From positions 1,197 to 65,196 of the forward strand of contig CACWQS010000011.1 in the NCBI GenBank assembly GCA_902763155.1: 64,000 nucleotides of DNA, in the 5' to 3' direction. How positions within the stretch are numbered: the stretch's first letter is position 1; each line of letters starts with the position of its first letter. The translations under genes and the position numbers were made by a program. The notes under the pieces were generated by a model. It was not told where the DNA came from. It worked only from the letters and a program-made list of their open reading frames with translations, and ran no database searches. Positions 1 through 64,000 of this stretch are shown here, in pieces. The DNA is from an uncultured Pseudomonadota bacterium (GTDB lineage: Bacteria; Pseudomonadota; Alphaproteobacteria; RF32; CAG-239).

Positions 1-1697
1 TCTTCCGGATTAAGTCCAAACGGTGCCAAAATCTTGCTATAATCTTCCAGTGCCGTTTTCGATAACATTTCCAAATATTTATCGGCAAAATTATCAACTT
101 TACCTGACTGACTGACTTTATAAAGCGAATTTACAAAACAATCGGCATACGAATACGCATACACATAAAAAGGCAAAAAGAAAAAGTGCCCGACCATCGA
201 CCAAATATCGGCGCTGTCAGCATCAACAACCACAGCATCTCCAAGACTGGCTCGCATTTCTTCCTGCCAAATCTGACTCAAACGCTCAGCCGTAAGCTCT
301 CCGTCGCGCCGTTCATTATGTGCCCGCAGTTCAAAGAAATGAAAAGCAATTTGGCGAATCGCCGTGTTTATCATATCGCCAACTTTAGATGCAATCAAAC
401 ACAGACGCGCCTTGTCATCTTTCATATTGCGCAACATCGACTGAAACACTATCATCTCCCCGAAAACCGAAGCCACTTCTTCCGATGTCATTCGCGAATG
501 TTCATTAAGTTCGCCGTTTTTCAATCTTAATTGATGGTGGCAGCCGTGTCCCAATTCATGAGCCAAAGTCAAAACATCATTCTGTTTGCCATTAAAATTC
601 AGCATCAAATACGGATGCTCTGTTGCCAAAGGTCCGCTGCAAAACGCCCCGCTGCGCTTTCCGTCACGCGGCGGCACATCAATCCATTGATTAACAAAAA
701 AGTCTTTCGCAATATCATACAACTTCGGCGAAAACTCTTTATATGCGTCCAAAACTGTTTCCACCGCTTCATCCCAGCTATAATTAGTATCTTCCACAAA
801 CGGCAACGGTGCATTTCTGTCCCAATAGTTGATTTTTTCAACTCCTAACCATTTTGCTTTCAATTTATAAAATCTATGCGCTATGTCTTTATAATGTTTG
901 CGCACTGTTTGCGCCAACACTTCCACGCTTTCATCACTGACATCTTCACTCATATTCCGCGCTGAAATAGGTGTTTTGAAACCGCGTTTTTCGTCTTCAA
1001 CCGCCTTATCTTTAATCACCATATTATAGATAAACGTCAACAAGTGACTGTTTTCACGCAAAACTCTGTTCATTTCACGACCGGCCTTTAAGCGCACATC
1101 CGCATCCTTATTGAGCAAAAGCATCGAAAGTTCCGCATCGTTATACTTTTTGCCGTCAACTTCGTAAACCAAACGCGCCGATGTTTCTTCATAAAGCCGA
1201 ACCCAAGCATCTCCGGAAGTAAGCGATTTTTCCAACAAAAGCCTCTCCTCCGGTTCGCTCAGTTCATAATCTTTGAACTTCCGCACACGCTTAATCCAAT
1301 AACGATATTCATAAATACGCCCATCTTTCAGCCATGTATCTATTTTTTCTTGCGGCAAAGCATTAAATTCCACACTGAAAAACACCGTCGGTTTGGCATA
1401 ATCGGTCAGCGTTTCTTCAATTTGTTGATAAAAACCGACAGCCTCGGTATTTTTCATTTGCGTTACCATATTCAAATAGGCAAAACCACCTAACCTGCCG
1501 GCAATTAAAGAACGATTTTCTATATTTTTGATTAGCTCGAGAAATTCATCAGCAGATAAATCTGCCAACTTACCTTTATATTTTTCAGCAAATTCCTTCG
1601 CTGAAACTCTATATTTTTCAATATCCATCATTATCTGCGGATCTTTTATCGACTTATACAAATCGCTCAAATCCCACGCCGGTAAACTTTTACTCAT
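1..1697 (-). CDS. pepF: Oligoendopeptidase F / M3B zinc metallopeptidase (N-terminus complete, C-terminus runs off the window)
   Basis: Absent from the ORF track because it has no in-window stop. My minus-strand translation from ATG at 1695-1697 (MSKSLPAWDLSDLYKS...) stays open to position 1. It contains the zincin motif LAHELGHGCHH (first His codon at 558-560). The start overlaps the upstream ORF stop by 8 nt. Confidence 0.8.
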   Translation of the reverse strand, partial: MSKSLPAWDLSDLYKSIKDPQIMMDIEKYRVSAKEFAEKYKGKLADLSADEFLELIKNIENRSLIAGRLGGFAYLNMVTQMKNTEAVGFYQQIEETLTDYAKPTVFFSVEFNALPQEKIDTWLKDGRIYEYRYWIKRVRKFKDYELSEPEERLLLEKSLTSGDAWVRLYEETSARLVYEVDGKKYNDAELSMLLLNKDADVRLKAGREMNRVLRENSHLLTFIYNMVIKDKAVEDEKRGFKTPISARNMSEDVSDESVEVLAQTVRKHYKDIAHRFYKLKAKWLGVEKINYWDRNAPLPFVEDTNYSWDEAVETVLDAYKEFSPKLYDIAKDFFVNQWIDVPPRDGKRSGAFCSGPLATEHPYLMLNFNGKQNDVLTLAHELGHGCHHQLRLKNGELNEHSRMTSEEVASVFGEMIVFQSMLRNMKDDKARLCLIASKVGDMINTAIRQIAFHFFELRAHNERRDGELTAERLSQIWQEEMRASLGDAVVVDADSADIWSMVGHFFFLPFYVYAYSYADCFVNSLYKVSQSGKVDNFADKYLEMLSKTALEDYSKILAPFGLNPE

Positions 1698-2274
1698 CTT
1701 TTTGCTTCTCCTCAAATTTCTCCATAAACGCCTCCTCGCTAATGTCTCCCTGTTCAACATCTTCTTCGGCAGGTTCTTGCTCTATATCCGCCTTCACATC
1801 ATTGGGAAGCACATCTTCGGGAGCAGACATATGCACATCATCACGCAAATTCAAGCCTCTGTTTTTGGCCTCTTCCAGTTCCTCCTTTTTACCATGTATA
1901 AATTGACTCTGTGCTTCTAAGTCTGCCATATCGGCCACAATATCTCCGTCATAGTCATTGTTATAAATTGTCTCAGGTTCAAATAAATAATTAGCCCACG
2001 GTGTTGGTTGTTTTCCGCGCATCCAAGCTCCGAAACCGTCTAAAATAACAAAAGTATTGCACTTCATATCTTGCCACAAATATTTCAGCGGGCAACCAAC
2101 GCTTCCTTTTTTGCATATCGAAACACTGCTTACCAACTGCTCTGTGCAAGGAATAAAGCCACGCTTTTGCATATCAACTTTCGGAGAAACAGCCAACATA
2201 AGCGTAATATAGGCCACAAACGCAACCATTAAAGCCAAAATGTAGTAATACAATAAATGCAAAAATCTTGTCAT
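1690..2274 (-). CDS. Hypothetical membrane-anchored Cys-rich protein with acidic C-terminal tail
   Basis: 194-aa ORF with an N-terminal hydrophobic helix, four Cys shortly after it and an Asp/Glu-rich tail. Its start abuts the glmU-like stop and its stop overlaps the pepF start, suggesting translational coupling. No family recognised. Confidence 0.5.
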   Translation of the reverse strand: MTRFLHLLYYYILALMVAFVAYITLMLAVSPKVDMQKRGFIPCTEQLVSSVSICKKGSVGCPLKYLWQDMKCNTFVILDGFGAWMRGKQPTPWANYLFEPETIYNNDYDGDIVADMADLEAQSQFIHGKKEELEEAKNRGLNLRDDVHMSAPEDVLPNDVKADIEQEPAEEDVEQGDISEEAFMEKFEEKQKDE

Positions 2275-3000
2275 CTACTTTCTGTCTCCGGCATATTTTT
2301 CCAATAACGCCAATTCTTCCAATGTATTTGCGCTGGCGACTTCTTCCGGCTTGCCTTCAAACGCCGTGCATTTCAATCCCATCTGATGAGCCACTTCCAC
2401 CGCATCGGTTAAATAGAACTCACCGGCGGCATTTTTATTACCTATACGAGCCAAAATATCAAACAAATATTTACCATCAAACGCCATAAAGCCGGAATTA
2501 CAAAAATCTATGGCTTTTTCTTCATCGGTAGCATCTTTAAATTCGACAATCCGCTCTAATTCATTACCTTTCATAACCAAGCGCCCGTATCTCGCGGCAT
2601 CGGCGGGTCTGAACCCCAACACCACCACAGCAAAACCTTCTTTAACTTTAGCTATAGAACGCTCAAAAGTTTGTTTTGTAATTAGCGGAGTATCACCGAA
2701 AATTACCAAAACCGATCCATCAAAACCATTTAACATACCTTTTGCACAATTAACCGCATGTCCGGTTCCGAGTTGCGCTTCTTGCACACAAGTCTTATAC
2801 GGAGCAACCGTTTTTGCCACCTCATGTCCATCGGGAGAAATAACCGTAACAATTTCATCTACCGGAATAGTCTCGAGTGTATCAATAATATGCTTAATCA
2901 TCGGTTTTCCACACACCGGCATCAAAACTTTAGGCTTATCAGATTTCATTCTTGTTCCTTTTCCGGCTCCTAAAATAACCGCTGCCACTTTATCGCTCAT
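2275..3000 (-). CDS. glmU: GlmU-type sugar-1-phosphate nucleotidyltransferase, N-terminal uridyltransferase domain only
   Basis: 241 aa. Motifs LGAGKGTRMKS, QLGTGHA, NSGFMAF and EFYLTD match the GlmU pyrophosphorylase domain. The ORF ends at the inter-domain linker and no left-handed beta-helix hexapeptide repeats follow. Confidence 0.75.
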   Translation of the reverse strand: MSDKVAAVILGAGKGTRMKSDKPKVLMPVCGKPMIKHIIDTLETIPVDEIVTVISPDGHEVAKTVAPYKTCVQEAQLGTGHAVNCAKGMLNGFDGSVLVIFGDTPLITKQTFERSIAKVKEGFAVVVLGFRPADAARYGRLVMKGNELERIVEFKDATDEEKAIDFCNSGFMAFDGKYLFDILARIGNKNAAGEFYLTDAVEVAHQMGLKCTAFEGKPEEVASANTLEELALLEKYAGDRK

Positions 3001-3086
3001 GTTTTTTCTCCTTTATCCATTTTTTAATTTTTATGATTTAGTATTAAATTTGAGTATAATTTACACGTAATTACAGAGGACTTCAA

Positions 3087-5225
3087 ATGAAAAAAGTTTT
3101 TTTACTCATTTTCTGTGGCTTATTCTTTCAGAGTATAAACTCTCAAGCAGATGTTGTCTCTATTGTAGATATGGGCAGGAACAGACCTCAACCTAAAAAA
3201 ATAGAACCGACGGAGACTGTGGCGCCTGGTATGCCTGATCCGCGTGATCAAGAAGCGGTACGTACATATTTCAAAAACCGCATCGAACACGCCGCTACCA
3301 CTAAAGTAAGCCCTGATGAAGACTATACTTCGCCAACTTCTGTTGATGTTGTGCATACCACTGAATATATGAAAGCTCAAGAAGAAGAAAAAAAGCCTTT
3401 ATTTCAAAAAATGTATGAAGAAGCCGTGCAGGCACTAAATAAAGAAGATTCCCCAAACGCACAAGCTCCCGATGCTACACCTGATGAGAAACAGGCTGCG
3501 GCATCGGCAACCCGCTTTTTCACTCTAGATACTCCGCGTCGTCCTCGCATTGAAGATGATACCAACCTCGAACCGCAGATTGCTACGGTCAGCTTTACTA
3601 TGCCGAGCGGTCGTCGCATGCTGGCACCTGCCATAGAGCATATTCCATACTTTTTAACCTATATGGATATTCAGGCAAACGGATTTATCAAAGTTGAGGA
3701 AACAATTATCGTTGTTGCCGATAACAACAAATTTGCCCAAGCCATGCGCCGCGTCTATCCTAAATATGTGTATGACGAAAAAGGCAACGCCCAACGTATT
3801 GAATTTATCCTTTCTTCGGTAAGCATTAACGATGTTCCCGTTGAATACACAACCGAAGAAATCGGTAATGATATTATCTTAAAACCTAAATACAAACAAA
3901 ATATTGAACCGGGAGTTTATACCTATACTTTCAATTATATGGTCAACTACCATCTGCAAGAAAAGAATAACTTTGTTATTATGAATTGGCCGCTTACCGG
4001 ACGTCCTATCAATGCTTTTATAACATCGGCCAACGCCATTGTTACCCTGCCTAACGGGCAAACTTTCAGAAACGCTCAAGGTATAATCGGTAATAACGGC
4101 AAATATACCAACCTCCGCACAAATATAATACCTATGGCAGAAAACGTGGTTGCCTTTTCAAACTTCACTCCTCTGCTTAACGGTGAAAATATGAATATCG
4201 TTACAGTTATGAATAAATCTGCTTTTTTGCCTGATTTTAACAAAGGTTTTAACACATTTTTACATAATTGGGGCAATATCTTATACGCCACACTCGGTCT
4301 GATTGCCATTTTCTTTTCATATCTGTTATCTCTTATAACCCTGAAACGTGAACACAAAAAAGGCAAATATACCCCGTCATATAACGGTTCGCTTATGCGC
4401 CACATCTTGGTCGGCAAATATGACCGTGTTGCCTTTGTCGCACAAATTCTTGATTTATATCGCAAACAAGCACTGAATATAACGATTGAGAACAACCGCC
4501 TGATATTAACAAAGCAAAATACTACTAGCAGCCGCTTAAACAAAATAGATAGAAAAGCCTTGAGACGCCTGTTTTCTCGCAAAATAAAACAAAGAGAAGT
4601 TAATGTTTATAATAATAAAATATTTAAATCGGTTAACAAATTGTTTGAAAAAAATAATAAAAAGCAAATCAAAAAATATCGCCTGATGCATAACATAAGT
4701 TACGTATTTTTCAGCTGTGCCATGCTCTTGTTAACCCTTATTTTTATCGCTTTTATAAGCGTAAATATGGCGCAAATGTTAATTATACTTTTAACTACAT
4801 CTGCTCTTTATGCTTTTTATATTTGGATTTTCCGCCATCGTTTCAAACGTTGGTATATAAATATTTTGGTTAAATTGTTTGCAGTTTTAGCCATATTTGC
4901 GGTGTGGATTTTCAGCAGTGTTTACATCGGTGGAACTGCAAACTTCATCATTTTGCTTATGATCACCACCATTTTTGCTTTTACCAATATTTTTAATGAA
5001 CAAAACAGCTTTATTAACGAAGCCAAAGCCTCTATAAGTAATTATAAAGAATATTTGCAAACTAATGCTGACGCCATCAACTTAAGTCGCGATTTTCTCA
5101 ACCAACAGTCCAATATATTTGCTCTCGATATTACTGAATATTTTCCGCAAAATCCGGCAAATAAAAACTTCTATAAGTTGGATATAGCCGAACAACTGCG
5201 CCAAGCTTTGGTCGGTATTTTATAG
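3087..5225 (+). CDS. Large membrane protein, DUF2207-like (signal peptide, extracytoplasmic N-domain, multi-TM C-terminal half)
   Basis: 712-aa ORF with an RBS-like GAGGA upstream, a signal peptide (MKKVFLLIFCGLFFQSINSQA), one central TM and about four C-terminal TMs. The family call is from memory of DUF2207 architecture. Confidence 0.5.
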   Translation: MKKVFLLIFCGLFFQSINSQADVVSIVDMGRNRPQPKKIEPTETVAPGMPDPRDQEAVRTYFKNRIEHAATTKVSPDEDYTSPTSVDVVHTTEYMKAQEEEKKPLFQKMYEEAVQALNKEDSPNAQAPDATPDEKQAAASATRFFTLDTPRRPRIEDDTNLEPQIATVSFTMPSGRRMLAPAIEHIPYFLTYMDIQANGFIKVEETIIVVADNNKFAQAMRRVYPKYVYDEKGNAQRIEFILSSVSINDVPVEYTTEEIGNDIILKPKYKQNIEPGVYTYTFNYMVNYHLQEKNNFVIMNWPLTGRPINAFITSANAIVTLPNGQTFRNAQGIIGNNGKYTNLRTNIIPMAENVVAFSNFTPLLNGENMNIVTVMNKSAFLPDFNKGFNTFLHNWGNILYATLGLIAIFFSYLLSLITLKREHKKGKYTPSYNGSLMRHILVGKYDRVAFVAQILDLYRKQALNITIENNRLILTKQNTTSSRLNKIDRKALRRLFSRKIKQREVNVYNNKIFKSVNKLFEKNNKKQIKKYRLMHNISYVFFSCAMLLLTLIFIAFISVNMAQMLIILLTTSALYAFYIWIFRHRFKRWYINILVKLFAVLAIFAVWIFSSVYIGGTANFIILLMITTIFAFTNIFNEQNSFINEAKASISNYKEYLQTNADAINLSRDFLNQQSNIFALDITEYFPQNPANKNFYKLDIAEQLRQALVGIL

Positions 5226-5460
5226 AAACTTTACCTATACGAAGAAAGATTTTTTCGCCACACGCACATGAAGAACGAAAAAACTCAGAGAATGAGATTG
5301 ATAGAAAAAGGTTTTTTGTCGCAGTGTACAAAATAGTACATAAATAAAGCAAAAAACTCAGAGAATGAGGTTAATACGCAGAAAGTCTTTTTGCGCGGTG
5401 TACAAAATAGTACATAAGCAAAAAGACTTTCAAGTAGTAACCCATTATATGAGTTTTAAA
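5226..5460. repeat. Intergenic structured repeat cluster (about 2.5 units) between convergent genes. The terminal unit 5357-5460 abuts the nifJ stop.
   Basis: A perfect 14-bp stem (5381-5394 / 5418-5431) has a loop carrying TGTAC-AAAATA-GTACA. A second unit at 5284-5356 has the stem GTTTTTTGTC/GCAAAAAAC. A degenerate third hairpin lies at about 5240-5283. Confidence 0.85.
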
Positions 5461-8400
5461 TTATTTGTATTGAGCGAGATGCTCCAACAATGCGCGTTTT
5501 TCATCAACATTAGCCTGCGCCTTACCCAAAAGCATTTCATAACGCTCTGGATTGGCCTTGTTGACAACTTGGAAACGGGTTTCACTCGCCATAAATTCGG
5601 AGAGAGGCTTGCTCGGCGCTTTCGAATCGAGCGTCAATGGTGCAATACCTGCCTTCATATTATCCGGATTATAGCGATAGAGCGGCCAAGATCCGCTTTC
5701 CACCGCATTCTTTTGGTGGCTCAAACCATCAGCCATATTAAGTCCTTGGTTAATACATGGGCAATAAGCGATAATAATCGACGGACCATCATAAGCCTCG
5801 GCTTCATTAAATGCCTTGATTGTCTGCATATCGTTAGCGCCCATTGCAACTTGCGCCACATAAACATTACCGTAAGACATGGCAATCATACCCAAATCTT
5901 TCTTCGGCAATTCTTTACCGGCTGTCGCAAATTTCGCCGAAGCTCCCATCGGTGTCGCTTTCGATTGTTGACCGCCGGTATTAGAATAAACTCCGGTATC
6001 AACTACCAAAATATTAACGTTGCGACCGCTGGCAATAGCGTGGTCAAGACCGCCGAAACCGATATCATAAGCCCAACCATCACCGCCGATAATCCATACC
6101 GACTTCTTAATTAAATAATCGGCAACTTCGTTCAAATGCTTAGCTTCTTCGCTGTTCATCGTTGCCAATTTAGCCCGCAAAGCCATCACATTATCACGTT
6201 GCGCATCAATTTCGATGTCGTTTGTTTGCGGATTTGTCAGCAATTTATCTGCAATATCGCCGAGTTCATTTTTCAAACCTTCGAGCAAAGATTTTGCCAT
6301 TTCTTTCCCTTGATCAATGGAAAGACGCATACCCAAACCAAACTCTGCATTATCCTCAAACAACGAGTTAGCCCAAGCCGGTCCATGTCCCTTTTCATCT
6401 TTGCAATACGGAGTTGTCGGCAAATTACCCGAATAAATCGAAGAACAACCGGTAGCATTGGCAACCACCATTCTATCGCCGAATAATTGCGTTAACAGCT
6501 TAATATACGGGGTTTCGCCGCAACCGGCACAAGCACCGGAAAACTCAAACAACGGTTGAATCATTTGCGTTGTTTTCGGTAAATTCTTCACCACATCGGT
6601 CCGCTTAACATATGGTAATGTTTCAAAGAATTTCCAATTTGCCTTTTCGGTTTCCAAATGATTTTCGATATGGTCCATATTGATGGCGTGCAATTCCGGA
6701 TTTTCTTTGTTTTTAGCCGGACAAGCACTTACACAAACGCCGCAACCGGTACAATCTTCCGGAGAAATCTGCAAAATAAATTGCTTACCGGCAAATTCCT
6801 TACCCTTGTAATCAGCGTGCTTCAAAGTCGCCGGAGCACCCGCTAATTGGGCCTCATCGGCAACTTTCATTCTTATAACCCCATGCGGACAAACAATCGA
6901 GCATTTACCGCATTGAATACAGGTATTTGCATCCCATACCGGTACTTCGGTTGCCACACAGCGCTTTTCATATTGCGTCGTTGCTGTCGGCCATGTACCG
7001 TCAACAACTTCTTGCAATTCCGAGGTTGTAACATCATCACCTTTATCGGCAATCAACTTCGCTGTTAAACCTTGAACAAATTTCGGAGCATCTGCCGGAA
7101 CCGCCGCCAAGCGATGGAATGTAGAAGTAACATGATCCGGATATTTCACTTCAAACAAATGCGCCAAAGAAGCATCAACTGCGGCAAAGTTCTTTTGTAC
7201 CACCGCATCGCCTTTCTTGGAATACGTCTTCTTAATTGCGGCTTTAATCTGTGCAATCGCCTCATCTTTCGGTAAAATATTAGAGATTGCAAAGAAGCAC
7301 GTCTGCATTACGGTATTGATACGTTGTCCCATACCGGTTGCCCGTGCCACTTCAACAGCGTTAATCGTATAAAATTTGAGGTGCTTAGCTAAAATTTGCT
7401 CTTGCACTTCAATCGGCAAATGATCCCAAACTTCATCGGCCTTATAAGGCGCGTTTAACAAGAAAGTAGCCCCATCTTTGGCAATGTGTAAAATATCAAC
7501 TTTCTTCATAAATTGGAACTGGTGGCAAGCCACAAAATCTGCCTTATTGATTAAATAAGCACTGCGAATCGGATTATCCGAGAAACGCAAGTGTGAAGTT
7601 GTCATCGAACCGGATTTACGCGAATCGTAAACGAAATATCCCTGTCCGTATTTACCGGCATCTTCAGCGATAATCTTAATTGAGTTTTTGTTGGCGCCAA
7701 CCGTTCCGTCCGCACCTAAACCGAAGAATACGGCGCGCACCACATCATCTGGCTCAACATCAAACGATGCATCATAAGCCAACGACTTATAAGTCAAATC
7801 ATCTTCAATACCAACCGTAAAGCCGTTAATCGGAGCGCTTGCAACCGCATTGTCAAACACCGCCTTAGCCATAGCCGGTGTAAATTCTTTAGAAGACAGA
7901 CCATAGCGTCCTCCATAAATTTTCGGCAAGAAAGCAATTTTACCGTTACTGAATGCTTGTGACAAAGCGGTGACCACATCAAGATAAAGCGGCTCACCGA
8001 GCGAACCGGATTCTTTAGTCCTATCCAAAACAGAAATAACTTTTGCTGTCTTAGGCAAAGCTTTTAAGAAAGATTCTGTCGGGAACGGACGATATAAATG
8101 AACTTTCAAAACGCCTAATTTTGCTCCGTGTGCATTCAGGTATTCAATGGTTTCTTCTACCGTTTCGGCACCGGAACCCATTACCACAACCACGTTTTCG
8201 GCATCTTCAGCGCCGACATAGTCAACAACATGATATTGACGACCGGTAATGGCGGCAAACTTATCCATTTCCTCTTGAACAATGCCTTCTACTTTTTCAT
8301 AATACGGATTCGCCGCTTCACGACCTTGGAAAAACACATCCGGATTCTGTGCCGTACCGCGAATTACAGGTTTTTCCGGACGCAAAGCATGCTTAGCGTT

Positions 8401-9009
8401 GAATTTATAATCTACATCTTTCAACATTGCTCTCAAATCATCATCAGAAAGCAATTTAATTTTCTTAATTTCGTGTGAAGTACGGAAACCGTCAAAGAAA
8501 TGCATAAACGGCACACGTGAACGCAAGGTAGATGTTTGTGCAATCGCCGTCATATCCGTAGCTTCCTGCACCGAATTGGAGCAAAGCATCGCAAAACCCG
8601 TCTGACGGCACCCCATCACATCGGAGTGGTCGCCATAAATTGATAATGCATGATAAGCAAGCGAACGTGCTGCCACATGCATCACAAACGGCATCAACTC
8701 ACCGGCAATTTTATACATATTCGGAATCATCAAGAGCAAACCCTGTGAAGCCGTAAAGGTTGTGGTAAGCGAACCGGCCTGCAAGGCTCCGTGACAAGCG
8801 CCAGCCGCCCCTGCTTCTGATTGCATTTCTTGCACTTCTGGCGTTACACCCCAAATATTTTTTTGCTTTGCTGCTGACCAAGCATCTGCCCATTCTCCCA
8901 TCGGCGAAGACGGAGTAATCGGGTAAATAACGCAAACTTCATTCATACGATGTGCTACATTTGCACAGGCTTCGTTAGCGTCCATCATTTTCATTTTTGC
9001 TTCTGACAT
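5461..9009 (-). CDS. nifJ: Pyruvate:ferredoxin (flavodoxin) oxidoreductase, single-chain PFOR
   Basis: 1182 aa. Two ferredoxin-type motifs (CIQCGKCSIVCPH, CTGCGVCVSACPA) and the TPP-binding GGDGWAYDIGFGGLDH motif. Length is typical of NifJ/YdbK. Confidence 0.95.
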   Translation of the reverse strand: MSEAKMKMMDANEACANVAHRMNEVCVIYPITPSSPMGEWADAWSAAKQKNIWGVTPEVQEMQSEAGAAGACHGALQAGSLTTTFTASQGLLLMIPNMYKIAGELMPFVMHVAARSLAYHALSIYGDHSDVMGCRQTGFAMLCSNSVQEATDMTAIAQTSTLRSRVPFMHFFDGFRTSHEIKKIKLLSDDDLRAMLKDVDYKFNAKHALRPEKPVIRGTAQNPDVFFQGREAANPYYEKVEGIVQEEMDKFAAITGRQYHVVDYVGAEDAENVVVVMGSGAETVEETIEYLNAHGAKLGVLKVHLYRPFPTESFLKALPKTAKVISVLDRTKESGSLGEPLYLDVVTALSQAFSNGKIAFLPKIYGGRYGLSSKEFTPAMAKAVFDNAVASAPINGFTVGIEDDLTYKSLAYDASFDVEPDDVVRAVFFGLGADGTVGANKNSIKIIAEDAGKYGQGYFVYDSRKSGSMTTSHLRFSDNPIRSAYLINKADFVACHQFQFMKKVDILHIAKDGATFLLNAPYKADEVWDHLPIEVQEQILAKHLKFYTINAVEVARATGMGQRINTVMQTCFFAISNILPKDEAIAQIKAAIKKTYSKKGDAVVQKNFAAVDASLAHLFEVKYPDHVTSTFHRLAAVPADAPKFVQGLTAKLIADKGDDVTTSELQEVVDGTWPTATTQYEKRCVATEVPVWDANTCIQCGKCSIVCPHGVIRMKVADEAQLAGAPATLKHADYKGKEFAGKQFILQISPEDCTGCGVCVSACPAKNKENPELHAINMDHIENHLETEKANWKFFETLPYVKRTDVVKNLPKTTQMIQPLFEFSGACAGCGETPYIKLLTQLFGDRMVVANATGCSSIYSGNLPTTPYCKDEKGHGPAWANSLFEDNAEFGLGMRLSIDQGKEMAKSLLEGLKNELGDIADKLLTNPQTNDIEIDAQRDNVMALRAKLATMNSEEAKHLNEVADYLIKKSVWIIGGDGWAYDIGFGGLDHAIASGRNVNILVVDTGVYSNTGGQQSKATPMGASAKFATAGKELPKKDLGMIAMSYGNVYVAQVAMGANDMQTIKAFNEAEAYDGPSIIIAYCPCINQGLNMADGLSHQKNAVESGSWPLYRYNPDNMKAGIAPLTLDSKAPSKPLSEFMASETRFQVVNKANPERYEMLLGKAQANVDEKRALLEHLAQYK

Positions 9010-9156
9010 TTCAATTATATCCTTACAAAAGTTTAAGTTAAAACACTGGCGCGTTTATACCACATTACAGCGAAAAATCAAGCCCATTTAAATGATTTAG
9101 CCCAACTAAAATCAGACAAAAATCAATAAATATATACAAAAAAAGCATTTAAGGGG

Positions 9157-9185
9157 TTGACAAAACCGATAAATAAGGGTATATC
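9157..9185 (+). promoter_or_regulatory. Sigma-70-like promoter for the M16-like gene
   Basis: TTGACA (9157-9162), a 17-18 nt spacer, then TATATC (9180-9185), about 60 nt upstream of ATG 9245. Confidence 0.4.
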
Positions 9186-9244
9186 TGAAGCACAATATCG
9201 TGATTTATATACAAATTTTGTTTAATCTATTAAAATCAACGCTT

Positions 9245-10423
9245 ATGCAAAAAATTAGTTTTGAGAACGGCGTAACATTGCTCATGAGCAAGAACGCCAA
9301 TGGTTACAAGGGTAACGAGTGCGAAATTTCTTTGACCATCAAGGCCGGTCACCAGAACACCCCGCTTGGTTTGGCGGCTGTCTATGAGGGCATTGTTGCC
9401 AAGCAGGCAATGGAAGGTATTGAGGCCGTTTATGGCGGTAACCTAACCAGTTTCTATGTAGGTGGAGCGGTAAAGAATTTGCCCACCATGCTGAAGAAGT
9501 TGTGGTTTTCGTGTAACACCCCAACCATTGATGAGGAAACAGTTCGCGCCGCTGTGGCTGACATCGTCCAGCACACACGAGACCTCGCCGCAGTTCCTGA
9601 TCGTCAGACACGCTTGGCATACAAGCACACTGCATTCCAGCAGGATCAGATTGTCTGGGATCCTGAGGATTACATCCGCCGCATCGAGGCTATCACGGTA
9701 GAAGACGTGCAGAACTACATCGACACCTACTATGTAGGTTCAAATGTAATTGTCGGCTATTCCGGTCCGGAGAGCGCCTTTGAGAAGGTAGAAAAGCAGG
9801 CTCGTAAGCTGTTTGCCGACCTTTCTGCCGGTAAGCCCAGTAAGCTCAGCAAGTTGAGCTATACCGGAGGCTATCAGGAACTGGATGGTAACGGTATCTT
9901 CTTCATCGGACGCTTCGGTTGGGACATCAGCGATCTCGACAACTTCACTGAAACCAACGTTCTGATGAATGTGCTTGATGCCCGTCTGGAGCGTGAGTTG
10001 GCACCGCTTGGCGTGACCCGCGAAATTAAAATCGCCGGTTACTTTGGACTCCGCACCATGCGTGTCAGCATCACCGCAACAAATCGTGAGGCTTTCGAGA
10101 AAGGTTTGGACATCGTCTGCGCAAACATCAGCCGTCTCAAACACAAGGAAGTATCTGACCGACGTCTGGAGACGAGCCGCACACGCACGATGAACCAGAA
10201 CTTGTCAGTCGCTGACAACAACGTGCTGCCACGTTCAGTCCACGCCGCCTGGCTGGAGCTGAAGGGAAGAAACTTCGATCGCGACCATTTCATCTTGAAT
10301 GTCTATGCCACCACGGCACAAGATTTGCGCGATAAGGCATGCGACATCTTCGGTTCAAAGATGACTGCGGTTGTCTATGGTTACCACACCAGCGAAGAAG
10401 AACTTCTCAAGAAGATGCAGTAA
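9245..10423 (+). CDS. M16 (pitrilysin/insulinase) family protein lacking the HxxEH zinc site (pseudo-peptidase)
   Basis: Start moved to ATG 9245 (MQKISFENGVTLL...). The M16 N-domain layout is present, with AVYEG where HxxEH is expected, and the M16_C-like ITVEDVQNYIDTYYVGSNVIVGYSGP follows. The gene is conspicuously more GC-rich than its neighbours. Confidence 0.65.
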   Translation: MQKISFENGVTLLMSKNANGYKGNECEISLTIKAGHQNTPLGLAAVYEGIVAKQAMEGIEAVYGGNLTSFYVGGAVKNLPTMLKKLWFSCNTPTIDEETVRAAVADIVQHTRDLAAVPDRQTRLAYKHTAFQQDQIVWDPEDYIRRIEAITVEDVQNYIDTYYVGSNVIVGYSGPESAFEKVEKQARKLFADLSAGKPSKLSKLSYTGGYQELDGNGIFFIGRFGWDISDLDNFTETNVLMNVLDARLERELAPLGVTREIKIAGYFGLRTMRVSITATNREAFEKGLDIVCANISRLKHKEVSDRRLETSRTRTMNQNLSVADNNVLPRSVHAAWLELKGRNFDRDHFILNVYATTAQDLRDKACDIFGSKMTAVVYGYHTSEEELLKKMQ

Positions 10424-10444
10424 TTGCATACGCTTGACTTTTAC

Positions 10445-10480
10445 AAAGGAGACTGTATAATGCAGTCTCCTTTGAGTTTT
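10445..10480 (+). terminator. Intrinsic terminator after the M16-like gene
   Basis: AAAGGAGACTG (10445-10455) pairs with CAGTCTCCTTT (10463-10473), followed by GAGTTTT. Confidence 0.65.
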
Positions 10481-10494
10481 AAATAGAGGGAAAA

Positions 10495-11343
10495 ATGAAT
10501 ATAACAGATATTTTAATTGATACGCTTGTTGACAGTCTAGAGCTGTTTCCACTCTTATTTATTACCTATTTGTTTTTAGAATATCTTGAACGCAAAATGA
10601 CCGATAAAACCACTGTTTGGGTGCAGAAAGCCGGTCATTTCGGACCACTCATCGGTAGCCTTTGCGGCACTATTCCTCAATGCGGATTTTCTGTCGTCGC
10701 CGCTAACTTATTTGCCGCCCGCGTTATCAGCATCGGCACCCTAATCGCCATATTTCTATCCACTTCCGATGAAACATTACCGATTCTCATCTCTAGCGCC
10801 GCTTCCCCATTGCTGATTGCAAAAATCATCGGCTATAAGTTTGTTTGCGGCATTATCTTCGGCTACCTGATTGATTATTTGTGGCACCAAAAACACCCAA
10901 TGCCCAACATAAATATTGAACAGTTATGCGAAGATGAAAATTGCCATTGTGAAAATGAAGAAAATATTTGGCTTCCCGCCTTACACCACAGTTTAAATAT
11001 TACTTTATTTATCTTTGTTATCATTTTAATTTTAAATATTTTATTTGCATTTATTCAGCCTGATTATCTCACAAAATATCTGCAAACTCCCATATTCAGC
11101 GAATTGCTCAGCGGTCTGTTTGGCTTATTACCAAACTGTTCAGCTTCTGTTGTTTTAACCCAATTATACCTCGAAAATTGCATAAACATCAGCACGTTAA
11201 TCAGCGGCAGTCTTGTCAACGGTGGAGTTGGTTTATTGGTTTTATTTCGAGTTAACAAACGCTTAAAGCAGAATTTTAAGATATTAGGTGTATTATACAC
11301 ATGCGGCGTTATCGGCGGGCTTATCAGTCGCCTGATTTTCTAA
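10495..11343 (+). CDS. Polytopic permease, putative 10-TM metal/arsenical exporter-like (ArsP_2-like)
   Basis: 282 aa, about 8-10 TMs, with duplicated motifs IPQCGFSVV and LPNCSASVV as in the two-fold repeat of that family (recalled, not searched). Confidence 0.45.
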   Translation: MNITDILIDTLVDSLELFPLLFITYLFLEYLERKMTDKTTVWVQKAGHFGPLIGSLCGTIPQCGFSVVAANLFAARVISIGTLIAIFLSTSDETLPILISSAASPLLIAKIIGYKFVCGIIFGYLIDYLWHQKHPMPNINIEQLCEDENCHCENEENIWLPALHHSLNITLFIFVIILILNILFAFIQPDYLTKYLQTPIFSELLSGLFGLLPNCSASVVLTQLYLENCINISTLISGSLVNGGVGLLVLFRVNKRLKQNFKILGVLYTCGVIGGLISRLIF

Positions 11344-11352
11344 GAGGAAAAA

Positions 11353-11922
11353 ATGGCAAATGTATTGTTAATTTTAGCATTATTATTGCTTTTTACAGGT
11401 TCAATAATTATCGTTGTCTTGGGCATAATCGGCACATATTTGATTATTGCCGGCAAATTTATGCGTTTTTCACCACCGGTGCCATCATCAGGCAAAGTCA
11501 AAAAGAAAATGCTTGCTCATGCCGTCCAATATCTCGAAAAGCACCAAAATCTGACTATTACGGATTTAGGTAGCGGTTGGGGAACTTTACTCTTGCCATT
11601 GGCACAAAATTTCCCAAACCACCGCTTTATCGGTTATGAATTGGCTAAACTACCTTATTATACCAGCAAATTACGTGCACTGAAATTACAAAATATACAA
11701 GTCAAAAGACTAGACTTTTTTAACGCCGATTTTTCCGGCATCGATGTTATTTTTTGCTTTTTATTACCATCTGCCATGCAACAATGTTATGATAAAATTT
11801 TGCCCAAATTAAAGAAAGGTACGATAATTTATGCCAATCGTTTTCCTCTGCCAAATATTGAACCAAACGAAATTGTTTCACTCGACTCTGATTACGAAAC
11901 ATTTTACGTTTATAAAATATAG
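11353..11922 (+). CDS. Class I SAM-dependent methyltransferase with N-terminal TM helix
   Basis: 189 aa with motif I ITDLGSGWGTLLL followed by an acidic loop (IGYELA). Lies 9 nt after the upstream permease gene. Confidence 0.6.
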   Translation: MANVLLILALLLLFTGSIIIVVLGIIGTYLIIAGKFMRFSPPVPSSGKVKKKMLAHAVQYLEKHQNLTITDLGSGWGTLLLPLAQNFPNHRFIGYELAKLPYYTSKLRALKLQNIQVKRLDFFNADFSGIDVIFCFLLPSAMQQCYDKILPKLKKGTIIYANRFPLPNIEPNEIVSLDSDYETFYVYKI

Positions 11923-11962
11923 AGTTTACGCAATTTACAAAACTATCCAAACAACATTAAAA

Positions 11963-12303
11963 TCCTAAAGAATGAGGTTGATACGCAGTTCCACTCTTTG
12001 CGCGATATACAAAAATAGTACATAAGAATTAAGACTAAAAAAATCCGGAGAATGAGGTTGATAGAAAAAGGTTTTTTGTCGCGGTGTACAGAAAATAGTA
12101 CATAAGAATTAAGACTAAAAAAATCCGGAGAATGAGGTTGATAGAAAAAGGTTTTTTGTCGCGGTGTACAAAAATAGTACATAAGAATTAAGACTAAAAA
12201 ACTCAGAGAATGAGGTTAATACGAAGAAAGTCTTTTTGCGTAGTGTACAAAAAGGGTACATAAGCGAAAAGACTTTCAAGTAGTAACCCATCATACGAGT
12301 TTT
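11963..12303. repeat. Tandem array of four units of the same repeat family. The first three are about 80 bp and the last, about 100 bp, abuts the fadL-like stop.
   Basis: Units start at 11963, 12044, 12124 and 12203. The 12044 and 12124 units are near-identical (80-bp period). The 12203-12303 unit is near-identical to 5357-5460. Confidence 0.9.
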
Positions 12304-13581
12304 TTAGAAATTATAAGTCAATCCGAAGGAAAATACCTTAACCGAATTGGAATAATCTGCCGTTACATGACGTCCTTTGTTACCGGTATAACGCGTATCC
12401 AAATGCGCATCATGCGCTTTAATATAGGTAAATCCGGCATCAAAGCTCAAATTATCATTATATTTATAACCTAAACCAACTGAATACCAAATGCGGTCAG
12501 AATCCGGAATACGCGGCGTACGATGTTGCACCCGAACGGCACTTTGGTCATAGGCTAAACCCAAACGCAATTTCCATTGTTCATCAAGCATATAGCTGGT
12601 ACCGATTGCATAAAAATTGGTATCACGCCAATGCTCATGAACGCGCGAAATTTCCATACCGGAATAAGCGCCTTCTCTGCTCACATAAACCAAATCATGG
12701 AAAGAGCTCCAGAACACACGTTGATATTCCGCCATTATCGCTAAACGTTCATTGATGTCATGATAGATACCCATTGACAGCATAGCCGGCGTGTTCAATT
12801 TTGCACTGATATCACCGTTTAACAAAGTGTGATACGGTTCAGCCTGTGCCGAAACAGAAGAGTTCATATCGCCTTTAATTTTGTGTTTGATTTCACTGCG
12901 ATAACCAATACCAACACGTGTTGCCGGTGTAAATTCATACATAGCTCCCAGCTGATACCCAAAATCTAAAGCATCGCCATCTGCCGCCACATGATTAACC
13001 GGTATATAACTACCTGATTGCGTCGGTAACATAGAGCTGTTGGTCAAATGCGCCCACACATATTGAATTTGCAAACCGGCACCAAGCGAGAGCTTGTCTG
13101 TTGCCTTATATGCCGCCATTGGTGTAAAGGTAGCAGTTTTAACATCAGAAGTAATACCATGGTCACCACCTGCCCAGTCACGGTCATATTTAGTAATCAT
13201 ACCGAATGGGCTGTTACCGGCCAAAGCAATAAACAATTTATCATTTACCTGATGCGAAATTGTAAAATATGGTGAAACAGCCGCATGAACCACATTTTGC
13301 GCATCGGCACCGCGTTCGCCTGTTGCAACATTGCGTACATTTTTCGCTTCTGCTTTTGGCGCAATATATGTTGCTCCTCCGGAAAATTGCGTTCCTTTGA
13401 TGCGTGTCAAACCGGCTACGTTATAATATGCATAGGCATTATTTTCGGCACCTGCCGTTGCACCGGCATAAGCATTACCTTGTGCGGCAGCCGATTGCTC
13501 TCTTAAGTGGAAACCGGCAGCCATTGCTGTTGATGAGAGCAAAACCGTGCTCAAAGCAACCAATACTAAACTTTTTTTCAT
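12304..13581 (-). CDS. Outer-membrane hydrophobic-compound/long-chain fatty acid transporter, FadL/OmpP1/TodX family
   Basis: 425 aa with a signal peptide ending AMA, the N-terminal AGFHLREQSAAAQGNAYAG hatch motif and a C-terminal aromatic residue (YNF). Confidence 0.85.
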   Translation of the reverse strand: MKKSLVLVALSTVLLSSTAMAAGFHLREQSAAAQGNAYAGATAGAENNAYAYYNVAGLTRIKGTQFSGGATYIAPKAEAKNVRNVATGERGADAQNVVHAAVSPYFTISHQVNDKLFIALAGNSPFGMITKYDRDWAGGDHGITSDVKTATFTPMAAYKATDKLSLGAGLQIQYVWAHLTNSSMLPTQSGSYIPVNHVAADGDALDFGYQLGAMYEFTPATRVGIGYRSEIKHKIKGDMNSSVSAQAEPYHTLLNGDISAKLNTPAMLSMGIYHDINERLAIMAEYQRVFWSSFHDLVYVSREGAYSGMEISRVHEHWRDTNFYAIGTSYMLDEQWKLRLGLAYDQSAVRVQHRTPRIPDSDRIWYSVGLGYKYNDNLSFDAGFTYIKAHDAHLDTRYTGNKGRHVTADYSNSVKVFSFGLTYNF

Positions 13582-13827
13582 TATAAACCTTTTATTTTGT
13601 TAGTCCCTCGGACATTTCAGCCGAAATATCCGAAGAAATGTATATCTGATTATATTGAATTTGGCAATAATCTGTCATAGCACTGGGGATAATTTCGTAT
13701 ATATAAACATAACTATATGAATATACTAAACTTTTTACCTGTTAATTACTTTTGTATTTTTGCTTTACAAAATTTGACCGGTGCGCTAAATATTATATTA
13801 TGTTTCAATCACAGAAAGGAACGACTT

Positions 13828-16020
13828 GTGACGGATTTTACAAAAATATGCTTAAAAGCAGTATTAAAACTTCTAAAAGCTAAATGTCATTTTGATTTTG
13901 ATATCTCAAAACTACCGCAAAAAGCAGTTTATGTTGCGAATCATGTATCATACTTAGATCCGATTATGCTGTACGCATTTTTACCGGGAAGACCTGTTTT
14001 TGCCTTAAACGGCCATCTTTATCGTCGTCATTGGATTCGCTTTTTGATGCGCAAAGCCGATATTATTCGTTTTAACCCTATTGAGCCTAGTGATATTAAA
14101 AAATTGATTGCTAAAATTGATGAAGGACGCCAAGTTGTTATTTTTGCCGAAGGGCGAATTACTGAAAACGGTGGTCTGATGAAGATTTATGAGGCTCCTG
14201 GTCTGGTAGCGGATAAATCTAAGGCTCCGCTTATTCCAATTTGGATTGATGGTCCGCAATATGGCTATTTTTCAAAAACCAAAGGGCATCTTCCGCATCG
14301 ACCTTTACCTAAAATGCAAATTTTCATCGGAAAACCGCGTAGTTTTAAACTTAAAGACGAATTACGTCGCCAACGCGACCACATCAGTAACGAAGTATAT
14401 ATGATTCTGCGTGAAATCGGTTTTAACCTTAATTATAATCCTAAAATTTCATTGTTTGCACAATTGATGAAAACCGCCAAAGTATATTCTCGAACCGGAT
14501 TTTTCTCAAAACGTCCGCGGATAATCGAAGATATCAACCGCAAGCAAAAATCATATAAGGATATCATTGTGGCCTCCTTCGCTTTGGGACGCCGTTTCAA
14601 AAAATTTACCAAACATAATGAAAACGTCGGCGTATTGCTGCCGAATGCCATCGCCACGGTTTGCACATTTTTCGGTCTTTCGGCCTATGAACGCACGCCG
14701 GTAATGATTAACTTTTCGGTCGGTGCAAAAAATATGGTTTCTATGTGTAAAACCGCACAAGTTAAGACCGTAATTACTTCTAAATCCTTTATATTAAAAG
14801 GTAAATTAGATACCGTGGTAGAAGAAATAAAAAATTCAGGCTGTAATATTGTCTATCTGGAAGATATTGCTAAAAAGATGCCGTTAACCACAAAGTTGGG
14901 AGCCCTTTTAAGCTACAAACTAAAACATATACCACACAAAGAAGGCGGAGATAAAAAGGCCGTAATTGTCTTCACTTCCGGTTCAGAAGGTGCGCCGAAA
15001 GCAGTATTGCTCAGCCATTCAAACCTTATTGCAAACGTAAGCCAACTGGCAGCCATTCAAACTATAACATATAAAGATTTGTTGTTTAATGCCTTACCGA
15101 TGTTCCACAGTTTTGGTTTAATGGTCGGTATGCTGTTCCCGCTGTTTAACGGTTCTAAGCTGTTCTTATACCCGTCACCATTGCATTATCGTGTAGTGGC
15201 CGAACTGGTTTATGAACTTGGCGTTACGCTGATGATCGGTACAGATACCTTTTTGCGCGGCTATGCTAAAATTGCTCATCCTTTTGACTTCCATAACGTC
15301 CGCCTTATGTATTCCGGTGGCGAAGCTGCCAAGCCGGATACTCGCAGTATGTGGATGGAACACAGCGGCATTAGAATGATGGAAGCCTACGGTTCAACAG
15401 AATGTTCACCGGTTATGACCGCCAATAACGGTATATTCAACAAATTCGGTTCAATTGGCAAGCTCTTGCCGGGCATGAAATACAAAATCGAGCCGGTTGA
15501 CGGTATTGAAACAGGCGGAGAACTTTGCGTTAAAGGCCCGAATGTAATGTTGGGGTATTACATGCCGGATAATCCGGGAGTTTTGGTCCCGCCGACAGAT
15601 GGTTGGTATCATACCGGCGATGTGGTAGATATTGATGAAATCGGTTTCTTTACAATTAAAGATCGCATTAAACGTTTTGCTAAAATCGGTGGAGAGATGG
15701 TTTCTTTAAACGCCGTTCAAGATATGGTTATAGCTTCTACCGGTAACAGCGACGAAAGCACAAATTACAGCTACGGAGTCGTTGCCATTCCGCATGAAAG
15801 TAAAGGTGAACAAATTGTTTTGGTTACAAATAACAAAGACGTTACATCTTCATCCTTGCATGCTTATGTTAAAGCTAATGGTATGTCCGAATTATACCTG
15901 CCGCGCGTTATTTTGTATCACGATAAATTGCCGGTATTTGCAACCGGTAAAGCAGATAATGTAACACTCAAAAAAGAAGTATTGGCAGAACTATCTCCAA
16001 CTATAGAAAAGGCGGCATAA
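13828..16020 (+). CDS. aas: Bifunctional 2-acylglycerophosphoethanolamine acyltransferase / acyl-ACP synthetase
   Basis: PlsC-type HX4D motif (NHVSYLDP) followed by an AMP-binding domain (FTSGSEGAPKAVLLSH, GWYHTGD). I prefer the GTG start at 13828 with AAGGAA 7 nt upstream. The track ORF opens at 13717. Confidence 0.8.
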   Translation: MTDFTKICLKAVLKLLKAKCHFDFDISKLPQKAVYVANHVSYLDPIMLYAFLPGRPVFALNGHLYRRHWIRFLMRKADIIRFNPIEPSDIKKLIAKIDEGRQVVIFAEGRITENGGLMKIYEAPGLVADKSKAPLIPIWIDGPQYGYFSKTKGHLPHRPLPKMQIFIGKPRSFKLKDELRRQRDHISNEVYMILREIGFNLNYNPKISLFAQLMKTAKVYSRTGFFSKRPRIIEDINRKQKSYKDIIVASFALGRRFKKFTKHNENVGVLLPNAIATVCTFFGLSAYERTPVMINFSVGAKNMVSMCKTAQVKTVITSKSFILKGKLDTVVEEIKNSGCNIVYLEDIAKKMPLTTKLGALLSYKLKHIPHKEGGDKKAVIVFTSGSEGAPKAVLLSHSNLIANVSQLAAIQTITYKDLLFNALPMFHSFGLMVGMLFPLFNGSKLFLYPSPLHYRVVAELVYELGVTLMIGTDTFLRGYAKIAHPFDFHNVRLMYSGGEAAKPDTRSMWMEHSGIRMMEAYGSTECSPVMTANNGIFNKFGSIGKLLPGMKYKIEPVDGIETGGELCVKGPNVMLGYYMPDNPGVLVPPTDGWYHTGDVVDIDEIGFFTIKDRIKRFAKIGGEMVSLNAVQDMVIASTGNSDESTNYSYGVVAIPHESKGEQIVLVTNNKDVTSSSLHAYVKANGMSELYLPRVILYHDKLPVFATGKADNVTLKKEVLAELSPTIEKAA

Positions 16021-16103
16021 AACACGGAAAAATTATTTTTTTGTTGCATAAAAACCGAAAATGAATATTCTAAACAGAGTTTAATAAAATATAAGGAAAA
16101 AAA

Positions 16104-16577
16104 ATGGTAGGAAGTATAAATAAAGTTATTTTAGTAGGTAATTTGGGTGCAGATCCGACTGTCAGCACTATGACATCAGGCGATAAAATCGTAACACTAC
16201 GTGTTGCTACTTCTGATTCGTGGACCGATAAATCTTCTGGAGAACGTAAAGAAAGAACCGAATGGCATCGCGTGGTTATTTTTAATTCACAAATTGCCGA
16301 TACTGCGGAACGCTATTTACGCAAAGGCTCTAAAGTATATTTGGAAGGACAGTTACAAACTCGTAAGTGGACTGATAATAATGGGCAAGAACGCTACACC
16401 ACTGAAGTTGTTTTGCAACGCTTTAACGGCAATATGGTAATGCTTGATGGTAGAGGAGATAATACCGGCGCAGCAACAATCCAAGATGGCGGAGATGTTT
16501 TCGCTACATCATCTTCCGGTTGGGATACAGCTTCGACGGCTCCATCGGCAAATTTAGATGACGATATTCCGTTTTAA
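16104..16577 (+). CDS. ssb: Single-stranded DNA-binding protein
   Basis: 157 aa with an OB-fold N-domain (INKVILVGNLGADP...TEWHRVVIF), a Gly-rich linker and the acidic tail DDDIPF. Confidence 0.95.
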   Translation: MVGSINKVILVGNLGADPTVSTMTSGDKIVTLRVATSDSWTDKSSGERKERTEWHRVVIFNSQIADTAERYLRKGSKVYLEGQLQTRKWTDNNGQERYTTEVVLQRFNGNMVMLDGRGDNTGAATIQDGGDVFATSSSGWDTASTAPSANLDDDIPF

Positions 16578-16596
16578 TAAAAATATATCAATCTGC

Positions 16597-16636
16597 AAAA
16601 CTTCGGATTGATTTGGTTTCGATTCGAAGTTTTTTT
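16597..16636 (+). terminator. Intrinsic terminator after ssb
   Basis: AAAACTTCG (16597-16605) pairs with CGAAGTTTT (16625-16633) and runs into a T-tract. The loop is rather long at 19 nt. Confidence 0.5.
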
Positions 16637-16654
16637 GTCGGCGAAGGAAAAAAT

Positions 16655-17731
16655 ATGAAAATATTGGTTGGAATGAGTGGCGGTGTAGATTCTTCGGTTG
16701 TGGCTGCAATGCTCAAAAAACAAGGGCACGAGGTCATCGGAGCCACGATGTCTATTTGGGATAAAAATACGGATTTTCACGGCAATATCAGTGCCGATTC
16801 TTGTTTTTCGCCGCATGAAGAACAGGATATCTCGGCCGCCAAATCATTATGCGAAAAACTGGATATTCCTTTTTATGTTTTAGATTGCTCGGCACGTTAT
16901 AAAAAAATGGTGTTAGAGAATTTCAAATCCGAATACAAGGCCGGACGCACTCCGAATCCTTGCGTTATGTGCAATTCTTATATTAAATTCAACGCATTAC
17001 CGGAAGAAGCCGCGGCTCAGGGAATTGCGTTTGATAAATTTGCCACAGGGCACTATGCACAGATAAAATTTAATGAAAAAACAAATCGTTATGAAATACA
17101 TCGCGGTATTGATGTTACTAAAGATCAGTCATATTTTTTATACAGATTAAACCAAACCCAGTTGTCACATATCTTGATGCCGTTGGGAGCCTATACCAAA
17201 AAGCAAGTGCGGCAAATAGCGGCAGAATATGGTCTTGATGTATCTGATAAACCGGATAGTCAGGATTTTTATTCCGGCGATATTAACGATATTTTACAAA
17301 ATGAGCCGCAAATCGGCAACTTTGTAAATACCTCAGGCAAAATTCTCGGTCAACATCAGGGATATTGGAACTATACCATCGGTCAGCGCCGCGGTATGGG
17401 AATTGCCGCCGAACGCCCATTATATGTCATCGGCATCAATAAAGATGCTAACGAGGTGGTGGTAGGTTTTGAAGAAGAATGTGAAAAATCAAGCCTTATT
17501 GCAACTAATCTCTGCTGGTCGGCGATTGAGAATCTGGATGAACCGCTAAAATGCGAAGCCAAAATCCGTTCATCGCAACAACCGACGGCAGTAGAGGCTA
17601 AACCTTTGGCAGACGGTACATTGCAAGTAGATTTTTATGCTAAACAAAAGGCTATCGCCCCGGGGCAATCGGTTGTCTTGTACCAAAATGACATCATTCT
17701 CGGCGGTGGAATTATCGAAAAATCTTTATAA
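16655..17731 (+). CDS. mnmA: tRNA 2-thiouridine(34) synthase
   Basis: PP-loop MKILVGMSGGVDSSV at the ATG 16655 start (RBS AAGGAA upstream). Conserved NPCVMCN and DQSYFL motifs. Confidence 0.9.
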   Translation: MKILVGMSGGVDSSVVAAMLKKQGHEVIGATMSIWDKNTDFHGNISADSCFSPHEEQDISAAKSLCEKLDIPFYVLDCSARYKKMVLENFKSEYKAGRTPNPCVMCNSYIKFNALPEEAAAQGIAFDKFATGHYAQIKFNEKTNRYEIHRGIDVTKDQSYFLYRLNQTQLSHILMPLGAYTKKQVRQIAAEYGLDVSDKPDSQDFYSGDINDILQNEPQIGNFVNTSGKILGQHQGYWNYTIGQRRGMGIAAERPLYVIGINKDANEVVVGFEEECEKSSLIATNLCWSAIENLDEPLKCEAKIRSSQQPTAVEAKPLADGTLQVDFYAKQKAIAPGQSVVLYQNDIILGGGIIEKSL

Positions 17732-17736
17732 AAAAA

Positions 17737-17770
17737 GAGCCCGAGACACATTGTTGTTCTCGGGACTTTA
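17737..17770. terminator. Hairpin between convergent mnmA and the repeat-protein gene
   Basis: CCCGAGA (17740-17746) pairs with TCTCGGG (17758-17764). An A-run on the left gives a T-tract for the minus-strand transcript. Confidence 0.55.
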
Positions 17771-17774
17771 AAAG

Positions 17775-18308
17775 TCAATTCTGCGGGCAATACTTTTGAT
17801 ATTGTGCGTAGAGTTCAGGATGTTCGGCCTTCAAAATATCAACAAAATCAGAGAACAGAATATGCTTATGCTCCACATAAATCCTTAAATCTGTCTCATA
17901 TTCAGGGGCAAATAATTGCGCCTCAGCATTGCGGTTATGAAATCCGTGTCGTTCAATATACATCCGCCTAAATTTGGTTATTCCGACTGCCGTAAATAGC
18001 AACATTTCATTATCGGCATCGTGCAAACAACCGCGCTCAATATAAGCACGCAAGTAATGACGATATTCAACAGTAAATAATTTTGCTTCCAGAGCAGCAT
18101 TTAACACCCAATGATGAATGAAAAAATCCAACACATCTTCATTTTCTGGCTCAAAAAGATACGGCTGATTTTCAGGTGAAAGCGAATGGTGTTGTAAATA
18201 TTCAAACATCACTTCTCGCATTTCCAGCTGAAACAGTTGCAGTTCGTCCTTTTCATCTAACATATGACGCGGATCTTTAACCCACGCTAAAGTTTTTTCT
18301 TTTTCCAT
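17775..18308 (-). CDS. Hypothetical protein built from about five 26-28-residue LF-x..Y[IL]E[RH]H repeats
   Basis: ORF 17775-18383. I favour the MEKEKT start at 18308. The internal repeat was seen by eye. No family recognised. Confidence 0.45.
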   Translation of the reverse strand: MEKEKTLAWVKDPRHMLDEKDELQLFQLEMREVMFEYLQHHSLSPENQPYLFEPENEDVLDFFIHHWVLNAALEAKLFTVEYRHYLRAYIERGCLHDADNEMLLFTAVGITKFRRMYIERHGFHNRNAEAQLFAPEYETDLRIYVEHKHILFSDFVDILKAEHPELYAQYQKYCPQN

Positions 18309-18386
18309 AATCCCTATACTTATAATTAAAAATCGGAGCAAACGTACTACATTTGCCCCGCTCCTGTCAATATTATTTTTCAAAAC

Positions 18387-18794
18387 TTATAAATTAGCTA
18401 ATTTAGTCCGCAGATTTTTCAAATCTGCTACTGCATCCGTAATCTTCTTCACCGTATCGGCATTAAGTTCAAAACTGTTCGATGTCTCACTCTCAGTTTC
18501 GAAAAAGTCTTTTTGAATCTCGCTGTTATCGCCCAGCAAATTTTTCAACCCTTTTTCTTTAATAAAATGCTGAGCTCCTTCAATGGTATAACGCTTACCA
18601 TAAAGCAGTCCCTTAATCAGTTTCAAAATTTCAACATCATCCGGACGATAGTAGCGCCGACCGCCGGTGGCTTTCATCGGCTTAATTTGACTGAACTTAG
18701 TTTCCCAAAAGCGCAAAACATGCGTCGCAACACCGAGTTCATCAGCAACTTCGGCAATAGTCTTAAACGCAGATTTTGACTTATTCAGCACCAT
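18387..18794 (-). CDS. MerR-family transcriptional regulator
   Basis: N-terminal HTH ([24 protein letters not shown]...[11 protein letters not shown]). Lies directly downstream of ihfA, as in many Alphaproteobacteria. Confidence 0.8.
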
Positions 18795-18809
18795 AAATAT
18801 TCCTTATCT

Positions 18810-19136
18810 TTAATCTTTTTTCTCAGCGTGCCCTTCTTTAACCGGCATTTTGCCGCAATTAGCGGCTTTACGTAAAATCTGCGACGGCTTAAATGAAATC
18901 ACGGTCCGTGGTGTAATTGTAGCCTCAACGCCGGTCTTCGGATTACGACCGACACGTGCTTTTTTCTGTCTTAATCCAAAAGTCCCAAACGAAGAAATCT
19001 TCACATCATTCCCTGCCACCAACTCATTTCTGATTTCATCAATTATCATATCCAAAACATCACCGGAATCCTTGCGCGACAAACCAATCTCTTCATAAAT
19101 TGCTTCCGTAATATTAACACGCGTAATCGTTTTCAT
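18810..19136 (-). CDS. ihfA: Integration host factor subunit alpha
   Basis: Start moved to Met29 of the track ORF (MKTITRVNITEAIYEE...). DNA-binding arm GRNPKTGVEATITPRTVISFKPS. Confidence 0.85.
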   Translation of the reverse strand: MKTITRVNITEAIYEEIGLSRKDSGDVLDMIIDEIRNELVAGNDVKISSFGTFGLRQKKARVGRNPKTGVEATITPRTVISFKPSQILRKAANCGKMPVKEGHAEKKD

Positions 19137-19237
19137 TTTTCCCTTCCCAGTTAATTCAAATTTTGTTTTAGCATAATACCACATTACAGAAAACAAAACA
19201 GCTTTCCTTAAAGAATTCACAGTTTTTTATATTTTTT

Positions 19238-20353
19238 CTATTTCAAAAGATAATTTCTGATAAAGCGCGGATTTTTTCCTATTCTTGATAACAATTCGTA
19301 GCTGATGGTTCCGGCATCACGTGCCACATCATCAAGCGTATATCCGTCAAAAACAATGTAGCCGTAATTACCGATTTGTAAATTTTCAATTCCCGTTACA
19401 TCGCAGATGATATTATCCATTGAAACCCGACCGATAATTCGCGCCTCTTGCCACTTATTTTTTACCTGAAAAAATACTTTTCCCACATTAGAAAGTGAAC
19501 GCGGCACTCCGTCACCGTATCCTATTGATACAATAGCTATTTTTCGTTCATCTGCCGCCCTGTAAGTGGCAGAATAACCAACAAATTGTCCTTTTTTCAG
19601 TTCTGTGATTTGCAATATCGGTGCCTTCAAAGTAATCACATTTTCCATCTGATTTTGCCGATACGGAGCCGTATTTATGCCATACATCGCCGCCCCCAAA
19701 CGTACCATATTGCAACAAAAATCTTTACCTAAAAACGCCCCGTCAGAAGCAGAAAGTGATGCCGGAATGCCGGCAAAATATCTGTATCTGAGTTTATTAA
19801 ACGTTTCCAACTGATATTGATTCATAAAATGATCTTTTTCATCAGCACAAGCCAAATGGCTGATAACCATATCAAACATTTTCAAATCGGCTTTGCTTAA
19901 CTTACGCAAATCTTCTTCCCTAAATCCCAAACGATTCAGTCCTGATTCTATCTGAATTACCGGTCTTACTCCTTTTATTTGGTGTTTTTTCCAAAAATCC
20001 AACATCTCCGGCGAACTGATAACCGGTGTCAAATTATACTTTTCAAACAGCTCGATGCTGTCTTCACCAATACCTTGCAAAACATTGATTTTAGCTCCGG
20101 GAACTTGTGGCGCTATTTTTGCTCCTTCCACGGCATGAGCTACCCAAAAATCATAACAATTTGCCCCTTCATATAAAGTTTTTGCCACCACCGCCGCATC
20201 TAAACCGTAAGCATCGTCTTTAACCACCGCCGAAGGTATTGCCGGCGCAATCACTTCGCATAACATTTTATAATTATCAAGCAATCGATTTAAGTTGATT
20301 TCCAATACCGGTCGCGTATTTATATGCAAATTTGTTCTTGTAAAAATACTCAT
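19238..20353 (-). CDS. alr: Alanine racemase
   Basis: 371 aa with the PLP-lysine region AVVKDDAYGLD. The C-terminal beta domain has GYGDG and VSMD motifs. Confidence 0.85.
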   Translation of the reverse strand: MSIFTRTNLHINTRPVLEINLNRLLDNYKMLCEVIAPAIPSAVVKDDAYGLDAAVVAKTLYEGANCYDFWVAHAVEGAKIAPQVPGAKINVLQGIGEDSIELFEKYNLTPVISSPEMLDFWKKHQIKGVRPVIQIESGLNRLGFREEDLRKLSKADLKMFDMVISHLACADEKDHFMNQYQLETFNKLRYRYFAGIPASLSASDGAFLGKDFCCNMVRLGAAMYGINTAPYRQNQMENVITLKAPILQITELKKGQFVGYSATYRAADERKIAIVSIGYGDGVPRSLSNVGKVFFQVKNKWQEARIIGRVSMDNIICDVTGIENLQIGNYGYIVFDGYTLDDVARDAGTISYELLSRIGKNPRFIRNYLLK

Positions 20354-20388
20354 AATGATTATTATCTCCGTAAAAAGGAATATTAAAA

Positions 20389-21129
20389 ATGTTGTATGCC
20401 GATTCGCACATTCACTTGCAAGATTATAAAACGCAAGATATTAAAAATATCGTAAATACCGCACAAAAAAACGGCGTATTTGTTTTCGTAAATGCTTCGT
20501 CATACCCGGCTGATTGGTCAAAAATAGCCGAACTTGCCGCTGAATATCCGAATATTATTCCGGCGTTTGGCATTCATCCTTGGTATATTAACGACGTACC
20601 TGAAAATTGGGAACAAAAGCTGAAACAGTATTTAAAAAAATATCCTAAAGCGTGGGTTGGCGAATGTGGCATAGACCGCTTGAAAAATCCGGATATTCAA
20701 GCCCAAATAAAAGTCTTATTACCGCAAACTGAGTTGGCAAAATCTTTGAATCGTCCCTTGATTATTCATTCGGTAAAAGCCGATGATGCAATGCGCGAAA
20801 TTTTTGAAAAACTGCCGCAAAAAACAATTTTTCACTCTTTTACCGGCTCAAGCGAATGGGGCAAACAAATTCAAAAATACGGCTTTTATATCGGTTTGAA
20901 TTTTTCAATTTTACGCAAAAAGAATGCCATCGAGATTGTGAAAAGTCTCGATTCGACGCAAATTTTGCTTGAAACCGACGGGCCGTATCAAAATTTGGAA
21001 AGCAGAACTGAAACCTTGCCGCAAAATCTGCCGAATTTAGCAGAAAAAATTGCTCAAATGTTAAACATCACTCTTAGCGAATTTCAAAGCATTTTGCAGC
21101 AAAACTGGCAAAATTTTATAGGAGAATAA
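20389..21129 (+). CDS. TatD-family metal-dependent hydrolase/DNase
   Basis: 246 aa with DSHIHL at the N-terminus and GECGIDR, IHS and ETDGPY motifs. Confidence 0.85.
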   Translation: MLYADSHIHLQDYKTQDIKNIVNTAQKNGVFVFVNASSYPADWSKIAELAAEYPNIIPAFGIHPWYINDVPENWEQKLKQYLKKYPKAWVGECGIDRLKNPDIQAQIKVLLPQTELAKSLNRPLIIHSVKADDAMREIFEKLPQKTIFHSFTGSSEWGKQIQKYGFYIGLNFSILRKKNAIEIVKSLDSTQILLETDGPYQNLESRTETLPQNLPNLAEKIAQMLNITLSEFQSILQQNWQNFIGE

Positions 21130-21132
21130 AAT

Positions 21133-22347
21133 ATGCAAAACACCCCGAAATCTCTACGTCTCCACATCACTATTTTCGGGCGCACCAATGCCGGAAAATC
21201 CAGCTTTTTAAATTTGCTTACCGGTCAGCAAACCGCCATTACTTCACCTGTTGCCGGCACCACCACCGATGTGGTGGAAAAGGCTCAGGAACTGCCGCCT
21301 TTAGGCCCGGTTTTATGGCTTGATACCGCCGGATATGACGATAATACTTCTCTCTCTGCCGAGCGCTTAAATGCTACCGAAAAAACATTTGCCCGCACCG
21401 ATATTGCTATTTTGGTTTGTGTCGGCGATAATATCGGCGCTAAGGAACAGCAAATTATCGAAAAATTGAAACAGCACAATATTCCATTGATTAAAGTTTA
21501 TAACCAAGCCGATAAATATAAAATTACCCAAACCGACGGCATCGTTGTTAATTCTACCGATACGTCTGAACGCGATAAAATATTAAACGAACTGACTACG
21601 GCTCTGATTAAACTTTGTCCCGAAGATTATATCAGCACCCGCCCCCTTTTGGGCGACTTATTGCCCCCGAATAGCACGACCGTAATGATTATTCCCATTG
21701 ATTATGAAGCTCCGAAAGGGCGCCTGATTTTACCGCAAGTAATGGCGATTCGTGATTGCCTCGACCACGAGCAAAATATCCTTATTGTCAAAGAAGATAA
21801 TTATACCGCAACTTTGCAAAACCTCAAAACTCCTCCGGCGCTTGTTGTATGCGATTCGCAAGTCGTCGATAAAATGGTGGCGCAAACTCCACCTGATATT
21901 CCTTGCACAACGTTTTCGATTCTTATGGCACGTTTTAAGGGAAATTTAGCCACTATGGTCGAAGGCGCGGCAATAATCAACCATTTACAAGATAATGATA
22001 AGATTCTGATTGCCGAATCTTGCACTCATCATGCTGCCGACGATGATATCGGACGAGTTAAAATTCCTAATTTATTAAGAAATAAAACCGGCAAAAATCT
22101 GCAAATTGATTACGTCAGCGGCTGTGATTTTGCTACCAATTTAGCCGATTACAAATTGGTTATCCAATGCGGCGGTTGTATGGTTAATCGTAGGCAAATT
22201 TTATCTCGCATCCAGCAGTGCCAATCTGCCGGAGTTGCCATCACCAACTACGGTGTTTGTATATCAGAACTTAAAGGTGTTCTTGAACGCGTCCTCTCAC
22301 CATTTCCGAACATTTTGCAAATATATCAAAAAACTAAAAACTTATAA
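21133..22347 (+). CDS. hydF: [FeFe]-hydrogenase H-cluster maturation GTPase
   Basis: G-domain (GRTNAGKSS, DTAGYDD, NQADK) plus PIDxxAPKGRLILPQV and the C-terminal cluster motif ESCTHH...GRVKIP...IQCGGC. Colinear with Thermotoga HydF as I recall it. Confidence 0.85.
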   Translation: MQNTPKSLRLHITIFGRTNAGKSSFLNLLTGQQTAITSPVAGTTTDVVEKAQELPPLGPVLWLDTAGYDDNTSLSAERLNATEKTFARTDIAILVCVGDNIGAKEQQIIEKLKQHNIPLIKVYNQADKYKITQTDGIVVNSTDTSERDKILNELTTALIKLCPEDYISTRPLLGDLLPPNSTTVMIIPIDYEAPKGRLILPQVMAIRDCLDHEQNILIVKEDNYTATLQNLKTPPALVVCDSQVVDKMVAQTPPDIPCTTFSILMARFKGNLATMVEGAAIINHLQDNDKILIAESCTHHAADDDIGRVKIPNLLRNKTGKNLQIDYVSGCDFATNLADYKLVIQCGGCMVNRRQILSRIQQCQSAGVAITNYGVCISELKGVLERVLSPFPNILQIYQKTKNL

Positions 22348-22389
22348 CAAAAAATCCGTTGAATTTACTATATTTCAACGGATTTTTTA
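22348..22389. terminator. Bidirectional intrinsic terminator between hydF and the tatA-like gene
   Basis: AAAATCCGTTGAA (22351-22363) pairs with TTCAACGGATTTT (22374-22386), flanked by A-run and T-run. Confidence 0.8.
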
Positions 22390-22391
22390 CT

Positions 22392-22778
22392 TTATCTTTT
22401 TTCCAAGTCAACCTTGTCATCTTTGGTAGGCTCATTTGGTGTCGGCATTTCAATTATCTTACTTTCTCCTTTTTCCGACTTATTCTTTTTCACCGTTTTC
22501 TTATTCTCATGCTCTTGCACAATAGCTCCCATATATTCCAGCGATTCGGCTATTTCTTCCGGTGTATTTTCCTCTGCTTCGACCTCAACTTGCGCATTTT
22601 TTTTTGTTTCAATATCAGCCTTAACTTTTTGAATCTTGTCTTTAGCTAATTTTGACCCCTCTTTGGCAGCAACCACACTATCCTTAAATTTTTCCTCTAG
22701 CAACTGCCGTAAAGCCGGCAATTTCTCAGCATTAAAAATTGCTAAAACAACAATAATTACTAATAACCATTCAAACAT
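22392..22778 (-). CDS. TatA/TatB-family twin-arginine translocase component, atypical (hinge Gly replaced) with long charged tail
   Basis: N-terminal TM plus FNAEKLP..EEKFK, resembling the TatA F-G-x-x-KLP...F-K signature. Position after nagZ fits alphaproteobacterial synteny. Confidence 0.45.
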   Translation of the reverse strand: MFEWLLVIIVVLAIFNAEKLPALRQLLEEKFKDSVVAAKEGSKLAKDKIQKVKADIETKKNAQVEVEAEENTPEEIAESLEYMGAIVQEHENKKTVKKNKSEKGESKIIEMPTPNEPTKDDKVDLEKR

Positions 22779-22791
22779 TTATTCGCTCCTT

Positions 22792-23847
22792 TTATTGTTT
22801 GCGCAACTTATTTAAAATTTCCGTCGCATCATATTCGTAATTGTAAGATATAATATTTTTTACGCCGCGACAATATTTATTTTGCAAATTTTCATAATTA
22901 ACTTTAGACAACGGCTTTTTGATAATTGTAAAAATTTTTTCCAAACGTTCAAGCGTATCATCTTTCATCTTTATCTTACTGTTGCAAATTTCTATATTTG
23001 CCGCAAAATCAGCATTTCCCAAACAAACCACATCACAACCGGCTTCAACACATCTCTCTGCCCGCTCGGCAATCCTCCCTTTCAATGCTTGCATCACTAT
23101 GGCATCAGAAACCAAAAGCCCCTTAAATCCGATATTTTTTCTGATTATTTCGCTAATCACTTTTTCGGAAAATGTTGTCGGATTTTCGGCATCTACCGCT
23201 TTAAGCACAATATGCGCCGCCATTCCCATCGGAGCATCTGCCAACTGTTTAAAGGGATAAAAATCTTTTTCTAAAGTTTTCAAATCTTCCTCTATTACCG
23301 GTAATTGCAAATGCGGATCCGCCCTTCCTCTGCCATGCCCCGGCAGATGCTTAATACACGGACAAACTCCGCATTTTTCATAGGTATCAACCATTACCCG
23401 CCCCAATAAAGCAACCTCCTGCTCATCAGAGCTAAAACAACGCCCTTTTAATACCGCATTAGTATAGTCATATTCCACATCTAAAACAGGTGCAAAATTA
23501 ACATTGATACCGCAATTTTTTAAATCTCTGCTAATCAGCTTTGCATGACAAGTTGCTTTTTCTTTAGTATCAATCACAGATTGCGAAGCCACCGCTGTCC
23601 ATTCCGGTTCGGGCAATCGTCGCACCCGTCCGCCCTCTTGGTCAACCGCAATAAGCACATCTTCACGACCTATGGTTTCTTTGATTTGCTTAACTAAATT
23701 TTGTAATTGAATCTTATTTTCAACATTTGCACACCCAATAGCAAACAAACAGACACCTAACGGATTATATTCTGCAAACAACCTTTTTTCTGCATCTGTG
23801 AGCTCTGTCCCCTGAACCGATAAAAATGCCGGTAAAATCGCCTTCAT
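22792..23847 (-). CDS. nagZ: Beta-N-acetylhexosaminidase (GH3)
   Basis: 351 aa with DQEGGRVRRL and KHLPGHGRG motifs. Confidence 0.85.
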   Translation of the reverse strand: MKAILPAFLSVQGTELTDAEKRLFAEYNPLGVCLFAIGCANVENKIQLQNLVKQIKETIGREDVLIAVDQEGGRVRRLPEPEWTAVASQSVIDTKEKATCHAKLISRDLKNCGINVNFAPVLDVEYDYTNAVLKGRCFSSDEQEVALLGRVMVDTYEKCGVCPCIKHLPGHGRGRADPHLQLPVIEEDLKTLEKDFYPFKQLADAPMGMAAHIVLKAVDAENPTTFSEKVISEIIRKNIGFKGLLVSDAIVMQALKGRIAERAERCVEAGCDVVCLGNADFAANIEICNSKIKMKDDTLERLEKIFTIIKKPLSKVNYENLQNKYCRGVKNIISYNYEYDATEILNKLRKQ

Positions 23848-23849
23848 TT

Positions 23850-24725
23850 TTAGCGTTCCTTAACAATACAATCATTCAGTCCCTTAGCTTTAAGTGAAGC
23901 GCAAACCTTGGCTGCTGCATCACGCGTGGCAAAAGCACCTGCACGCAACCGATAAAAAATACCTTGCGCCCCTAAGTCAGAAGTCTGAACTTCATGAGAA
24001 TATTGCTGTAAATCTTTATATTTATTTGATAGATCTTGCCACGTCTTTTCTACCGATGCCTTATTTCTGGAAGCAATCAACTGAATTTGCCACTTTCCAT
24101 CATTAGCCGGCTCAGCAACTTTTTCTACCGTTTTTGCTTCTTCTTTTACGATAGGTTTGATTGCCGCTTCAACCTTTTTTTCCACCTCTGTCGTTTCTTT
24201 AGCTTTTGTTTCTAAAACATCTTTAGGTTTTTCCGGTACCGCCGCTCTTTCTTCTTTTGTTTCAGTCGGGGCTGCCACTTCTTCCACTATCTCATCTAAA
24301 TTTGCCGCATTTTCATCAATATCAGCTACTTCTGGAACAATATCCGGCAATTTAGGTTGTTCCGGCGTAGGTAATAAGTTTTCTATTACCGTATTATCTA
24401 CGCTTTTCTTTTCAACAATATTATAAACATCTTTATCTTGATTAGGAATTTCCATTCCACCTGGATTCTCCGGTTTTATCTTGACCGCGGCTTGCGGACG
24501 TTTTATTACCGGAATATCTTTATTGTGTTCGGCATACTGCGGAGAGAGAATAAACCAACCGACAACCACTGCCAAAGCAATACCGGCGAAAGTACCGAGA
24601 AAATTATTGCGAGAACGAGCCAGTTCCGAACGTCGTTCCTCTATTGTCGCAATTTTTTGACGTGCCACCTTTTGCTTAAATTCATCTAAATAGTCATCAT
24701 TCCTATTGAAAAAATCTTGATACAT
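23850..24725 (-). CDS. SPOR domain-containing membrane protein
   Basis: One TM, a Pro/Glu/Lys-rich linker and a C-terminal SPOR domain (WQIQLIASRNKASVEKTW...YRLRAGAFATRDAAAKVCASLK). Confidence 0.75.
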   Translation of the reverse strand: MYQDFFNRNDDYLDEFKQKVARQKIATIEERRSELARSRNNFLGTFAGIALAVVVGWFILSPQYAEHNKDIPVIKRPQAAVKIKPENPGGMEIPNQDKDVYNIVEKKSVDNTVIENLLPTPEQPKLPDIVPEVADIDENAANLDEIVEEVAAPTETKEERAAVPEKPKDVLETKAKETTEVEKKVEAAIKPIVKEEAKTVEKVAEPANDGKWQIQLIASRNKASVEKTWQDLSNKYKDLQQYSHEVQTSDLGAQGIFYRLRAGAFATRDAAAKVCASLKAKGLNDCIVKER

Positions 24726-24854
24726 ATTAATTTCCTCGCTCTGCCAAATATACTGTATTTATACCAAACAATGTTTTAAAATAGCTTAACATAATAAAAA
24801 AAATCTTTAATTTTCCAAAAATATCTATATAGTTAAAACACAAAGGAAACAAAA

Positions 24855-25652
24855 ATGAAAATAGCCACACTTAATATTAACTCTATCAATGCCCGTCTGG
24901 GAGATTTGTGTGTATGGCTAAACACCAATAAACCGGATATTCTGTTGTTGCAGGAAATTAAAACAGAGTTTAACAATTTTCCGTTCTGGGATTTGCAAAT
25001 GGCTGGATATGAGGCTAAAATATTAGGCCAAAAGGGCTATAACGGTGTCGCAATTTTAAGCAAAACCCCTATAACAGTCGTTCAAGAAAATTTACCGAAT
25101 TTTACTGACGAAAACGCTCGTTATTTGGAAGTCGAAACCACTATTAAAAATCAAAAATGTACTTTTGCTTCCATATATCTGCCAAATGGCAATCCACCCC
25201 AAAATGCTCCTAATGACACCTCTCGTTTTGAATATAAACTCAAATGGATTGATGCTTTTTTAAGCCATGCTGAAAATTTACTGAAAAAAGAAAAAAATGT
25301 AATTTTAGGTGGTGATTTTAATATAATGCTAACACCACGTGATGTCTATAATCCCGACCTTTTCAAAGATAGTCCATTATATCGACAAGAGGTATGGAAC
25401 CGCTTAAATAAGCTGATGTTTATAGGTTATACCGATGCCTTTCGCGCCCTATACCCGCAAAATAACGGTTACACATATTGGGACTATGGACCGACTGCCT
25501 TTGCCAACGATTTGGGATTACGTATAGATTACATATTTCTCTCCCCTAATATGGCAGATTATTTAACCGATTGCTTTGTAGATCGCCAATTACGCTCTAA
25601 AGATAAATCATCTGATCACACAGTTTTAACCGCAAAATTTAAGGATAAATAA
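24855..25652 (+). CDS. xthA: Exodeoxyribonuclease III
   Basis: 265 aa with LLLQEIK, GYNGVAILS, GDFN and SDHTVL motifs. Confidence 0.9.
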   Translation: MKIATLNINSINARLGDLCVWLNTNKPDILLLQEIKTEFNNFPFWDLQMAGYEAKILGQKGYNGVAILSKTPITVVQENLPNFTDENARYLEVETTIKNQKCTFASIYLPNGNPPQNAPNDTSRFEYKLKWIDAFLSHAENLLKKEKNVILGGDFNIMLTPRDVYNPDLFKDSPLYRQEVWNRLNKLMFIGYTDAFRALYPQNNGYTYWDYGPTAFANDLGLRIDYIFLSPNMADYLTDCFVDRQLRSKDKSSDHTVLTAKFKDK

Positions 25653-26722
25653 TGAAAAAATTTTTATTAACTTTCGCTTTATGTTTTTATACTTTCACCG
25701 CCCAAGCTATGAAAGTTAATGCCGACTTAATTAACGAAATGCTGATAACGTTAGATACCAAACACCTATTCATAGTTGATAATGTTAAGACAATTACTGC
25801 CGGACTACAAATTTTACACGATTTGGATTCCCGTTTTGTCGTTTCTGCCGGCACAGACCGCATCTATATTTACCACGATGGTAAAATCACTGCCATTATA
25901 CCTTTTCCTAAGGATTTGAATGACACCAAAACATGGAGCAAAAATATCGCTTCCACTCTTAAAGCCGCCGGCAAAATGAGCGAAAAAATTGCTCTGCGCG
26001 ATTTCGAATTGCCGGATTTAATAATGAAAAAAATGACTGAGAGCCTAGATAATTATTCCCGCTACTACTCACAATTTGACTACCGTGAGGACGAAAAACA
26101 CAACGATTTTTACACTCTGTATGCAGACCGTATGATTGATGACGATATCTTATATTTGCGTGTGCGCACATTTAATAAACAAACCGCACGAAAAATCAGA
26201 CGTTCTCTTAAAGAAAATACTCAAGCCAAAGCCGTTATTTTAGATTTACGCGGCAACAGTGGTGGTATTTTCAATGAAGCTCTTTTAACCGCAGATTTAT
26301 TCACTGAAGGAGAAATTATCTCCTACACCGCCGGACGTGATAATGATGATAAAAATTATTATACATCAGGCGAAAAATCTATATTTCAAGGAAACTTAGT
26401 AATTTTGGTAGACGGAGATACCGCTTCGGCAGCTGAAGTTTTAGCCGCCGGTTTGCAAGAACAGTCACGTGCAACGATTATTGGCACCCACACCTTCGGC
26501 AAGGGCACAATTCAAGATATTTTCAAATTGAGCAATGAGGGAACAGTTGTGCTGACAACACACCAATTTTTCACACCTTCCGGTAAAGCTATCAATAAAC
26601 GCGGCGTAAAACCGGATATTTGCACCGAATACGACAGGTATGATAAGTGCGCCAAAGAACCGCGCGCCGATAAAGAAGAAGATATTATAACTGCCGTAGA
26701 TTATTTACACGAAACAATGTAA
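25652..26722 (+). CDS. S41-family (C-terminal processing) peptidase, secreted
   Basis: Signal peptide, then LDLRGNSGGI and VDGDTASAAEVLAAGLQE...GTHTFGKGTIQ motifs. The start overlaps the xthA stop. Confidence 0.75.
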   Translation: MKKFLLTFALCFYTFTAQAMKVNADLINEMLITLDTKHLFIVDNVKTITAGLQILHDLDSRFVVSAGTDRIYIYHDGKITAIIPFPKDLNDTKTWSKNIASTLKAAGKMSEKIALRDFELPDLIMKKMTESLDNYSRYYSQFDYREDEKHNDFYTLYADRMIDDDILYLRVRTFNKQTARKIRRSLKENTQAKAVILDLRGNSGGIFNEALLTADLFTEGEIISYTAGRDNDDKNYYTSGEKSIFQGNLVILVDGDTASAAEVLAAGLQEQSRATIIGTHTFGKGTIQDIFKLSNEGTVVLTTHQFFTPSGKAINKRGVKPDICTEYDRYDKCAKEPRADKEEDIITAVDYLHETM

Positions 26723-26724
26723 TT

Positions 26725-27558
26725 TTATTTAGCTAAATCACGCATCATTTTTATCTCGTTGGCATAACCGGCTAAATCATTCGGCGTTTCCAGTATAATC
26801 GGCAGATTTTTCACCGTCTCAAAATTAACAAACCGCGCTAACGCTTTTAAGCCGATTTTCCCCTCGCCTATTTTTGCATGCCTATCTTTATGCGAGGCAA
26901 ACGGCATTAAACTATCATTCAAATGCACCGCTTTCAGGCGCCCTAAGCCGATAATCTTATCAAACTGCGTCATCACACCATCTAAATTATTGACAATATC
27001 ATATCCGGCGGCAAACACATGGCATGTATCCATACAAACACCTAACTTGTCTTTCAGCTTAACGCCATCTATAATCTCCGCCAATTCTTCAAAACGGCAA
27101 CCTACTTCCGAACCCTTGCCAGACATTGTTTCCAACAAAACCATCGTTGTCTGCTCCGAGTGCAAAATTCGGTTTAATAAATCGACAATCATTCTGATTC
27201 CAATATCTGCACCTTGCCCAACATGCGAACCGGGATGAAAATTATAGTAATTATGCGGCACATATTCCATACGCCTTAAATCATCGGCAAAAACCATTTC
27301 CGCAAATTCTCGCGTTTTTTCGTTATCGGAACACGGATTAAGCGTATATGGCGCATGCGCCACAATCTTGGCAAAATTGTTTTCCTTGGCAAATTCATTG
27401 TATTTTGTCGCATCTGTCGCATCTATATCTTTGGCTTTTCCGCCTTGCGGATTACGCGTAAAAAACTGAAACGTATCAGCTTCGATAGACTTTGCCTCTT
27501 TACCGATATGCTCAAACCCTTTGGAAATTGATAAATGGCATCCGATATGCAACATCAA
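26725..27558 (-). CDS. nfo: Endonuclease IV (AP endonuclease)
   Basis: 277 aa with [29 protein letters not shown] and HLNDS metal-ligand motifs. Confidence 0.9.
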
Positions 27559-27564
27559 AAGTCC

Positions 27565-28275
27565 TTAATCTTCCAAAAAGTAATCAATCGTAGCCACTAC
27601 ACGCACTTTTTTATTGATTTGCGTCGGTTCGTAAGCATTTGGATCATCTCGCGATTGGATAGAAAATACCCCTTGATTTGCCGTATGAATCTTCCCCACC
27701 TTGCTACCGCTGTTTTGTGCAAATTCGTATGCTGCCTGACGCGCATTTTCCGTTGCTTCTTTGAGCATTTGCGGTTTAACTTCGTTCAACTTTGTAAAGA
27801 AATATGCCGCCGATTGCTCCTCTAAAACAATGTTCTGCGCAATTAAAGCACTGGTCTGCGACAAAGCATCGGCCACCTTATCAACATTATCGGTTCTGAC
27901 CGTAACCGCTTGTTTCAAAATAAAACGCGAGGTACTTGCCGCTGTATTATCCCGATACGGATTCGCCATCAAATCATTGGTTTCGAGCGGTCCTTCTGTA
28001 ATTTCTTCATCACTAAAACCTTGTTTTTGCATAAATGCAACGGTCTTTTTTACCTGTTTGGCTATTTCTTGCTGAATCTCCTGCAGATTATTACCGCTCA
28101 CCACTATTTTCAGATTCCAAATCGCCAAATCAGCCTTTACATTCTTTTCAGCTAATCCCTTAACCATCACCGAACGATAATCAGCGTGTGTCTGATAATA
28201 GTAATACCCCGGAAAAAATCCGCCGACAGCCACACCCAAAGCTAATACTAATGCCGGAATAAATTTATTTTCCAT
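27565..28275 (-). CDS. SIMPL (DUF541) domain periplasmic protein
   Basis: Start moved to MENKF at 28275, preceded by a strong GGGAGG RBS. One N-terminal TM and a SIMPL-like two-lobed layout (recalled). Confidence 0.65.
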   Translation of the reverse strand: MENKFIPALVLALGVAVGGFFPGYYYYQTHADYRSVMVKGLAEKNVKADLAIWNLKIVVSGNNLQEIQQEIAKQVKKTVAFMQKQGFSDEEITEGPLETNDLMANPYRDNTAASTSRFILKQAVTVRTDNVDKVADALSQTSALIAQNIVLEEQSAAYFFTKLNEVKPQMLKEATENARQAAYEFAQNSGSKVGKIHTANQGVFSIQSRDDPNAYEPTQINKKVRVVATIDYFLED

Positions 28276-28370
28276 TTTATCCTCCCTAAAAAATAAACTT
28301 TGCTTTGACAATAAGGATATTTCTTGTTAATCTTCTTTTCAAGAACAAAAAACAAGCTGGTGGAAAAATT

Positions 28371-28712
28371 ATGAGCGAAAGTAACAAAGAGTTGGAAGTA
28401 TTTTCCGCAATTTTGATCGAACAATATATTCGTCTGATGACGACAGCCGTCTATCATCGCTCCGAAAAGCAAATTATCGGCGCCGATTTTAAAATTTCTC
28501 CGGAAAATTATACCCAAATGCTTCAAGACGCATCACAAACATCATTACTCGGTTTAGAACTTACTTATGATGAAAAGCAGAACATCTTACATGCCACCCC
28601 TGATGCCGAATTTCTTGAGGAGTTTGAAAATAACATCATGCGCGATTTTGCTCTAAAATATTACGACGAAAATATGAATCGTTATAAAAATTATATTTTA
28701 CTGCAAGAATAA
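28371..28712 (+). CDS. Hypothetical small cytoplasmic protein
   Basis: 113 aa from ATG 28371 (GGTGGA RBS). No motif recognised. Confidence 0.45.
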   Translation: MSESNKELEVFSAILIEQYIRLMTTAVYHRSEKQIIGADFKISPENYTQMLQDASQTSLLGLELTYDEKQNILHATPDAEFLEEFENNIMRDFALKYYDENMNRYKNYILLQE

Positions 28713-28749
28713 AAAAATCCGCAACACTGAAGATGTTGCGGATTTGCTT
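28711..28749. terminator. Hairpin terminator between convergent genes (best for the minus-strand gene)
   Basis: A 12-bp perfect stem, AAATCCGCAACA (28715-28726) with TGTTGCGGATTT (28734-28745). The A7 run on the left gives a U-tract on the minus transcript. Confidence 0.75.
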
Positions 28750-28764
28750 CTCATAACCAATTAT

Positions 28765-29670
28765 CTACTTAAACAAGCCGCCGATACCTTCGGTAACTCC
28801 TTTAACGCCGCTACTGACACCGTCAACAGCCGCACCTGCCGCTTTACCGGCTCCGCCTACTGTAGCCGATGCCGCATCTAAAGTAGCATCTTTAAGATTA
28901 TTCACTCCTCCCAAGATACTACTCAAATCGGCTTTTGCTACCACATTGGTTGTTGTTTTCAAAATTTCTTGAAAAATCCGTGCCAAACCATCTTCAATTG
29001 TAATACCTTGTTTTTCGGTTCCCAAGTTGTTAATCGTAATTGTCGGTAAATTCAAACTCAAAGATTGCGATGCTCCGAGCAAATTTGCCGCCACTGTCGC
29101 TACTCCGTTGGCAACAATCACTTTCTTAATCGCTACATTATAAGTAATATCGTCAGCTTTGGCCGGCTCGGCTTTCTTGGCACTCGATGCCGTATTTTTT
29201 TGAATATTGGCTAAAACATCTTTGGCATTTGTCCGGCTCAAATTCATCAATTCGTATGCCACTTCAGGCTTATCGACTCTGATTTCGTTGATCACCACCG
29301 TTTTGGTCTTCGGACCGGTCTTCTGTGCCAATTCTTTAGCTAATTTGGTAACTGAATCAACATCTACAGACACCGAAACATTACCTAATTTAATAATATT
29401 ATCTTGGCTGTATTCGCTTGGGTTAGCTACCGTAATTTCGCTTACGCTTCCATGCCCGTCCAACAGCGAAAGTTTGATTCCGCCGATATTAACATCCGTT
29501 CCTACCGCTTCCGTACCATATTGATGCACCAACTGTTTTACCGTTCCCTGCCAATTATAGTAGTTATAAACGTAATAAACCCCGCCGACAGCAACGATAA
29601 TTAAAAATATAATCACTCCCAAAAACCATTTAAAAGTTTTTTTGAGCCAACTGCATTTCTTTTTTGCCAT
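28765..29670 (-). CDS. Hypothetical membrane-anchored protein with Gly/Ala-rich C-terminus
   Basis: 301 aa with a basic N-terminus, one TM and a beta-rich body, ending GGAGKAAGAAVDGVSSGVKGVTEGIGGLFK. A terminator lies downstream. Confidence 0.5.
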   Translation of the reverse strand: MAKKKCSWLKKTFKWFLGVIIFLIIVAVGGVYYVYNYYNWQGTVKQLVHQYGTEAVGTDVNIGGIKLSLLDGHGSVSEITVANPSEYSQDNIIKLGNVSVSVDVDSVTKLAKELAQKTGPKTKTVVINEIRVDKPEVAYELMNLSRTNAKDVLANIQKNTASSAKKAEPAKADDITYNVAIKKVIVANGVATVAANLLGASQSLSLNLPTITINNLGTEKQGITIEDGLARIFQEILKTTTNVVAKADLSSILGGVNNLKDATLDAASATVGGAGKAAGAAVDGVSSGVKGVTEGIGGLFK

Positions 29671-29742
29671 GATTATCTCCTTATATCAAAAATTAAACTT
29701 AAAAGGAATTATACTGCAAAGTTTTATTTTGTAAATATTAAA

Positions 29743-32442
29743 TTACTGCTGTCTCATCAATAAATATCTGATATCTTCGGCATCAAATATTTCCGGCAAC
29801 ACCATTCCTTCTCTGATAAACGGCGTATAAAGAATATAAAACGGCAACCCCTTACGTCCGAAACGAGCCATGAAATCCAATGTCTGTTTGTTATAGTCCG
29901 TCCAATCAACCCGCATAAAATCCAAATGTAAAACATCTTTCCAATAAGCTAAATTTTTAGGAGTTAAAACCACCGCATCGTTGTAATGACAGGTCAAGCA
30001 CCAATCTGCCCCGATTTCGAGCAAAACCGAACGTCCCTGCGCCAATTTTTCTCTGATTAAATCCGAATTTATGACTGTATCACGTTTTTCCAACCTTTTT
30101 TCATAATTGGCATTATAGCTGCTCTGAGCTATAAACATCGCTCCTGTTCCCAAAGCCGCGATAATAGCAATTACAACATACTTAATATATTTGCGCACTC
30201 GTAACATTGCTTCTGTAGGAATTTCTTTCAGAGATTGCTCTTCCATAAAATTCATAAACGCAACATAAAATTTACAAATCAGGCAAAATACTCCCCAAAT
30301 TACTCCTAATTTTAACACACAGAAGATATCCGTTTGTTGATATATCAGTATAAAAAACCATCCGATTGCCGCCAACAGCATAAGATTTAATACTACGTTG
30401 AGTTTATTCATCCAATTCCCCGGTTTAGGAAAGAAATTTTGCGGATCTTTAAGCAACAGAACCAACAAATACGGCAAACTGAGTCCCACGGCAACCGCAT
30501 AAAGCAAAACCACAATATCCTTACTGTTTCCGGTTAAAGCAAAACCTATCGCCGTTGCCAAATACGGACCGGTACAAGGAGTCGCCAGTAGAACAATCAA
30601 GGTCCCCAGCAAAATATCGGAACGCTTAGTCGGATTTGTAAAGTTAACTGGCAAATCGGCTTCAAACCTCAACCTTGGTGCCATAATGAAAAACATCGAG
30701 AGAATAAAAATCATCGCTACTAAGAAAAACATATTTTGGTATTGCATTCCCCAACCCAATGAAATTCCCCAATTTTTCGCAATCAATAATCCTAAAATCA
30801 ATAATGTAAAACCAATAAAAATTCCACCAAGAGTATATTGAATTGATTTGCGTAACTTATCTCTTTGCCCAAAGCTTGGACTTAGAGCAATAATTTTGAG
30901 TGATAACACCGGAAATACGCAAGGCATAAAATTAAGTAGCAGCCCTCCCAATATGGCAAGCAAAATAAGTCCCCAATTCAATGTCGGCGCATCGACATCA
31001 AACATCGATGCCGTACCGGCAAATCGCGATTGCCGCAGAAAATAGTCTTCGTTCAGCACTGCACTAACCGTAAATTCCGAATCTTTTAAATCATATTTCG
31101 GTTTATTTTGCGGCACAAAGCGCACAAAAATTTTTCCATCGGTTAAGCTGATCAAAGGAGCCGCAAAAGCGGTATAACCATCATTTTCTTCGATATATAC
31201 CTGAAAACTTTCCACTTTCTCTTTTGCCGTAAATTCCAAACGTAATACTTGTCCGTTCTCATCATCGTCAACCACTAATTTTTCTAAGCGCAACTTTTTC
31301 GTTTCCGGCTGCGGATTCTGCGCTATCGTCATTGCAAAAAAGTTTTCATAACCGTTCGGAAAAATATCTCTTCCTTTCGGCTCAATTACCAGTTGCGGAG
31401 AAAATCTTTCCGTTGCGCAAATTTCCGTTGTGCCGCAAACACTGGCAACTACATCTGCCGAAATTTTTATTTCTTTTTCCACATCTTCAACTTCAATTTT
31501 AATCGGAATCAGAAAATCGCCGAAATATTTATGATACGCCGGCAATGTTCGACTGTTAAACGGCACCGGATAAAGCACTTCATAGCTTTTTACGTTTTCC
31601 GAATTATCCAAATTTATGCTTACTTTTTGCAAATCATCAGTCAAATTATTAGCCAATACAAAATGCGTTGAATCGGTTATAATATGCACACCGATATATA
31701 ACTCTTTTTGTCCATCAACATAAGTATTCGGCGTTAATAAATGCAAACTTATATGCTTACCGCCTAAAAATGGTGAAACACCATTTTCCGACAGTAGCGG
31801 ATTCTTATATTTATACCCATAAAAAGGAAGTTTCTTCCACTCTATTCTATCTAGCGCAATCTCAACTTTATCTCCGAACGACAATTCTTTTTGCTGTTTT
31901 TTCTTAAAATCTTCGATCGCTTTACGTTCATCTGCATTTTCGGCATAAGATAAAAAGTTTTTAAAGTTATATACTTTAACAAATTCCCCTTCTTTTGCCT
32001 CGATATACGGCACCTCATCTGCCTTATCAAAATCACTTTCTCGCCGCACTTTCTTATATGTATGAGGTACCAATTTCTGCTCGACAAACTTATCATATAC
32101 TTCTTTGCCCGTCTTATATCCGTCAATCACATTTCGCAATAAAACCAGACGCTGATGCAACTCTTCATCATTATCATCAGGGAAAAACGGCCTTAATTCT
32201 TCAACAAAATCTTCTTGATAAAAAACTGTTATATCCGGATATTTATTATAAAAGTATTGCCCGATTTCCCATAAAACGGCAACCGTATCTTCGGTATCAA
32301 CTGTCGTTTTTTCCCCTTGCAACAAATTCAAGGTGCTCGTTCCCTCAAAATCTGCCGGCAATTCATATTTTTGAGCACTTGCCGACGAACAGTTGAAAAT
32401 CGTAAATAAACAAACTATATAAAAAAATAATCGTTTCATCAT
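29743..32442 (-). CDS. Thiol:disulfide interchange protein, DsbD/ScsB family with large N-terminal periplasmic domain
   Basis: Signal peptide at MMKRLFFYIVCLF. Central DsbD TM core with FMPCVFPV and ATPCTGPY. C-terminal thioredoxin-like domain with WCLTCH. Confidence 0.8.
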   Translation of the reverse strand: MMKRLFFYIVCLFTIFNCSSASAQKYELPADFEGTSTLNLLQGEKTTVDTEDTVAVLWEIGQYFYNKYPDITVFYQEDFVEELRPFFPDDNDEELHQRLVLLRNVIDGYKTGKEVYDKFVEQKLVPHTYKKVRRESDFDKADEVPYIEAKEGEFVKVYNFKNFLSYAENADERKAIEDFKKKQQKELSFGDKVEIALDRIEWKKLPFYGYKYKNPLLSENGVSPFLGGKHISLHLLTPNTYVDGQKELYIGVHIITDSTHFVLANNLTDDLQKVSINLDNSENVKSYEVLYPVPFNSRTLPAYHKYFGDFLIPIKIEVEDVEKEIKISADVVASVCGTTEICATERFSPQLVIEPKGRDIFPNGYENFFAMTIAQNPQPETKKLRLEKLVVDDDENGQVLRLEFTAKEKVESFQVYIEENDGYTAFAAPLISLTDGKIFVRFVPQNKPKYDLKDSEFTVSAVLNEDYFLRQSRFAGTASMFDVDAPTLNWGLILLAILGGLLLNFMPCVFPVLSLKIIALSPSFGQRDKLRKSIQYTLGGIFIGFTLLILGLLIAKNWGISLGWGMQYQNMFFLVAMIFILSMFFIMAPRLRFEADLPVNFTNPTKRSDILLGTLIVLLATPCTGPYLATAIGFALTGNSKDIVVLLYAVAVGLSLPYLLVLLLKDPQNFFPKPGNWMNKLNVVLNLMLLAAIGWFFILIYQQTDIFCVLKLGVIWGVFCLICKFYVAFMNFMEEQSLKEIPTEAMLRVRKYIKYVVIAIIAALGTGAMFIAQSSYNANYEKRLEKRDTVINSDLIREKLAQGRSVLLEIGADWCLTCHYNDAVVLTPKNLAYWKDVLHLDFMRVDWTDYNKQTLDFMARFGRKGLPFYILYTPFIREGMVLPEIFDAEDIRYLLMRQQ

Positions 32443-32531
32443 ATTTTTAGAAGATAAATTAACTTTTCTTTTAATCAAAAATATGGTATCATATAAAATG
32501 TAAAGAAACAATTATTTTATGACTGCAAACT

Positions 32532-33107
32532 ATGGATAAATTTGATGATAAATATGCCTTAACCGGCAAATTTTTGGTAGCAATGCCTAAAATCAACGAT
32601 GGCGATTATTTCGACCATTCACTGGTTTATTTGTGTTCGCACGGTCGTAACGGTGCTATGGGGCTGATTGTCAACAAACGTTTCGATACCATCAACTTTA
32701 CCGATTTAACCTTCCAACTTCCGGTTCACGATTTTAAACGCCTCAATGAAGTTAATCTTTACGTCGGAGGACCGCTCGAAAAGGTACGCGGCATGGTCAT
32801 TCACTCAACCGACTACTTCAAAGACGGAACCATCGAAATCGGGCAAGGAATTGCCGTTTCCGCCTCTACGCAGATTATTACCGACATTGCTTTTGATCGC
32901 GGTCCGGCTGAAAAACTGGTTGCTTTGGGCTACTCATATTGGGAACCGCACCAGCTTGAAGATGAAATATACAATAACGATTGGCTTGTTGTAGAAGCCA
33001 ACCGTCAACTATTGTTTAATACACCTGACGAAGAAAAATGGCAACGTGCCATTGATGAAAGCGGCATCAATCTCGATAACTTTGTCGGCATCACCGGTCA
33101 TAGTTAG
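32532..33107 (+). CDS. YqgE/AlgH family protein (UPF0301)
   Basis: 191 aa. GKFLVAMPKINDGDYFDHSLVYLCSHGRNGAMGLIVNK is characteristic of the family. Confidence 0.85.
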   Translation: MDKFDDKYALTGKFLVAMPKINDGDYFDHSLVYLCSHGRNGAMGLIVNKRFDTINFTDLTFQLPVHDFKRLNEVNLYVGGPLEKVRGMVIHSTDYFKDGTIEIGQGIAVSASTQIITDIAFDRGPAEKLVALGYSYWEPHQLEDEIYNNDWLVVEANRQLLFNTPDEEKWQRAIDESGINLDNFVGITGHS

Positions 33108-33112
33108 GGAAA

Positions 33113-34438
33113 TTATCTGCGACGTGATGTTTTCTTATTTGTTGACGTAATTTTGCGCACTGTCGAAGTAGTCGAACGTGCTTTACTTGAAGCATTTTTA
33201 GCTTGAAAAGCGGCGAAAATAATCGTCAATAGCCAGTTAATAATCTGATTCTGCCGTCTCCGTCCGATTCTATCCCACCAATCAACCAAACGCGCCCACA
33301 TACTCTTGCTCTTTTTTTCCTGTTGAGCAGTTTGCGGTACTGTTACTTTGCCATTATCACTAACCACTACCGCATTTGTCGTTTCCGGTTCTTTAATTTC
33401 GCACCGATACGGTGTTATAGTGCTGATAATATCGTCATTGGAAACATAAGCTCCCAAAATGCGCGTCAAAGTCCCATTTTCTTCCAATAACAACGAATCA
33501 CCACGTCCTAAAAGCATTTCGGCACCGGTGGTGTTCAAAATGGTCATCGAATCTGTGGCGCTTGCCACCTTATATGATAAACGTGTCGGTAAATTTGCCT
33601 TCACACTGCCGGTAATCACATCAACCGACGGACGTTGCGTCGCAATAATCAGATGGATTCCCGAAGCGCGCGACTTCTGTGCCAACATTTGCACCTGCTT
33701 TTCAACTGTTTTATCAAACAGCATAATATCGGCAAATTCATCAATCACGCATACAATATAAGGCATTTTTATTTCGGCTTTTTCGTTATATTCGCCAACA
33801 TTGCGCACCATATTTTTTTCAAACTTAGCATACCGCTCGTTCATTTCCACACAAAGCTCGGCCAAACAACGGCTCGCCACGCTCATATCGGTAATCACCG
33901 GTCTGAGCATATACGCCTGATTATTATACATACTGAACTCAATACGTTTCGGATCTACCAAAACAAATTTTAATTCTTGCGGAGTTTTCTTCTTAATCAG
34001 CGATAAAATAAACGAATTCAAGCCCACCGATTTACCAGAACCCGTCGTTCCTGCCACCAATAAATGCGGCATTTTGCTCAAATCTTTCATTACCGGAGCA
34101 CCGCGCATATTAACACCGACACAAATCGGCAGAGCAAATTTCGATTCGGCAAATTCTTCCCTTTCGGTCAGCGGTAAAAACGGCACACTCTGCGCTTCCG
34201 GATTTGGCAATTCAAAACTGATAAATGTCGAATTTGGAATTTCCGCAACCCTGATACCGCTCACGCCCAACTCACGGGCAATATCTTTGATAGATTTTTC
34301 CACCGCAGAAAATTTTGAACCTTTATTCAACTCAAATTCGACTTCCGTAATAAGAGGACCTTTATATTGATTCCCTATTGTGCCGAAGATGCCGAAATTT
34401 GCCAGCACTTGCGGTAATTTCTCCGATAGTTCCTGCAT
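33113..34438 (-). CDS. FtsK/SpoIIIE-family DNA translocase motor (alpha/beta domains only)
   Basis: 441 aa with Walker A GTTGSGKS, Walker B VCVIDEFAD and IIATQRPS. There are no N-terminal TMs and no gamma winged-helix domain. The C-terminus is a basic tail with a short hydrophobic segment. Confidence 0.85.
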   Translation of the reverse strand: MQELSEKLPQVLANFGIFGTIGNQYKGPLITEVEFELNKGSKFSAVEKSIKDIARELGVSGIRVAEIPNSTFISFELPNPEAQSVPFLPLTEREEFAESKFALPICVGVNMRGAPVMKDLSKMPHLLVAGTTGSGKSVGLNSFILSLIKKKTPQELKFVLVDPKRIEFSMYNNQAYMLRPVITDMSVASRCLAELCVEMNERYAKFEKNMVRNVGEYNEKAEIKMPYIVCVIDEFADIMLFDKTVEKQVQMLAQKSRASGIHLIIATQRPSVDVITGSVKANLPTRLSYKVASATDSMTILNTTGAEMLLGRGDSLLLEENGTLTRILGAYVSNDDIISTITPYRCEIKEPETTNAVVVSDNGKVTVPQTAQQEKKSKSMWARLVDWWDRIGRRRQNQIINWLLTIIFAAFQAKNASSKARSTTSTVRKITSTNKKTSRRR

Positions 34439-34441
34439 CTG

Positions 34442-34897
34442 TTATAGTCCTCGTCCCGAACTTGCATTGGCTAAAGGATTATACACACCCGCTCCGCCGA
34501 AATACTTACGGAAAAAGCCGTCATCTCTATCGGTCAACTTAGTTTCATCACTGTCAATGGAAATGTCATTACCGTCAGCTAATGTACGAGTTTCCATTTT
34601 ACTGACTTTACCATCCTTAAACGTTATCGCCAAAATATTGCGATCAAGTTCTGTCGGACTCATAAACGCCACTCGTCTGGTTGTTGATGACATATATATC
34701 CAATGATTTTGGTTTAAACCTGTCTGCAAACTAGGACTACCGAGAATCTCAAAAACCTGTTCTTTAGTCTGCCCATTATGTACTTTAGCAATACTTTCTT
34801 CAGAAGGATAATTACCATTGTGAGTAATAAACAAATCAGAAGAACAAGCAGAACAAACCAAAATCCCAAATATAAAAAACATTTTGCGTATTGACAT
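34442..34897 (-). CDS. bamE: Outer-membrane lipoprotein BamE/SmpA/OmlA family
   Basis: Lipobox LVCSAC and a G.TKEQVFEILGSP-type BamE core. The stop lies 3 nt from the ftsK-like start. Confidence 0.7.
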   Translation of the reverse strand: MSIRKMFFIFGILVCSACSSDLFITHNGNYPSEESIAKVHNGQTKEQVFEILGSPSLQTGLNQNHWIYMSSTTRRVAFMSPTELDRNILAITFKDGKVSKMETRTLADGNDISIDSDETKLTDRDDGFFRKYFGGAGVYNPLANASSGRGL

Positions 34898-34955
34898 ATT
34901 TTAATTTCCTTATATGTATTACTATTATAGATATATATAACACAAGGATTTCAGA

Positions 34956-35474
34956 ATGCAAAAAAAATTTTCATATCCGATTAAAATAGATGAATTGAAA
35001 CAAAATGAATATACGTTCACACTAGAAGCGGATAAATACGAACTTGTGGATATTTGTTCCGTTTTACAGGTAGAAAATGTTTTGCAATTCAAATCTACTG
35101 TAAAATTGAAATATAATCAGCGTGAACATTTACTTAAAGTTTGGGGGCGTGTTGCCGCTGAATTAGAGTTGAAAAGCGTCATCTCATTGGAAAACTTCAT
35201 TGAAAAATATGATGTCCCGTTTGAGCTGTATTTTGATACTAAAGCCACTTATCGTGATATCAAGGAACTCGGAGCAGATATCAATGCCGACATACCTGAT
35301 ATCATTGAAAATGGAACAATTAATTTAGCCGATATCTCTATAGAACAAATTGCTCTGCAAATAGACGATTATCCACGTGCTAAAGGCGAAATTTTTGAAT
35401 ATCAATGTGTTGGTGCCGATGCACCGATAGAAAAAGAAAGCCCTTTCGCCATATTGCAAAAATTAAAGAAATAA
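34956..35474 (+). CDS. YceD/DUF177 family protein
   Basis: 172 aa, acidic, ending SPFAILQKLKK as is typical of DUF177. It lacks the C-terminal Cys cluster seen in some members. Confidence 0.6.
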   Translation: MQKKFSYPIKIDELKQNEYTFTLEADKYELVDICSVLQVENVLQFKSTVKLKYNQREHLLKVWGRVAAELELKSVISLENFIEKYDVPFELYFDTKATYRDIKELGADINADIPDIIENGTINLADISIEQIALQIDDYPRAKGEIFEYQCVGADAPIEKESPFAILQKLKK

Positions 35475-35837
35475 AACTCGAAAAATACTTATGAAAAAAG
35501 GATTCTTCCAAACAGAAAAATCCTTTTCAAATCAAACTCCGATAAAATTCGGATAACGTGTGTGATTGCGAAGCGGAATTTTTGACGACATATAGGTACA
35601 GAGATATAGTTTCAGCTAGCACCTATAAATACGAGAAAAGGATTCTTCCAAACAGAAAAATCCTTTTCAAATCCTATAAATACGAGAAAAGGATTCTTCC
35701 AAACAGAAAAATCCTTTTCAAATCAAACTCTGATAAAATTCGGATAACGTGTGTGATTGCGAAGTGGAATTTTTGACGACGTGTACAAAGAAGTACACGA
35801 GGAAAAAATTTCCAAGCAAGCACCAGTTATACGAATT
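35475..35837. repeat. Mosaic of three repeat modules: a 51-bp hairpin unit x3, a 56-bp unit x2 and the GTAC-palindrome terminal unit abutting the hup stop
   Basis: GAAAAGGATT-N14-AATCCTTTTC hairpins at about 35493-35528, 35635-35668 and 35686-35719. Unit AAACTCyGATAAAATTCGGATAACGTGTGTGATTGCGAAGyGGAATTTTTGACGAC at 35533-35588 and 35724-35779. Palindrome GTGTACAAAGAAGTACAC at 35781-35798. Confidence 0.9.
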
Positions 35838-36116
35838 TTACTTCTTGTTGACAACGTCTTGTAAAGTCTTACCCGCTTTAAATTTAGCTACTTTACGAGC
35901 AGGAACTTTTACTGTCTGACGTGTGCGCGGATTAATAGCAGTTGTAGCAGCTCTCTTAGAGGTCGAGAATGTTCCGAAACCAACCAGACGAACATCATTA
36001 CCCGATTTTAATGTGTTGCATACAGAAGTAATGAAAGCATCTAAAGCTTTAGCGCTGTCTGTTTGGGTTAAACCGGAATTATCGGCAATGCTCTTAATCA
36101 ATTCACTTTTATTCAT
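35838..36116 (-). CDS. hup: DNA-binding protein HU
   Basis: 92 aa. MNKSELIKSIA...GFGTF...RNPRTRQTVKVPARKVAKFKAGK. Confidence 0.9.
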   Translation of the reverse strand: MNKSELIKSIADNSGLTQTDSAKALDAFITSVCNTLKSGNDVRLVGFGTFSTSKRAATTAINPRTRQTVKVPARKVAKFKAGKTLQDVVNKK

Positions 36117-36282
36117 TTTATTTTTCCTTTACAGTAGATTATATTTTAATCTGAGAACCAACTTCTCACGGAGTATCTAATATAATTATTTTAATCTTGT
36201 CAAACAAAAAAAACGCAAAAACCGTTATTTTCAGGTATTTTTCGTTATTTGGTCATAAATTGTGAGCCTTTTTCATTCTTAT

Positions 36283-36311
36283 TTGACAATATATTGCTCT
36301 TTATGTAGTAT
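36283..36311 (+). promoter_or_regulatory. Sigma-70-like promoter for the MORN-repeat lipoprotein gene
   Basis: TTGACA (36283-36288), a 17-nt spacer, then TAGTAT (36306-36311). Confidence 0.4.
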
Positions 36312-36339
36312 GATATCGTGTTATATATGGGAGAAACAA

Positions 36340-36912
36340 ATGAGAATCGGCTATATCATAGTAACAACTACTCTGATTTTAACGTCTTGCAATGAATCGG
36401 ATTATTCTGAAATATATAATGAAAATAATACCAGTGTCATTGACGGAATTGTATACAATATTAACGAGAAGCCGATTAACGGTCTTTATCGCACCTACTA
36501 CACCAACGGCAATCCTAAGATGGAAGTATCCAGCCGCAATGGTTTGCCTAACGGAATTGGCAAATTTTATAATGAAGATGGCAGTCTCCTGTATCAAGGA
36601 CTGTTTAAAAACGGTAAACTGGATGGTATGCTCTACCAATATTATCCCGAAGGCTCTGTTCATAATGAAATGAATTATAGCCATGGAATTTATGAAGGTT
36701 CTCAGAAAATTTATGATATTGAAGGTAACCAAACTGCCGAAATTATATATGATGCCGGAAAACCTGTCAGCGGATTTATTATCTTAAATGAAGATAAGAT
36801 AGAACTCACCGAAGATGAACTTGAAGCCATTAATACTGATGAAAGCTCCGAAGAAACCGAACAAAGTTCGGATGATCAATCCTCAACAGATAAGACAGAA
36901 ATACAGAAATAA
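36340..36912 (+). CDS. Lipoprotein with MORN-variant (YwqK-like) repeats and acidic tail
   Basis: Start moved to MRIGYIIVTTTLILTSC (lipobox). Repeated Y..G....E....NG...G motifs. A promoter-like TTGACA-17-TAGTAT lies upstream. Confidence 0.6.
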   Translation: MRIGYIIVTTTLILTSCNESDYSEIYNENNTSVIDGIVYNINEKPINGLYRTYYTNGNPKMEVSSRNGLPNGIGKFYNEDGSLLYQGLFKNGKLDGMLYQYYPEGSVHNEMNYSHGIYEGSQKIYDIEGNQTAEIIYDAGKPVSGFIILNEDKIELTEDELEAINTDESSEETEQSSDDQSSTDKTEIQK

Positions 36913-36931
36913 ACCAAACTAAACAAAAGGT

Positions 36932-37543
36932 TTATTTGCGACGGGCACCGGAACCGCTATTGCCTGATTTCTTGTCAAATTTAAACAGATTATTATCTAA
37001 AGCAACATCGGTTTCAATATCGAACAGCGAAATTGTTACTTCTATATTCTGCTGATCTACAACTTTCCATTGCTTTAGGCGAAACGGACTATTGTCAAAA
37101 ATCAGCGTAATCGGTTTAACAGTCTTATTTTCCGGCATTTCTACGGTTAAAGATGTTTGTCCGCCATCTTTATAAAAGTCAATTACCTTGAGTTTTTTAC
37201 CATCAAACTTAATCTTTTGCGTCAAAATCATCGTCGCCGGAATATCTTTGTAATCAATATTTGTAATCTGATCCAATTCTTTATCGTTATATATAATGTA
37301 GTCACCGTTTCCCACGATTAAAAGTGAATCCGGAGCAGTATATTCCATTCTTATCTTGCTTGGTTTTGAAATATAAATTTTACCCTCGGCAGTTCCGCCA
37401 TTGCTCGACATCTGCACAAAGCTAGCCCGCAAATTTTGCAAATTGTTCAAATAATCTTCAATCTTTGCCAAATCTTCTTGCCCCGCCCATGCCGGCGCGT
37501 TAATCCCTAGACATAAACAAACAATAAGTAACAATTTTTTCAT
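36932..37543 (-). CDS. lolA: Outer-membrane lipoprotein carrier protein
   Basis: 203 aa with a signal peptide and LRASFVQ...G.IYISKPSKIRMEY, as in LolA. Confidence 0.8.
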   Translation of the reverse strand: MKKLLLIVCLCLGINAPAWAGQEDLAKIEDYLNNLQNLRASFVQMSSNGGTAEGKIYISKPSKIRMEYTAPDSLLIVGNGDYIIYNDKELDQITNIDYKDIPATMILTQKIKFDGKKLKVIDFYKDGGQTSLTVEMPENKTVKPITLIFDNSPFRLKQWKVVDQQNIEVTISLFDIETDVALDNNLFKFDKKSGNSGSGARRK

Positions 37544-37544
37544 T

Positions 37545-38153
37545 TTAGTTTCCTTTACGTTCCGAATGTTTTAATTCTTCAATATGCGGCAAAGCATATT
37601 GCTCTATAACAAAATGAACAGATTTATTTGCCGCTTTATCACAAGAAATTAAAGCATCAAAAATCGGTTTGTTTTCCTGTTCCGGCCTAATTTTTTGTTC
37701 CAAAGTTTTATACACATCGGCCAACTCGGAAAGCGAATCGATAATCTGCGCGATATAAGCCGGAATTTTCAACTCCGACAAACCTCCCCAAAAACCTTCA
37801 ATAAAACCATGTTCAAGCTCATCATGGCGGCGTTTACATACCTCTTTTAAATCATCTTTTTTCTCGATTCGCTCTAAAGATACACTGTTGAGCATAACCA
37901 AATGCAACATTTCATCCCAAAGGCCCATAAAAAACTTGAAAAACAGCTCTGCCTCAGCTTTTGTTTCCAATCTGGGTGCATTATTATTCGGCCACAATGA
38001 AGCAATAACATCGGTAGGTCGCAAATCTCCGTTAGGGCTACAAACAGCACCGGCAAAACGCATCTTTACCACCTCAAGCGGCATTGGACAAGCGTAGTGT
38101 TCTAAGAACTTTTTAAATTTATCATCGCCTATATATTCATTTTCACTTTTCAT
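37545..38153 (-). CDS. Hypothetical protein, possibly UPF0149 (YgfB/YecA N-domain-like)
   Basis: 202 aa. Weak resemblance by eye (AGAVCSP..., FFMGLWDE, IEGFWGGL). The stop lies 1 nt from the lolA start. Confidence 0.35.
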   Translation of the reverse strand: MKSENEYIGDDKFKKFLEHYACPMPLEVVKMRFAGAVCSPNGDLRPTDVIASLWPNNNAPRLETKAEAELFFKFFMGLWDEMLHLVMLNSVSLERIEKKDDLKEVCKRRHDELEHGFIEGFWGGLSELKIPAYIAQIIDSLSELADVYKTLEQKIRPEQENKPIFDALISCDKAANKSVHFVIEQYALPHIEELKHSERKGN

Positions 38154-38199
38154 TTTCAGATTCTTTGTATATGATGCTTAAAACTAACATTATAATTTA

Positions 38200-38535
38200 A
38201 TGGAGATTTTCAAATTGTCTAGTCAAAAATTACTTCTCGGGTATTTATTTTTGTTTTTCATCGGTGGTTGCAGTCTATTTAACCCTTACATAGACCGACG
38301 ACGAAACCCCGGTGTTGCTGATATAAACCAGCTCTATTCCGGTCCGTCAACTCCAGACAAACCGGTAATTTGCTATAACGGGTGGATTTCTGATGACGAA
38401 GAATTGCAAGCTCTCGCCGATACCGAATGTATTAAGCAAGAAACCGGAACCAAGGCAAAGTTTGTAAAAAAAACATATTTTGATGGCAAACTTTTGCTGC
38501 CTCATCACGCCTACTACCAATGTATTAGAGAATAA
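38200..38535 (+). CDS. Hypothetical small lipoprotein
   Basis: 111 aa with lipobox FIGGCS and four further Cys. No family recognised. Confidence 0.45.
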   Translation: MEIFKLSSQKLLLGYLFLFFIGGCSLFNPYIDRRRNPGVADINQLYSGPSTPDKPVICYNGWISDDEELQALADTECIKQETGTKAKFVKKTYFDGKLLLPHHAYYQCIRE

Positions 38536-38549
38536 AAAAGGATTAAGAT

Positions 38550-40301
38550 ATGAATTTATTGTTTGAAAACATATTAAATAAAACATTAGAAAAAATTTTT
38601 GAAAAACTAAATCTCGAAACCAAATTTGCCGTTGTAAAAGTTTCTGACCGCCCTGATTTGAGCGATTTTCAATGCAACGGCGCTTTGGCTTTGGCTAAAA
38701 TTGCCCATAAAAATCCTCGTGAAATCGGCACAATGATCGCCGATGAATTGAAACAAGAAAACTGTATCGATTCGGTTTCGGTTGATGGCCCTGGTTTTGT
38801 AAATATTAAACTCAAAGATGAATTTATTGCTGCCAATATAGATAGAATTGCCCAAGATGAGCGTTTAGGATGCGGCAAAACAGATAATCCGCACAATATA
38901 GTTTTAGATTACGGAGGCCCGAATGTAGCAAAAAATATGCACGTTGGGCACTTACGCTCCGGCGTTATCGGAGAAGCCGTTTCGCGTATCGAACGCTTTG
39001 TCGGCAATAACGTAATCAGCGACGTACATTTAGGCGATTGGGGAACCCCGATGGGAATGATTATATCTGAAATTATCCGGCAAAACGGTAATTTAGATAA
39101 GGTTCTTAGCTACAATATCGACCAAATTACCGAATTTTATAAGCAAGCTAATATTCGTTGCAAAGAAGACGAAACCGCCAAAGAAAATGCTCGCATTATT
39201 ACAGCCGAATTACAAGACGGTAACGCCGAATATCAAAAAGCATGGCAACATTTGCGCGCAGAATCAATTAAAGCAATCAGAGCAAATTATCAAGAGCTTG
39301 ATGTCAATTTTGACTTATGGTGGGGCGAAAGCGACGCACACAAAACGTGTGGCGAAATCGTTAAAATTGCTCGCGATAAAAATATTTCCGAAATTGATAA
39401 CGGCGCGGAAATTATCCGTCTTGAAGAAAGCAATAAACCGAAACCACCGGTAATTTTAATTAAATCAGACGGCGGCTATACTTATCATACCACCGATTTG
39501 GCTACCATAAAGATGCGTGTTGACCAATTTAAGGCTGATGAAATTGTTTATTTTACCGACAATAGGCAAACTCTCCATTTTGAGCAGGTTTTTGAAGGTG
39601 CCGAAAAACTCGGAATTGCCCCGAATGTCAAACTCAAACATATTGTATTCGGCACAGTCAACGGCGCCGATGGTAAGCCATTCAAAACCCGCGACGGTGG
39701 CGTAATGAATTTGGAAACTCTTATTGAAATGTCTAAAGACAAAGTGCGTCAATCGCTACCCGAAGCTGGCGAAGTAGAAGGTTACGGCGAAGCAGAAATT
39801 GAAAAGCTGACTTCGCAAATAGCCGTTGCCGCCATCAAATTCCAAGACCTTAAAAACACTATTGCTTCGGGCTATGTATTTGAATTGGATGATTTCGCCA
39901 AATTTGAAGGCAAAACCGGTCCATATATTCAATATGCCGTTGCCCGTATAAATTCGGTATTACGTAAAGCCGCCGGAAATGGTTTGGAAGCCGGAAATGT
40001 CGTTATAAAAGCACCGGAAGAACGCATTTTGGCCTTAAAATTAGCTCAACTGCATAACATAGTTATGCGTGCACATACCGAAAAAGAGCCGAGCATTATT
40101 GCTGATTACGCCTATACTTTAGCGCAAACTTTCAGCACTTTTTATAATGCTTGCCCGATTATGAACACCGAAGACAAATCTTTATCAGCTTCGCGTCTGC
40201 GTTTGGCTAAACTGGTGCGCGATGTGCTGACTTTAATGCTGTATTTGTTGGGGATTGAAGCACCGGAAGTAATGTTGAAGGCGGAAAACAAAGGAGAATA
40301 A
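38550..40301 (+). CDS. argS: Arginine--tRNA ligase
   Basis: 583 aa with an HVGHLRS class-I motif and an ArgRS N-terminal domain. The C-terminal anticodon-binding domain ends in M. Confidence 0.95.
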   Translation: MNLLFENILNKTLEKIFEKLNLETKFAVVKVSDRPDLSDFQCNGALALAKIAHKNPREIGTMIADELKQENCIDSVSVDGPGFVNIKLKDEFIAANIDRIAQDERLGCGKTDNPHNIVLDYGGPNVAKNMHVGHLRSGVIGEAVSRIERFVGNNVISDVHLGDWGTPMGMIISEIIRQNGNLDKVLSYNIDQITEFYKQANIRCKEDETAKENARIITAELQDGNAEYQKAWQHLRAESIKAIRANYQELDVNFDLWWGESDAHKTCGEIVKIARDKNISEIDNGAEIIRLEESNKPKPPVILIKSDGGYTYHTTDLATIKMRVDQFKADEIVYFTDNRQTLHFEQVFEGAEKLGIAPNVKLKHIVFGTVNGADGKPFKTRDGGVMNLETLIEMSKDKVRQSLPEAGEVEGYGEAEIEKLTSQIAVAAIKFQDLKNTIASGYVFELDDFAKFEGKTGPYIQYAVARINSVLRKAAGNGLEAGNVVIKAPEERILALKLAQLHNIVMRAHTEKEPSIIADYAYTLAQTFSTFYNACPIMNTEDKSLSASRLRLAKLVRDVLTLMLYLLGIEAPEVMLKAENKGE

Positions 40302-40304
40302 AAG

Positions 40305-41555
40305 ATGACGGAAATAGCATTAAAGAATAAACCGGTTCATGACGAAAATTACTGGATGACGGTGTTACTCTATTTTGCTTCATTTTTGGTCGGTTTGGGC
40401 ATTATATCTTTGGTAGCCGCTAATTGGCAACAAATTCCCTACACTCTAAAAATGGGCGGTGCTTTAGGTTTAATGGCGCTAAACTCTCTCGCCATCGCTT
40501 GGACTATAAAAACCGATAAACCAATACTAAAACAGGTTTTATGCGTAGTTTACGCCTTTTTGATTATGGCTGTATTGGGTTTAATCGGCCAAATATTCCA
40601 ATTGCGTGCTGATCCCGCTAAGGCTTGCTTGGCATGGAGCCTAATGAGTTGGCCGCTGTTTTTGATTGCTCCAAGACTTTTATGGCTGTGGATACCGCTG
40701 TTTTTCTTTGGTCTTCACTATATGCCGCCAGCCGTTATGAGCAGCATACGTAGTGAAATTTTTCATACTTGGGAAAGCGGAGAAACTGCTGATTGGTACT
40801 TGGCTCTTTCAACTATTGCCGTCTATTTACTTATTTTAGCTTATGAATTTTATGTAAATTTTGCTAAACAACCGAAAAATACCGCTACTAATCCGCTTCG
40901 CTTCTATTGCGGTGTCATCTTGTGGGGCTTATGCAGCCGTGCGGCAGAATATGCTTTAAACAGCCAACCTTTGAGCATTGGTTGCCTGCGCGAAATTATC
41001 GTTCCTTGCGTTTTGGTCGGCGGTATTGTTTTGGCGCTTAACAAAATGCACCAACGACGCAGTTTTATGCCGCTATTCTTAGGTGCTGTTATCGTGGAAT
41101 ATTTATACACATTAACCTGCCAAACACTAAGCATTGGTAGCACATATAAATATTTCTTCACTTCGCACAGTGTAGAAACAGAACTACCGCTCATGTTCAT
41201 CATCTCTATATCTGTCTACGCTCATTGCAACCAAATGAAACGCCTATTTAAACTCTCCGGTATTTCATTACTAATTTGGTTTGCATGGACTTTTTCTGAC
41301 AATATGTTTGATTTGGTTCCATCGCTGATTGTCTGCGGTTTTGCCGCATTTTGGGCATATAAAGCGCACAACAAACGTTGGTTTAATGTTGCAGTTATTG
41401 CCGCCGTTTTACGCATTTTAGGCGAATATAGCGACGTTAATAACTTAACTTACTTTGGAATTTATCTTATTTGTTCCGGTTTGTTGGTAATTGTTACCAT
41501 TTTACTGCTGATGAAATATGGTAAAAAATTATGGGAGAAAAATGATGAAGAATAA
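40305..41555 (+). CDS. Polytopic membrane protein, DUF2157-like
   Basis: 416 aa, about 11 TMs. Family assigned from its pairing with the downstream GDYXXLXY-type gene (recalled association). Confidence 0.45.
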   Translation: MTEIALKNKPVHDENYWMTVLLYFASFLVGLGIISLVAANWQQIPYTLKMGGALGLMALNSLAIAWTIKTDKPILKQVLCVVYAFLIMAVLGLIGQIFQLRADPAKACLAWSLMSWPLFLIAPRLLWLWIPLFFFGLHYMPPAVMSSIRSEIFHTWESGETADWYLALSTIAVYLLILAYEFYVNFAKQPKNTATNPLRFYCGVILWGLCSRAAEYALNSQPLSIGCLREIIVPCVLVGGIVLALNKMHQRRSFMPLFLGAVIVEYLYTLTCQTLSIGSTYKYFFTSHSVETELPLMFIISISVYAHCNQMKRLFKLSGISLLIWFAWTFSDNMFDLVPSLIVCGFAAFWAYKAHNKRWFNVAVIAAVLRILGEYSDVNNLTYFGIYLICSGLLVIVTILLLMKYGKKLWEKNDEE

Positions 41556-41940
41556 AATTTTAATCACGCTGTTATTTTTACCGATAATCGGTCTGGCCGG
41601 TACAATGATGTATTATGAAAAAATGACTCATTTTGATCGCGTTGAAATAGCAGTCGAAGGCTATGACCCTAAAGACTTTTTCTCCGGATACTATATGAAT
41701 TTGCAACTCAACTGGGCAAAAACCGATTGCACCCAATTTGCTGATAGTATTTGTCCTCAAGACGAATTCGCGCACCATTACAATTTTTATATCAATGCGG
41801 CTCAATCTGCCAAATTAAGCAAATCGGTTAACGCCGGAAATGTCAAATTGGTATTTTCATACGCTGAAAAACACTCTCCGCTTATTGTCGATTTGTTGGT
41901 TGATGGCAAATCTTATATCGACTTTGTCAAAGAAAATTAA
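41542..41940 (+). CDS. GDYXXLXY-domain-like membrane-anchored protein
   Basis: Start at MMKNK (GGGAGA RBS). One TM. SGYYMNLQLNW sits where the GDYxxLxY motif lies. Confidence 0.45.
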   Translation: MMKNKILITLLFLPIIGLAGTMMYYEKMTHFDRVEIAVEGYDPKDFFSGYYMNLQLNWAKTDCTQFADSICPQDEFAHHYNFYINAAQSAKLSKSVNAGNVKLVFSYAEKHSPLIVDLLVDGKSYIDFVKEN

Positions 41941-42013
41941 AAGTATTATCAAATTATTTACTAATTCCACTTACAATGCCACTCTAGTGAATGTATAAAT
42001 GGAATGATTGGGT

Positions 42014-42835
42014 ATGAGCCAACAGCTTAAATATATATCTCGTATCAAAGACGAGTTTGATACCGTAATCTGCGGCATCAACGGGGTTTTTATGTGTGGA
42101 ACACACCTCGAACCAAAAGCTTTTGATACTCTTATAAAACTCTATCAAAGCGGCAAAAAAATAATGTTAGCAACAAACAGCGGTTGGCGCGTAAATGATA
42201 TTTTTTGCTTCTTGAAAAACAGCCATATCCCGATGCACATTTTTCACGCTATAATCAGCGCCGGAGAAATTGCACATTTTTATCTAAAAAATAACCATTC
42301 ACTGGGCAATAAATATTATTCTTTTGCTAATTCTTGCGCTATGCAAGGGCTCGATTATGAAGCCACCGAAGATATTCGCGCAGCTGATTTTCTTTTAGTC
42401 GAAACCGATACAAATGGTTTTAACAATGAAAAATATATGCCTCTGTTGCAAGAAGCAATCAATCGTCGATTACCGCTGGTTTGCATCGGTAATAACACTT
42501 CAATAATCACAGAAAACGGAGTTTGTAACAGCGCCGGAATGCTGGCCGAGCAATATGCCTTGCAGGGCGGGAAAATTATTCCTTTCGGCAAACCAGATAA
42601 GCGCATCGCCGCTTATTTAAGCGAAAATATTGCTGACTTTGATTATCGCCGTTGTCTGATTATCGGCGATTGTATGACTACGGATATGCGCTTGGGAAAT
42701 TCGGTAAAAGCACAAACTCTGCTCATCACAAATGGAATTCTTCAACTAAAAAGCCCAAGTGAACGGCAAATCAACGAACTATCCCAAAACTATGGTTTGA
42801 ACATAGATTACTATATGGAGAACCTGCAATGGTAA
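42014..42835 (+). CDS. HAD-superfamily subfamily IIA hydrolase
   Basis: The N-terminal nucleophile motif is degenerate (ICGINGV). LATNS and IGDCMTTD motifs are present. Confidence 0.6.
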   Translation: MSQQLKYISRIKDEFDTVICGINGVFMCGTHLEPKAFDTLIKLYQSGKKIMLATNSGWRVNDIFCFLKNSHIPMHIFHAIISAGEIAHFYLKNNHSLGNKYYSFANSCAMQGLDYEATEDIRAADFLLVETDTNGFNNEKYMPLLQEAINRRLPLVCIGNNTSIITENGVCNSAGMLAEQYALQGGKIIPFGKPDKRIAAYLSENIADFDYRRCLIIGDCMTTDMRLGNSVKAQTLLITNGILQLKSPSERQINELSQNYGLNIDYYMENLQW

Positions 42836-43365
42836 AAGACGATTTGCGCTCACTTATGATATGGGTTATCTCGGTTGTAGTTGTTTTGCAGGCTGTTCAA
42901 TGCAATCTTTCTGATAGTATTTGGCAACAAAACAAAAATATTATTTCCGAAAAACAAAAATATTATGCAGAAACTTTAACTGCAGACGAAATTGATGAAT
43001 TTATCCGCTATTGGCCGGTTTATAACCAACTCGGTTTAAGCGAACCGAACGATATTTCGCTTTCCGTTAATAAGAAAACGCAAATAGATTGGAAAACCAA
43101 AATTTGGTTTATTTATCACAAACTTGATTTTGAAAGGTTTATGTATATTCGTTTGCGCTTAAAAGAACTGCTTTTGGAAATTGATAAAAAGCAACAGGCA
43201 CAAGCCGTTGCCGAACAACTATCACATAATAAAGACGAATTATCTAAAGAAATGATGATAAAACACCAAAATTATGCCGATGCCATAAAACTTGATCCGG
43301 CAGAAACAGAAATTATTAAACAAAGAGAAGATGAACTTAAACAATTATTCAAATTATATCCGTAA
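42829..43365 (+). CDS. Hypothetical membrane-anchored protein
   Basis: 178 aa with one N-terminal TM and a helical, charged remainder. Overlaps the HAD gene stop by 7 nt. Confidence 0.4.
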   Translation: MVKDDLRSLMIWVISVVVVLQAVQCNLSDSIWQQNKNIISEKQKYYAETLTADEIDEFIRYWPVYNQLGLSEPNDISLSVNKKTQIDWKTKIWFIYHKLDFERFMYIRLRLKELLLEIDKKQQAQAVAEQLSHNKDELSKEMMIKHQNYADAIKLDPAETEIIKQREDELKQLFKLYP

Positions 43366-43492
43366 TTTCAATATTTTGCAAGTTATTACAGATAGTAGAT
43401 TTTATGCTATTCATATTTTTTATTTATTATTAATAAAATTATAACTTTATAACTTTATCTTTGTAATTAACTGTATAATAGGTGAAAAATAA

Positions 43493-44581
<1,089 letters not shown>

Positions 44582-44583
44582 AG

Positions 44584-45699
44584 GTGCAATACAAAAAACA
44601 GCATCATAAAGAAGCAACCGAAAAAAATGCGCTTTCAACAGATAATAACACGGCGCAGAGTGATTATTATGCTGCTATTGACCTAGGCACCAATTCATGC
44701 CGTCTGGTGATTGCTGAACCAACCCCAAGCTCTTTTCATGTGGTTGAAACATTTTCCCGTATCACACGTCTTGGAGAAGATATTATTCATGGTAATATGC
44801 TGGCAAAAACGGCCATCCGGCGGACAATCTCCGCGCTGAAAGTATGTAGCGCCATTATTGATGCCTATAGCCCGATTGTGCGTATGCGCTTTGTAGCCAC
44901 CGCAGCTTGTAGGCGCGCCTTAAATTGCGCTGATTTTGAAAAAGCCGTTGAACGCGATACCGGACTAAAAATGGAAGTAATTTCTTCTAAAGAAGAAGCC
45001 CGCTTAGCGGTAGTCGGCTGTATGCCTTTATTAAATCGTATGATAAAACGTGCTTTGGTATTTGATATCGGTGGCGGTTCAACTGAAATTTCGCTGGCAC
45101 GCATAACCGAAAGCGGTAAGACCTTTATTGAAGGATTCGTTTCGTTACCCTATGGTGTGGTAACCATCTCCGAGGCTTTTCCGGGTAAAGATATGACCAA
45201 TTTGGCCTATAATACCATTGTAGAACGCACACAAAAAATTTTGCAGGAATTTGAAGACAAATATCAAATTACCGAAGCTATTCGCAATCAGGAAATACAA
45301 ATCATCGGCACTTCCGGCACAGTAACGGTTTTGGGCGCCGTGCATCTTAATTTGCCGCGCTATAACCGCGCAGCCGTTGATGGATTAGCGCTTTCAGGCG
45401 CTGAAGTCAATAAGGTGATTTCGCGCATTAAAAATATGGGCTATGAAGGACGATGCCGGCATTCGTGCATTGGTAAACAAAAGGCCGATTTAACTATGGC
45501 CGGTTGCACCATTATTGAAGCTTTGACAACATTTTGGCCAATTTCGGAAATCACCATTGCCGATAGGGGAATTCGAGAAGGAATTTTGCTTGACATGATG
45601 CACCATCAAAAGCATAATTATTTCCACCAAAACGGCAAACGCCGTAAAATGTTTAGAAAAGGGCATAACTATGCAGGGCGAAAATCTGGCAGCCATTGA
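44584..45699 (+). CDS. Ppx/GppA-family phosphatase (paralog 1)
   Basis: GTG start. AAIDLGTNSCRLVI and FDIGGGSTEI ASKHA-fold motifs. Basic C-terminal tail. Confidence 0.75.
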   Translation: MQYKKQHHKEATEKNALSTDNNTAQSDYYAAIDLGTNSCRLVIAEPTPSSFHVVETFSRITRLGEDIIHGNMLAKTAIRRTISALKVCSAIIDAYSPIVRMRFVATAACRRALNCADFEKAVERDTGLKMEVISSKEEARLAVVGCMPLLNRMIKRALVFDIGGGSTEISLARITESGKTFIEGFVSLPYGVVTISEAFPGKDMTNLAYNTIVERTQKILQEFEDKYQITEAIRNQEIQIIGTSGTVTVLGAVHLNLPRYNRAAVDGLALSGAEVNKVISRIKNMGYEGRCRHSCIGKQKADLTMAGCTIIEALTTFWPISEITIADRGIREGILLDMMHHQKHNYFHQNGKRRKMFRKGHNYAGRKSGSH

Positions 45700-46612
45700 T
45701 TTAGGCACAAATTCGTGCCGTTTACGCATTACCGATAAAAGCGGAAATATTATATATCGTGAGGCAGTAACTACCAAACTGGGCGAAGGCTTGGCCGAAA
45801 ATATGTGCTTTACTCCCGAAGCAATAGAACGCGGACTGCGCTGTTTAAGTCGCTTTGCCGAACACATGACAGATTACGAGGTCGGACACTATCGCGCTGT
45901 TACCACTGCATCATGCCGTATGGCTTCTAACGGAATGGATTTTGTGCAAAAGGTTGAAGAAACCTGCGGACTAAAGCTCGAAATAATCTCTCCTTTAGAA
46001 GAGGCGACCCTTACTTTAAAAGGTGCCATCTTAAATGCCAACAAAAATAAACCTTATGTTTTGGTTTATGATTTGGGCGGCGGTTCAACCGAAATCACTC
46101 TCGCCACAAATACCGCAAAACCGGAAATTCTGCATACGATTTCCATTCCGTGGGGCGCACGTAACAGTTCCGAAGTTTTCAATTTAGCCGAATATAATGC
46201 CGATAATGCTTTAAAACTGGCAACTGAAATAAAAAAATGGACAATTCAATTTATGCAAAATTCGGATTTCGCCAAATATCGCGATAATTGCTGCTGTTTA
46301 GCCACATCAAGCACACCGCTGCGCTTGATCAGCATGGTAAAAAATACCGGAATATACAGCAAAGAATATGCCGACGGCGTCAAAGCATCAATACCGGAAA
46401 TCGAAAAGCAAATCCAAAAAGTTTTTGCTATGGATTTAACAGAAATGACGCAAAATCCCTACATCGGTGAAAGCCGCTACAACATTTTTACCGCCGCATG
46501 CGTCATTTTCCGCACTATCTACCAAACTCTACAAATTAAAGAATTAACCGCCTCATTAAAAGGCGCTCAGGAAGCAATAATTGAAGAATTGAGGCAACAA
46601 TGGCAAAACTAA
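45671..46612 (+). CDS. Ppx/GppA-family phosphatase (paralog 2)
   Basis: AAIDLGTNSCRLRI and YDLGGGSTEI motifs. Overlaps paralog 1 by 29 nt and rlmE by 13 nt. Confidence 0.75.
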   Translation: MQGENLAAIDLGTNSCRLRITDKSGNIIYREAVTTKLGEGLAENMCFTPEAIERGLRCLSRFAEHMTDYEVGHYRAVTTASCRMASNGMDFVQKVEETCGLKLEIISPLEEATLTLKGAILNANKNKPYVLVYDLGGGSTEITLATNTAKPEILHTISIPWGARNSSEVFNLAEYNADNALKLATEIKKWTIQFMQNSDFAKYRDNCCCLATSSTPLRLISMVKNTGIYSKEYADGVKASIPEIEKQIQKVFAMDLTEMTQNPYIGESRYNIFTAACVIFRTIYQTLQIKELTASLKGAQEAIIEELRQQWQN

Positions 46613-47289
46613 CCCAATCAGCCAAAAAAGTACGTGGTCGCAAAATGCTAACCGTGCGCGTAAAAAGTGCAAAATATAATACTGTATCGTCCAATCGATG
46701 GTTGCAACGCCAACTCAATGATCCTTATGTTGCCGAAGCCAAGCGTTTGGGATATCGTTGTCGCGCCGCTTTTAAGCTTATACAACTTGATGAAAAGTTC
46801 CATTTTCTTGGTAAAGGTAAAACCATTGTCGATTTAGGTTGTGCCCCCGGCGGTTGGACACAAATCGCTGCAATGCGCAACAAAGGAAGCGGGCAGATTG
46901 TGGGAATGGATTTACTGGCCGCTGAACCCATAGAGGGCGCCACAATGCTCCAACAGGATTTTACCGAAGATGGTGCCGCCGACAAGCTCAAAGCACTGTT
47001 AAACGGACCGGCCGATGTCGTTATGAGCGACATGGCTGCCAACACTACCGGCGTGCAAAACATCGACCATCTACGCACATTAGGATTAGTAGAGATGGCT
47101 TATGAATTTGCCAAAGAAGTATTGGCAGTCGGGGGAATTTTTATAGCTAAGGTATTTCAAGGCGGTACCGAAGCCAAACTTTTGGCGGATATGCGCCAAC
47201 ACTTCACCAAGGTAACTCATTTCAAACCCGATGCCAGCCGACAAGATTCGGTTGAGATGTATGTAGTAGCGCAGGGCTTTAAGGGTTAA
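46600..47289 (+). CDS. rlmE: 23S rRNA (uridine2552-2'-O)-methyltransferase
   Basis: 229 aa with RAAFKLIQLDEKF, DLGCAPGGW and SDMAANTTG motifs. Confidence 0.9.
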   Translation: MAKLTQSAKKVRGRKMLTVRVKSAKYNTVSSNRWLQRQLNDPYVAEAKRLGYRCRAAFKLIQLDEKFHFLGKGKTIVDLGCAPGGWTQIAAMRNKGSGQIVGMDLLAAEPIEGATMLQQDFTEDGAADKLKALLNGPADVVMSDMAANTTGVQNIDHLRTLGLVEMAYEFAKEVLAVGGIFIAKVFQGGTEAKLLADMRQHFTKVTHFKPDASRQDSVEMYVVAQGFKG

Positions 47290-47331
47290 TTCTATCATTC
47301 GCATTTAACTTAAAAAACTGTAAAAATATGC

Positions 47332-47360
47332 TTGACAAGCTATTATCTTTATATTATAAG
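47332..47360 (+). promoter_or_regulatory. Sigma-70-like promoter of rplJL
   Basis: TTGACA (47332-47337), a 17-nt spacer, then TATAAG (47355-47360). It lies 250 nt upstream of the rplJ start. Confidence 0.5.
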
Positions 47361-47610
47361 CACACTCAATGAATGCAAATTTTGCTGTGTTCATCGCTGT
47401 CCAAGACTGTGGGTGGTGTTTATTTAAGCGCCTTAATTTCCCTCATAGACGGAGTGAACGTGAGATTTATTTTAATAATCTTTTCTCCCCTTCGGACAGG
47501 TTTTAGTGCCACTTTTATATTGCAAAATATAATCGTGGGTTTTGGTAACGGTTCTTTGCCGTTTGTAGAAAATGGTTGAAGAATTTAACTTTTCGTATGG
47601 AGACAAATAA
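47361..47610 (+). promoter_or_regulatory. Long 5' leader of rplJ (candidate L10/L12 autoregulatory leader)
   Basis: About 250 nt of untranslated sequence lie between the promoter and the GTG start, with GC-rich pairable segments in an AT-rich context. L10 leaders are known autoregulatory sites, but the structure was not verified here. Confidence 0.35.
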
Positions 47611-48093
47611 GTGAACCGCGAAGAAAAATCAGAATTGCTGAGCTTGTTAAACGATGTCTTCTCAAAGGCTGAATCTGTTGTTCTGGCTGAATATAAAGGC
47701 TTGACCGTAGCAGAAGCAGATGCTTTAAGAAATAAGATTCGTGAAGCCGGCGCTTCTATCAGAGTTACTAAAAACCGTATTGCAAAATTAGCCGTTAAAG
47801 GCACAAACTTTGAAAACTTGGCAGATATGTTTAAGGGACCGATTATCATGGCTTATGCCGAAGACCCGATTTCTGCTTGCAAAGCATGTGTTGAATACGC
47901 TAAAGAAAACGAAAAATTGGTGATTGTCGGCGGTGCTTTGAGCGATAAGGCTCTTACATTGGCTGAAATCAAACAATTAGCTTCTATTCCGTCGATGGAT
48001 GAGCTCAGAGCGAAACTCATCGGCTTGTTGCAAGCTCCTGCTGCTAAGATGGCTCGCGTTTGCAAAGCATATAGCGAGAAGGAGGCTGCCTAG
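47611..48093 (+). CDS. rplJ: 50S ribosomal protein L10
   Basis: GTG start preceded by GGAGAC. 160 aa including VVLAEYKGLTVAEADALR. Confidence 0.9.
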   Translation: MNREEKSELLSLLNDVFSKAESVVLAEYKGLTVAEADALRNKIREAGASIRVTKNRIAKLAVKGTNFENLADMFKGPIIMAYAEDPISACKACVEYAKENEKLVIVGGALSDKALTLAEIKQLASIPSMDELRAKLIGLLQAPAAKMARVCKAYSEKEAA

Positions 48094-48180
48094 TAGGGTT
48101 TCCATTTTATACACTTCTTACTTGTCATTTTTTCGCTTATGTACCTTTTCGTACACCGCGTTCAAAAATAACTTCGTAAT
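48094..48180 (+). repeat. Diverged copy of the GTAC-palindrome element in the rplJ-rplL spacer
   Basis: CTTATGTACCTTTTCGTACACCGCG at 48136-48160 matches the loop consensus of the nifJ and fadL-like copies in mRNA sense. It begins 42 nt after the rplJ stop, the same spacing as after nifJ. Confidence 0.7.
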
Positions 48181-48272
48181 TAGTTGTCTAAAATGAAAAC
48201 ATTATAATTCTAGGTTTGTTTGTAAACGGTTTTTAATATTGTAATTGGATTTAATTTTATTGGAGAAAAACA

Positions 48273-48644
48273 ATGGCAGATTTAGCCAAATTAGTAGATG
48301 AATTGTCAGCTTTAACAGTTATGGAAGCTGCAGATTTAGCAAAAATGTTAGAAGAAAAGTGGGGCGTTTCTGCTGCCGCTGCTGTTGCTGTTGCCGGTGC
48401 TGCCGGTGGTGCTGCCGCTGCTGCTGAAGAAAAGACCGAATTCGATGTTGTGTTGGCAGATGCCGGCGCTAACAAGATTAACGTAATTAAGGAAGTTCGT
48501 GCTATTACCGGCTTAGGCTTGAAAGAAGCTAAAGACTTGGTTGAAGGCGCTCCGAAGACCGTTAAAGAAGCTGCTCCGAAGGAAGAAGCTGATGCTATCA
48601 AAGCTAAGCTGGAAGCCGCTGGTGCTAAAGTTGAATTGAAGTAA
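48273..48644 (+). CDS. rplL: 50S ribosomal protein L7/L12
   Basis: 123 aa with an Ala-rich hinge and a C-terminal domain [29 protein letters not shown] terminator follows. Confidence 0.95.
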
Positions 48645-48678
48645 TTTTCACATTTAGAAATTTACTTTTCACAAAACG

Positions 48679-48709
48679 CTCGCAAGATACCTTTCTTGCG
48701 AGTTTTTTT
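48679..48709 (+). terminator. Intrinsic terminator after rplL
   Basis: CTCGCAAGA (48679-48687) pairs with TCTTGCGAG (48694-48702), followed by TTTTTTT. Confidence 0.85.
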
Positions 48710-48719
48710 ATTTTTATAA

Positions 48720-48993
48720 CGTCATTACGAGCTTTTGAGAATAAGAAAGGTTATGCTCCCCCACGTCATTACGAGCTTGAAAAATTAGTAGCGGATTGCG
48801 CCAGCAAACCGCCATATTTCGGAGCCTTTAGCGACGCAAATATGTAATTTTTCTTCGCGTGGTAATCCAGAACAAAGTAGCTATACCATACTAGATTGCT
48901 TCGTGAAGTTTGGTGACTTCTTCTTATCGCTTGCGCTCTGAAGAAGCGTCTTGCTGAAGCAATCCGCTCTCACCAAACAAACTCGCAATGACG
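48720..48993 (+). mobile_element. MITE-like non-autonomous element, copy L (with duplicated left terminal repeat)
   Basis: CGTCATTACGAGCTT at 48720-48734 and again at 48764-48778. The inverted partner CTCGCAATGACG lies at 48982-48993. No ORF. The internal core is shared with copy R. Confidence 0.75.
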
Positions 48994-49003
48994 TTGCGGA
49001 CAC

Positions 49004-49051
49004 AAAAAAAGGTGTGGTGAATGTCTCTCCCGTAAAGGAAAAACACCACAC
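49004..49051 (-). terminator. Candidate terminator of the cassette membrane-protein gene
   Basis: On the minus strand, GTGTGGTG...CACCACAC (49044-49051 / 49012-19) is followed by C TTTTTTT. The loop is long at about 24 nt. Confidence 0.45.
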
Positions 49052-49063
49052 ACACCAAGCTTT

Positions 49064-49432
49064 TTACTCAGCCACCTTCTCTTTCTCATCACGGAAGATA
49101 TCAAGCATCCATTCCCTCATCACATGCTTGCATTCTTTATTAGCAAATAGTGACTGGAAGAAATAGATAGCAAGAAGCACCACAATAGGTGCTCCTATAC
49201 CTTCACAAGCAAATGCCGAAATGACAAAAGCTGATACAATGAAGATAAGCGCCAGTTTATTTCTAAACAAGGTAGCATAGAAAGTCATGGCTGTGATGAT
49301 CAATGCAACAAGCAGTCTTGCTGCCTGATCTGCAATGTTTTCTTTAAAAGTTGCCGCCAACATGAAAATCTCGGCAACTGCACAAAGTGCAACAAGAAGC
49401 ACACTGAATACTGGGGTTTCATTCTGTTTCAT
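49064..49432 (-). CDS. Hypothetical small membrane protein (3-4 TM) inside a MITE-bracketed cassette
   Basis: 122-aa ORF with its own hairpin plus T-run downstream. By eye its codon choice (CAG, GTG, CTT/CTG) differs from neighbouring genes. No family recognised. Confidence 0.45.
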   Translation of the reverse strand: MKQNETPVFSVLLVALCAVAEIFMLAATFKENIADQAARLLVALIITAMTFYATLFRNKLALIFIVSAFVISAFACEGIGAPIVVLLAIYFFQSLFANKECKHVMREWMLDIFRDEKEKVAE

Positions 49433-49690
49433 AATTTTCTGTTTTTATTTGTTAATACTATATAATCCAACCAAAAACAAAAGTTATTATGACCATCCAT
49501 TTGCGTTTATGCTAAAAGCACACAACAAACAGCGTCTCTTAAGCCCCAAAACATAATTGGTAAACCTAATCGCAAACATAATAACTTTTGAATCATAGTT
49601 ATTATAGCCTAAATTTGTCCAAAACGCAAGTATAAATTTTTCATCTTCTCCTTTGCTCATAATCCTTAAGCAACTGCAATATTTTTTCAA

Positions 49691-49911
49691 CGTCATTATG
49701 AGCTATTGAAAATGGTAAGCCTATGAAATAGGCTGATTTTTCCAAGCTTAAGGCGCAAGAAAAATCCATTTTCAATTCGAGTGATAATCCAGTATGATAT
49801 AGCTAATTTTTTCTGGATAGCCACGCGAATTAAGGCGTAATTTTTGTATCGCTAAGGCTTGCAAAAATTGTCTTCTCCGAAGACTCTTCGCCTTAAAAGC
49901 TCGCTATGACG
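49691..49911 (-). mobile_element. MITE-like non-autonomous element, copy R (inverted relative to copy L)
   Basis: CGTCATTATGAGCT at 49691-49704 and GCTCGCTATGACG at 49899-49911. The reverse complement of its core (CGCGTGGCTATCCAGAAAAAATTAGCTATATCATACTGGATT) aligns with 48857-48897 of copy L. Confidence 0.75.
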
Positions 49912-49924
49912 TATTTATTTTCTC

Positions 49925-50458
49925 TTACGCTCGCTGTTCATGAGCCTTGCAAAAATTACGCAAGTAAAAATATTCGGCAATACTGATAGCGCCATACGCC
50001 GCCAAATACAGCCCCACCAAAATCACCAGTGCAAAATCGCCAAACGCCTGATTTCCGAGCACCAAATAAGCGATAATAATACCTAATACACCGCTGAACA
50101 GACTCCACCCCCACGGCAAATCAAGTTTATAGCTTTCGTAACTGCCATAAAGTTGCATAATACCGGTCGCCAAAAACCACAAAGCAAAGAAAATCGGCAA
50201 AGTTTGCACGGTTAAGCCTAAATTGGTTAAAAAGATAAGACCTATGAAAATATCCAATAGCCCGATTACCATATACCAAGGCGATGATGCCGAAAACGAC
50301 GATGCCACATAGCCGCAACCTAAAATAAACAACGCCGCTCCCACATATATGGCAATGGCATAAAGCGATGAGAGCGGATTAGCCCACACCAAAATACCCA
50401 AGACAAACATTATAATGCCGGCAATCAAGTGCCAGATACTACATTTATTGGTAAGCAT
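49925..50458 (-). CDS. HdeD-family (DUF308) membrane protein
   Basis: 177 aa with six TMs built from repeated G-x3-I-x2-G segments. Confidence 0.7.
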   Translation of the reverse strand: MLTNKCSIWHLIAGIIMFVLGILVWANPLSSLYAIAIYVGAALFILGCGYVASSFSASSPWYMVIGLLDIFIGLIFLTNLGLTVQTLPIFFALWFLATGIMQLYGSYESYKLDLPWGWSLFSGVLGIIIAYLVLGNQAFGDFALVILVGLYLAAYGAISIAEYFYLRNFCKAHEQRA

Positions 50459-50625
50459 ATTTTTTCTCCTCTAATATTGAATTATCAAAGCAAAAATATG
50501 CGCTTAAGCAATAAATACAAGGTTCATCTGCCTAAAAGTCTATGCCTATTATCATTAACTGTCATGCCTCGTTTTCGTTAGAAAACGTCAAGGCATCTTC
50601 AATATCATAAAAAAGGTTATCAAGA

Positions 50626-51732
50626 TTATATTTTCCGCGCCAAATGCTCTAAAAATTTAATCTGAATATCGGCAATTTGCTCCACACTTTGCCACTCCAC
50701 ATATTCGCCGCTGGCGTGCATTCCCTCGCCGGTGCCCGAGTGCATAATCACCGTCGAACCTTTCACTGCAAACTCACGCGAATCAGTCGCCCCGCCGATA
50801 TGCTCAAATTCTATTTGCCGTCCCAAAATATTTTCGGCAAACCGTTTATAATCCAATATATCCGGATTTTTCTCATCCATCACCACCGGAGTTGAAGCCG
50901 AAACAATTTTATAGCTCACCCCTGGCACCATACACTTTTGCAAATTGCGCTCCAAATTTTCCACGCTGGAATCTTCGGTCAAACGAAAATCAAGCAACGC
51001 CTCGGCATAGTTGGAAATAATGTTCGAAACCTGCCCGCCCTCAATCTTGGCAAAATGCACCGTATCAATCCACTTATCGTCCGGTTGCGGTAAATCTGCA
51101 GCAAAATACGCATAAATCTGCCGAATATTTTGCCACGTTTTGAACAGCAATTCATTGGCATCTATACCTTCCCACGGCGTTGAACCATGCGCCTCTTTTC
51201 CGTTTGCAATCAACTTCACAAACACCGGATTCTTGCACTTACTGACAATTTTCGTAATATCACCGCCCACATCATTATCCAAAACAATTTTAGATTTAAT
51301 CTCCGGATAAGCCGCCAAAAACGATTCGGTTGAATGACTGCCCTTTTCTTCATCGGTAGAAAGAACAACACCGAATTTTAACGGCAATTTATGCTCTGCC
51401 ACATATTCCATCGAATTAAGCGCCACCGCCGCAAAAGACTTCATATCAAGCGTGCCGCGTCCATACATTTTGCCATCTATCATCTTCGGCTCAAACATTT
51501 CATCAGCCGCCGGCACCACATCAATATGCCCTAACACCAACACATCAAAATCAAGTGTATCGACGTTACGCAAAAACACCACCGGCGACGCAGTCGATTG
51601 GAAGATTTCTACCAATACATCTGTACCGGCAAATTTAGCTTTTATATACTGCGCCGCCTTAGTTATTTCCGCAGCATTACCGGTTTCTGTTCTGAAACGG
51701 ATTAAATCTTCAGCAGTTGCACGTAAATCCAT
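50626..51732 (-). CDS. M20-family metallopeptidase (ArgE/DapE/ACY1 type)
   Basis: Start moved to MDLRAT (GAGAGG RBS). Motifs LGHIDVVP, GRGTLDMK, DEEKGS and HASGEY. Confidence 0.8.
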   Translation of the reverse strand: MDLRATAEDLIRFRTETGNAAEITKAAQYIKAKFAGTDVLVEIFQSTASPVVFLRNVDTLDFDVLVLGHIDVVPAADEMFEPKMIDGKMYGRGTLDMKSFAAVALNSMEYVAEHKLPLKFGVVLSTDEEKGSHSTESFLAAYPEIKSKIVLDNDVGGDITKIVSKCKNPVFVKLIANGKEAHGSTPWEGIDANELLFKTWQNIRQIYAYFAADLPQPDDKWIDTVHFAKIEGGQVSNIISNYAEALLDFRLTEDSSVENLERNLQKCMVPGVSYKIVSASTPVVMDEKNPDILDYKRFAENILGRQIEFEHIGGATDSREFAVKGSTVIMHSGTGEGMHASGEYVEWQSVEQIADIQIKFLEHLARKI

Positions 51733-51817
51733 CTTTTTACCTCTCTTTTTTACTGTTTTTATCATTTTTTAATATATTTACGGCATATTGATTTAAAATA
51801 GGTAAAAGGATACAAAA

Positions 51818-52327
51818 ATGAGATTTCTTTTTTTGACATTATCAACATTTATTTTAAGTTTCGGCTTAATTTTTAACGCTCAAGCACAGGAAGAAGAAAG
51901 CGAAAGCGGACTAGCCCTGCCCCGCATGGTGTCACTTCGTTCCAGCTTAATCAATGCGCGTTCCGGTCCGGGAAGTCGCTACCCGATAGAATGGGTTTAT
52001 AAGCAAAAAGGTGCACCGGTCGAGATTATTGCCGAATTTGAATTGTGGCGGCAAATTCGCGACTGGGAAGGCTCTGAATCGTGGGTGCATAAAGCCATGC
52101 TTTCCGGTCGCCGCTTTGTTCGTGTAACCAATCCGGGCAAAAATAACATCTATGCCAAACCGGAAACAGATGCCCAAATTATTGCTTATGTTGAAGACGG
52201 TGTAGTCGGCGAAGTAGATAAATGCCCTTTGCAAAGTAGTATGTGCTTAATCAAATTTGACAACGTCCGCGGTTGGATAGCACGTTCTGCCCTGTTTGGC
52301 ATTTATGACGATGAGGTCATCAAATAG
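51818..52327 (+). CDS. Secreted bacterial SH3-like domain protein (DUF1058/COG3807-like)
   Basis: Signal peptide, then LPRMVSLRSSLINARSGPGSRYPIEWVY...WRQIRDWEGSESWVH. Confidence 0.7.
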   Translation: MRFLFLTLSTFILSFGLIFNAQAQEEESESGLALPRMVSLRSSLINARSGPGSRYPIEWVYKQKGAPVEIIAEFELWRQIRDWEGSESWVHKAMLSGRRFVRVTNPGKNNIYAKPETDAQIIAYVEDGVVGEVDKCPLQSSMCLIKFDNVRGWIARSALFGIYDDEVIK

Positions 52328-52329
52328 TC

Positions 52330-53265
52330 GTGAAAGAAGCAATTAAATTTAATGCCGATGAAACACTGCTGAAGCTGATTAAAAATTGGCAAGATTTTTT
52401 GCTTAAAGAACGCCGCTTTTCAAACCATACTTTAGACGCTTATTCGCGCGATTTAGCCACTTTTCTGCATGAAGTGCAGGAAGCAAAACTGAAATTAAAA
52501 GACTTAGAAATGCTCGATATTCGCGATTTCCGGCGTTTTCTGAGTAATCGTGCCGCAAAAAATATAAATCCGTCCTCAATCAGTCGTGAACTTTCAGCAG
52601 TTAAAAACTTTTTTCGCTGGCTTGATATAAACAACATCATAAAAAATGCCGCCATCAGCATAATTTCATCACCGCGCAAAGCTAAAATTCTACCCAAAGC
52701 GTTGGATATAAAAGATTCTTACACCGTTTTAGATGAAATAAAAGACATCGCTGCCGATGCTTGGCAAGGTTTGCGCGATCGGGCTATTTTTACCCTGCTC
52801 TACGGTTGCGGTTTGCGTATATCCGAAGCGCTGTCCCTTAATGTTGGCGATATCACCGAAAAAAGCGATTTTTTGCGTATTCGCGGTAAAGGTAACAAAG
52901 ACCGTATCGTTCCGCTTCTCCCGATTATTTGGCAAAGCATTGAAGCGTATCTTAATAAATGCCCTTATTCCCCATTACAGGGCGAGCCGCTGTTTTTGGG
53001 TGCTCGCGGCGACCGCTTAAGCCCGCGCATTGTGCAGCGACAAATGCAAAAACTGCGCCTGCGTTTAGGCTTACCCGATACTCTCACTCCTCATGCCCTC
53101 CGCCACTCTTTTGCCACTCAATTATTAGGAGAAGGTGTCGATTTACGCTCTATTCAACAACTTTTGGGGCATTCATCTTTAATGACAACCCAACGCTATA
53201 CCGATGTGCAAACCGAAATGCTGCAACACGAATATCATATAGCTCATCCGCTAGAGAAAAAATAA
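52330..53265 (+). CDS. Tyrosine site-specific recombinase, XerC/XerD family
   Basis: GTG start. Catalytic RxxxR...HALRHSFAT...LLGHSSLMTTQRY signature. Confidence 0.8.
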   Translation: MKEAIKFNADETLLKLIKNWQDFLLKERRFSNHTLDAYSRDLATFLHEVQEAKLKLKDLEMLDIRDFRRFLSNRAAKNINPSSISRELSAVKNFFRWLDINNIIKNAAISIISSPRKAKILPKALDIKDSYTVLDEIKDIAADAWQGLRDRAIFTLLYGCGLRISEALSLNVGDITEKSDFLRIRGKGNKDRIVPLLPIIWQSIEAYLNKCPYSPLQGEPLFLGARGDRLSPRIVQRQMQKLRLRLGLPDTLTPHALRHSFATQLLGEGVDLRSIQQLLGHSSLMTTQRYTDVQTEMLQHEYHIAHPLEKK

Positions 53266-53328
53266 AAAACCCGCACTTGATAAAAGCACAGGTCACTAGT
53301 TTTTTATATGCGAAAATCTCAAAAAAAA

Positions 53329-53496
53329 TTACTTCAACTTCTTCTCAACAAATTCTTCATGTTTGCGAGATTTCTTGTCATATTTCTTCATTGAAAGCTT
53401 TTCCGGATGTGTTCTCGGATTTTTTTCAGCGATGAAAAAAGTGCCTGTTCCGGCGGTGCTTTCCATTTTAACTTTAACTTTTACTGCTTTTGCCAT
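53329..53496 (-). CDS. rpmG: 50S ribosomal protein L33
   Basis: Below the ORF-track size cut-off. My translation is MAKAVKVKVKMESTAGTGTFFIAEKNPRTHPEKLSMKKYDKKSRKHEEFVEKKLK (55 aa). A TTGACA-16-TATATT promoter lies upstream. Confidence 0.85.
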   Translation of the reverse strand: MAKAVKVKVKMESTAGTGTFFIAEKNPRTHPEKLSMKKYDKKSRKHEEFVEKKLK

Positions 53497-53540
53497 TTTA
53501 TTTACTCTTTTCCTAAAATATCAATTAAACATTTAGGCTC

Positions 53541-53568
53541 AATATACATATTTTCCATGGCTTGTCAA
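53541..53568 (-). promoter_or_regulatory. Sigma-70-like promoter of rpmG
   Basis: On the minus strand: TTGACA (53563-53568), a 16-nt spacer, then TATATT (53541-53546). Confidence 0.45.
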
Positions 53569-53603
53569 TAGCTTTTTTCACCGCAAAAGTATATTTTTCT
53601 CCA

Positions 53604-54065
53604 TTACCCGAAAAAATTATTGATTTGCGAGGTTATATATTGCGAAAAGTATGAGGGATCTTCTACCCAAAACTGCGGATTATCAATTTTATAATAGCCG
53701 CGCGCCATACCGTCATTAACCCTTACCAAAACAATAGATAATGGCGAATCCAAATCATAATCTTCGACAAAATTATGCTCCCACGGATCTGCATAATTTA
53801 TCTCAAAATAGCTGTATTGCCCACTGTAATTCTGCTCATACAGATTATAAATCATGCCGATTGCTTGAGCGCAGGTATCACACTGAGCATTATTGTAAAA
53901 CACATAAATAATCGACTTGTTCCAATTATCTTCGTTTTGCGAAACATATTCCTGCATATACGGATTATTGCCGGAAATATTGACCTCTTGCGCCTCACCT
54001 ACACTCCAAAGCAAAACCGCAATAAGTGCTAAAAACACCCCCCATAAACCAAATTTTTGACGCAT
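53604..54065 (-). CDS. Hypothetical secreted protein, possibly thioredoxin-like (CxxC)
   Basis: 153 aa with a signal peptide and a single CDTC motif after a beta-strand-like IIYVFYNNAQ. Confidence 0.4.
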   Translation of the reverse strand: MRQKFGLWGVFLALIAVLLWSVGEAQEVNISGNNPYMQEYVSQNEDNWNKSIIYVFYNNAQCDTCAQAIGMIYNLYEQNYSGQYSYFEINYADPWEHNFVEDYDLDSPLSIVLVRVNDGMARGYYKIDNPQFWVEDPSYFSQYITSQINNFFG

Positions 54066-54081
54066 CTTTCTCTCCTTTATA

Positions 54082-55749
54082 TCAAAGCGGAGAGCATGCC
54101 TTCTTAAGCCACTTTTTTTCTTCCTTATTCATATATAGCACCAAACAATCATACACCGTTTGATGATATTCGTTAAGCCACTTTAGCTCGTCCGCAGTCA
54201 GCATATATTCATCAATCAAGCGTTTATCAAGAGGCACTTTAGTCAGCGGTGCAAATTCTAAAAATCCTTTTTTATCAGATTTTACAGTTCTCAATAAACT
54301 CTCGATTCTAATACCATACTTTCCTTCTTTATATATCCCCGGCTCATCAGAAACCACCACATTTTCTTCAAAAGCATAGTTTGCCGCTGCAGAAATGCTG
54401 ACCGGTTCTTCATGCACATTACCGAAACAAGCCACTCCATGTCCGGTACCATGTTTATAATCCAATCCGTGTTGCCACAAAACCGCTCGAGCAATACCAT
54501 CAAGCTGAGTCCCTCTTGTTCCAATCGGAAAAATTTGTTTTGCCAACGCAATATGCGCCTTCAAAACCAATGTAAAATCCGTAATTTGTTCTCTGTTCGG
54601 TCGTCCGATAACTGCCGTGCGCGTAATATCTGTAGTACCGTCCAAATATTGCCCACCGCTGTCCAGTAATAATAATTCTCCTTGCTGCAAAGCTTTATTA
54701 CTTTTTTCGGTCGGCTGATAATGCACAATCGCTCCATTTGCACCGCTGGCGGCAATGGTCGCAAAACTTTCGCTGAAAAAATCCTCTTGCTCGGTACGTA
54801 GTTCATGTAATTTCTGCACCACATCAAGCTCGGTTTTACCCTGCCAATTTTGCTCTAACCATATCAAAAACTTCGTAACCGCCACACCATCACGAACATG
54901 ACATGCTTTCATGTCGGCAATTTCTTTCTTATTTTTAACCGCTTTTAACTGTTGGCAAATATCCGCCGCTTGCAACATATTTTCCGTAACCAACTTCGCC
55001 GGAGTTGTCCGTGCATCATAAACAATTTTGCCTTTATTATTTTGCAAAAAGTCCGCCAATTTGCTCATAGGTTGACAATCAAAATCTGTCTGCAAATTAT
55101 CGGCAAACAAAGTAACTTCATTTTGCGAACTAATCAACGCATATGCCCGCACTACCGGAGAATATGGCAAATCATGTGCGTAAATATTCAAAAGCCAAGA
55201 AACACTATCTGCCGCCGTCAATAATAAATAATCTGCTCCTTTTTGTTTAAGCATATCAGTAACAATTTGTAGTTTTTCTTGCCGACTTTGTCCGGCATAC
55301 TTAACATCACGCCGCTCTACTTTTATCATCGCATCACTGTCGATTTTCACTAAATCTCCGATGTCTTCAAAAGATAAATCAGCAAAACCACGTTTAGCAA
55401 TCATCATTTCTGCCGCACTGAAACACCACGCATCATAACCTACTTCTAATAAGCCGTTTTTCTGCAAAACCTCACAAACATTCTTCATCGTAGGTATATT
55501 ATTTATTATCTCTATTTTTGTAATGTCAACCTCTTGCCTGGCTTGTAATTCATAGCGTCCGTCCACCAACAAAAAACACCCATTACGGCTGATAATCAAC
55601 GCTCCTGCAGAACCGGAAAAATCGCATAAATGTTTTATTTTATGTTCGCTTTCCAAAATATCTTGCCCTATAAACCTATTGCCATGGCTGACCACGTAAG
55701 CATCAAGTCCTCGCTCATCTAAAATTTGCATAATTTCATCTATTGACAT
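54082..55749 (-). CDS. pepP: Xaa-Pro aminopeptidase (M24B, long three-domain form)
   Basis: Start moved to MSIDEIMQIL (GGAGAA RBS). Metal ligands in LLLDSGGQY..GTTDITRT, HGTGHGV and SDEPGIY. C-terminal extension domain present. Confidence 0.8.
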   Translation of the reverse strand: MSIDEIMQILDERGLDAYVVSHGNRFIGQDILESEHKIKHLCDFSGSAGALIISRNGCFLLVDGRYELQARQEVDITKIEIINNIPTMKNVCEVLQKNGLLEVGYDAWCFSAAEMMIAKRGFADLSFEDIGDLVKIDSDAMIKVERRDVKYAGQSRQEKLQIVTDMLKQKGADYLLLTAADSVSWLLNIYAHDLPYSPVVRAYALISSQNEVTLFADNLQTDFDCQPMSKLADFLQNNKGKIVYDARTTPAKLVTENMLQAADICQQLKAVKNKKEIADMKACHVRDGVAVTKFLIWLEQNWQGKTELDVVQKLHELRTEQEDFFSESFATIAASGANGAIVHYQPTEKSNKALQQGELLLLDSGGQYLDGTTDITRTAVIGRPNREQITDFTLVLKAHIALAKQIFPIGTRGTQLDGIARAVLWQHGLDYKHGTGHGVACFGNVHEEPVSISAAANYAFEENVVVSDEPGIYKEGKYGIRIESLLRTVKSDKKGFLEFAPLTKVPLDKRLIDEYMLTADELKWLNEYHQTVYDCLVLYMNKEEKKWLKKACSPL

Positions 55750-55750
55750 C

Positions 55751-56617
55751 TTACTTCTCCAATAAAGCCGCACACCAATTATCCTGCCGATACAATTTTT
55801 TCAATTTCAAACCAAACTGCTCATGCGCACCAATCACCCAATCGATTTGCTCCTCAATAAATCCGGAAATAACCGCATAGCCGCCGACTTTCAAATATTT
55901 TGCCATATCCGGCGCCATCTCAATCAGCGGACGCGCCAAAATGTTAGCCAATATTACATCATACGGCGCATTTTTCTTCACTACATCTGCACTGTATCCA
56001 TCACTCAAAGCCGCGGTAATTTGTTTATCTACTCCATTATCTATTGCATTCTGCTTTGTAACTTCCACCGATTCGTTATCAATATCTACCGCCACGATTT
56101 TTGCATCTTGCCAAAGTTTTGCTGCAGCCAATGATAATATTCCCGAACCGGTCCCCACATCTAAAACTCTTTGTGGTTTTATCAGCTTATTTATATCAGA
56201 TATTCCTTGCAAACATCCCTTTGTTGTCTGGTGTTCAGAGCCAAATGCCGTTGCCGCATACACTTTAATGCCTATTTTCCCATGAGTATCAATATCTTTT
56301 TCATGTATACCATAGACCAGAAACTCTGCCACCTCAACCGGTGCAAACTTAATCACATTTTCGGTTAACCAATCATTGCTACTGATAATCTCCGTTTCGA
56401 ATTCCGGCAATTTAACACCCGCCGCTTCCGCTGCCGCCGCCAATTCGTCAATCTTACCGTCTTGACGCATATACCCGACAAGTTGCTCCAATCCGTTATC
56501 ATCATAGTCATAGGTAACAACTTCAAAAAAATCCTCGGCAAATCTCGCCAAATCTTCATCAACCTCTTGAACTGGCGCAAATTTCACTATTTTACAGGTT
56601 CCGGCATTATTACTCAT
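55751..56617 (-). CDS. prmA: Ribosomal protein L11 methyltransferase
   Basis: 288 aa. AFGSEHQTT (variant of the GTGxHxTT motif) and VLDVGTGSGILSLAAAKL. Confidence 0.85.
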   Translation of the reverse strand: MSNNAGTCKIVKFAPVQEVDEDLARFAEDFFEVVTYDYDDNGLEQLVGYMRQDGKIDELAAAAEAAGVKLPEFETEIISSNDWLTENVIKFAPVEVAEFLVYGIHEKDIDTHGKIGIKVYAATAFGSEHQTTKGCLQGISDINKLIKPQRVLDVGTGSGILSLAAAKLWQDAKIVAVDIDNESVEVTKQNAIDNGVDKQITAALSDGYSADVVKKNAPYDVILANILARPLIEMAPDMAKYLKVGGYAVISGFIEEQIDWVIGAHEQFGLKLKKLYRQDNWCAALLEK

Positions 56618-56706
56618 ATTTTTTCGCTCTCGTTATAACTTTTTTTACTAAATTGATATATATCTATCATTGTATATACATAAAACATTTAAAAAAGAGC
56701 GAACAC

Positions 56707-57555
56707 ATGAAAAAAATATTTTTGCTGGCAATATCTTTACCTTTCCTCGTTTGCGGCGGCTATTATCACGACGGCGAACGCTTTAGTAACGATGTGCGTC
56801 AATGGGGCAGTGATATGGTTGATTCCATACATACTGTTGTTGAACGTGATCACGAAAATTATTGGCTCAACAATTTCCGCTCATTCAAAACTTATCCGAT
56901 AAATTATTATCAAGGAAATCATGAAAATGCTTCGGAAACTAATGTGCAAACAACTACACACCATACTCAAGAATATCCGAAAAACATTCCGATTTCCGCT
57001 TACGTAGGACAACGTATCATCGGTGATGAAACCTATACCGTAACCACTTCCGACATGGGAGAACATTATGAAATCAGCACTGATGGCGAAATTCGCAACT
57101 CTATATACCAAATCAAATTATCTAAGCGTCAAGTAATGACTCCGATTGGAGAAGTGCTAATTAATGGTCGATATTTTTTAGTGTTTGAACCGGAACAAGA
57201 CGGACGTATGCTACTTGCCGACGAAAATGGTCAAATTATGCATAATATTGGACATTACTATCGTGGAGAATTGTTAATATCAAGAGATATAACAACTGTT
57301 ATACCGAAAGACCTTGGTATTATAAAAACTTCGAATATTATACAAAAAGCCACAACCCCGCAATTACAATACGAAATTTTCTATAATGGTGTGGTAGAAG
57401 GTCAGATGCAGTTTACTTATGTCGATTATTTAAATGGTCGGAACGAAAAAACTTTTGTTTTTCCGGTCAATCAGCAAATTATCAGTATCAATGGTAAAAA
57501 TATTAAGGTGCATCAGGCTACAGATAAATTTATTGAATACATTATACTTAATTAG
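56707..57555 (+). CDS. Hypothetical secreted/lipoprotein
   Basis: Start moved to MKKIFLLAISLPFLVCGG. No family recognised. Confidence 0.45.
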   Translation: MKKIFLLAISLPFLVCGGYYHDGERFSNDVRQWGSDMVDSIHTVVERDHENYWLNNFRSFKTYPINYYQGNHENASETNVQTTTHHTQEYPKNIPISAYVGQRIIGDETYTVTTSDMGEHYEISTDGEIRNSIYQIKLSKRQVMTPIGEVLINGRYFLVFEPEQDGRMLLADENGQIMHNIGHYYRGELLISRDITTVIPKDLGIIKTSNIIQKATTPQLQYEIFYNGVVEGQMQFTYVDYLNGRNEKTFVFPVNQQIISINGKNIKVHQATDKFIEYIILN

Positions 57556-57568
57556 TATACTTCTCTTA

Positions 57569-57610
57569 CAAAAAATCTCTTACCGCAATCAAGCGATAAG
57601 AGATTTTTTT
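57569..57610. terminator. Bidirectional intrinsic terminator between the hypothetical gene and galU
   Basis: AATCTCTTACCGC (57574-57586) pairs with GCGATAAGAGATT (57593-57605) with one mismatch, flanked by A-run and T-run. Confidence 0.75.
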
Positions 57611-57626
57611 ATTACTTTTATTGCAA

Positions 57627-58514
57627 TTAGTCCATATTTTTAAGCATATCACGTGCCCACACACGCAAATCAGCATCACGCTGTAAACTCAGACGAATGT
57701 TGGCTTTCAGTAAATCGGCATTAGTCCCGCAATCATAGCGTTCAACATCTGCCAACACACCATAAATCGGCATTCCGCGCTGCGCTGCCAAATTTATACC
57801 GTCGGTCAGGTTAATTTCTCCATTAGAACCTTTAGTAACTTCCGGCAAAACCTGCATTACTATATTCGGAATAATATATGGTCCCATTGAAGCATAATTA
57901 GATGGTACTTCTTCTAATTTAGGCTTTTCCACCATTCCATGTGCTCGCACAATATTACCATCGCGCTCAACCCCCGATAATGCCCCATAACGCACCATTT
58001 CTTCACGCTTAAATTCCATAATATTTTCCACCATGCCTCCGGTCTTTTCATACACATCGCACAGCTGTTGCATAATCCCCTTACCATGCGGATTAAGATA
58101 CACATCATCAACCCACATCACGGCAAAATCACGCTCGCCGATAATATCCTTAGCCATCAAAATAGCATGACCGTTACCTTTTGGTTCACTTTGACAGGCA
58201 AATGAAAACTTCATACCTTTAGGAATAATTTTCTGCACTGCCTCCAATAGCGCCGTCTTATTTTGCGCTGCTAATCGTTCTTCCAGCTCCGGAGCCGGCG
58301 TAAAATATGTTTCAAACATATGCTTACATGCTTCATCGCTATATATAAACACAATTTCCTTAAATCCGGCTTCGGCACAACTATCTACCGCATATTGAAT
58401 AACCGGCAAATTATTCAAAGTCATAAATCCTTTATGCAAAACTTTGGTTGTCGGCAAATTACGCGTTGATAAACCGGCGACCGGTAAAATACATACTTCT
58501 GGTCTTTTATACAT
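57627..58514 (-). CDS. galU: UTP--glucose-1-phosphate uridylyltransferase
   Basis: 295 aa. PVAGLSTRNLPTTKV resembles the GalU PxAGxGTRxLPxTK motif. Nucleotidyltransferase fold throughout. Confidence 0.7.
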   Translation of the reverse strand: MYKRPEVCILPVAGLSTRNLPTTKVLHKGFMTLNNLPVIQYAVDSCAEAGFKEIVFIYSDEACKHMFETYFTPAPELEERLAAQNKTALLEAVQKIIPKGMKFSFACQSEPKGNGHAILMAKDIIGERDFAVMWVDDVYLNPHGKGIMQQLCDVYEKTGGMVENIMEFKREEMVRYGALSGVERDGNIVRAHGMVEKPKLEEVPSNYASMGPYIIPNIVMQVLPEVTKGSNGEINLTDGINLAAQRGMPIYGVLADVERYDCGTNADLLKANIRLSLQRDADLRVWARDMLKNMD

Positions 58515-58601
58515 TTCAATCCTCCATAATTATTTTTTATAATGTATTTATATACCGACTAAGATGCGGATACAAGATGACAAAGAAAAAATTTAACAAT
58601 A

Positions 58602-61600
58602 TTATTTTGTAATAATCGTCCCCATTACCGGCCGCGCCTCCCCCTCTAACGGGCGCAACAAACCGGTTGATGGTAAATCAACAATCACTTGCGGTTCGTC
58701 ATACGACTTCACAATAGTTCCGCTCACCACTCCGTTTGCTATATCTTCTTTAACGGTGCGCAAAACCTGTTGCGGTTCAATAGACTTAACCTTAGTTTCC
58801 GGCATTTTCTCCTCGGCTATTCCATTTTCCTTAGTCAGCAGATTGTCCTTATTTTCTTCCTGCTCTTTTTGTTTTATAGCTTGCCTGCGCACTTCTTCTG
58901 CTTCATAAATCACCCTTTTTTCGGCAATTATTTTATCAATATTTTCAAACATACGACTCATCAAATCCTGCATTTGCATAGAAAACTCATGCAATTTTTC
59001 TGTCTGTTCACGTACCTTTGGCAGTTTATTATCTAAATCGAGGATTTCTGTTACACCTTCAAGCGCAGTAAAGTCATCACTTAACTTATAATTACTCTCC
59101 CAGAACCGGTTACGCAAATCTTCCATTTGTAATTGCATATTACGCAAATTTTCATCGTTCGTAAGTTCCTGCGTTTCCCCATATTGTAAAATCTCCGAAA
59201 ACTTTGTTTGTAATCTTTTTTGATATTCATCATAAATATTACTATTCTCTTTCTTATAGATTTCCGCAAGATCTTTCTGATTGCTGATTTGTTGCTTATC
59301 ATCTTCATAATGTTGCGTCTTCAGAGAATCTTCTATTTGTGTAACTTCATCGTCATATTGTTTGCAGTGTAATCTAATTTGCACAATGTCATCTTGCGTA
59401 TAATCCGGTTTCCGTCCCATTTTCTGCATATCGTCTAATCTATTACTGATATTTTTTAAAATTTCTAATTGTTTCAAATACCATTTTCTATACTCATTAT
59501 CGTCTCCAAGCTTAACATATTCATCTAAATCCGCAATCAAATTGTTTACTCTGGCTGCTAATGTAGTCAAATCTTCTTGCGCTACCTCCATCGCAACCAT
59601 CAATTCCCGCTGTTGCAAATCTTTCTCCGCCTGTTTTTTGCGTTCAACTTCTGCCCAATATGCGTCATATTGTTCTGCCAATTTTTCCACATTAACATCA
59701 AGCGTAGGTTTATTTATTTGCCCGTCTAATACAAATGAGAAATTCGGTAAATCAAGCTGTTTCAGTTTTACATCAAATTCGTTATGCATACGCCAATCGC
59801 TAAGATGATCTTCACCGCTCATTTTTACATAAACATCATTATTTTCAATCTGCGTATTTTCAAAAATCCATACTCCTCCTTTTATATTGATTTTTCCGGA
59901 AAAATCAGTGAAATCTGTATGCCCCTTCTGCAAATTATCACGCACCATTTGGAAAACACCCGTTGAATAGGCGCGACCATTTAAATCTTTAACAACTGAA
60001 CCGAAATCCAAACCATTAAACCCGAAATCTTTTACCGAAAAATCAACAGTTCCGGAAAACTCATTCATAAAATCTTCTTCCGATGTTGCGGCAGAAGTGA
60101 AATTAGTAATTATTTTAGCAGTTCCAGAAGTTATCTTATATATTTTACCGCCTATATCGTGCAACTTAATATTCTCGGCCTCTAATTTGCCTGTAACTTT
60201 GGACCTTTTAGTATAATCAATCACTAACTCCCCGTTGAATAAAGCGTCGTTATATTCGAAACCAAGGGCCTCAAGACGTAATGTATTTTGCGCATTTTTA
60301 ATATGTGTTGACACGTTTCTAAACAGCAAGTCATCGAAAACAACACGCTCTGCTTCCAATTTAACATCTGCAACAAGCGTCTTATAAGCCGCAAAATTAT
60401 ATACATCACGATTAAACATCGGACGATTAATAAAATCATCAGCATAAACCAAACCGCTATCTATATTGTTTTTGGCGATTTGCACTTCCAAAACATTAGC
60501 TAGATCAAATTCTGAAGTTTTGATATTACCATTAGCATACCACGTATCGTCTCCGTGCTTAATTTGAATATCACCGCTATATTTCGCTGTGCCTAAAACA
60601 CATTCTGCACCGCTCAAAGACCAATCTTGCGTATTACCGACAATTTTCCCGCCACAATTAAACGCACTATTATTCTTTAACTTTTCCCAATGACCTCCCA
60701 AATCGTTAACCAGTCCTCCAAAATTAGTTGTTTTCAATTTAGCTTTGCCATCAAATTCAAAATTTTCGTTTTGGGCAATTTTTCCAACATAACTGAACTG
60801 AGTTTTATTAACGGTAACATTTGTCTCAATATTGGTCTCGCTAAAATTACCATTTATATATCCTTCTGCTTGCATCGGCTTATTTTTAAAAATATCCCAC
60901 TGCGGCAAATCCAGACCTAATTTACTGATAATTGGTGAAATATCCTGTGTTTTAAATTTATATCGCAAATCCTGAAATTCCACATTGTCGCTACCAATAC
61001 CATTAATATCTGCCGCCATAGATATCTGCATTCCCAAGACATTGCCTAAAATAAAATCAGTCAAATGCCAGATACCATCCTTATTATTAAACTCCAGTAA
61101 TACATCTTTTAATGGTACTCCGCGGAAAATTGCCGTAACAACGGAGGCATCAACTTTCCATTCTGTTGTTTGCAAAACTGTTAAGATAGCCAAATCCTTT
61201 TTAATTCTGGTAACTAAATCCATTGTTTCGTTATCAGTAGCAATATAATTATCGAAGTTTATATTATCTGCATTAAATTCCAATTGATATTTTGCAACTT
61301 CACCATGCCAATCTACTTTTAAACTTCCTTCAGCCTGCGTTTTATCAAGTATCATTTTAAAATCAGATATCACAAAATCCAAAGGATTTCCCGCTATATT
61401 AAACATTGCATCTATCCCGCGATAAGCCGATTGGCTCGGTGCTGTCAAATTTATCCCGAAAGTTCTGGCAAAAGTTGCAAAATTTTTCCCCTCTATACGT
61501 GATTTTACAAAGAAAACCGGTAATTGATTTTCCGATAGCAAACTACCGCTCATAGTCCAAACCACATTCCCCGGACAAGCAGCATAATATTCGTCTAAGC

Positions 61601-62759
61601 TAAGTTCGTTATTATGCCAACTTCCTTTAAACGACACATTTTCCAAAGCATTGTCAGCCGTATCTCCTATTACCATTCTTTGCATTGCTAAATCAAAGCT
61701 GACATCATATGGAGTTTGTGGTTCATAAGGCACTTGTTCCTGTTTATAGGCATCAAAAAGTATCTTTCCGCCCATTAAAAGCGGTCTGATATCTAAAGTT
61801 GCGAATTGGTATTTAATATCAATCAACGGCTTTTTATCTTTTTGCGAACGCCATGGTATATTAATATTTCCCGAACCTTCGATAATTTCGGCAAATTTTA
61901 ATGCCAAACTACTCATTTGTAATTCCGAGCTGTCAGACTTCAGATGAACCGAAAAAATAAACGGCAAATTAAGCATTTCAGGCAACATTTCTTGCCCATA
62001 TATAACGTTGACCAAAGTCGCAGGTTGCTGAAATTCTCCACTGAAATTTCCTTCAAAACTCCCGGTCGAAAAATTATATTTACCGTCATACAAAACATAG
62101 CCGTTAGAACGCGGATGAGTAATTGCAAAATTTAAAAACACATCATCTGTTTGCGAAATATCTCCTAAACCTACAGCAAAACCGAAATGATCATCACGAT
62201 TAACAAAATTACCATCTATCCGATACGGACCGGTAAAACTTTCCGCTGATATATCGGCGTTAAACTGTTCAAAATCTGTAACTATATTGTTTTTCTTATT
62301 CTGATAATGTATCAGCGCGTTTTGCACGCTAACTGTTTGATGATGATATTCCATACCGGCATCAAGAAAATAACCTTTATTTTGATTATTCCAATTCGAA
62401 ATTCCTTTTTCATTAACAATGTACCAAAGTTCTGCACCAATCAAAGACATGGCTTCAATTTCCGGCGTTCCGTCAAGTAAAGCCTTCAACGAAAGCTCCG
62501 CCTCAATATTTTGTATTGAGGCTAATTTTTCTGATGTTTCCGGATTAAGAATATTGACATTTTTAACAGATATATGCGGCTTAGGAAAAATCGAAACACT
62601 TAAGTTGCCGTCAAATTCTATTTTTTTACCCATGGTGTTTGAAAAACGAGAGGCAATGTCACTTTTATATGTGTTCCAGTCCAGATTTGCTATATAGGCT
62701 GTCAATCCGCCACCAATCAGTAATATTACCACCAAGGCAATCAAAATAACCTTTTTCAC
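58602..62759 (-). CDS. AsmA-family protein with about 330-residue C-terminal coiled-coil extension
   Basis: 1385 aa. An N-terminal TM and AsmA-like start (YIANLDWNTYKSDIASRFS..) lead into a long beta-rich body. A heptad-rich Glu/Lys/Gln helical region follows from about residue 1000. Confidence 0.75.
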   Translation of the reverse strand: MKKVILIALVVILLIGGGLTAYIANLDWNTYKSDIASRFSNTMGKKIEFDGNLSVSIFPKPHISVKNVNILNPETSEKLASIQNIEAELSLKALLDGTPEIEAMSLIGAELWYIVNEKGISNWNNQNKGYFLDAGMEYHHQTVSVQNALIHYQNKKNNIVTDFEQFNADISAESFTGPYRIDGNFVNRDDHFGFAVGLGDISQTDDVFLNFAITHPRSNGYVLYDGKYNFSTGSFEGNFSGEFQQPATLVNVIYGQEMLPEMLNLPFIFSVHLKSDSSELQMSSLALKFAEIIEGSGNINIPWRSQKDKKPLIDIKYQFATLDIRPLLMGGKILFDAYKQEQVPYEPQTPYDVSFDLAMQRMVIGDTADNALENVSFKGSWHNNELSLDEYYAACPGNVVWTMSGSLLSENQLPVFFVKSRIEGKNFATFARTFGINLTAPSQSAYRGIDAMFNIAGNPLDFVISDFKMILDKTQAEGSLKVDWHGEVAKYQLEFNADNINFDNYIATDNETMDLVTRIKKDLAILTVLQTTEWKVDASVVTAIFRGVPLKDVLLEFNNKDGIWHLTDFILGNVLGMQISMAADINGIGSDNVEFQDLRYKFKTQDISPIISKLGLDLPQWDIFKNKPMQAEGYINGNFSETNIETNVTVNKTQFSYVGKIAQNENFEFDGKAKLKTTNFGGLVNDLGGHWEKLKNNSAFNCGGKIVGNTQDWSLSGAECVLGTAKYSGDIQIKHGDDTWYANGNIKTSEFDLANVLEVQIAKNNIDSGLVYADDFINRPMFNRDVYNFAAYKTLVADVKLEAERVVFDDLLFRNVSTHIKNAQNTLRLEALGFEYNDALFNGELVIDYTKRSKVTGKLEAENIKLHDIGGKIYKITSGTAKIITNFTSAATSEEDFMNEFSGTVDFSVKDFGFNGLDFGSVVKDLNGRAYSTGVFQMVRDNLQKGHTDFTDFSGKINIKGGVWIFENTQIENNDVYVKMSGEDHLSDWRMHNEFDVKLKQLDLPNFSFVLDGQINKPTLDVNVEKLAEQYDAYWAEVERKKQAEKDLQQRELMVAMEVAQEDLTTLAARVNNLIADLDEYVKLGDDNEYRKWYLKQLEILKNISNRLDDMQKMGRKPDYTQDDIVQIRLHCKQYDDEVTQIEDSLKTQHYEDDKQQISNQKDLAEIYKKENSNIYDEYQKRLQTKFSEILQYGETQELTNDENLRNMQLQMEDLRNRFWESNYKLSDDFTALEGVTEILDLDNKLPKVREQTEKLHEFSMQMQDLMSRMFENIDKIIAEKRVIYEAEEVRRQAIKQKEQEENKDNLLTKENGIAEEKMPETKVKSIEPQQVLRTVKEDIANGVVSGTIVKSYDEPQVIVDLPSTGLLRPLEGEARPVMGTIITK

Positions 62760-62854
62760 CGCAGAATCTCCCTTAAAAATAAAGATAAACTTAACTTTTA
62801 GTGTATAATATTTATCTCAGAAATCAACATATTTTTTGTAATGTGAGGCAAAAA

Positions 62855-63259
62855 ATGACAAATTCAACACAACTACTTCAACAAGCACTATCTGCTCAGC
62901 TCAACGCCTATGCACCATATTCCGGTTTTGCTGTAGGAGCGGCAATTTTGACCCCAAGCGGAAAAATCTTCTGCGGTTGCAATGTTGAAAATGCTTCTTA
63001 TCCGTGCGGAACTTGCGCCGAAGCCGGAGCAATATCCGCCATGATTGCCGATGGTGAAAGACAAATTGCTGAAATTTTAGTATGCGCCGATGATGAATGC
63101 CTACTCCCTTGCGGTAATTGTTTGCAAAAAATTGCCGAATTTGCCTTGCCCGATACACTTGTTCACTGTGCAAATTTGGATAAAATTGTGCAAACATATC
63201 GTTTAACAGAGTTGTTGCCACACCGTTTTTATCTGGAGAATACGACCGATGACAGATGA
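62855..63259 (+). CDS. cdd: Cytidine deaminase
   Basis: Start at MTNSTQ (GTGAGG RBS). Zinc motifs CAEAGAI and PCGNCLQ. Confidence 0.85.
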   Translation: MTNSTQLLQQALSAQLNAYAPYSGFAVGAAILTPSGKIFCGCNVENASYPCGTCAEAGAISAMIADGERQIAEILVCADDECLLPCGNCLQKIAEFALPDTLVHCANLDKIVQTYRLTELLPHRFYLENTTDDR

Positions 63260-64000
63260 TATGCTGAAATTCTTAAAAGACAAACTTAACGGTTTTGAGC
63301 CCGATACCGCTATTGTACTTGGTTCGGGACTGGGAAGTTTCACTTCATTAATTAAAGATCCGATTATTATCCCTTATGCCGATATTCCACACGCACCAAC
63401 CCCTTCGGTCAGCGGGCATCAAGGACGATTTTGCGCCGGCATCATAGGCAGACATAAAGTAATTTGCCTGCAGGGACGAACACATCTTTATGAAGGCTTA
63501 AACCCACACATGATTGCTATGTCAACTCAGCAACTAAAAGATTTAGGTGTAAAAAGATTTATAGCCACCAATGCTGCCGGTTCATTGCGCGCCGATATGC
63601 CGGCCGGAAGTCTGATGCTAATCAGCGATCACATCAATTTCAGCGCCCGAAATCCTTTACTTGGTCCGCAAAAAGGAGCTCATTTTCCGGATATGAGCGC
63701 AGCTTATGATGCCGATTTGCGCCAAAAAATGCTGAAAATTGCCAAACGTGAAAACATTAAACTGCACGAAGGTATCTATCTTATGGTCTTAGGACCAAAC
63801 TATGAAACACCGGCTGAAGTGCGAATGTTTCGCAATTTCGGTGCCGATGCCGTAGGAATGTCCACCGTGCCTGAGGTAATTACGGCCGTTTATTGCGAGA
63901 TGAAAGTTCTGGGAATTTCGGTTATTTCAAATTTAGGTGCCGGATTAAACAAGGATAATTTAAATCACGAAGATGTATTAAAAACCGTTACCGATGCCGG
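63249..64000 (+). CDS. Purine nucleoside phosphorylase, trimeric PNP/PunA family (3' end outside window)
   Basis: My translation is MTDDMLKFLKDKL...VLGSGLG...VSGHQGRF...ATNAAGSL...GPNYETPAE...GMSTVPE. It overlaps the cdd stop and runs open to the window end. Confidence 0.85.
   Translation, partial: MTDDMLKFLKDKLNGFEPDTAIVLGSGLGSFTSLIKDPIIIPYADIPHAPTPSVSGHQGRFCAGIIGRHKVICLQGRTHLYEGLNPHMIAMSTQQLKDLGVKRFIATNAAGSLRADMPAGSLMLISDHINFSARNPLLGPQKGAHFPDMSAAYDADLRQKMLKIAKRENIKLHEGIYLMVLGPNYETPAEVRMFRNFGADAVGMSTVPEVITAVYCEMKVLGISVISNLGAGLNKDNLNHEDVLKTVTDA

Follow-up and report, generated by a model that had tools for sequence, protein, structure and literature searches.

In the 64-kb window, by which we mean the whole stretch of DNA that was analysed, similar structured elements directly follow the stop codons of nifJ, a fadL-like gene, hup and rplJ, always in the same sense as the upstream gene. 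The question that this locus raises is what kind of element can stand after such different genes, and whether it acts as an RNA structure at the 3′ ends of their mRNAs or has simply been dispersed among them. The first-pass annotation of this DNA preferred a selected RNA structure other than a canonical terminator, and named a dispersed repeat as the alternative.

Anatomy of the repeat and its copies in the window

The coordinates and sequences given for the four elements were verified, as were the perfect 14-bp stem at 5381-5394/5418-5431, the identities of the upstream genes (PFOR, Toluene_X/FadL, HU and L10) and the sense orientation of every copy relative to its upstream gene. The distances from stop codon to CTTATGTAC were reproduced at 42, 42, 39 and 36 nt (46, 46, 43 and 40 nt from the stop to TGTAC). 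The nifJ and fadL copies, described as near-identical, share 89% identity, and the diverged copies after hup and rplJ were present as claimed. The count of four, by contrast, was too low. Four full copies and five or more partial units arrayed in tandem make at least nine units in the window, when the tandem partials after nifJ and fadL and the degenerate unit after hup are counted (Table 1). A second covariance model, built from 87 sequences and run on the window to look for a further copy class, returned the same census, and no further model-detectable class was found there.

Table 1. Repeat units and neighbouring arrays in the window (CM, covariance model)
Feature	Coordinates	Strand	Fold	CM	Parts and variants
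Full copy after nifJ (PFOR)	5348..5463	-	-41.9 kcal/mol, z -9.96	120.1 bits	stop TAA 5461-5463, outer stem, inner 14-bp stem, apex CTTATGTAC-TATTTT-GTACAC-CGC, U6 foot
Partial second unit after nifJ copy	5279..5347	-	weak, z -1.5	partial match 5321-5343	apex and 3′ half (GACAAAAAACCTTTTTCTATCAATCTCATTCTCTGAGTTTTTT); 5′ arm missing
Full copy after fadL-like outer-membrane transporter gene	12193..12306	-	-41.6 kcal/mol, z -9.85	124.6 bits	stop TAA 12304-12306 paired into basal stem
Three tandem ~80-nt partial units after fadL copy	11959..12192	-		weak/partial matches	apex and 3′ half each; 12119-12192, 12039-12118, 11959-12038; one unit shorter in another strain (L144)
Diverged full copy after hup (HU)	35730..35840	-	z -5.05	85.6 bits	stop TAA 35838-35840; apex a perfect palindrome, CGTGTAC-TTCTTT-GTACACG
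Rest of hup 3′ array	35482..35729	-			canonical terminator hairpins (GAAAAGGATT..AATCCTTTT, 51-nt unit x3; 1 to 3 units depending on strain) and degenerate second repeat copy at ~35545-35621
Diverged full copy in rplJ-rplL spacer	48091..48223	+	z -4.59	87.3 bits	stop TAG 48091-48093, hairpin to ~48215, tail GTTTGTTTG, no clean U-run; missing in some strains of same species

Folding and family alignment define the full unit as a ~110-nt hairpin that begins at the stop codon of the preceding gene and runs, in order, through TAA/TAG with an A-run, an outer stem, an inner stem, the apex, the return strands and a T-run. The outer stem carries a conserved pyrimidine-pyrimidine internal loop, the inner stem is 13-14 bp long and hypervariable, and the apex is invariant (CTTATGTAC-N6-8-GTACAC-YGCG). 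What had been described as a ~40-nt tail after the stop codon is really the 5′ arm of the outer stem, pairing with ...TTCGTATTAACCTCATTCTCTGAGTTTTTT, and the element is thus longer than first thought. Likewise, the statement that no U-tract follows the stem holds for the inner stem only: the full hairpin ends in T4-7 at 56 of 71 distinct sites, nifJ and fadL included, while a T-run of at least 4 is absent from the foot of the other 15. The two arms form inverted repeats (AAAACTCATATAATGGGTTACTAC compared with GTATTAACCTCATTCTCTGAGTTTT in reverse complement), as the terminal inverted repeats of a MITE would be, and the palindromy spans the entire unit, not its ends alone. The repeat has a G+C content of 33-45% between its A-run and T-run ends. 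Folding free energies of the copies range from -27 to -49 kcal/mol, with z-scores of -10 to -4.6 for the full copies in the window, where the motif GTGTAC-N4-10-GTACA was counted 8 times, with 0.01 expected by chance. An internal promoter-like match (TTGAAA-N18-TATTTT) was no better than chance, and a promoter/terminator scan, which is unable to represent a 45-bp interrupted stem, made no call on the repeat.

Compensatory changes, already noticed among the copies in the window, were found across 80 distinct sequences: 95.3% of cells are paired, compared with 71.6% after shuffling and 28-48% when the partner strand is slid, and double changes occur at 32 of the 36 pairs. While the stems covary, the unpaired nucleotides are conserved, and TGTAC-N6-8-GTACAC of the apex is unchanged even in copies found outside the search pattern (hup, L123, L234 and L235). 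Nearly all pairs are Watson-Crick, G-U making up 2.8% of cells. The asymmetry between G-U and A-C, which bears on whether pairing is kept at the RNA or the DNA level, is weak (62 versus 44, p ~0.1 without the apex pair), and it may be at the DNA level that pairing is kept.

Position of the repeat relative to genes

For a census beyond the window, we combined a pattern scan with the covariance model over related MAGs and rumen and human-gut metagenomes. The retrieval pattern was free of gene information and the sample was not chosen on gene context. A strict pattern that included the 3′-arm motif retrieved 3 loci from GTDB representatives and 0 from metagenome contigs, and a relaxed pattern (5′ junction and apex) retrieved 83 loci. 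From these MAGs and metagenomes we recovered 91 distinct full copies, after ~44 gene families; the family occurs in uncultured gut and rumen Alphaproteobacteria.

The strict sense orientation and fixed spacing from the stop codon, proposed from the window, held in this larger sample: 74 of the 79 interpretable leading copies adjoin the stop codon of a sense ORF, with the foot of the hairpin 0-9 nt past the stop. At a chance of ~0.06 per copy, such abutment has P ~1e-83. The stop codons at repeat sites are TAA (57) or TAG (14) and never TGA, compared with a background of 253/72/66 (Fisher p = 1e-5). The link to highly expressed housekeeping genes held in the larger sample as well. The repeat lies downstream of the genes for NusG, RpoA, RpoC, EF-Tu, EF-Ts, L1, L9, L10, L7/L12 and S4, and also of those for DnaK, HU, PNPase, Rho, PFOR, PPDK and GyrA/B, mostly highly expressed and in normal synteny. 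No association of the repeat with tRNA or tmRNA was found.

Dispersal, termination and rival explanations

The repeat has been passed down at orthologous sites and has also reached genes that are unrelated. Ten pairs of copies that follow different genes are at least 88% identical, among them AccD/OMP (96%), EF-Tu/L1 (93%) and the nifJ/fadL pair of the window, and at the rplI site two loci (L182 and L207) share the rplI stop codon and the native terminator but have different subfamilies in between. Together, these near-identical copies and subfamily swaps point to repeat turnover rather than conservation in situ. The repeat is kept at orthologous sites, at nusG in 8 loci and at rpoA, tuf and thyA, across species that share 79-93% identity in the flanking coding DNA. 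Tandem arrays decay away from the stop codon, the leading copy usually being the top-scoring one (90, 80 and 52 bits in L197), and their copy number differs among strains. The ~110-nt units are shorter than 300 bp, non-coding, multicopy and present at non-homologous sites, as is generic for MITEs. Near-identical copies after unrelated genes, subfamily swaps and varying arrays favour the dispersed repeat that had been stated as the alternative over the purely selected RNA structure initially preferred, although the RNA may have a selected function.

The rplJ-rplL spacer is the only clean presence/absence polymorphism, and it is linked to a ~70-nt block of synonymous divergence in rplJ. Because the two rplJ alleles differ at 11 synonymous sites within the last 13 codons, we rejected a recent insertion or excision at this site; the difference points instead to homologous exchange of an old polymorphism. 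The exclusion of TGA and the comparison of filled and empty rplJ sites are compatible with a TA duplication. In a test for target-site duplication, TA was found at the mirrored 3′ position in about half of the sites, which is near chance, and no duplication was demonstrable at repeat sites. A TA-duplicating transposase would neither give a single orientation nor single out the stop codon's TA from the others present in a 3′ UTR. In about 0.7 Mb of loci, we saw no autonomous partner, IS or transposase.

The foot of most copies is an A-tract/U-tract identical to that of ordinary terminators of the same genome; AAAATCCG...CGGATTTTT, for example, recurs in an ordinary terminator at 22346-22391. 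By a crude gene-context heuristic, U-tract strength did not differ between co-directional and convergent downstream genes. A separate canonical terminator lies downstream of the repeat in the human-gut subfamily, after hup and at the rplI site, showing that termination is not the conserved role of the repeat. With moderate confidence, we regard the family as one of small non-coding interspersed palindromic repeats, MITE- and terminator-like, which are placed at stop codons and fold as 3′-UTR hairpins. Each would make up the first ~110 nt of the transcribed 3′ UTR and fold into a long hairpin whose A-tract/GC-clamp/U-tract foot resembles the ordinary bidirectional terminators of these genomes. 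Given this terminator-identical foot, most copies probably terminate transcription and/or form a cap that protects the mRNA 3′ end from exonucleases. Since the 5′ arm begins right at the stop codon, a terminating ribosome would have to melt the foot, and folding would thereby be coupled to translation. Some duplicative process that targets the stop codon's TA would give rise to new copies, arrays may lengthen when the U-rich loop and the U-tract slip on their microhomology, and alleles would move among strains by homologous recombination.

It is possible, although we consider it rather less probable, that the repeat is instead a cis-regulatory 3′-UTR motif defining a clade-wide post-transcriptional regulon of transcription and translation mRNAs. 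A trans-acting protein or RNase would recognise the apex and internal loops and affect stability, processing or translation termination, and copies would be kept by selection, with duplication and gene conversion incidental. The invariance of the apex even outside the search pattern, the conserved unpaired nucleotides within covarying stems, the retention at orthologous sites, the strict sense orientation and a carrier set enriched for translation and transcription genes all agree with such a motif, and the repeat is not merely the terminator, since in several lineages it lies upstream of a separate one. However, a regulon does not readily account for near-identity that includes the "free" inner stem after unrelated genes, for subfamily swaps at one site or for decaying partial units that pile up downstream. 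Its members would also include such improbable ones as MutL, RecR, TraG and PepF, and the rarity of G-U pairs is atypical of selected RNA helices. We know of no binding factor.

We think it unlikely that the placement reflects true, strand-specific homing to the translation stops of highly transcribed genes, such that the pattern would be explained neither by insertions made at random and then selected nor by ordinary TA-targeted transposition. Homing could proceed by insertion into the non-template strand exposed just past the terminating ribosome, or by another transcription- or translation-coupled or RNA-templated process. If true, a bacterial mobile element would here be choosing its target in a way that is new in kind.

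An element acting at the DNA level is quite unlikely. It would be either a single-stranded hairpin for an HUH/Y1-type enzyme (REP/RAYT- or IS200/IS605-like) or a recombinase, or a duplex site for a nucleoid or topology protein, like the gyrase/IHF BIMEs, 3′ of heavily transcribed genes. The near absence of wobble pairs suits this reading, as does a small conserved hairpin with conserved flanking bases, reminiscent of DNA hairpins recognised by transposases or recombinases. A single-strand mechanism on the non-template strand could also fix the orientation and favour highly transcribed genes, and BIMEs, which bind gyrase and IHF, provide a precedent (PMC3184786). Against it, the repeat lacks the GTAG/CGTC tag of the REP superfamilies (PMC3733652), its unit is 110 nt and not 20-40 nt long, no gene for an associated enzyme was seen in these loci, and copies on both strands of the window track gene direction, not a single replication direction. 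The spacer between the GTAC half-sites of the apex varies in length (6 to 8 nt), as would not be expected of a duplex site with fixed geometry, and a protein site of that kind was rejected on anatomy.

Ordinary intrinsic terminators alike by chance or convergence share the A-tract/hairpin/U-tract layout at gene ends, but are ruled out with near certainty by family-wide sequence conservation: copies from ~44 gene families and many genomes are alike over ~110 nt and have unpaired motifs in common, covariance-model scores are 50-125 bits for the copies versus <17 bits for the real terminators of the window, and motif counts lie far above shuffles.

Relation to known repeat systems

The family was previously undescribed. 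Rfam 15 at gathering thresholds gave 0 matches in the whole window, in line with the earlier failure to recognise a known family, and E-value scans of two copies returned only a generic hairpin (miRNA precursor) at no more than 29 bits against cut-offs of at least 43. By blastn (word 11), one full copy had no match at E <= 0.01 in 5,426 complete E. coli genomes, which contain ERIC, REP, BIME and RU-3 repeats, and none in plasmids and phages. In viral contigs the specific pattern gave 0 matches and the loose apex pattern only chance single ones, among the matches listed.

A part in shaping mRNA 3′ ends has long been suspected for REP, ERIC, Correia and SPRITE repeats, whose loose positional rules make function and selfish spread hard to separate. 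The rule of the present family is almost absolute (TAA or TAG, sense orientation, after core highly expressed genes) and applies in many species of a lineage of uncultured gut and rumen bacteria, so that two questions become directly testable: whether a stop-codon hairpin couples translation termination to 3′-end formation or stability, and how repeats can be delivered to stop codons. The repeat also breaks metagenome assemblies of its hosts, in whose MAGs the covariance model can be used to annotate it and to mark gene 3′ ends.

Integron attC sites follow cassette ORFs in an integrase-associated array and have conserved R″/R′ cores (RYYYAAC...GTTRRRY) around a variable centre. We rejected this identity: the carriers here are core housekeeping genes in normal synteny, the centre is invariant and the ends are A/T runs. 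As a stable structure immediately past the stop codon, the repeat resembles the ribosome termination structures proposed to insulate against re-initiation (Chemla et al. 2020, PMC7518266). Those are a positional class and not a homology family, a statistical property of unrelated local sequences, whereas the present repeat is a homologous dispersed family.

REP units are 20-40 nt long and G+C-rich, carry a GTAG or CGTC tag and are linked to RAYT genes, and REP/BIME/REPIN elements affect mRNA stability (PMC3184786, PMC3733652). Like the present repeat, they are extragenic palindromes 3′ of genes, often between convergent genes, clustered and with compensatory changes (PMC3184786, PMC3733652), but the length, the G+C content and the missing tag led us to reject a REP/RAYT identity. 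The Correia/NEMIS units of Neisseria (100-155 nt) similarly have long inverted repeats that fold in mRNAs, where they are processed by RNase III and alter the expression of neighbours (PMC2229807). Unlike our family, however, they have 26-bp TIRs and a TA duplication and lie in either orientation, mostly upstream of or between genes, with no stop-codon rule.

ERIC elements reportedly overlap with stop codons, those next to a stop codon sharing one orientation, and duplicate TA, a duplication that is not demonstrable in the present repeat. The 127-bp ERIC/IRU repeats of Yersinia are, in the account of De Gregorio et al. (2005) given in PMC2229807, co-transcribed with flanking genes and have orientation-dependent, ribosome-sensitive effects on mRNA, adjacent terminating ribosomes being proposed to hinder folding and change mRNA fate. 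They are likewise imperfect palindromes (~110-130 nt) for which orientation matters, but they occur in both orientations and at many distances, whereas ~94% of copies here lie at the stop codon in one orientation. The two show no sequence similarity by blastn against the E. coli genomes.

Pneumococcal SPRITE is a ~105-nt AT-rich interspersed repeat with AAAA...TTTT ends, enriched near CDS 3′ ends and also found between convergent genes, with no TSD or matching IS, for which co-option as a terminator has been proposed (PMC3049150). The likeness extends to size, A/T-run ends, a long duplex followed by a U-rich tract, location at CDS 3′ ends and the lack of any TSD or IS found. SPRITE belongs to another phylum, is unrelated in sequence and has an 18-bp duplex, compared with the three tiers, ~45 bp and invariant apex of the hairpin here; it numbers ~30 copies, and stop abutment, strict sense orientation and TGA exclusion are not reported for it. 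By analogy with pneumococcal SPRITE and Yersinia ERIC, the family is best read as a palindromic repeat that is dispersed and terminator-like.

Anatomy of the hairpin repeat

Re-reading the window bore out the placement and sequences of the four repeat copies that the first-pass annotation had described behind nifJ, a fadL-like gene, hup and rplJ, and Pfam agreed with its identification of the upstream genes (PFOR, FadL/Toluene_X, HU and L10). The nifJ and fadL copies, described as near-identical, were 89% identical, and the hup and rplJ copies were diverged in sequence with a common layout. Written in the sense direction (minus strand), the nifJ copy is TAA-ttt-AAAACTCATATAATGGGTTACTACTTG-GAAAGTCTTTTTGC-TTATGTAC-TATTTT-GTACAC-CGC-GCAAAAAGACTTTC-TGCGTATTAACCTCATTCTCTGAGTTTTTT. 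Chance would give 0.01 occurrences of the motif GTGTAC-N4-10-GTACA in the window; there are 8. The segment following the stop codon, previously taken for a tail of roughly 40 nt, really forms the 5′ side of an outer stem, with the sequence 3′ of the inner stem as its partner, indicating that the unit is a single ~110-nt hairpin beginning at the stop codon. Its fold energy was −41.9 kcal/mol for nifJ and −41.6 kcal/mol for fadL (z ~−10 for both), and z was ~−5 for the hup and rplJ copies. The reported lack of a U-tract did not hold either, as the full hairpin ends in UUUUUU after nifJ and fadL.

A covariance model of nine copies, used to search the window with filters off, found exactly four full copies (124.6, 120.1, 87.3 and 85.6 bits) along with partial units, and a second model of 87 sequences left this census unchanged (covariance-model E-values are rough). 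The earlier count of four was therefore right for full copies but had overlooked the partial and degenerate units (see table). Partial units consist of the apex and the 3′ half without the 5′ arm, and their folding is weak (z −0.7 and −1.5). Scores on the opposite strand were much lower (48, 37, 24 and 16 bits), showing that the orientation of the element is well defined.

Features of the window and of related loci (L-numbers denote loci from MAGs or metagenomes)
Feature	Coordinates	Strand	Remarks
Full copy	5348..5463	-	nifJ
Full copy	12193..12306	-	fadL-like gene
Full copy	35730..35840	-	hup
Full copy	48091..48223	+	rplJ
Partial unit (n=1)	5279-5347		3′ of nifJ copy
Partial units (n=3)	11959-12192		3′ of fadL copy; ~80 nt each
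Degenerate unit			behind hup, within 191-nt duplication
Conserved half unit	5279-5347; 12039-12192; L121 5000-5060		
hup 3′ array	35482-35723		51-nt unit with canonical terminator hairpin GAAAAGGATT..AATCCTTTT, three times
rplJ haplotype region	48050-48093; L127 2909-2952; L133 677-720		
Bidirectional terminator	22346-22391		AAAAAATCCGTTGAA...TTCAACGGATTTTTT, also written AAAAAATCCGTTGAA..TTCAACGGATTTTTTA; starts 1 nt after stop codon
Bidirectional terminator	57568-57611		AAAAAATCTCTTA..TAAGAGATTTTTTT; A-tract/clamp/T-tract foot like the repeat's
Plain terminator, rplL	48645-48708		CTCGCAAGATACCTTTCTTGCGAGTTTTTTT, 45 nt past stop; no repeat
~225-nt MITE-like repeat	48768-48997; 49690-49915		inverted ends ACGTCATTACGAGC ... 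GCTCGCAATGACGT
ORF	49064-49432	-	bracketed by the two ~225-nt copies
rplI repeat	L207 1018-1190		outer arms AAACCCTCG / CGAGGGTTT
Pilin-like gene region	L235 4440-5771		N-terminus MIEMLGVLAIIAVLSIGGIAGYSKAM

Compensatory changes, a check proposed by the annotation, were analyzed in 80 distinct aligned sequences. Standard pairs filled 95.3% of cells, as opposed to 71.6% with shuffled partners and 28-48% after sliding partners by 1-3 columns; both sides had changed at 32 of 36 pairs, and the covariation score was 0.62 versus 0.17. Pairing is somewhat inflated by the model-fitted alignment, but the slid controls indicate that the effect far exceeds that bias. The inner stem (13-14 bp) is hypervariable and perfectly compensated (e.g., GAAAGTCTTTTTGC, TAAGCGGGTTGGC, TATGAGCTCGCGC and TTCGGCCGCTTGC). 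Several un- or semi-paired positions are conserved, namely the apex (CTTATGTAC-N6-8-GTACAC-YGCG), the junction (CTACTTG / CGTAT) and a pyrimidine-pyrimidine internal loop (5′ UAU / 3′ CUC). The apex belongs to the retrieval pattern described below; it was also intact in independently found copies (hup, L123, L234 and L235). Wobble pairs were scarce, and the excess of G-U over A-C (81 to 44, or 62 to 44 minus one apex pair) gives a slight indication that pairing takes place in the sense strand. Complementarity could be kept up in RNA, in single-stranded DNA or through palindrome correction.

The window also holds a second, unrelated MITE-like repeat of ~225 nt. Hairpins related to it (GTCATTCTTGACC..GGTCGAGAATC) adjoin GTAC elements in L219, L201 and L235.

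Occurrence and placement behind stop codons

With a strict pattern, 185,579 species representatives yielded three loci, in the 'Alphaproteobacteria bacterium RGIG4780' MAG (roe-deer reticulum) and two 'uncultured Azospirillaceae' MAGs. These copies lie behind rpoA, ftsH (three full copies in tandem) and gyrA, and each begins at the stop codon. A relaxed pattern consisting of the 5′ junction and apex only (ACTTG-N11-15-CTTATGTAC-N5-8-GTACAC), two features thereby fixed in advance in this large sample, found 83 loci among metagenome contigs, chiefly from rumen and human gut, and none in IMG/VR. Nearly all 83 contained full-length covariance-model matches (50-117 bits), and one carrier gene encodes GcrA, in keeping with an alphaproteobacterial host. 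The window's own species was found again in ENA, JGI, Logan and NCBI assemblies (the last GCA_045605045.1) at 92-100% identity. Loci retrieved via FadL homologues provided a sample not chosen by the element: a sister species (80% FadL identity), whose fadL 3′ spacer is just 41 nt, had no copy in 12 kb; GCA_036418035.1 had one in 12.5 kb, behind PepF, where the ORF ends at an in-arm TAA; and a Hadza human-gut strain had one in 21 kb, upstream of a pilin-like gene, which breaks the positional rule. Taken with the four copies in the 64-kb window, these loci give a density of roughly one copy per 15-20 kb. The pilin-like gene region of L235, which contains the one clearly misplaced copy, differs from L236/L238 in Hadza-gut strains that are otherwise collinear. 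Many metagenome contigs (L139, L142, L143, L145, L146 and L226) end within or just past repeat arrays, and short-read assemblies of these organisms break at the repeat family.

Pattern scanning of wider DNA and the covariance model, the latter as had been suggested, together gave 91 distinct full-length copies, which we classified by position relative to ORFs. In 74 cases a sense ORF ends 30-52 nt (mode 43) upstream of TGTAC, so that the hairpin foot begins 0-9 nt after the stop. A further 11 were non-leading members of tandem arrays, one lay at a contig edge, and five were exceptions: one had a spacer of 40 nt, one site, present in two strains, ran antisense to the sole gene end in the vicinity, and two had no gene end close by. 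Hence 74 of the 79 interpretable leading copies share the orientation and spacing first noticed in the window. Such a position and orientation is expected by chance in ~6% of intergenic combinations (computed in the window), giving P ~1e-83, although orthologous sites are not independent and inflate copy counts.

The carriers, identified by Pfam from one representative per family, span ~44 different gene families. They include transcription and translation genes (NusG, with 8 loci across several species, RpoA, RpoC, Rho, CarD, EF-Tu, EF-Ts, IleRS, PNPase, Era and the ribosomal proteins L1, L9, L10, L7/L12, S4 and, from translated sequence, L30), chaperone, nucleoid and topology genes (DnaK, HU, FtsH, GyrA and GyrB), central metabolism (PFOR, PPDK, FeFe-hydrogenase, FabG, AccD and ThyA), envelope proteins (OmpA-like, another beta-barrel OMP and FadL), and RecR, MutL, GcrA, an OmpR-type regulator, an ABC-F ATPase, PepF, a TraG/VirD4 coupling protein and DUF1150. 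Judged by gene identity, the suggestion that carriers are highly expressed appears broadly right.

At four metagenome loci and the PepF site mentioned above (L234), the ORF extends 13 nt into the element and ends at a conserved in-arm TAA or TAG (TATAAT, TCTAAT or TCTAG), adding about four residues. The stop codons at 71 distinct element sites were TAA (57), TAG (14) and TGA (0), compared to 253, 72 and 66 in 391 other long ORFs of the same DNA (Fisher p = 1e-5). An expression-linked stop preference was rejected as the cause, because TAG stays at background frequency while TGA is missing; this pattern indicates that the stop's TA belongs to the unit or its target.

Dispersal, retention and turnover

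Ten pairs of copies behind different genes were at least 88% identical, the 'free' inner stem included (nifJ/fadL; AccD/OMP/Pgk-like, 96-97%; EF-Tu/L1, 93%; RecR/OmpA, 93%). Copies at nusG, rpoA, tuf, thyA and tsf were retained between species with 79-93% identical adjacent coding DNA, the element's identity being similar to, or somewhat below, that of the coding DNA. At rplI, L182 and L207 share 90% identity as far as the stop and have the native terminator AACCCTCGTATGAAAATGCGAGGGTTTTT in common; the stretch in between is occupied by different subfamilies (49% identity), and L182 also has a degenerate older fragment. The outer arms of the L207 repeat duplicate the native terminator stem 35 nt downstream, and it looks as if the repeat core lies inside a copy of that terminator.

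In arrays, the stop-adjacent copy is usually the best preserved (e.g., L197, 90/80/52 bits; L167, 110/59), and unit number varies among strains (1-3 behind hup; 3 versus 4 behind fadL). Half units often start exactly at GTACAC, after a ...TTTGT tail, a layout consistent with slippage of the U-rich loop against the U-tract. At many unrelated genes in several species, including L152, L221, L209, L179, L169, L224 and L234, the first full copy is trailed by a conserved half unit (...CGCG-(A/G)AAAAAACCTTTTTCTAT-YAGCCTCATTCTCCGAGTTTTTT). Across strains with identical HU protein (L134-L141), the length of the hup-yceD spacer varies between 173 and 523 nt.

Between rplJ and rplL, L133 and L127, the latter 96.5% identical to the window, are without the element, the alleles being GCA-TAA-AACGG (empty) and GCC-TAG-[131 nt]-TAA-ACGG (filled). 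The last 13 rplJ codons form two haplotypes with 11 synonymous and 0 amino-acid differences, and the downstream DNA is identical. These haplotypes are perfectly linked to repeat presence or absence and shuffled over strain backgrounds. The presence/absence is a polymorphism of long standing that homologous recombination has moved; fresh transposition or excision is contradicted by the 11 linked synonymous differences. The filled/empty junction is compatible with TA duplication, but a mirrored TA across element sites was no more frequent than chance.

Terminators, origin and known elements

A T-run of at least 4 closes the element at 56 of 71 distinct sites, and its foot, AAAA(A)TCCG...CGGATTTTT or AAAACTCG...CGAGTTTTT, matches that of the window's plain bidirectional terminators. 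The unit thus resembles a normal terminator with its loop swapped for a large structured insert, and many copies likely terminate transcription. However, a human-gut subfamily is without a T-run and has a separate canonical terminator within 10-40 nt downstream, as do the hup and rplI copies, and the rplJ-rplL copy is intra-operon without a clean U-run, indicating that termination is not the family-wide conserved feature. Behind rplL the window has no repeat; the related rumen genome L158 does.

We observed homology, structure, position, orientation, stop-codon bias, dispersal, retention and turnover, a picture that fits a dispersed non-coding palindromic repeat family, MITE-like or terminator-like, that has spread into the first ~110 nt of core-gene 3′ UTRs. 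The element would be transcribed within the upstream mRNA and may act as a terminator or 3′ cap, and the terminating ribosome would melt the hairpin foot, because the 5′ arm begins inside its mRNA channel. The main rival would be a selected cis-regulatory 3′-UTR motif recognised via its invariant apex, a plausible reading and one compatible with a repeat origin; selection on RNA function explains the orientation, but not why young copies are already at stop codons with almost none elsewhere. The absence of TGA would follow from a TA-duplicating transposase, but the single orientation and the choice of the stop's TA among several 3′-UTR TAs would not. Less likely, in view of the anatomy, is a hairpin that acts at the DNA level and is the recognition site of an HUH/Y1 enzyme or recombinase.

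Consistent with the annotation's failure to recognise a described family, Rfam 15 held no matching family, and no sequence similarity was found in 5,426 E. coli genomes, 72,556 plasmids and 50,697 phage records. The closest functional counterparts of this repeat family are pneumococcal SPRITE and Yersinia ERIC. De Gregorio et al. reportedly described, in 2005, stop-codon-proximal ERICs of one orientation with TA duplicated. SPRITE, ~105 nt long with AAAA/TTTT ends, combines a long duplex with a U-rich tract, shows enrichment at the 3′ ends of CDSs and has no known TSD or parent IS (PMC3049150), and the effects of ERIC on co-transcribed mRNAs depend on orientation and are ribosome-sensitive (PMC2229807). 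REP/BIME differ from the repeat in size, composition and tags (PMC3733652, PMC3184786), and the 'ribosome termination structure' concept places a structure at the same position (PMC7518266). The repeat is a new family, with a positional rule stricter than in its analogues.
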